DNA of 15,618 bases from Fibrobacteria bacterium. GTDB taxonomy: Bacteria > Fibrobacterota > Fibrobacteria > UBA11236. This document shows positions 1-15,618 of the stretch, in pieces. Location of the stretch: contig JAYTHY010000022.1 of the NCBI GenBank assembly GCA_043732185.1, forward strand, positions 1 to 15,618. Reading direction: 5' to 3'. Numbering within the stretch: the stretch's first letter is position 1; every line of letters starts with the position of its first letter. Both the position numbers and the translations under genes were made by a program. The notes beneath the pieces are model-generated. The model saw nothing but the letters and a program-made list of their open reading frames with translations, did not search any database and had not been told where the DNA came from.

Positions 1-2
1 TG

Positions 3-944
3 ATGATGCGCCCAAACCACAAAGGAGAGCAATCCAGCCACCATAGTTGCATAGATGATGGCCCGATAGCCGAAAAGCGGCTTGCGTGAAAAGGTGGTGA
101 GAATTTCTGCGGCAAAACCCAATGCTGGCAAAAACAGCACATACACTTCCGGATGTCCGAAAAACCAAAACAGGTGTTGGAACAAAACGGGGTCGCCACC
201 CGCCGCCGGATTAAAAAAGCCAGTACCTGCGGTGCGATCCAGGAGCAGCATAATGGCTCCAGCTATCAACGGACCTACAGAGAACATGAATACCAAAGTG
301 GCGATGACAAACATCCAGACGGTTAGTGGCAAATCGAACCACCCAAGGCCTTTGACTCTAAGATGCGATGTCGTGACTAAGAAATTAATGCCACCCATGA
401 GAAAAGCCGCGAACTCCAACGCTACGGCCAGTATCCATAGGTTACCGCCAATCCCATCCCAGAATGTTAGTCCGCGATACGCGCCTGCGGATAGAGGTGG
501 GTATGCAGTCCAACCTCCGGCAAATGCGCCGCCAGGCACAAAGAAGGAAGAAATCAATACGCATGTGCTGAGGAAAAACACCCAGTAAGACATCATATTG
601 AGTGCGGGAAAAGCCATATCGTCCGCGCCGACCATGAGTGGAATCAGAAGGTTTCCAAAGGCCGCCAATAAAATAGGCATGGCCACCCAAAATACCATGA
701 TGGTTCCATGCATCGTGATGAATTCATTGTATCGAGCTGCGGCAAGTTTTCCGAACAACGGAATTTCCGATCCCGGATACGCCAATTGCATTCGAAAAAC
801 ATACGATAGGAACACGCCTAGCCCCAACATCAACAATCCAGTAACCAGGTATTGCAACCCAATGACTTTGTGGTCGACGGAAAATACATAACGGCGGAAG
901 AATCCTTGGGGGGAATGCTGTCCGTGTGACGAAGAATGACTCAT
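3..944 (-). CDS. ctaD: Cytochrome c oxidase subunit I, A1-type heme-copper oxidase (partial; continues past left edge)
   Basis: Missing from the ORF track because it is truncated. Manual translation from ATG at 944 (AAGGA RBS upstream): MSHSSSHGQHSPQGFFRRYVFSVDHKVIGLQY...ITMHGTIMVFW...VGADDMAFPALN...GWTAYPPLS...WFFGHPEVYVLFLP...VVWAHH. Heme a His, D-channel Asp/Asn, GHPEVY and the CuB HH pair are present. Confidence 0.98.
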   Translation of the reverse strand, partial: MSHSSSHGQHSPQGFFRRYVFSVDHKVIGLQYLVTGLLMLGLGVFLSYVFRMQLAYPGSEIPLFGKLAAARYNEFITMHGTIMVFWVAMPILLAAFGNLLIPLMVGADDMAFPALNMMSYWVFFLSTCVLISSFFVPGGAFAGGWTAYPPLSAGAYRGLTFWDGIGGNLWILAVALEFAAFLMGGINFLVTTSHLRVKGLGWFDLPLTVWMFVIATLVFMFSVGPLIAGAIMLLLDRTAGTGFFNPAAGGDPVLFQHLFWFFGHPEVYVLFLPALGFAAEILTTFSRKPLFGYRAIIYATMVAGLLSFVVWAHH

Positions 945-957
945 GCTTTCCTTTAAA

Positions 958-1914
958 TCAACGAAGGGTTTTGAGATAGTCCACCACAGCTTTTCTTTCC
1001 TCCGCGGTGAGCCCCAGCTTGGGCATTAATCCCTGCGGGAATCCTTCAACCACATCTGCGGAAGGATCTTCGATGGACCGATTGATGTACTCTTCATCCG
1101 CGATTATTTCACGCCCGTCAGCAAGCTTGGTTTTTCTGCCAAAGATACCGAGATAACTTGGGCCTACTAATTTTGTTCCGTTCAAGGTGTGGCAGGCCAC
1201 GCAGCCTTTGGATTTCAATAGCGCCAAACCGGGTCCACCATTCTCCGGGAGCACGGTCAAACCGGCCACCAATTCCTCTTGAAACTTTTCCGGGGGCACA
1301 ACATGCAAGGTCGCATGCATCAGCGAATGTCCGGTTCCGCACAATTCCGCACAGGCAATTGGATAAGACCCTTCCTTTATAGCACGGAACCAACGGGTAA
1401 TGATTCGCCCAGGTACTGCATCTTGCTTGAACCTTAATGATGGCACCCAAAAGCTGTGCAGCACATCAACGGCAGCCAATTCAAAAATCACATTGGTGTC
1501 CCTGGGGACCACAAAATCATTATTGCGCACAATATCATCCGCAGTGCCAAGAATCCCATCCGGACCCGGATATGAAAAGGACCATTGGTATTGGCGACCC
1601 GTAACCCGAACCTTGAGACCATCAGAGGGCAAGGACTGCATGACGGCTGACCAGGCTTCATGGTTCTTGATGTCGATTAAAAAGTCTAGCACAACTACTG
1701 CCACCACGGGAAGGAGAACCCATCGCAATTGGCGCCAACCTACTCCGCGGATATAGGGCACTTTCCCATTCTTCCGTTTTCGGAAGAACAGCAGCATTCC
1801 TATCAAGATGACTTCGGCCAAAATAAAGACCACAATCGCGATCACGGATATAAATCCAATCAACGAATCGATTTCCCCACCAAATGAGGAAATGTTTTCC
1901 GGCATCAATCCCAT
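958..1914 (-). CDS. ctaC: Cytochrome c oxidase subunit II with C-terminal cytochrome c domain (caa3-type)
   Basis: Two N-terminal TM helices, QYQWSFSY aromatic loop, CuA ligands DVLHSF and CAELCGTGHSLM, heme c motif CVACH and probable distal Met in LMPK. RBS AAGGGA upstream; directly precedes subunit I. Confidence 0.98.
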   Translation of the reverse strand: MGLMPENISSFGGEIDSLIGFISVIAIVVFILAEVILIGMLLFFRKRKNGKVPYIRGVGWRQLRWVLLPVVAVVVLDFLIDIKNHEAWSAVMQSLPSDGLKVRVTGRQYQWSFSYPGPDGILGTADDIVRNNDFVVPRDTNVIFELAAVDVLHSFWVPSLRFKQDAVPGRIITRWFRAIKEGSYPIACAELCGTGHSLMHATLHVVPPEKFQEELVAGLTVLPENGGPGLALLKSKGCVACHTLNGTKLVGPSYLGIFGRKTKLADGREIIADEEYINRSIEDPSADVVEGFPQGLMPKLGLTAEERKAVVDYLKTLR

Positions 1915-1965
1915 GCTCTTCCCTTAGCGCTCCAAAGAGCGGTTTCCTTTAAATAACGTCTGTAT

Positions 1966-1982
1966 AGCAACTCACATGCCAG
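1966..1982 (-). promoter_or_regulatory. Sigma-54 (-24/-12) promoter of the oxidase operon
   Basis: Minus strand reads CTGGCATGTGAGTTGCT, matching YTGGCACGNNNNTTGCW at all but one position with exact GG-N10-GC spacing; about 50 bp upstream of the ctaC start. Confidence 0.8.
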
Positions 1983-2160
1983 TGTGTTTTGTGGCTTAAT
2001 TCATTAAATTTCGCAGTTTTTTAACGAGGAAAGCCGGGCCTGCGGAAAGGTTTTGACTTTTTTGCAAAGAGTGACAAAGAGCTTCGCCAAAATGGCAAGC
2101 CTCTACCCGTCCGGTTTAAAAAGTCTGATTAGTAATGGCGCCAAACGCCCAATGCATCCG

Positions 2161-2394
2161 TTAAACGGAGCTTTCAAGTTGCTGGGCCTTGCGGACCAGT
2201 CGCGTTTCGCACAGTTTTACAAACTCCAATTGTGTCTGGCTGGAATTTGCATGCGCCCGATGGCGAAAATCTCGTGTTGCAATAATCACCTCTTCCTGAA
2301 TGGCATCCCGGTTGAGGACACGACCAAAGTACCGAGTCAGCCCATTCAGGTTTGAAAAAACAAAAACCGGTGTTCTACGATCTGATGCGTCCAT
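2161..2394 (-). CDS. Small hypothetical protein (77 aa), paralogue of 2632..2868
   Basis: GAGGGG RBS 8 nt before ATG; ungapped alignment to the divergent neighbour with 24/77 identities (hand count). Confidence 0.8.
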   Translation of the reverse strand: MDASDRRTPVFVFSNLNGLTRYFGRVLNRDAIQEEVIIATRDFRHRAHANSSQTQLEFVKLCETRLVRKAQQLESSV

Positions 2395-2631
2395 CGCTTA
2401 TACCCCTCATGCCGGGATTTCGTCCCTTGCGGTTATCATACCTTTTTGGGATTATCGGTAGCAAAGGACTATTTCCTGAGACATTTGAGGGTTATTCGCA
2501 AAAAACAATAAAACCGTCCCATTTTTGACCACGATTGCCACGTGACGGGAAGTTTTTGACACTACCCTATGGGTTCGGCCCAATTTCTAACCCAATCCAG
2601 GGAAATTCCGCCGCACATAGAAGGTAAGCCC

Positions 2632-2868
2632 ATGTCCCCGTCCGACCGCAGGAATAGCAAATATGGTTTTGAATCCCTGAATTCCATGACGGAATTCTTT
2701 TCTCGATGGATTTCGGATACGGAAATTCAAGACCTCATTCAGCAAGCTGAAACCGCTTTTCGTCCCCGACTGGAAACATCACCGGCAGAAAATCATTTAC
2801 AGAAAATCCAAAAGGCCGAGTTTGCCATCGTTCGCAAATTGGTACAACGCAATTCAACTATCCCCTGA
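2632..2868 (+). CDS. Small hypothetical protein (78 aa), paralogue of 2161..2394
   Basis: Start moved from 2569 to ATG 2632 because GAAGGT lies 6 nt upstream and MSPSDRR then aligns with MDASDRR of the neighbour. Confidence 0.8.
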   Translation: MSPSDRRNSKYGFESLNSMTEFFSRWISDTEIQDLIQQAETAFRPRLETSPAENHLQKIQKAEFAIVRKLVQRNSTIP

Positions 2869-2942
2869 GTATCTCTCCTAGCCGGATAATCCCATTGCCC
2901 CCGGATTCACAGCGTCTGGCTGATTTCCTACCTTTATTCAGC

Positions 2943-2957
2943 CGAAATTGAATTTCG
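2943..2957. promoter_or_regulatory. Perfect 7-1-7 inverted repeat, candidate operator
   Basis: CGAAATT-G-AATTTCG about 30-35 bp upstream of the YqeY-like gene start. Confidence 0.4.
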
Positions 2958-2991
2958 CACCTGGGCCTGCATGCCTGGATAAAGGATGACC

Positions 2992-3474
2992 ATGATACTC
3001 GAACAAATCAACGCCGACCTTATTTCCTTTATGAAGGATCGGGAACCGGCCCGCAAAGAAGAAAACCAGCTTAAAATCATGACACTCCGGACCTTGTTGG
3101 CTGAAGTGAAAAGTTTTCTGGTGAACAATCGCAAGGAGCCTACCGATCAAGAGGTCTCCATCATTTTGGCGAAAGCGATCAAGCAGTTCCGGGAAACTTT
3201 TGAAAATGCCGCTGGGAAAAATGCAGCTGGAGTGATTCGTGAAGATATCGCCGCTCAGGAGAAAGCAAAAATCGCAACTTTGGAAAAATACCTTCCCACC
3301 CAAATAGGCCATGCCGAAATTGAAGCGTTGGTGGTTTCCGCCATTGCACAAGCCGGTGCGACTACATCCAAGGATATGGGTGCGGTTATGGCAATCATCA
3401 GGCCATTGACACAGGGAAAGGCCGATGGCAAAGTAGTCAGCGAAGTCGTCAAGGCCAAATTGGCAGGCGGCTGA
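2992..3474 (+). CDS. GatB/YqeY domain-containing protein
   Basis: ILEQINADLISFMK...TLRTLLAEVK...LEKYLPTQ...KDMGAVM...GKADGKVVSEVVKAKL matches the YqeY pattern. ATG 2992 is better spaced from the AAGGA RBS than ATG 2986. Confidence 0.93.
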   Translation: MILEQINADLISFMKDREPARKEENQLKIMTLRTLLAEVKSFLVNNRKEPTDQEVSIILAKAIKQFRETFENAAGKNAAGVIREDIAAQEKAKIATLEKYLPTQIGHAEIEALVVSAIAQAGATTSKDMGAVMAIIRPLTQGKADGKVVSEVVKAKLAGG

Positions 3475-3486
3475 AACCAAGTCACC

Positions 3487-3669
3487 ATGTCGGATCTCGT
3501 CTGTTACTGTTTGAGGGTTGAGAAGCCACAAATCATCGATGCCATTGGTGAGGGTTGCCACTCTGTTGAAGCCTTAAGCGCCAAGCTGCGCGTATGCACG
3601 GGTTGCGGCGGTTGCCGCTTGGATTTGGAGGACCTGATCCGTTTTTATCGCAACGAAAACCCATCCTAA
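3487..3669 (+). CDS. Bfd-like [2Fe-2S]-binding protein
   Basis: 60 aa with C-X-C-X31-C-X2-C (VCYC...TGCGGC), the bacterioferritin-associated ferredoxin pattern; 12 bp after the YqeY-like gene. Confidence 0.9.
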   Translation: MSDLVCYCLRVEKPQIIDAIGEGCHSVEALSAKLRVCTGCGGCRLDLEDLIRFYRNENPS

Positions 3670-3822
3670 CGCCTTTCTGCCTAGAAAAGCCAAAGCCCCC
3701 CAGGCCCATCCAGGCGGACTTAGATCCCGAAATTTGTACATTATCCCAGTCCTACACTATTCCGATTTGAGGCCGATTCTGATGCCTCTCCGCATTTGCG
3801 GTCCAACCAAGGAGCGAATCCT

Positions 3823-4626
3823 TTGCTGAAAAATTCACTCTACTTTGTCATGCTATTGCTTGGCCTGTGCACAAATCCCCTCAAAGCCCAAGAAACGCTT
3901 TCCGCCGTTCAAAGGGATTTGGACCGCGTGGACAAGGAAATTGAACGCGAGAAGGATTTGCATAAAACCGAAAGGAAACGCGCGGCAGAGTATGAAACTG
4001 AAAAAGCCGCAAAACTAAAAGCATTGCAGGATCAACTGCGCTTGACGCAGCTCAAAATCGACAGTCTTAAACATCAGGTTGAACGCGCACGGCAGCAAAA
4101 AGTAGCATTCCGATCCCAAAGCGCCGCATTCCAGTCTAGAGCGCGGGAATTCGTCAAAGCGTTGTCCAAACAAGTTCGAGATCTCGCCACATCGCTTACC
4201 AAAGATTTTCCGTATGATAGGGAAAAACGAGTTTCCGATTTTACCGAACTCGCGGCCGCCATCGATAATGGTGTCGTAGGTGTAGAAGATGGGTTGAATC
4301 GCTTCTTTACCTTGATGCAAGGCTCCCTGGACTTCGCCTACGACACAGAAGTGTATCGTGGAAGTTACCAGGCTACGGATGGGTCCATGCATGAAGGCAG
4401 CTATGTGCGGCTAGGCGCTGCCTTGCTCGCCTTTGCGGACGAAGAAGCCAAGACGGCGGCGTTTTTATCCAAAGAGGACAGTGGGTATACGTGGAAGGAC
4501 AAAGATTTGTCACCGGAAACACGACAGGATATTTTCACCGCAGTGAAAGTGGCCCAAGGCAAAGTCGCCCCACAATTGGTAAACATCCCGTTCAAAGCAC
4601 CAAGACCCCTGGAGACCGGCAAGTGA
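3823..4626 (+). CDS. DUF3450-like periplasmic coiled-coil protein (TtpB-like component of TonB2-type operon)
   Basis: TTG start 8 nt after AAGGAG; signal peptide ending PLKA; long coiled coil, then FPYDREKRV and YVRLGAALLAF motifs typical of DUF3450; heads the ExbB/ExbD/TonB operon. Confidence 0.88.
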   Translation: MLKNSLYFVMLLLGLCTNPLKAQETLSAVQRDLDRVDKEIEREKDLHKTERKRAAEYETEKAAKLKALQDQLRLTQLKIDSLKHQVERARQQKVAFRSQSAAFQSRAREFVKALSKQVRDLATSLTKDFPYDREKRVSDFTELAAAIDNGVVGVEDGLNRFFTLMQGSLDFAYDTEVYRGSYQATDGSMHEGSYVRLGAALLAFADEEAKTAAFLSKEDSGYTWKDKDLSPETRQDIFTAVKVAQGKVAPQLVNIPFKAPRPLETGK

Positions 4627-6110
4627 ATCGCAATCTGGTTTTATCCGCCACGCTCTTGGCACTTCTGTTCACGGGCCTAAGCCGTGCGCCTAGGGCACAG
4701 GTTTCCGTCAATGAAAACGCCGATAAACTAGAAGCCTTGAAAGAAGAATTGGAAAAAGCCCGGCAACTGCGCGATAAGGTTATTGCCAAACGCTGGGAAG
4801 ACAAGCGTACCGACATGGAAGGGCGCGAAAAATTCAATCAAGCTTATGACGACCTCAAAAACCAGCTCGAGGCCAGGAACTTGGAGGCCGATCGCCAACA
4901 CGAAGAAATCCAATCCCTGGCCAAAGATGCGGAAGAGGCCGAAGCCCAGGCGGAAATCGCTAAGGTGCAATTCTTGTCATTGGCTCCCTTGCTGCGCGAC
5001 CGTATCACGGAAATGTCCGCCCAGATAGAAAAAGGCTTTCCTGCCAAAGTGCCGGAACGCATGCAGCGCTACAATTCGATCTTGAAAGGTGCGGATACCA
5101 AGCGCGACGCACCCGCAGACATTCTCGCCGACCTCATGGGCTTTTATCATTCCGAACTGGATTTAACTCGGGAAATTACCCTAGAGAAACGCGGCTTTGT
5201 ACGCGCGGACAAATCACCGGGGGAAGGCGCGCTCCTACGCATTGGCATGGCGGCCTCCGCCTATCGCGATGATAAAACCGGAGCTGTAGGCCTGCTCATC
5301 AAGGATGCCGGAAACGGCGCCGTAAATCCGTACGACTGGCGCGAAAACCTGCCTGCGGACGTCAGCGCCAACCTTGGTCGCAATTTGGAAAAAATGGAGA
5401 AAGGCGAAACTGGATCCGTATCGGTACCGCTGGACATACTGCCCAATCAAACGCAGGGCAAAGCCTATATCCAAAAAGAAGAAAAAAGCTTTTGGAAATC
5501 CTTGATGCATACGGTCAAGACGGGCGGAATTTTCATGTGGCCGCTGCTCATTATTCCCGTGATTGCCATTGCTCTCTTCCTGCAAAAACTATTGTCCGTA
5601 TTCGTCAGCCGCGCTGGAGGCACAGGCCTTTACACGCAGGCCGTCGAGAAATTGGCTTCACCCAATCCCGAGGACGCCCTTAAGATTTGCAAACAAAGAC
5701 CCAAGAGTCCGGTCCTGCAAATTATTGGAGCAGTGGCAGCCAATCGTAACACAGATCGGGAAATGGCTGAAAAGGATGTTAAGGAAGTTATCCTTCGCTT
5801 GGTGCCGCGTTTGGAAAGGCATCTCACCACATTGTCTGTGCTGGCCGCAGCGGCGCCTCTCCTGGGCTTGCTCGGAACGGTTTCCGGCCTTATCGCCATG
5901 TTTCAAGTCATCACCCAGCATGGCGTCAACGATCCCAAACTACTGGCGGGCGGCATCGGCGAAGCGCTTATCGCCACGGAAACCGGACTGCTCATTGCCA
6001 TCCCTACCTTGCTCGGGCACAACTGGCTGGCCAACCGCGTGGATCATTTAGTGTCCGATATGGAATTTTACGCCCTCAAAGCGCTGAACACAGTTTGGCC
6101 CAAGGGATAA
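4623..6110 (+). CDS. Large MotA/TolQ/ExbB family protein with periplasmic DUF3450-like N-terminus (TtpC-like)
   Basis: GTG start overlapping the previous stop (GTGA) with GGAG upstream; signal peptide, coiled coil, FPAKVPER, LLRIG, then GGIFMWPL, APLLGLLGTVSGLI and AGGIGEALIATETGL. Confidence 0.93.
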   Translation: MNRNLVLSATLLALLFTGLSRAPRAQVSVNENADKLEALKEELEKARQLRDKVIAKRWEDKRTDMEGREKFNQAYDDLKNQLEARNLEADRQHEEIQSLAKDAEEAEAQAEIAKVQFLSLAPLLRDRITEMSAQIEKGFPAKVPERMQRYNSILKGADTKRDAPADILADLMGFYHSELDLTREITLEKRGFVRADKSPGEGALLRIGMAASAYRDDKTGAVGLLIKDAGNGAVNPYDWRENLPADVSANLGRNLEKMEKGETGSVSVPLDILPNQTQGKAYIQKEEKSFWKSLMHTVKTGGIFMWPLLIIPVIAIALFLQKLLSVFVSRAGGTGLYTQAVEKLASPNPEDALKICKQRPKSPVLQIIGAVAANRNTDREMAEKDVKEVILRLVPRLERHLTTLSVLAAAAPLLGLLGTVSGLIAMFQVITQHGVNDPKLLAGGIGEALIATETGLLIAIPTLLGHNWLANRVDHLVSDMEFYALKALNTVWPKG

Positions 6111-6117
6111 TGGGAAG

Positions 6118-6690
6118 ATGCCCACTTTGTTTTCCCAAACACTTTTCGATCTCTGGCGTATCATTTCGCAAGGCGGCTGGGTGATGGGCGCCATTTTCAT
6201 CGCGGGTCAAGTGGGTTGGTTTTTCATTTTAGAGCGCTGGTGGCACTTTCGAAAAATGGATCACAAACAGACCAATGGTCTATACGGCACATTGAATCAA
6301 ACGCTCACTGCAGCCCGCGACCAGGGCCAGGAAGTCCTGATATCCCTGGCCCGCGAATCCTTGCATCGAGACATCCCTGCCCTGTCCCGGCACTTAGGTA
6401 CATTAGCAGTTCTGGCAGGAGTGGCACCGCTGCTTGGCCTAACGGGGACGGTACTTGGAATCATGCAAACATTTCAGGTTATCACCTTGTATGGCGCTGG
6501 AAATCCTTCTATGATGGCGGGTGGAATCGCTCAGGCCTTGATGGTTACGGAAGCAGGATTGGTAGTGGCCTTCCCTCTGCTTATCTGTCACGATCATTTG
6601 CAAAAGCGGGCGGACAAAATCGAAGATGAATGCATCGAGAGTGCGACCAGCCTCATCCGTAAATTCGCTGGAAAAGGAGCGGCAGTATGA
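6118..6690 (+). CDS. exbB: MotA/TolQ/ExbB proton channel protein (short ExbB2 type)
   Basis: GGWVM TM1, APLLGLTGTVLGIMQTF, MAGGIAQALMVTEAGL. Confidence 0.95.
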   Translation: MPTLFSQTLFDLWRIISQGGWVMGAIFIAGQVGWFFILERWWHFRKMDHKQTNGLYGTLNQTLTAARDQGQEVLISLARESLHRDIPALSRHLGTLAVLAGVAPLLGLTGTVLGIMQTFQVITLYGAGNPSMMAGGIAQALMVTEAGLVVAFPLLICHDHLQKRADKIEDECIESATSLIRKFAGKGAAV

Positions 6691-7109
6691 GCTCCCTCGG
6701 TGGCGATGATTTTGGATTGCGCAAGCGGCCGCGTCGCGTAGCCGAAATCAATCTGATCAACATGATCGACATGCTTTTCTTTCTGCTCGTCTTTTTTGTC
6801 TTGACTAGCAGCTTCACCCGCGAAACCGGCATCGACATCAACAAACCCAAAGCCAGCAGCTCCAAATCACTGCCGCGCCAGCCTCTGCTAATCGGTGTGA
6901 CCAAAGACGGCAGTATCCATGTGAACGAAAGTCCGGTAAGTCTTAAGGCGCTGGGAACCGTGCTCAAATCCTATATGAGCCAGGATCCGGATAGGGCTGT
7001 GGTCATTGTCGCCGACCGTGATGCCGCTATCGCCAAGGCAGTGGATGTACTGGATGAATGCAATCTGGCCAATGTGAAAAAGGTTTCCATCTCTTCCCTT
7101 AAAGAATAA
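6687..7109 (+). CDS. exbD: Biopolymer transporter ExbD
   Basis: NMIDMLFFLLVFFVLTSSF TM with the conserved Asp, VVIVADR periplasmic motif; ATGA overlap with exbB and AAGGAG RBS. Confidence 0.96.
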   Translation: MSSLGGDDFGLRKRPRRVAEINLINMIDMLFFLLVFFVLTSSFTRETGIDINKPKASSSKSLPRQPLLIGVTKDGSIHVNESPVSLKALGTVLKSYMSQDPDRAVVIVADRDAAIAKAVDVLDECNLANVKKVSISSLKE

Positions 7110-7801
7110 TGCGTGCATCTTCGGTACTGGAAAAATCCGTACTTTTTTTAGCCGCCTTGGCTGTGAATCTAGGTCTCTATCTTTTAGTTCCTTATATTCA
7201 AGTGTTGATATTGAAACATTCCGGCGCGGGTCCCAAGCCACCGAAGCAAGTTACGACGGTGCTCGCCATGGCGCCCCCGCAAACTGAAAAAATCATCAAG
7301 CGCGAAATCAAAGAAATCAAAACGCAATCATTTACTCCGCCCCAACCCAATCCCTCCAGGCCTTCCACTCCGGGCGGCGGACTTAAAATTGATCTCAGTC
7401 CGGCTGGTGGTGATGGGCTGTCACTGGTTTCCGGCGGGGATCGCACGGGGCAAATTGGATCCGGCACGGGTGGTGGCGTAGGTGCAGGAATGGCGGCCAT
7501 GACCTATGAACAAGGCCAAACGGATTTTGATGCAAAACCCCTGAACAGCCCTCCACTCAAATTTCCGCCCCGGGCAAAACGGGAAGAAATTTCCGGACAG
7601 GTCGAACTTACTTTTGTGGTCAACGAATCCGGAAATGTGGAACAGGTGTCCGTACTGAAGGAGGAACCGGTAGGTTACGGGTTTGCATCATCGGCTATTC
7701 AATCCGCGGGGCAATTGCGATTTAAACCGGCAACTTTGCAGAAGATGGCGGTGCGGCAACGCTTTAAACAAACGTTTCGGTTTTCGGTCGAGGGGAAGTA
7801 G
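7109..7801 (+). CDS. tonB: Energy transducer TonB
   Basis: N-terminal anchor, Pro/Gly-rich linker, C-terminal domain FPPRAKREEISGQVELTFVVNESGNV...RFKPA; TAATG coupling to exbD. Confidence 0.95.
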   Translation: MRASSVLEKSVLFLAALAVNLGLYLLVPYIQVLILKHSGAGPKPPKQVTTVLAMAPPQTEKIIKREIKEIKTQSFTPPQPNPSRPSTPGGGLKIDLSPAGGDGLSLVSGGDRTGQIGSGTGGGVGAGMAAMTYEQGQTDFDAKPLNSPPLKFPPRAKREEISGQVELTFVVNESGNVEQVSVLKEEPVGYGFASSAIQSAGQLRFKPATLQKMAVRQRFKQTFRFSVEGK

Positions 7802-7804
7802 GCT

Positions 7805-9124
7805 GTGAGCGTGGGGCTAAACATGGGGTTTGTGAGCCGGGTGGGCAAGCCTCCGGAACTCGCGCTTAGAATATCCCCGGCGGACGTCCCTGCGAACGCG
7901 CTCAGACAAGCCTGCGGCTTGCCCACCCGGCTCCCAAAGCCCCTCTCTCGTGCCCACGAACACGTCGGTACTACGGTAGCGGGGCGGAGTGGTCTCGGGG
8001 AGGGGAGGGGAAGCAGCGGGCTGCTGGTGGGGTTGCGGTTGTGGGTTGTGATGATGGTGTTGGTTGGGGTGGCTGGATGGACGCTGGGATTAGCGGAAGA
8101 GGGCGCCGCGGGGAAGGCGCCGGAAATTGAGCAGGAGAAGAGTGAAGGGAAGAGTGAGGGGGCGGTTGCTGGTGGAAAGCCGGCGGATGGGAAGTTGCAA
8201 GATCCGCTTGCTAGTGGAAATCGGCTTTATGAGAAGGGGGATTTTGTTGGGGCGGCGGAGCAGTATAGGGTAGCGGCGCAGAAGTCGAAGATTTTGGTGA
8301 ATCGGGCTTTTGCTTGGTTCAATTTGGGGAATTGTCATGTGCAGACCAAAAGTTATAACAAAGCGGTGGTTGCGTATCGGCGGAGCTTGGAGGAATCGCC
8401 TTTGTTTACGCGGGCTTGGATGGTTTTGGGCGAGGTCTATTATACTATGGGCGCGGTGGGAGATGCGTTTCCTTGCTTTAGGCGTGTGATTGAAATCGAT
8501 GGGCCGAATCTTAGGGCATATCAAATGCTTGGGGAGTTGGCTTTGCAGGGGGGTGATATTCCAGAGGCGCTGCAGAATTTTGAGGCAGCGCTGAAGCTCG
8601 ATCCGGATCAGGCGGACATCCACCTGGCTATGGCGGAGGCGTATACTCGGATTCGCGATTATGCGAGTGCGCAAAAGGTGATGGAGGAAGCACTGCTCAT
8701 TCTTCCCAATCCACCTGCGGAGGCCTACTTTTATTTGGGTCAATTGCATGAGCTGGGCGGGAATGATAGGAAGGCTGTGCGGGCCTATGAGGAGGGCTTG
8801 CTGATTGATCCCAAGCGGACGGAGTATTTTATGCGAATAGCCGGAATCCATGAGAAAAATGGGGATGATTTTTTGGCATTATTGACTTTGGAGCAGGCGA
8901 TTCGGTTGGGGATTAAGAAGCCGGAGATCAGGGTGAAGCGGGGGATGATATTTTTTGGGCAGGGGCGGTACGATAGGGCGTTGGAGGAGTATTCGGCTGC
9001 GTATGCGCTGGGGAGTCAGCAGGGGCGGAGGGGGATTGAGAATGTGGCTGCGGTGTATTTTAATGGTGGGGATAGGAAGCGGGCCCAAAAAGTCAATTCC
9101 ATATTGAATCTCGTCACTAAATGA
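7805..9124 (+). CDS. Tetratricopeptide repeat protein with signal peptide/TM segment (TtpD-like); start codon uncertain
   Basis: Many TPR repeats (AWFNLGNCH, AWMVLGEVY, AYQMLGELA, AYFYLGQLH). Hydrophobic segment at about residues 73-97. GTG 7805 has a GAGGGG RBS; alternative starts near 8027-8054 lack a well-spaced RBS. Confidence 0.9.
   Translation: MSVGLNMGFVSRVGKPPELALRISPADVPANALRQACGLPTRLPKPLSRAHEHVGTTVAGRSGLGEGRGSSGLLVGLRLWVVMMVLVGVAGWTLGLAEEGAAGKAPEIEQEKSEGKSEGAVAGGKPADGKLQDPLASGNRLYEKGDFVGAAEQYRVAAQKSKILVNRAFAWFNLGNCHVQTKSYNKAVVAYRRSLEESPLFTRAWMVLGEVYYTMGAVGDAFPCFRRVIEIDGPNLRAYQMLGELALQGGDIPEALQNFEAALKLDPDQADIHLAMAEAYTRIRDYASAQKVMEEALLILPNPPAEAYFYLGQLHELGGNDRKAVRAYEEGLLIDPKRTEYFMRIAGIHEKNGDDFLALLTLEQAIRLGIKKPEIRVKRGMIFFGQGRYDRALEEYSAAYALGSQQGRRGIENVAAVYFNGGDRKRAQKVNSILNLVTK
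7810..7958. repeat. Palindromic (REP/MITE-like) element with 18 bp perfect arms
   Basis: GAGCCGGGTGGGCAAGCC (7834-7851) is the exact reverse complement of GGCTTGCCCACCCGGCTC (7916-7933). Pairing extends imperfectly to 7825/7943, with outer CGTGGG (7810-7815) and CCCACG (7953-7958). Confidence 0.85.
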
Positions 9125-9236
9125 ATGTTGGTTTTGCAGGACAATTCGGAATTCACTAACATTACTAAGGCCTTTAAAAGGTTTGTACTTTCTTTCCACC
9201 TTCTTAACTTCCCAATCGGAAAAGGATTCTGAACGA

Positions 9237-10862
9237 ATGCGAAACGGAATTTTCATTACTCATACATTAATTTTTTGCCTCAGCACATGCTTTTTCGCCT
9301 CAGGTATGGCGATGGAATTTCCACAAGATTTAAAAAGAAAAATCCTTGGTAATACTGAAGAATTGCAAAATAGCCCAACTGATCTAAACAGAGATTCGCC
9401 GGATAACTCAATTGATTCCATTCGCTACCTTGTTGGAGGGGGAGATGGATTTAGGATTTCTATAGTTGGACTACCAAGCCAGGAGTACTTTCCGATAATT
9501 GATCAGAAGGGAAATATATTCGATGGCGATATTGGAATTATTCCGTTGGGGAAAGTCCCACTTTGCGTAGCGGAATCTATCATAGCAGAAAAGGTGAAAA
9601 AAAAGTTACGAAAAAACAATGAAATCTATATTTCACTTCGAAAAATTAAAAAGGCGAATGTTACTGTAACGGGTCTAATTGCAAATCCAGGAACCTATAC
9701 AATATCTGGAAGTATGCATGTTTTTGATGCGGTTAAAATCGCTAATGGCGGAACTATTCCGTCTCAAGCACTAGTAAACTTCCGATCCATAGAAGTAAGA
9801 AATGGTGACTCGGTTAAAAGCCTTGACTTACTTAGGTTTTTGATTAAACAAGATGTTTCTCAAAATCCATACGTCTATCCGGGCGATCATATCCATCTCC
9901 GATCACTGGATACTCGAATTTACTTGACGGGTGAGTTTATGGAACCAAGCGGCGGAGAAATTCCATTGTTGCCAGGTGAGACTGTTGCTGACATTCTCAA
10001 AATTATCCGTTTGCGGAAAAATGCCGATACTACTGTAATTACCGTGCACATTGCCGAAACTAATGGTGCTCAACCAAATAGCCAAAGAACCCTAAAAGAA
10101 ACCATGGACTGCGTACTTGGAAATAATGACGTAGTATCTATTGGATCTCAAATGATGAGTCGGAGAGCCGACACCATTACCGTTACTGGAGAAGTCAATA
10201 GGCCGGGAACCTACTTTATCAATTTCCACGAAACCACGTTAAACTCGGTTCTAGAATTAGCCGGAGGGCCAACTGAACAAGGGGATGTCAATCGAGCCTT
10301 TATAATTCATAAACGCAAAATGAACGAAATAATAAATGAAGGGGTTCACCCTGGGCTTATTGGCCAAGCAGGACTTTCGCAGCCCTTCCCTACCCCGGTT
10401 TCCATACGAACCGTTCGTCCAGAAATTTCTTCTTCCATTTCAGACTTGCTGCAAACGGGAGATTTCAGCGTGATTGAAGAACATGAACTATCTCAAAAAG
10501 GCCTCCTAGTGGATGGTGATGAGGTAAACATCCCACATAGAGAAACTTTCGTCTATGTAAGCGGAAATGTCCGGAAGCCCGGAGCCTTTCCATATAAAGC
10601 TGGAGCTACCTACGCAGAGTATATAAAGGAAGCTCATGGCTATACAAGAAAAGCAGACAGCCGAAACAGCTTCATCCTTACCAAATACAAAGGCGTAACA
10701 CAAATACGATCTGATACTGAACCAAAACCTGGGGACATCCTAGTAGTTCCATCCAGCATGGAATATAAAAGATTTAATGGGCTTTATGTTCCCTTGTTTC
10801 AAATCGTTCCCGCAATTGTAAGCCTGGTCCTTACATTCGTAATAGTGTTAAAAACGAAATAA
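9237..10862 (+). CDS. SLBB-domain polysaccharide export protein (Wza/KpsD/OtnA-like)
   Basis: Signal peptide; Poly_export-like YLVGGGDGFRI...IDQKGNI; repeated SLBB units VTVTGLIANPGTY, ITVTGEVNRPGTY, VYVSGNVRKPGAF; PGDILVVP and a C-terminal hydrophobic helix. ATG 9237 follows AAGGA. Confidence 0.9.
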   Translation: MRNGIFITHTLIFCLSTCFFASGMAMEFPQDLKRKILGNTEELQNSPTDLNRDSPDNSIDSIRYLVGGGDGFRISIVGLPSQEYFPIIDQKGNIFDGDIGIIPLGKVPLCVAESIIAEKVKKKLRKNNEIYISLRKIKKANVTVTGLIANPGTYTISGSMHVFDAVKIANGGTIPSQALVNFRSIEVRNGDSVKSLDLLRFLIKQDVSQNPYVYPGDHIHLRSLDTRIYLTGEFMEPSGGEIPLLPGETVADILKIIRLRKNADTTVITVHIAETNGAQPNSQRTLKETMDCVLGNNDVVSIGSQMMSRRADTITVTGEVNRPGTYFINFHETTLNSVLELAGGPTEQGDVNRAFIIHKRKMNEIINEGVHPGLIGQAGLSQPFPTPVSIRTVRPEISSSISDLLQTGDFSVIEEHELSQKGLLVDGDEVNIPHRETFVYVSGNVRKPGAFPYKAGATYAEYIKEAHGYTRKADSRNSFILTKYKGVTQIRSDTEPKPGDILVVPSSMEYKRFNGLYVPLFQIVPAIVSLVLTFVIVLKTK

Positions 10863-11726
10863 CTACCTAACTCCAAGCTTTCCCATTAAGGCATCCCTAA
10901 TTCCCAACAAATATTGAGAAAGTATACGGGGATTTCGAATTTTATAACCTAGCAGCAAAATAATAAAAGGCCAGTAAATACATTTCTGCAGCAAGGTTGC
11001 TCTATGCATGATAATATGTGTTTGGTTACGCATTCGGTAATATTCTTTTGGCGTTCCCATACGATCTGTTGACGAACTAACTTTATGGCGAATCACTATT
11101 TTTGGGTTGTGTATGATACTTACCCTATTTTTTTTTAACCGGATACAGAAATCAAAATCTTCTTGATACATAAAATAACGATCGTCAAATTTGCCATGCC
11201 TCTGGAATACCTCAGAAGGCACAAACATCATACATCCCGAAAGAAAATCAATGTTTGCTTGAAAGCCAGGTGCAAAAATAGGCTTAACTAGTCCAGTCCA
11301 CTTTGATAATCTACCGATATTATGCGAAATCTGACCTGTTTCAGAGTCCAACACAGTTCCAGCGATTACAGCGCCAGGATTGGCGTTTATTGTGGCTAAG
11401 CATTCTGGCGCAAACATTAAATCCACTACAGTGTCGTTATTCAAAATTAAGATCGATTTAAATCCTTCGGCTAATGCAGCTGCAATTCCCAGATTCATTC
11501 CACCGGTGTAGCCTAGGTTCTTGCCTGGTGCGAAATAGGCGTAATTAGATCCAGAGCTTTCCAGGAATTCGAGAAGTACCTTTTCAGACCCATCGTCCGT
11601 ATCATTGTTAATTAGGAAAAACTTAAAAGCATCCTTATCCGACGCGATTATAGAAGAGATACAAGCAATAGTATCCTCAGGAAACCGATAATTGATAAGT
11701 AGACAAGCAATGGAAGCCAAACTCAT
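10863..11726 (-). CDS. Glycosyltransferase family 2 (WbbL/rhamnosyltransferase-like)
   Basis: NLGYTGGMNLG, LILNNDT, SGCMM, FDDRYFMYQEDFDFCIR; ATGA overlap with the upstream GT4. Confidence 0.95.
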   Translation of the reverse strand: MSLASIACLLINYRFPEDTIACISSIIASDKDAFKFFLINNDTDDGSEKVLLEFLESSGSNYAYFAPGKNLGYTGGMNLGIAAALAEGFKSILILNNDTVVDLMFAPECLATINANPGAVIAGTVLDSETGQISHNIGRLSKWTGLVKPIFAPGFQANIDFLSGCMMFVPSEVFQRHGKFDDRYFMYQEDFDFCIRLKKNRVSIIHNPKIVIRHKVSSSTDRMGTPKEYYRMRNQTHIIMHRATLLQKCIYWPFIILLLGYKIRNPRILSQYLLGIRDALMGKLGVR

Positions 11727-12916
11727 TGGACTCCCTCAGGAATTGAAATCCCAGAGGATTGAAAAATGCTTTCAAACCAATCAGTCAAACGCTTTTTAGC
11801 AGATTCTGGAGAAAAGTATTGTGCTCGTTCACGAGCTCGATTCGAATATTTAGTATAAGATTCTGGCTCTTGGATCAGATCATCAAGCGCCCTACCCCAT
11901 GCTGCAAAATCGTTATTCGCCTCTAGTATTCCTGCATCTCCAACAATTTCTGGTATGGCCGAATTTCTAAATCCGAAGACTACTAAGCCATTGCCCATAG
12001 CTTCCACCAAGGGAAGACCGAAACCTTCCTTCAGGCTGGGGAAAAGTAGAATGTGGCAAGCCGCATATAGCTGACTCAGTTCTGCATCCGTTACTAGCCC
12101 ATGCCAACGGATCTTGGACCGGACACCCGCAGACTGGGCGATGGAATCGAGTTCTTTCCGAATATCTGGAGCGATTCTTCCGGCCAGATGCAATACGACA
12201 TCGTGGCTACCTACCACTTCCTGGAGATGTGAAAGTAGCGCTGCAATATTCTTTCTGGGCTGATAGGAACCGACATAGAGGAAATTGATGGGGGAAAAGT
12301 TAGCGGTCTTTTCAATACTCGCAATTGTAAGAGCCTCGCGAACACCCAAATGCACCACCTTTAGTTTGGCAGTATCCATGGAAGGGAAGAAAGCCAATGC
12401 TTTCTCGCGGGTATGGTCACTATTTGTCATCTTATATTCCACTCGAGAAGCAATTTTAGCCTTATACCTATAGTACAACCTTCGACTCCATTTTCGACTC
12501 TCGGTAGAATCCGGTTCTAATTCAATGAAGTCATGGTAACACAGTGCTTGTGGGACAGAACACCTAACAACCGTGCGAAGCTCAGGGTGTATAATTAATT
12601 TTGGGTTGCGTTTAAGCAATTTTCGATATCGAATGGTACTAAAGAGGCCATGAAACCGTTCATACCTACCAATACCTGGCACTGGCGACATTTCCACAAC
12701 TTGATCCCGACTGACACCTATTGGCTCAAGATATTTTTTAAATGTTCCAGGTGCAGCAACGAAGCTCGTACCCTTAAACCGGGGGGTCTTCGCCAGAATT
12801 TCAACCATGCGAAAAATAACCTGGTGAATACCTCTTAGATCGCCAGCAAAACCAAGAATAGTTACATCAAGAAAGACTCCATTTCCAGTATTCTTTTGCT
12901 TCAATTTAACCCTCAC
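11723..12916 (-). CDS. Glycosyltransferase family 4 (MtfB/WbpY-like GT-B)
   Basis: GIH near N-terminus, HD motif, VGSYQPRKN, FPSLKEGFGLPLVEAM (EX7E); GTGA overlap with the upstream GT4. Confidence 0.95.
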   Translation of the reverse strand: MRVKLKQKNTGNGVFLDVTILGFAGDLRGIHQVIFRMVEILAKTPRFKGTSFVAAPGTFKKYLEPIGVSRDQVVEMSPVPGIGRYERFHGLFSTIRYRKLLKRNPKLIIHPELRTVVRCSVPQALCYHDFIELEPDSTESRKWSRRLYYRYKAKIASRVEYKMTNSDHTREKALAFFPSMDTAKLKVVHLGVREALTIASIEKTANFSPINFLYVGSYQPRKNIAALLSHLQEVVGSHDVVLHLAGRIAPDIRKELDSIAQSAGVRSKIRWHGLVTDAELSQLYAACHILLFPSLKEGFGLPLVEAMGNGLVVFGFRNSAIPEIVGDAGILEANNDFAAWGRALDDLIQEPESYTKYSNRARERAQYFSPESAKKRLTDWFESIFQSSGISIPEGVQ

Positions 12917-14082
12917 GACTTCAAATGACCTAACAGTTCGTTACCTATCTTTTCCATGGAAAAATTTTCTTCCACCGCCTTTCGGTTGATTTCGGCCATA
13001 ACTCGATATTTTTCAGAATCCAAAAGATCCTCAATGGTGCGCATTAACTCGTTAGCGTCATTCCATATCGGGATGGTTAATTCCTCTAGCCCCTCAGCTC
13101 CGAGTGGAGTAGAGACAATGGGCCTTCCAAACGCTGCCGCCTCCACCAACTTAGTCCGCAGTCCACGACCTTCGCGAACGGAGTTCACGAATATTCCGAT
13201 TGACATGTAAAAATCTACCAAGTTTGGAACATCATCCCAAATCGCTATAGTTGGGTTTCCTTCACAGGCTACCTTGAGAGAATTTGGAATTCCTCGGCCA
13301 GCAATCAAAAGTTTAAGCGTGGGGATTTTTACAAGTAGCGTAGGATAAAGCTTGGTGGCCAACCAATGAGCAGCATCGATATTGGGTAAATGCTTGAAGT
13401 TTCCAATAAATCCAAGCGTGCGTGGACTCGTAGGCACGGGGAGCTGAGGATATTCCTCCAGAGGAATTCCATATTTTAAAATTGCAGTCGGCAAATCCGA
13501 AAACTGGCGGCGAATAACGGTCCGCTCTTCTGGAGAAATAGTGATAAATAAATTTATTGCCTTCATTCTTCTTTTGTAGTACGCCAGTGTCTGCTTATGC
13601 CGCAATTTATTCTTCAGCGATAGAACCCAACGGAAAAAGCCATCTTGACCAATCGGCGGCTTTCGAAAAGATTCGATAAGTAAATCGTCTTCTAAGTAGA
13701 CTGCTTTCCCAAACCTTAGCCCCCAATCTTTTCCAAGAAACGAGAGAGATAAAGGGTAAGCCATTAAGGTTGCATCAAATTGCAATCCGTTCAAAAATGG
13801 CCCTACGGTTGACCTATGCCATATGATTTCCTCATTAATATCTACGGGCGTTGAACTAGCCTTACGCCACCAAGATTTTGGATTTCCCAGCGATAAATAC
13901 AATGCCTTAGGAAACTCTGCAGGCTGTTCATCCCCTTCGCGCCATTCTCGACATCCGTCTAGGCAAATGAGGTATAAATCACAGTTTTTGGCGAGCTCGG
14001 AAGCAAAATAATATAAGCGCTTAACCCCACCAAAACGCGACTCTCGAAAGAGCGCAAAAGAAGAGATGAAAAGAACCTTCAT
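12913..14082 (-). CDS. Glycosyltransferase family 4 (GT-B)
   Basis: MKVLFIS...FGGVKR, FIGNFKHLPNIDA, GRGLRTKLVEAAAFGRPIVSTPLGAEGL. Confidence 0.93.
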   Translation of the reverse strand: MKVLFISSFALFRESRFGGVKRLYYFASELAKNCDLYLICLDGCREWREGDEQPAEFPKALYLSLGNPKSWWRKASSTPVDINEEIIWHRSTVGPFLNGLQFDATLMAYPLSLSFLGKDWGLRFGKAVYLEDDLLIESFRKPPIGQDGFFRWVLSLKNKLRHKQTLAYYKRRMKAINLFITISPEERTVIRRQFSDLPTAILKYGIPLEEYPQLPVPTSPRTLGFIGNFKHLPNIDAAHWLATKLYPTLLVKIPTLKLLIAGRGIPNSLKVACEGNPTIAIWDDVPNLVDFYMSIGIFVNSVREGRGLRTKLVEAAAFGRPIVSTPLGAEGLEELTIPIWNDANELMRTIEDLLDSEKYRVMAEINRKAVEENFSMEKIGNELLGHLKS

Positions 14083-14365
14083 TTGGGTCCGAAAATTGGT
14101 TTAGCAAGGCTAATCACATGGGTAAAATAGCTAATTCTAGACTACGACGCCTTGACAAGGTAGAGCCATAAGTCGACGAATCATTGATATTGGAGGATAG
14201 GTCCAATTACTCAGTGTCAAACAGATCCCTGTTCCAACCGTTCAGTTACCACAGGAAACTGTTAAGGGGTAGATTCCATCATTTCAACTCTTGACCAGTC
14301 CCCTTGGGCCGAAGTACTTTTATTAAATGTAACCGCCCTATTTATTCTAAAACTAAAGGCTTTTG

Positions 14366-14382
14366 TTGGCACGCAAATTGCA
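14366..14382 (+). promoter_or_regulatory. Sigma-54 (-24/-12) promoter of the lipoprotein genes
   Basis: TTGGCACGCAAATTGCA is a perfect match to YTGGCACGNNNNTTGCW, 50 bp before ATG 14433. Confidence 0.88.
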
Positions 14383-14432
14383 ATTACCTCATCAAGTACA
14401 AAAGTTACGCCAATATTAAGGGACATAATCAG

Positions 14433-15185
14433 ATGCTATTAAAACCCCGCATTTTCTTACTCCTGATGACCATGGCGATAATCGGGTGCCAGCCCACCAC
14501 CACTGCACCAGTCGAAACCAACCAGAAACCTTTGCCCGAATTTTTCAATTTGGAAATCGGAAGCTCATGGGAGTACCTTCTCTCCTACTCAAAAACTGAA
14601 CCCCTTTGGCCTGTAGTCCATGCCATAGGCGCCAAGAAGACAATTAAGCTGAAGGGCGTAGCAAAGAATTTTGATACCACTATATTTGCATTCTCCATAA
14701 GTGACACTGTGCTAAATGATTACTCCACCACTCCAGCTGATACAATTAACCAATTAAGCGATTCGAGCGGTCAACAACTAGAACGCTTATCCGGTTTCGG
14801 CTGCAAACCGGGCCACTATTCGGTTTCCTTTTTCGTCACACCAAAATCACCTTATCCTCAGGCCATCATGGGTTGGGTTGGATTCGATCTTTTTCTTAAA
14901 GGCCCTGTGAAGTTGGATAGCATGAACTATACCTATGACATGACTCAAACCAAGGTGTCATCCAAAGTTATGAACATAATGCAATGGCATGGCAATCCTC
15001 ATTACATCGCAAACTTTCCGAATCCCGAAAGTCACCCTCCCATCTTTGTAGACGGTTACAGCTATTTTGAAAAAATAGGCTTACTTGGTTCTCGTTATTA
15101 TTCAGGGAGTCACGGCTGGGGCCTTCGTAAGTCGTTAGAGCTTTTAAAATTTAATGGCCAAGATGTGGTTTTTTCTGCCCAATGA
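14433..15185 (+). CDS. Hypothetical lipoprotein (250 aa)
   Basis: Start moved from 14304 to ATG 14433 (AAGGGA upstream, and downstream of the sigma-54 site). MLLKPRIFLLLMTMAIIGC has a lipobox, followed by a Pro/Thr linker and FFNLEIGSSWEY. Confidence 0.85.
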   Translation: MLLKPRIFLLLMTMAIIGCQPTTTAPVETNQKPLPEFFNLEIGSSWEYLLSYSKTEPLWPVVHAIGAKKTIKLKGVAKNFDTTIFAFSISDTVLNDYSTTPADTINQLSDSSGQQLERLSGFGCKPGHYSVSFFVTPKSPYPQAIMGWVGFDLFLKGPVKLDSMNYTYDMTQTKVSSKVMNIMQWHGNPHYIANFPNPESHPPIFVDGYSYFEKIGLLGSRYYSGSHGWGLRKSLELLKFNGQDVVFSAQ

Positions 15186-15231
15186 AAATTATTTTGGTCG
15201 TCGCTTCAGGCCTCTCAGGGAAGGAAATTTT

Positions 15232-15555
15232 GTGAGGAAAATCTTATGGTTTTGTTTTTCCCTTACCTTACTTTGTTGCACGGAAGATGAAGTTTCGAAC
15301 CCTGTAATAGCAAAACCTCCGGCAATAACGGATTCAAAACAGCCCGTGGATAAAATTGACTCTGCCTACTTCCCGATAGAGCCATTCCTGACTTGGAAAT
15401 ATCGCAAAGCAATTACTGGTGATTTTGCTGGCATTCGTATGGAACCAAAAAATTTTGGTTTTACAATTCGATCTCCCCAAATACTGGACTCACTCACCTT
15501 GGTCAGGGTAGTGAATATTAATTCGGCTCTTCGGGCGATCGAGTGGGTGAAATAG
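15232..15555 (+). CDS. Hypothetical lipoprotein (107 aa), possibly truncated
   Basis: GTG 15232 after AAGGA RBS; MRKILWFCFSLTLLCC lipobox-like signal, Pro-rich linker, YFPIEPFLTWKY similar to the motif in the upstream gene. Confidence 0.7.
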   Translation: MRKILWFCFSLTLLCCTEDEVSNPVIAKPPAITDSKQPVDKIDSAYFPIEPFLTWKYRKAITGDFAGIRMEPKNFGFTIRSPQILDSLTLVRVVNINSALRAIEWVK

Positions 15556-15618
15556 CGACCGAAATGTCCTGTAGGCCAATGTAGGCAAGGGATTTGTTGA
15601 TTTTATGGGTCATCAAAA

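Follow-up and report, generated by a model that had tools for sequence, protein, structure and literature searches.

Two small genes lying head to head in the genome of a Fibrobacteria bacterium, here called A and B, are judged, with somewhat more confidence than doubt, to be paralogues of ancient origin in an undescribed family of small soluble proteins (about 80 residues each), kept as a divergent pair beside yqeY and a TonB2-type operon, and a binding or regulatory role is proposed for them. They were studied within a stretch of 15,618 nucleotides of contig JAYTHY010000022.1, referred to below as the window, in which the following features form the core of the locus.

2161-2394, minus strand: gene A, 77 aa, a predicted soluble three-helix protein of the A subfamily (Cys62, His45, Val26)
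2395-2631: divergent control region of 237 bp with back-to-back promoter-like elements
2632-2868, plus strand: gene B, 78 aa, the paralogue of A, of the B subfamily (Trp26, Pro45, Ala62)
2986-3474, plus strand: yqeY, a GatB/YqeY-domain gene downstream of B (Pfam YqeY, E 1.4e-31)

A stop codon stands immediately before the ATG of A (stop-to-stop frame 2164-2397), which is preceded at 8 nt by the Shine-Dalgarno-like sequence GAGGGG, and GAAGG, likewise Shine-Dalgarno-like, is located 7 nt before the ATG of B at 2632, in agreement with the good ribosome-binding sites claimed for both genes in the original prediction. The head-to-head spacing of 237 bp (2395-2631) is also as described there. The start of B at ATG 2632 is favoured by the lengths of its orthologues, mostly 78-80 aa (n=53), which do not support the alternative start at ATG 2569 with its ORF of 99 aa.

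The gap-free alignment of the two proteins from Met1, on which the prediction of a paralogous pair had been built, was reproduced by BLASTP with 24 identities and 41 positives over 77 positions, 0 gaps and an E value of 6e-13. The shuffle check suggested for this alignment was significant, as the Smith-Waterman score of 107 compared with 23.5 +/- 4.3 for shuffles of B (z 19), a score of 107 being reached by 0 of 5000 shuffles, and the 24 identities observed in register compared with a maximum of 15 among 5000 shuffles. Profile-profile comparison of A and B, each represented by 30 orthologues, gave a probability of 96.6% and an E value of 6.9e-10 over 73 columns. Judged by these comparisons, A and B are true paralogues. 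At the DNA level 99 of 231 bases are identical, and the match at just 25 of the 77 third codon positions suggests that the duplication is old and that the similarity has been held at the protein level.

For A, 69 other matches were retrieved with 59-85% identity, and for B 53 matches with 53-96% identity, while a search with a joint A+B profile collected 157 proteins at E <= 1e-3 and listed the 120 best of them. Coding sequences of the two genes, drawn from the window and from 13 genome loci, among which 46 of 91 pairs for A and 39 of 66 pairs for B had a usable dS, gave a mean pN of 0.126, a pS of 0.690 and a median dN/dS of 0.10 for A, with the corresponding values of 0.182, 0.639 and 0.17 for B. 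The selection claimed for the pair is thus purifying, and A and B are real protein-coding genes. It is scarcely credible that the two ORFs represent fortuitous frames or decaying remnants whose similarity reflects a non-coding inverted repeat, a reading that can appeal to their small size and to the want of any annotation beyond "hypothetical protein", but which is contradicted by the chance-level identity at third positions alongside strong protein similarity, by the low dN/dS of both genes, by dozens of related sequences of conserved length for each of A and B, by the confident fold predictions described below and by the lack of a match in Rfam. The third-codon-position statistics together with dN/dS refute it. 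Scans of the region with Rfam and for tRNA genes found nothing.

The family was searched for in libraries of known sequences and folds. In Pfam the best E values for A and B were 0.17 and 0.053, corresponding to 11-13 bits against cut-offs of 25-27, and NCBIfam held nothing below E 0.04 for either protein. With 31 diverse members as queries, Pfam families attracted 2 members at most and no gathering cut-off was attained, and no family of PHROGs or NCBIfam was matched by more than 1 member; a PADLOC match to REase_II in 4 of the 31 members (E >= 1.3e-3, 44 residues) was judged to be noise. A profile search of PDB sequences returned a best E value of 1.1, and Foldseek comparison of the A and B models with the PDB, and of the A model with BFVD, yielded 0 matches at E <= 1e-3. 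The DNA-binding domain of Sap1 recurred as a weak Foldseek match, at E 0.8-4.9 and with an rmsd of 9-12 a lead at most. The ESM Atlas offered no usable match for A, and for the distant member P0131 it gave weak leads (recognition 1757 against a mark of 2300) to clusters without names, with Nterm_IS4 at rank 9, a lead that was rejected on finding no Nterm_IS4 match in the family with Pfam. By tblastn, B was unmatched in plasmids and phages, and A and P0131 were unmatched in plasmids. Readings as ACP-like or WXG100-like proteins, considered by eye, were dropped for want of a recurrent Pfam match and of a W-x-G motif.

Source names are all "hypothetical protein" save for two JGI labels in the B family, P0078 being called "FixJ family response regulator" and P0151 "adenosine deaminase"; both lack HMM support and are likely annotation noise. 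A text search of the literature on Fibrobacterota found nothing on the A/B family, and absence from print is not claimed. The designation of the family as undescribed stands, as no curated library searched holds it, and the earlier statement that the family could not be recognised is borne out in that Pfam, NCBIfam, PHROGs, PADLOC, PDB and BFVD contained no significant or recurrent match at the thresholds used.

A wider scan of B against 1.84 billion representative proteins, performed with no length limit, returned 22 matches at E <= 1e-3, all of 59-107 aa, which indicates that the family consists of stand-alone small proteins; no fused form was found among the 22. They include 18 distant members with 28-40% identity to B. 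Residues were counted over 171 aligned members, made up of 69 A, 84 B and 18 distant sequences after two short fragments had been dropped. The family shares an N-terminal conserved segment, (D/E)-R-R-x3-(Y/F)-x-F, followed by three helices, and four positions are nearly invariant, namely R6 (168/171), R7 (170/171), R46 (171/171) and E63 (170/171), with F13, F23 and F43 near-universal. Cys62 is present in 66 of the 69 A sequences and in 16 of the 18 distant members and in none of the 84 B sequences, all of which have Ala at this position; the other three A members carry Val. His45 is specific to A, and Trp26, Tyr11 and Gln57 are common to B and the distant members.

A maximum-likelihood tree was built from 10 A, 10 B and all 18 distant members on an alignment of 84 columns with long branches present. 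A and B each formed one clade (support 100/99 and 100/97), A joining P0135 (92/88) and B joining P0133/P0134 (95/93), so that the two are not sisters. Constraining A and B to group together cost 12.2 log-likelihood units and was weakly rejected (AU p 0.029), the group having been named after the tree was seen. Since the distant members joined by A are not those joined by B, the duplication appears to be ancient, and there is moderate evidence from the tree that it predates this lineage of Fibrobacterota. The inverted duplication originally proposed for this locus therefore keeps its age, for which the third positions (25/77) also speak, and loses its character as a local event of this lineage.

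AlphaFold2 monomer models predict that A and B share one three-helix architecture, in keeping with the small helical proteins that had been expected. The helices span residues 16-23, 29-42 and 51-76 in A (mean pLDDT 84.1) and residues 16-23, 29-42 and 51-74 in B (mean pLDDT 78.7), and residues 1-15 are without regular structure in both; the monomer modelling with Foldseek called for at the outset thus returned the same architecture for both proteins and no match at E <= 1e-3. Several conserved residues may have a purely structural role: the S-x-x-E boxes that precede helices 2 and 3, at 28-31 and 50-53, have the look of helix caps, and a place in the protein core would suit the invariant Phe, Ile and Leu. 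Both proteins are mildly basic, with a median pI of 9.6 for A and 8.2 for B, and helix 2 of A is acidic (IQEEV). No transmembrane segment is apparent in either family, the median of the maximum 19-residue hydropathy being 0.77 for A and 0.29 for B. A Tat signal peptide was considered on account of the RR pair and rejected, as Arg and Glu occur within the next 20 residues and no hydrophobic stretch is present. A prediction of the A+B complex, run without controls, scored 0.02 against a mark of 0.32, a value that speaks neither for binding nor against it.

The genomic surroundings of the pair were compared across loci after annotation of the genes on its two sides, which in the window are as follows.

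3-944, minus strand: oxidase subunit I, running off the window end (Pfam)
958-1914, minus strand: cytochrome oxidase subunit II with a fused C-terminal cytochrome c domain (Pfam COX2 and Cytochrom_C)
3796-4626, plus strand: DUF3450 protein (Pfam)
4491-6110, plus strand: long DUF3450 and MotA/ExbB protein, overlapping the preceding gene by 136 nt from its GTG start, which is probably placed too far upstream
6118-6690, plus strand: ExbB (Pfam)
6687-7109, plus strand: ExbD (Pfam)
7109-7801, plus strand: TonB (Pfam)
7805-9124, plus strand: TPR protein (Pfam)

The last gene of the TonB2-type operon here encodes a TPR protein, and TtpD is a TPR protein too. By their Pfam domains, the six genes at 3796-9124 follow the same order as the TonB2 operon of Vibrio vulnificus, given in PMC6957404 as ttpB-ttpC-exbB-exbD-tonB-ttpD. 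On the other side of the pair, the caa3-type oxidase (3-1914) implies aerobic respiration in this lineage of Fibrobacterota known from a metagenome-assembled genome (MAG).

A pattern scan with the A alignment, taking one genome per species, recovered 13 loci, all titled as MAGs of Fibrobacteria, Fibrobacterota or Fibrobacteres, in a search whose patterns would miss divergent members; their content was scored by tblastn with the window proteins and by the family HMM over six-frame ORFs. A is present in 13 of 13 loci by construction, B is divergent from A in 11 of 13, which confirms the recurrence as divergent pairs asked about at the outset, and yqeY adjoins B, or A where B is missing, in all 13. 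The DUF3450, long ExbB, ExbB, ExbD and TonB genes follow beyond yqeY in 10 of the 10 loci that reach that far. A search for a third paralogue with the family HMM, over six-frame ORFs from all 13 loci and from the window, gave 14 A and 12 B only. Consecutive locus tags for A and B occur in four MAGs, and for 21 of the 69 A matches the source and the longest-contig size are the same as for a B match by hand count. Two loci, L008 and L013, contain A and yqeY with B and its promoter block cleanly absent at the locus; the gap between A and yqeY there measures 253 nt (L008, 5748-6000) and 215 nt (L013, 5783-5997), and no remnant of B was found in either gap by HMM at E <= 1.

The conserved neighbours of the pair are accordingly those on the B side, yqeY and the TonB2-type operon. 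The compared genomes are fairly close, the 11 loci other than the two that nearly match the window having 71-81% identity to it in A and 73-85% in YqeY, so this synteny is weak evidence of a functional link. Beyond A the gene order is different from locus to locus: sulphur-transport genes lie downstream of A in L005 and L011, a response regulator or hybrid kinase in L007, L012 and L013, and YchJ in L008, and a GH5 cellulase in L006 and a TonB-dependent receptor in L010 are each the second gene after an unassigned ORF. Five loci have less than 1.5 kb beyond A; L003, L006 and L008 still show a non-oxidase gene directly downstream, and L004 and L009, which extend only some 0.3 kb past A, contain no ORF of at least 90 aa wholly downstream. 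Oxidase genes occur downstream of A in L001 and L002 only, with proteins 96-100% identical to those of the window. The link to the oxidase operon drawn in the original prediction is not conserved, and the position of that operon beside A is a lineage-specific accident of gene order.

The remainder of the window, beyond the TonB2-type operon, contains the following genes.

9183-10862, plus strand: SLBB-domain protein (Pfam), which we take to be polysaccharide-export-like
10863-11726, minus strand: GT2 glycosyltransferase (Pfam)
11723-12916 and 12913-14082, minus strand: GT4/GT1 glycosyltransferases (Pfam)
14304-15185 and 15154-15555, plus strand: ORFs of 293 aa and 133 aa without a Pfam match at E <= 1e-3

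The SLBB gene and the three glycosyltransferase genes (9183-14082) look like an exopolysaccharide cluster.

Promoter-like elements were located around all three genes of the conserved core, together with one hairpin on the oxidase side.

2084-2098, minus strand: weak terminator-like hairpin of 6 pairs between A and the oxidase operon
2435-2464, minus strand: putative promoter of A, TTGCTA, 18 nt, TATGAT, found by sequence scan
2500-2515, plus strand: candidate promoter block of B, inferred from the alignment, with a TACAAT-type -10 box in other loci
2923-2938, plus strand: promoter-like box of yqeY, TTTCCTA..TTTA, in the gap between B and yqeY

The -10 box of A and the A-rich run preceding it, AAAGGGTAT with 1 mismatch allowed, occur ahead of A at a distance of 37-93 nt in each of the 10 distinct loci; this is the only motif present in all 10, and it is found in L008 and L013 as well. 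The TACAAT-type box of B was recovered as a k-mer in 8 of the 10 distinct loci, the window having the variant AACAAT at 2504-2509. Transcription is predicted to start near 2428 for A and near 2520 for B. The TTTCCTA(G/C)(A/C)TTTA box was recognised by eye in each of the 10 distinct loci, where the gap between B and yqeY ranges over 85-302 nt, and in the window and L011 some 50-60 nt separate it from yqeY downstream. Its sequence is similar to a -10 hexamer and also to the Bacteroidetes-type promoter element, the consensus of which is TAnnTTTG, and the box is probably the promoter of yqeY itself. In L008 and L013, which lack B, the boxes of A and of yqeY persist. With separate conserved boxes for each, A, B and yqeY look like three separate transcription units.

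The number of terminator-like hairpins in the region does not exceed the shuffle expectation, and the window showed no conserved palindrome of the kind expected of an operator. A 10-nt inverted repeat, GATAATCCCA (2447-2456 / 2885-2894), was discarded as a candidate, being not conserved elsewhere and expected by chance about 0.6 times per 1.1 kb by estimate. Between the divergent promoters of the L004-L013 group, a block of about 30 nt, CCACAA..CGCAAA..TGCTGCAA, was noticed by eye; it is conserved within that group but not in the window, L003, L007 or L008. Where it occurs, this block is a possible operator.

As to function, A and B are proposed to be small cytoplasmic binding or regulatory proteins that would contact a partner, either protein or nucleic acid, via Arg6, Arg7, Arg46 and Glu63 and the third helix, which hardly varies. 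Strong selection acts on almost all positions of helices 2 and 3, and near-invariance on all helix faces suggests a conserved partner over a free-standing enzyme. A would have kept the ancestral Cys62, which B would have replaced by Ala, and the two may do related, non-identical jobs on the same target; that 2 of the 13 loci have A and lack B speaks against a heterodimer of the obligate kind. With no significant fold analogue available, the mechanism is drawn from conservation patterns, and the assignment of a cytoplasmic binding or regulatory role to this set of four residues is put forward tentatively, as a possibility that is rather to be doubted than relied upon. The invariant Arg and Glu residues could alternatively form internal salt bridges.

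The divergent arrangement in 11 of 13 loci, with conserved back-to-back promoter-like boxes, invites the reading that A and B form a heterodimer, or act as antagonists, and bind DNA in their shared bidirectional promoter region and possibly at neighbouring operons, and the basic character of both proteins and the block of about 30 nt between the promoters of the L004-L013-type loci would fit it. This is nevertheless unlikely, since L008 and L013 carry A with an intact promoter box and lack B, helix 2 is acidic in A, no conserved palindrome is present, the sole 10-nt inverted repeat is not conserved, and no HTH, RHH or other DNA-binding family was recognised by sequence or by fold. Conserved divergently transcribed gene pairs were reportedly described by Korbel et al. 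in 2004 as regulator-target pairs, and A and B are like them in staying head to head while the flank beyond A has been reshuffled, but unlike them in being paralogues of one family of which neither member is a recognisable regulator. The RHH regulators (Arc/MetJ/CopG) offer another comparison: A and B are also small, with a basic N-terminus and an extended N-terminal segment with alternating hydrophobics followed by helices, and are also located at a divergent promoter; they differ in their long third helix and in an N-terminal segment that is coil in the monomer models. A reading as RHH regulators gained no support, as Pfam gave no RHH, Arc, MetJ or CopG match and no RHH chain was present among the Foldseek PDB matches at E <= 10. 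Region 2 of sigma-70 and the N-terminal domain of ECF sigma factors (SigE) recurred as weak Foldseek matches of both the A and B models with TMq 0.38-0.49, among them 8b3z_E (TMq 0.46, rmsd 3.3, 65 columns), 2map and 4lup, but with E values of 2.1-6.6, a probability of at most 0.38 and no Pfam Sigma70_r2 match these are a lead and not a relationship.

The place of B just ahead of yqeY in 11 of the 13 loci raises another reading, in which A and B are accessory subunits of a core cellular machine, perhaps linked to translation, with B in the slot that rpsU takes in other bacteria. According to PMC13374519, yqeY of F. tularensis lies directly downstream of rpsU2, and the two reportedly act as a transcription unit of their own. 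B resembles the rpsU (bS21) gene of such a unit in being a gene for a small basic protein that immediately precedes yqeY on the same strand, a likeness of position only; unlike the rpsU-yqeY unit, the family has a second, divergent paralogue. The high conservation of all helix faces, and an identity of A (71-81%) comparable to that of YqeY (73-85%), would also suit a machine subunit. The reading is held to be quite unlikely all the same, given that yqeY has a conserved promoter-like box of its own, which is kept where B is absent, and that the family shows no similarity to bS21 by sequence or profile; a divergent bS21 was rejected on an hhalign probability of 0.4% over 9 columns for the family profile against bS21 of E. 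coli K-12 and on the lack of a Pfam Ribosomal_S21 match, and no Foldseek match at E <= 1e-3 was obtained to any chain of a ribosome structure. A last reading takes A for a redox or metal sensor acting through the thiol of Cys62, with B as its cysteine-free paralogue and the link to respiration as meaningful. The distribution of Cys62 (66/69 A, 16/18 distant members, with Ala in 84/84 B) and the position of A upstream of the caa3-type oxidase operon on the same strand in the window speak in its favour, yet the conserved Cys is single and without a conserved second ligand, His45 being specific to A, three A members carry Val62, and the oxidase linkage holds in 2 of 13 loci only, which leaves this reading highly improbable.

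Small cytoplasmic binding or regulatory proteins are the leading guess, a doubtful one, for A and B, which constitute a well-supported conserved hypothetical family and are not surprising biology in themselves. A bolder version, given very little credence here, would have a new family and fold in which the thiol-bearing A and the cysteine-free B act as a two-protein switch on one target, tied to the yqeY/TonB2 region and occupying the slot of bS21; if it were true, the wider family, with about 28-40% identity to B, would represent an unrecognised class of bacterial small regulators. As two strongly selected paralogues with confident models that match no known fold, the pair is a clean candidate for structural and pull-down work. 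The product of yqeY is called not well characterised in PMC13374519. Should a defined partner exist, A and B would provide a handle on this widespread gene and would form a conserved small-protein module for a phylum known mostly from MAGs.
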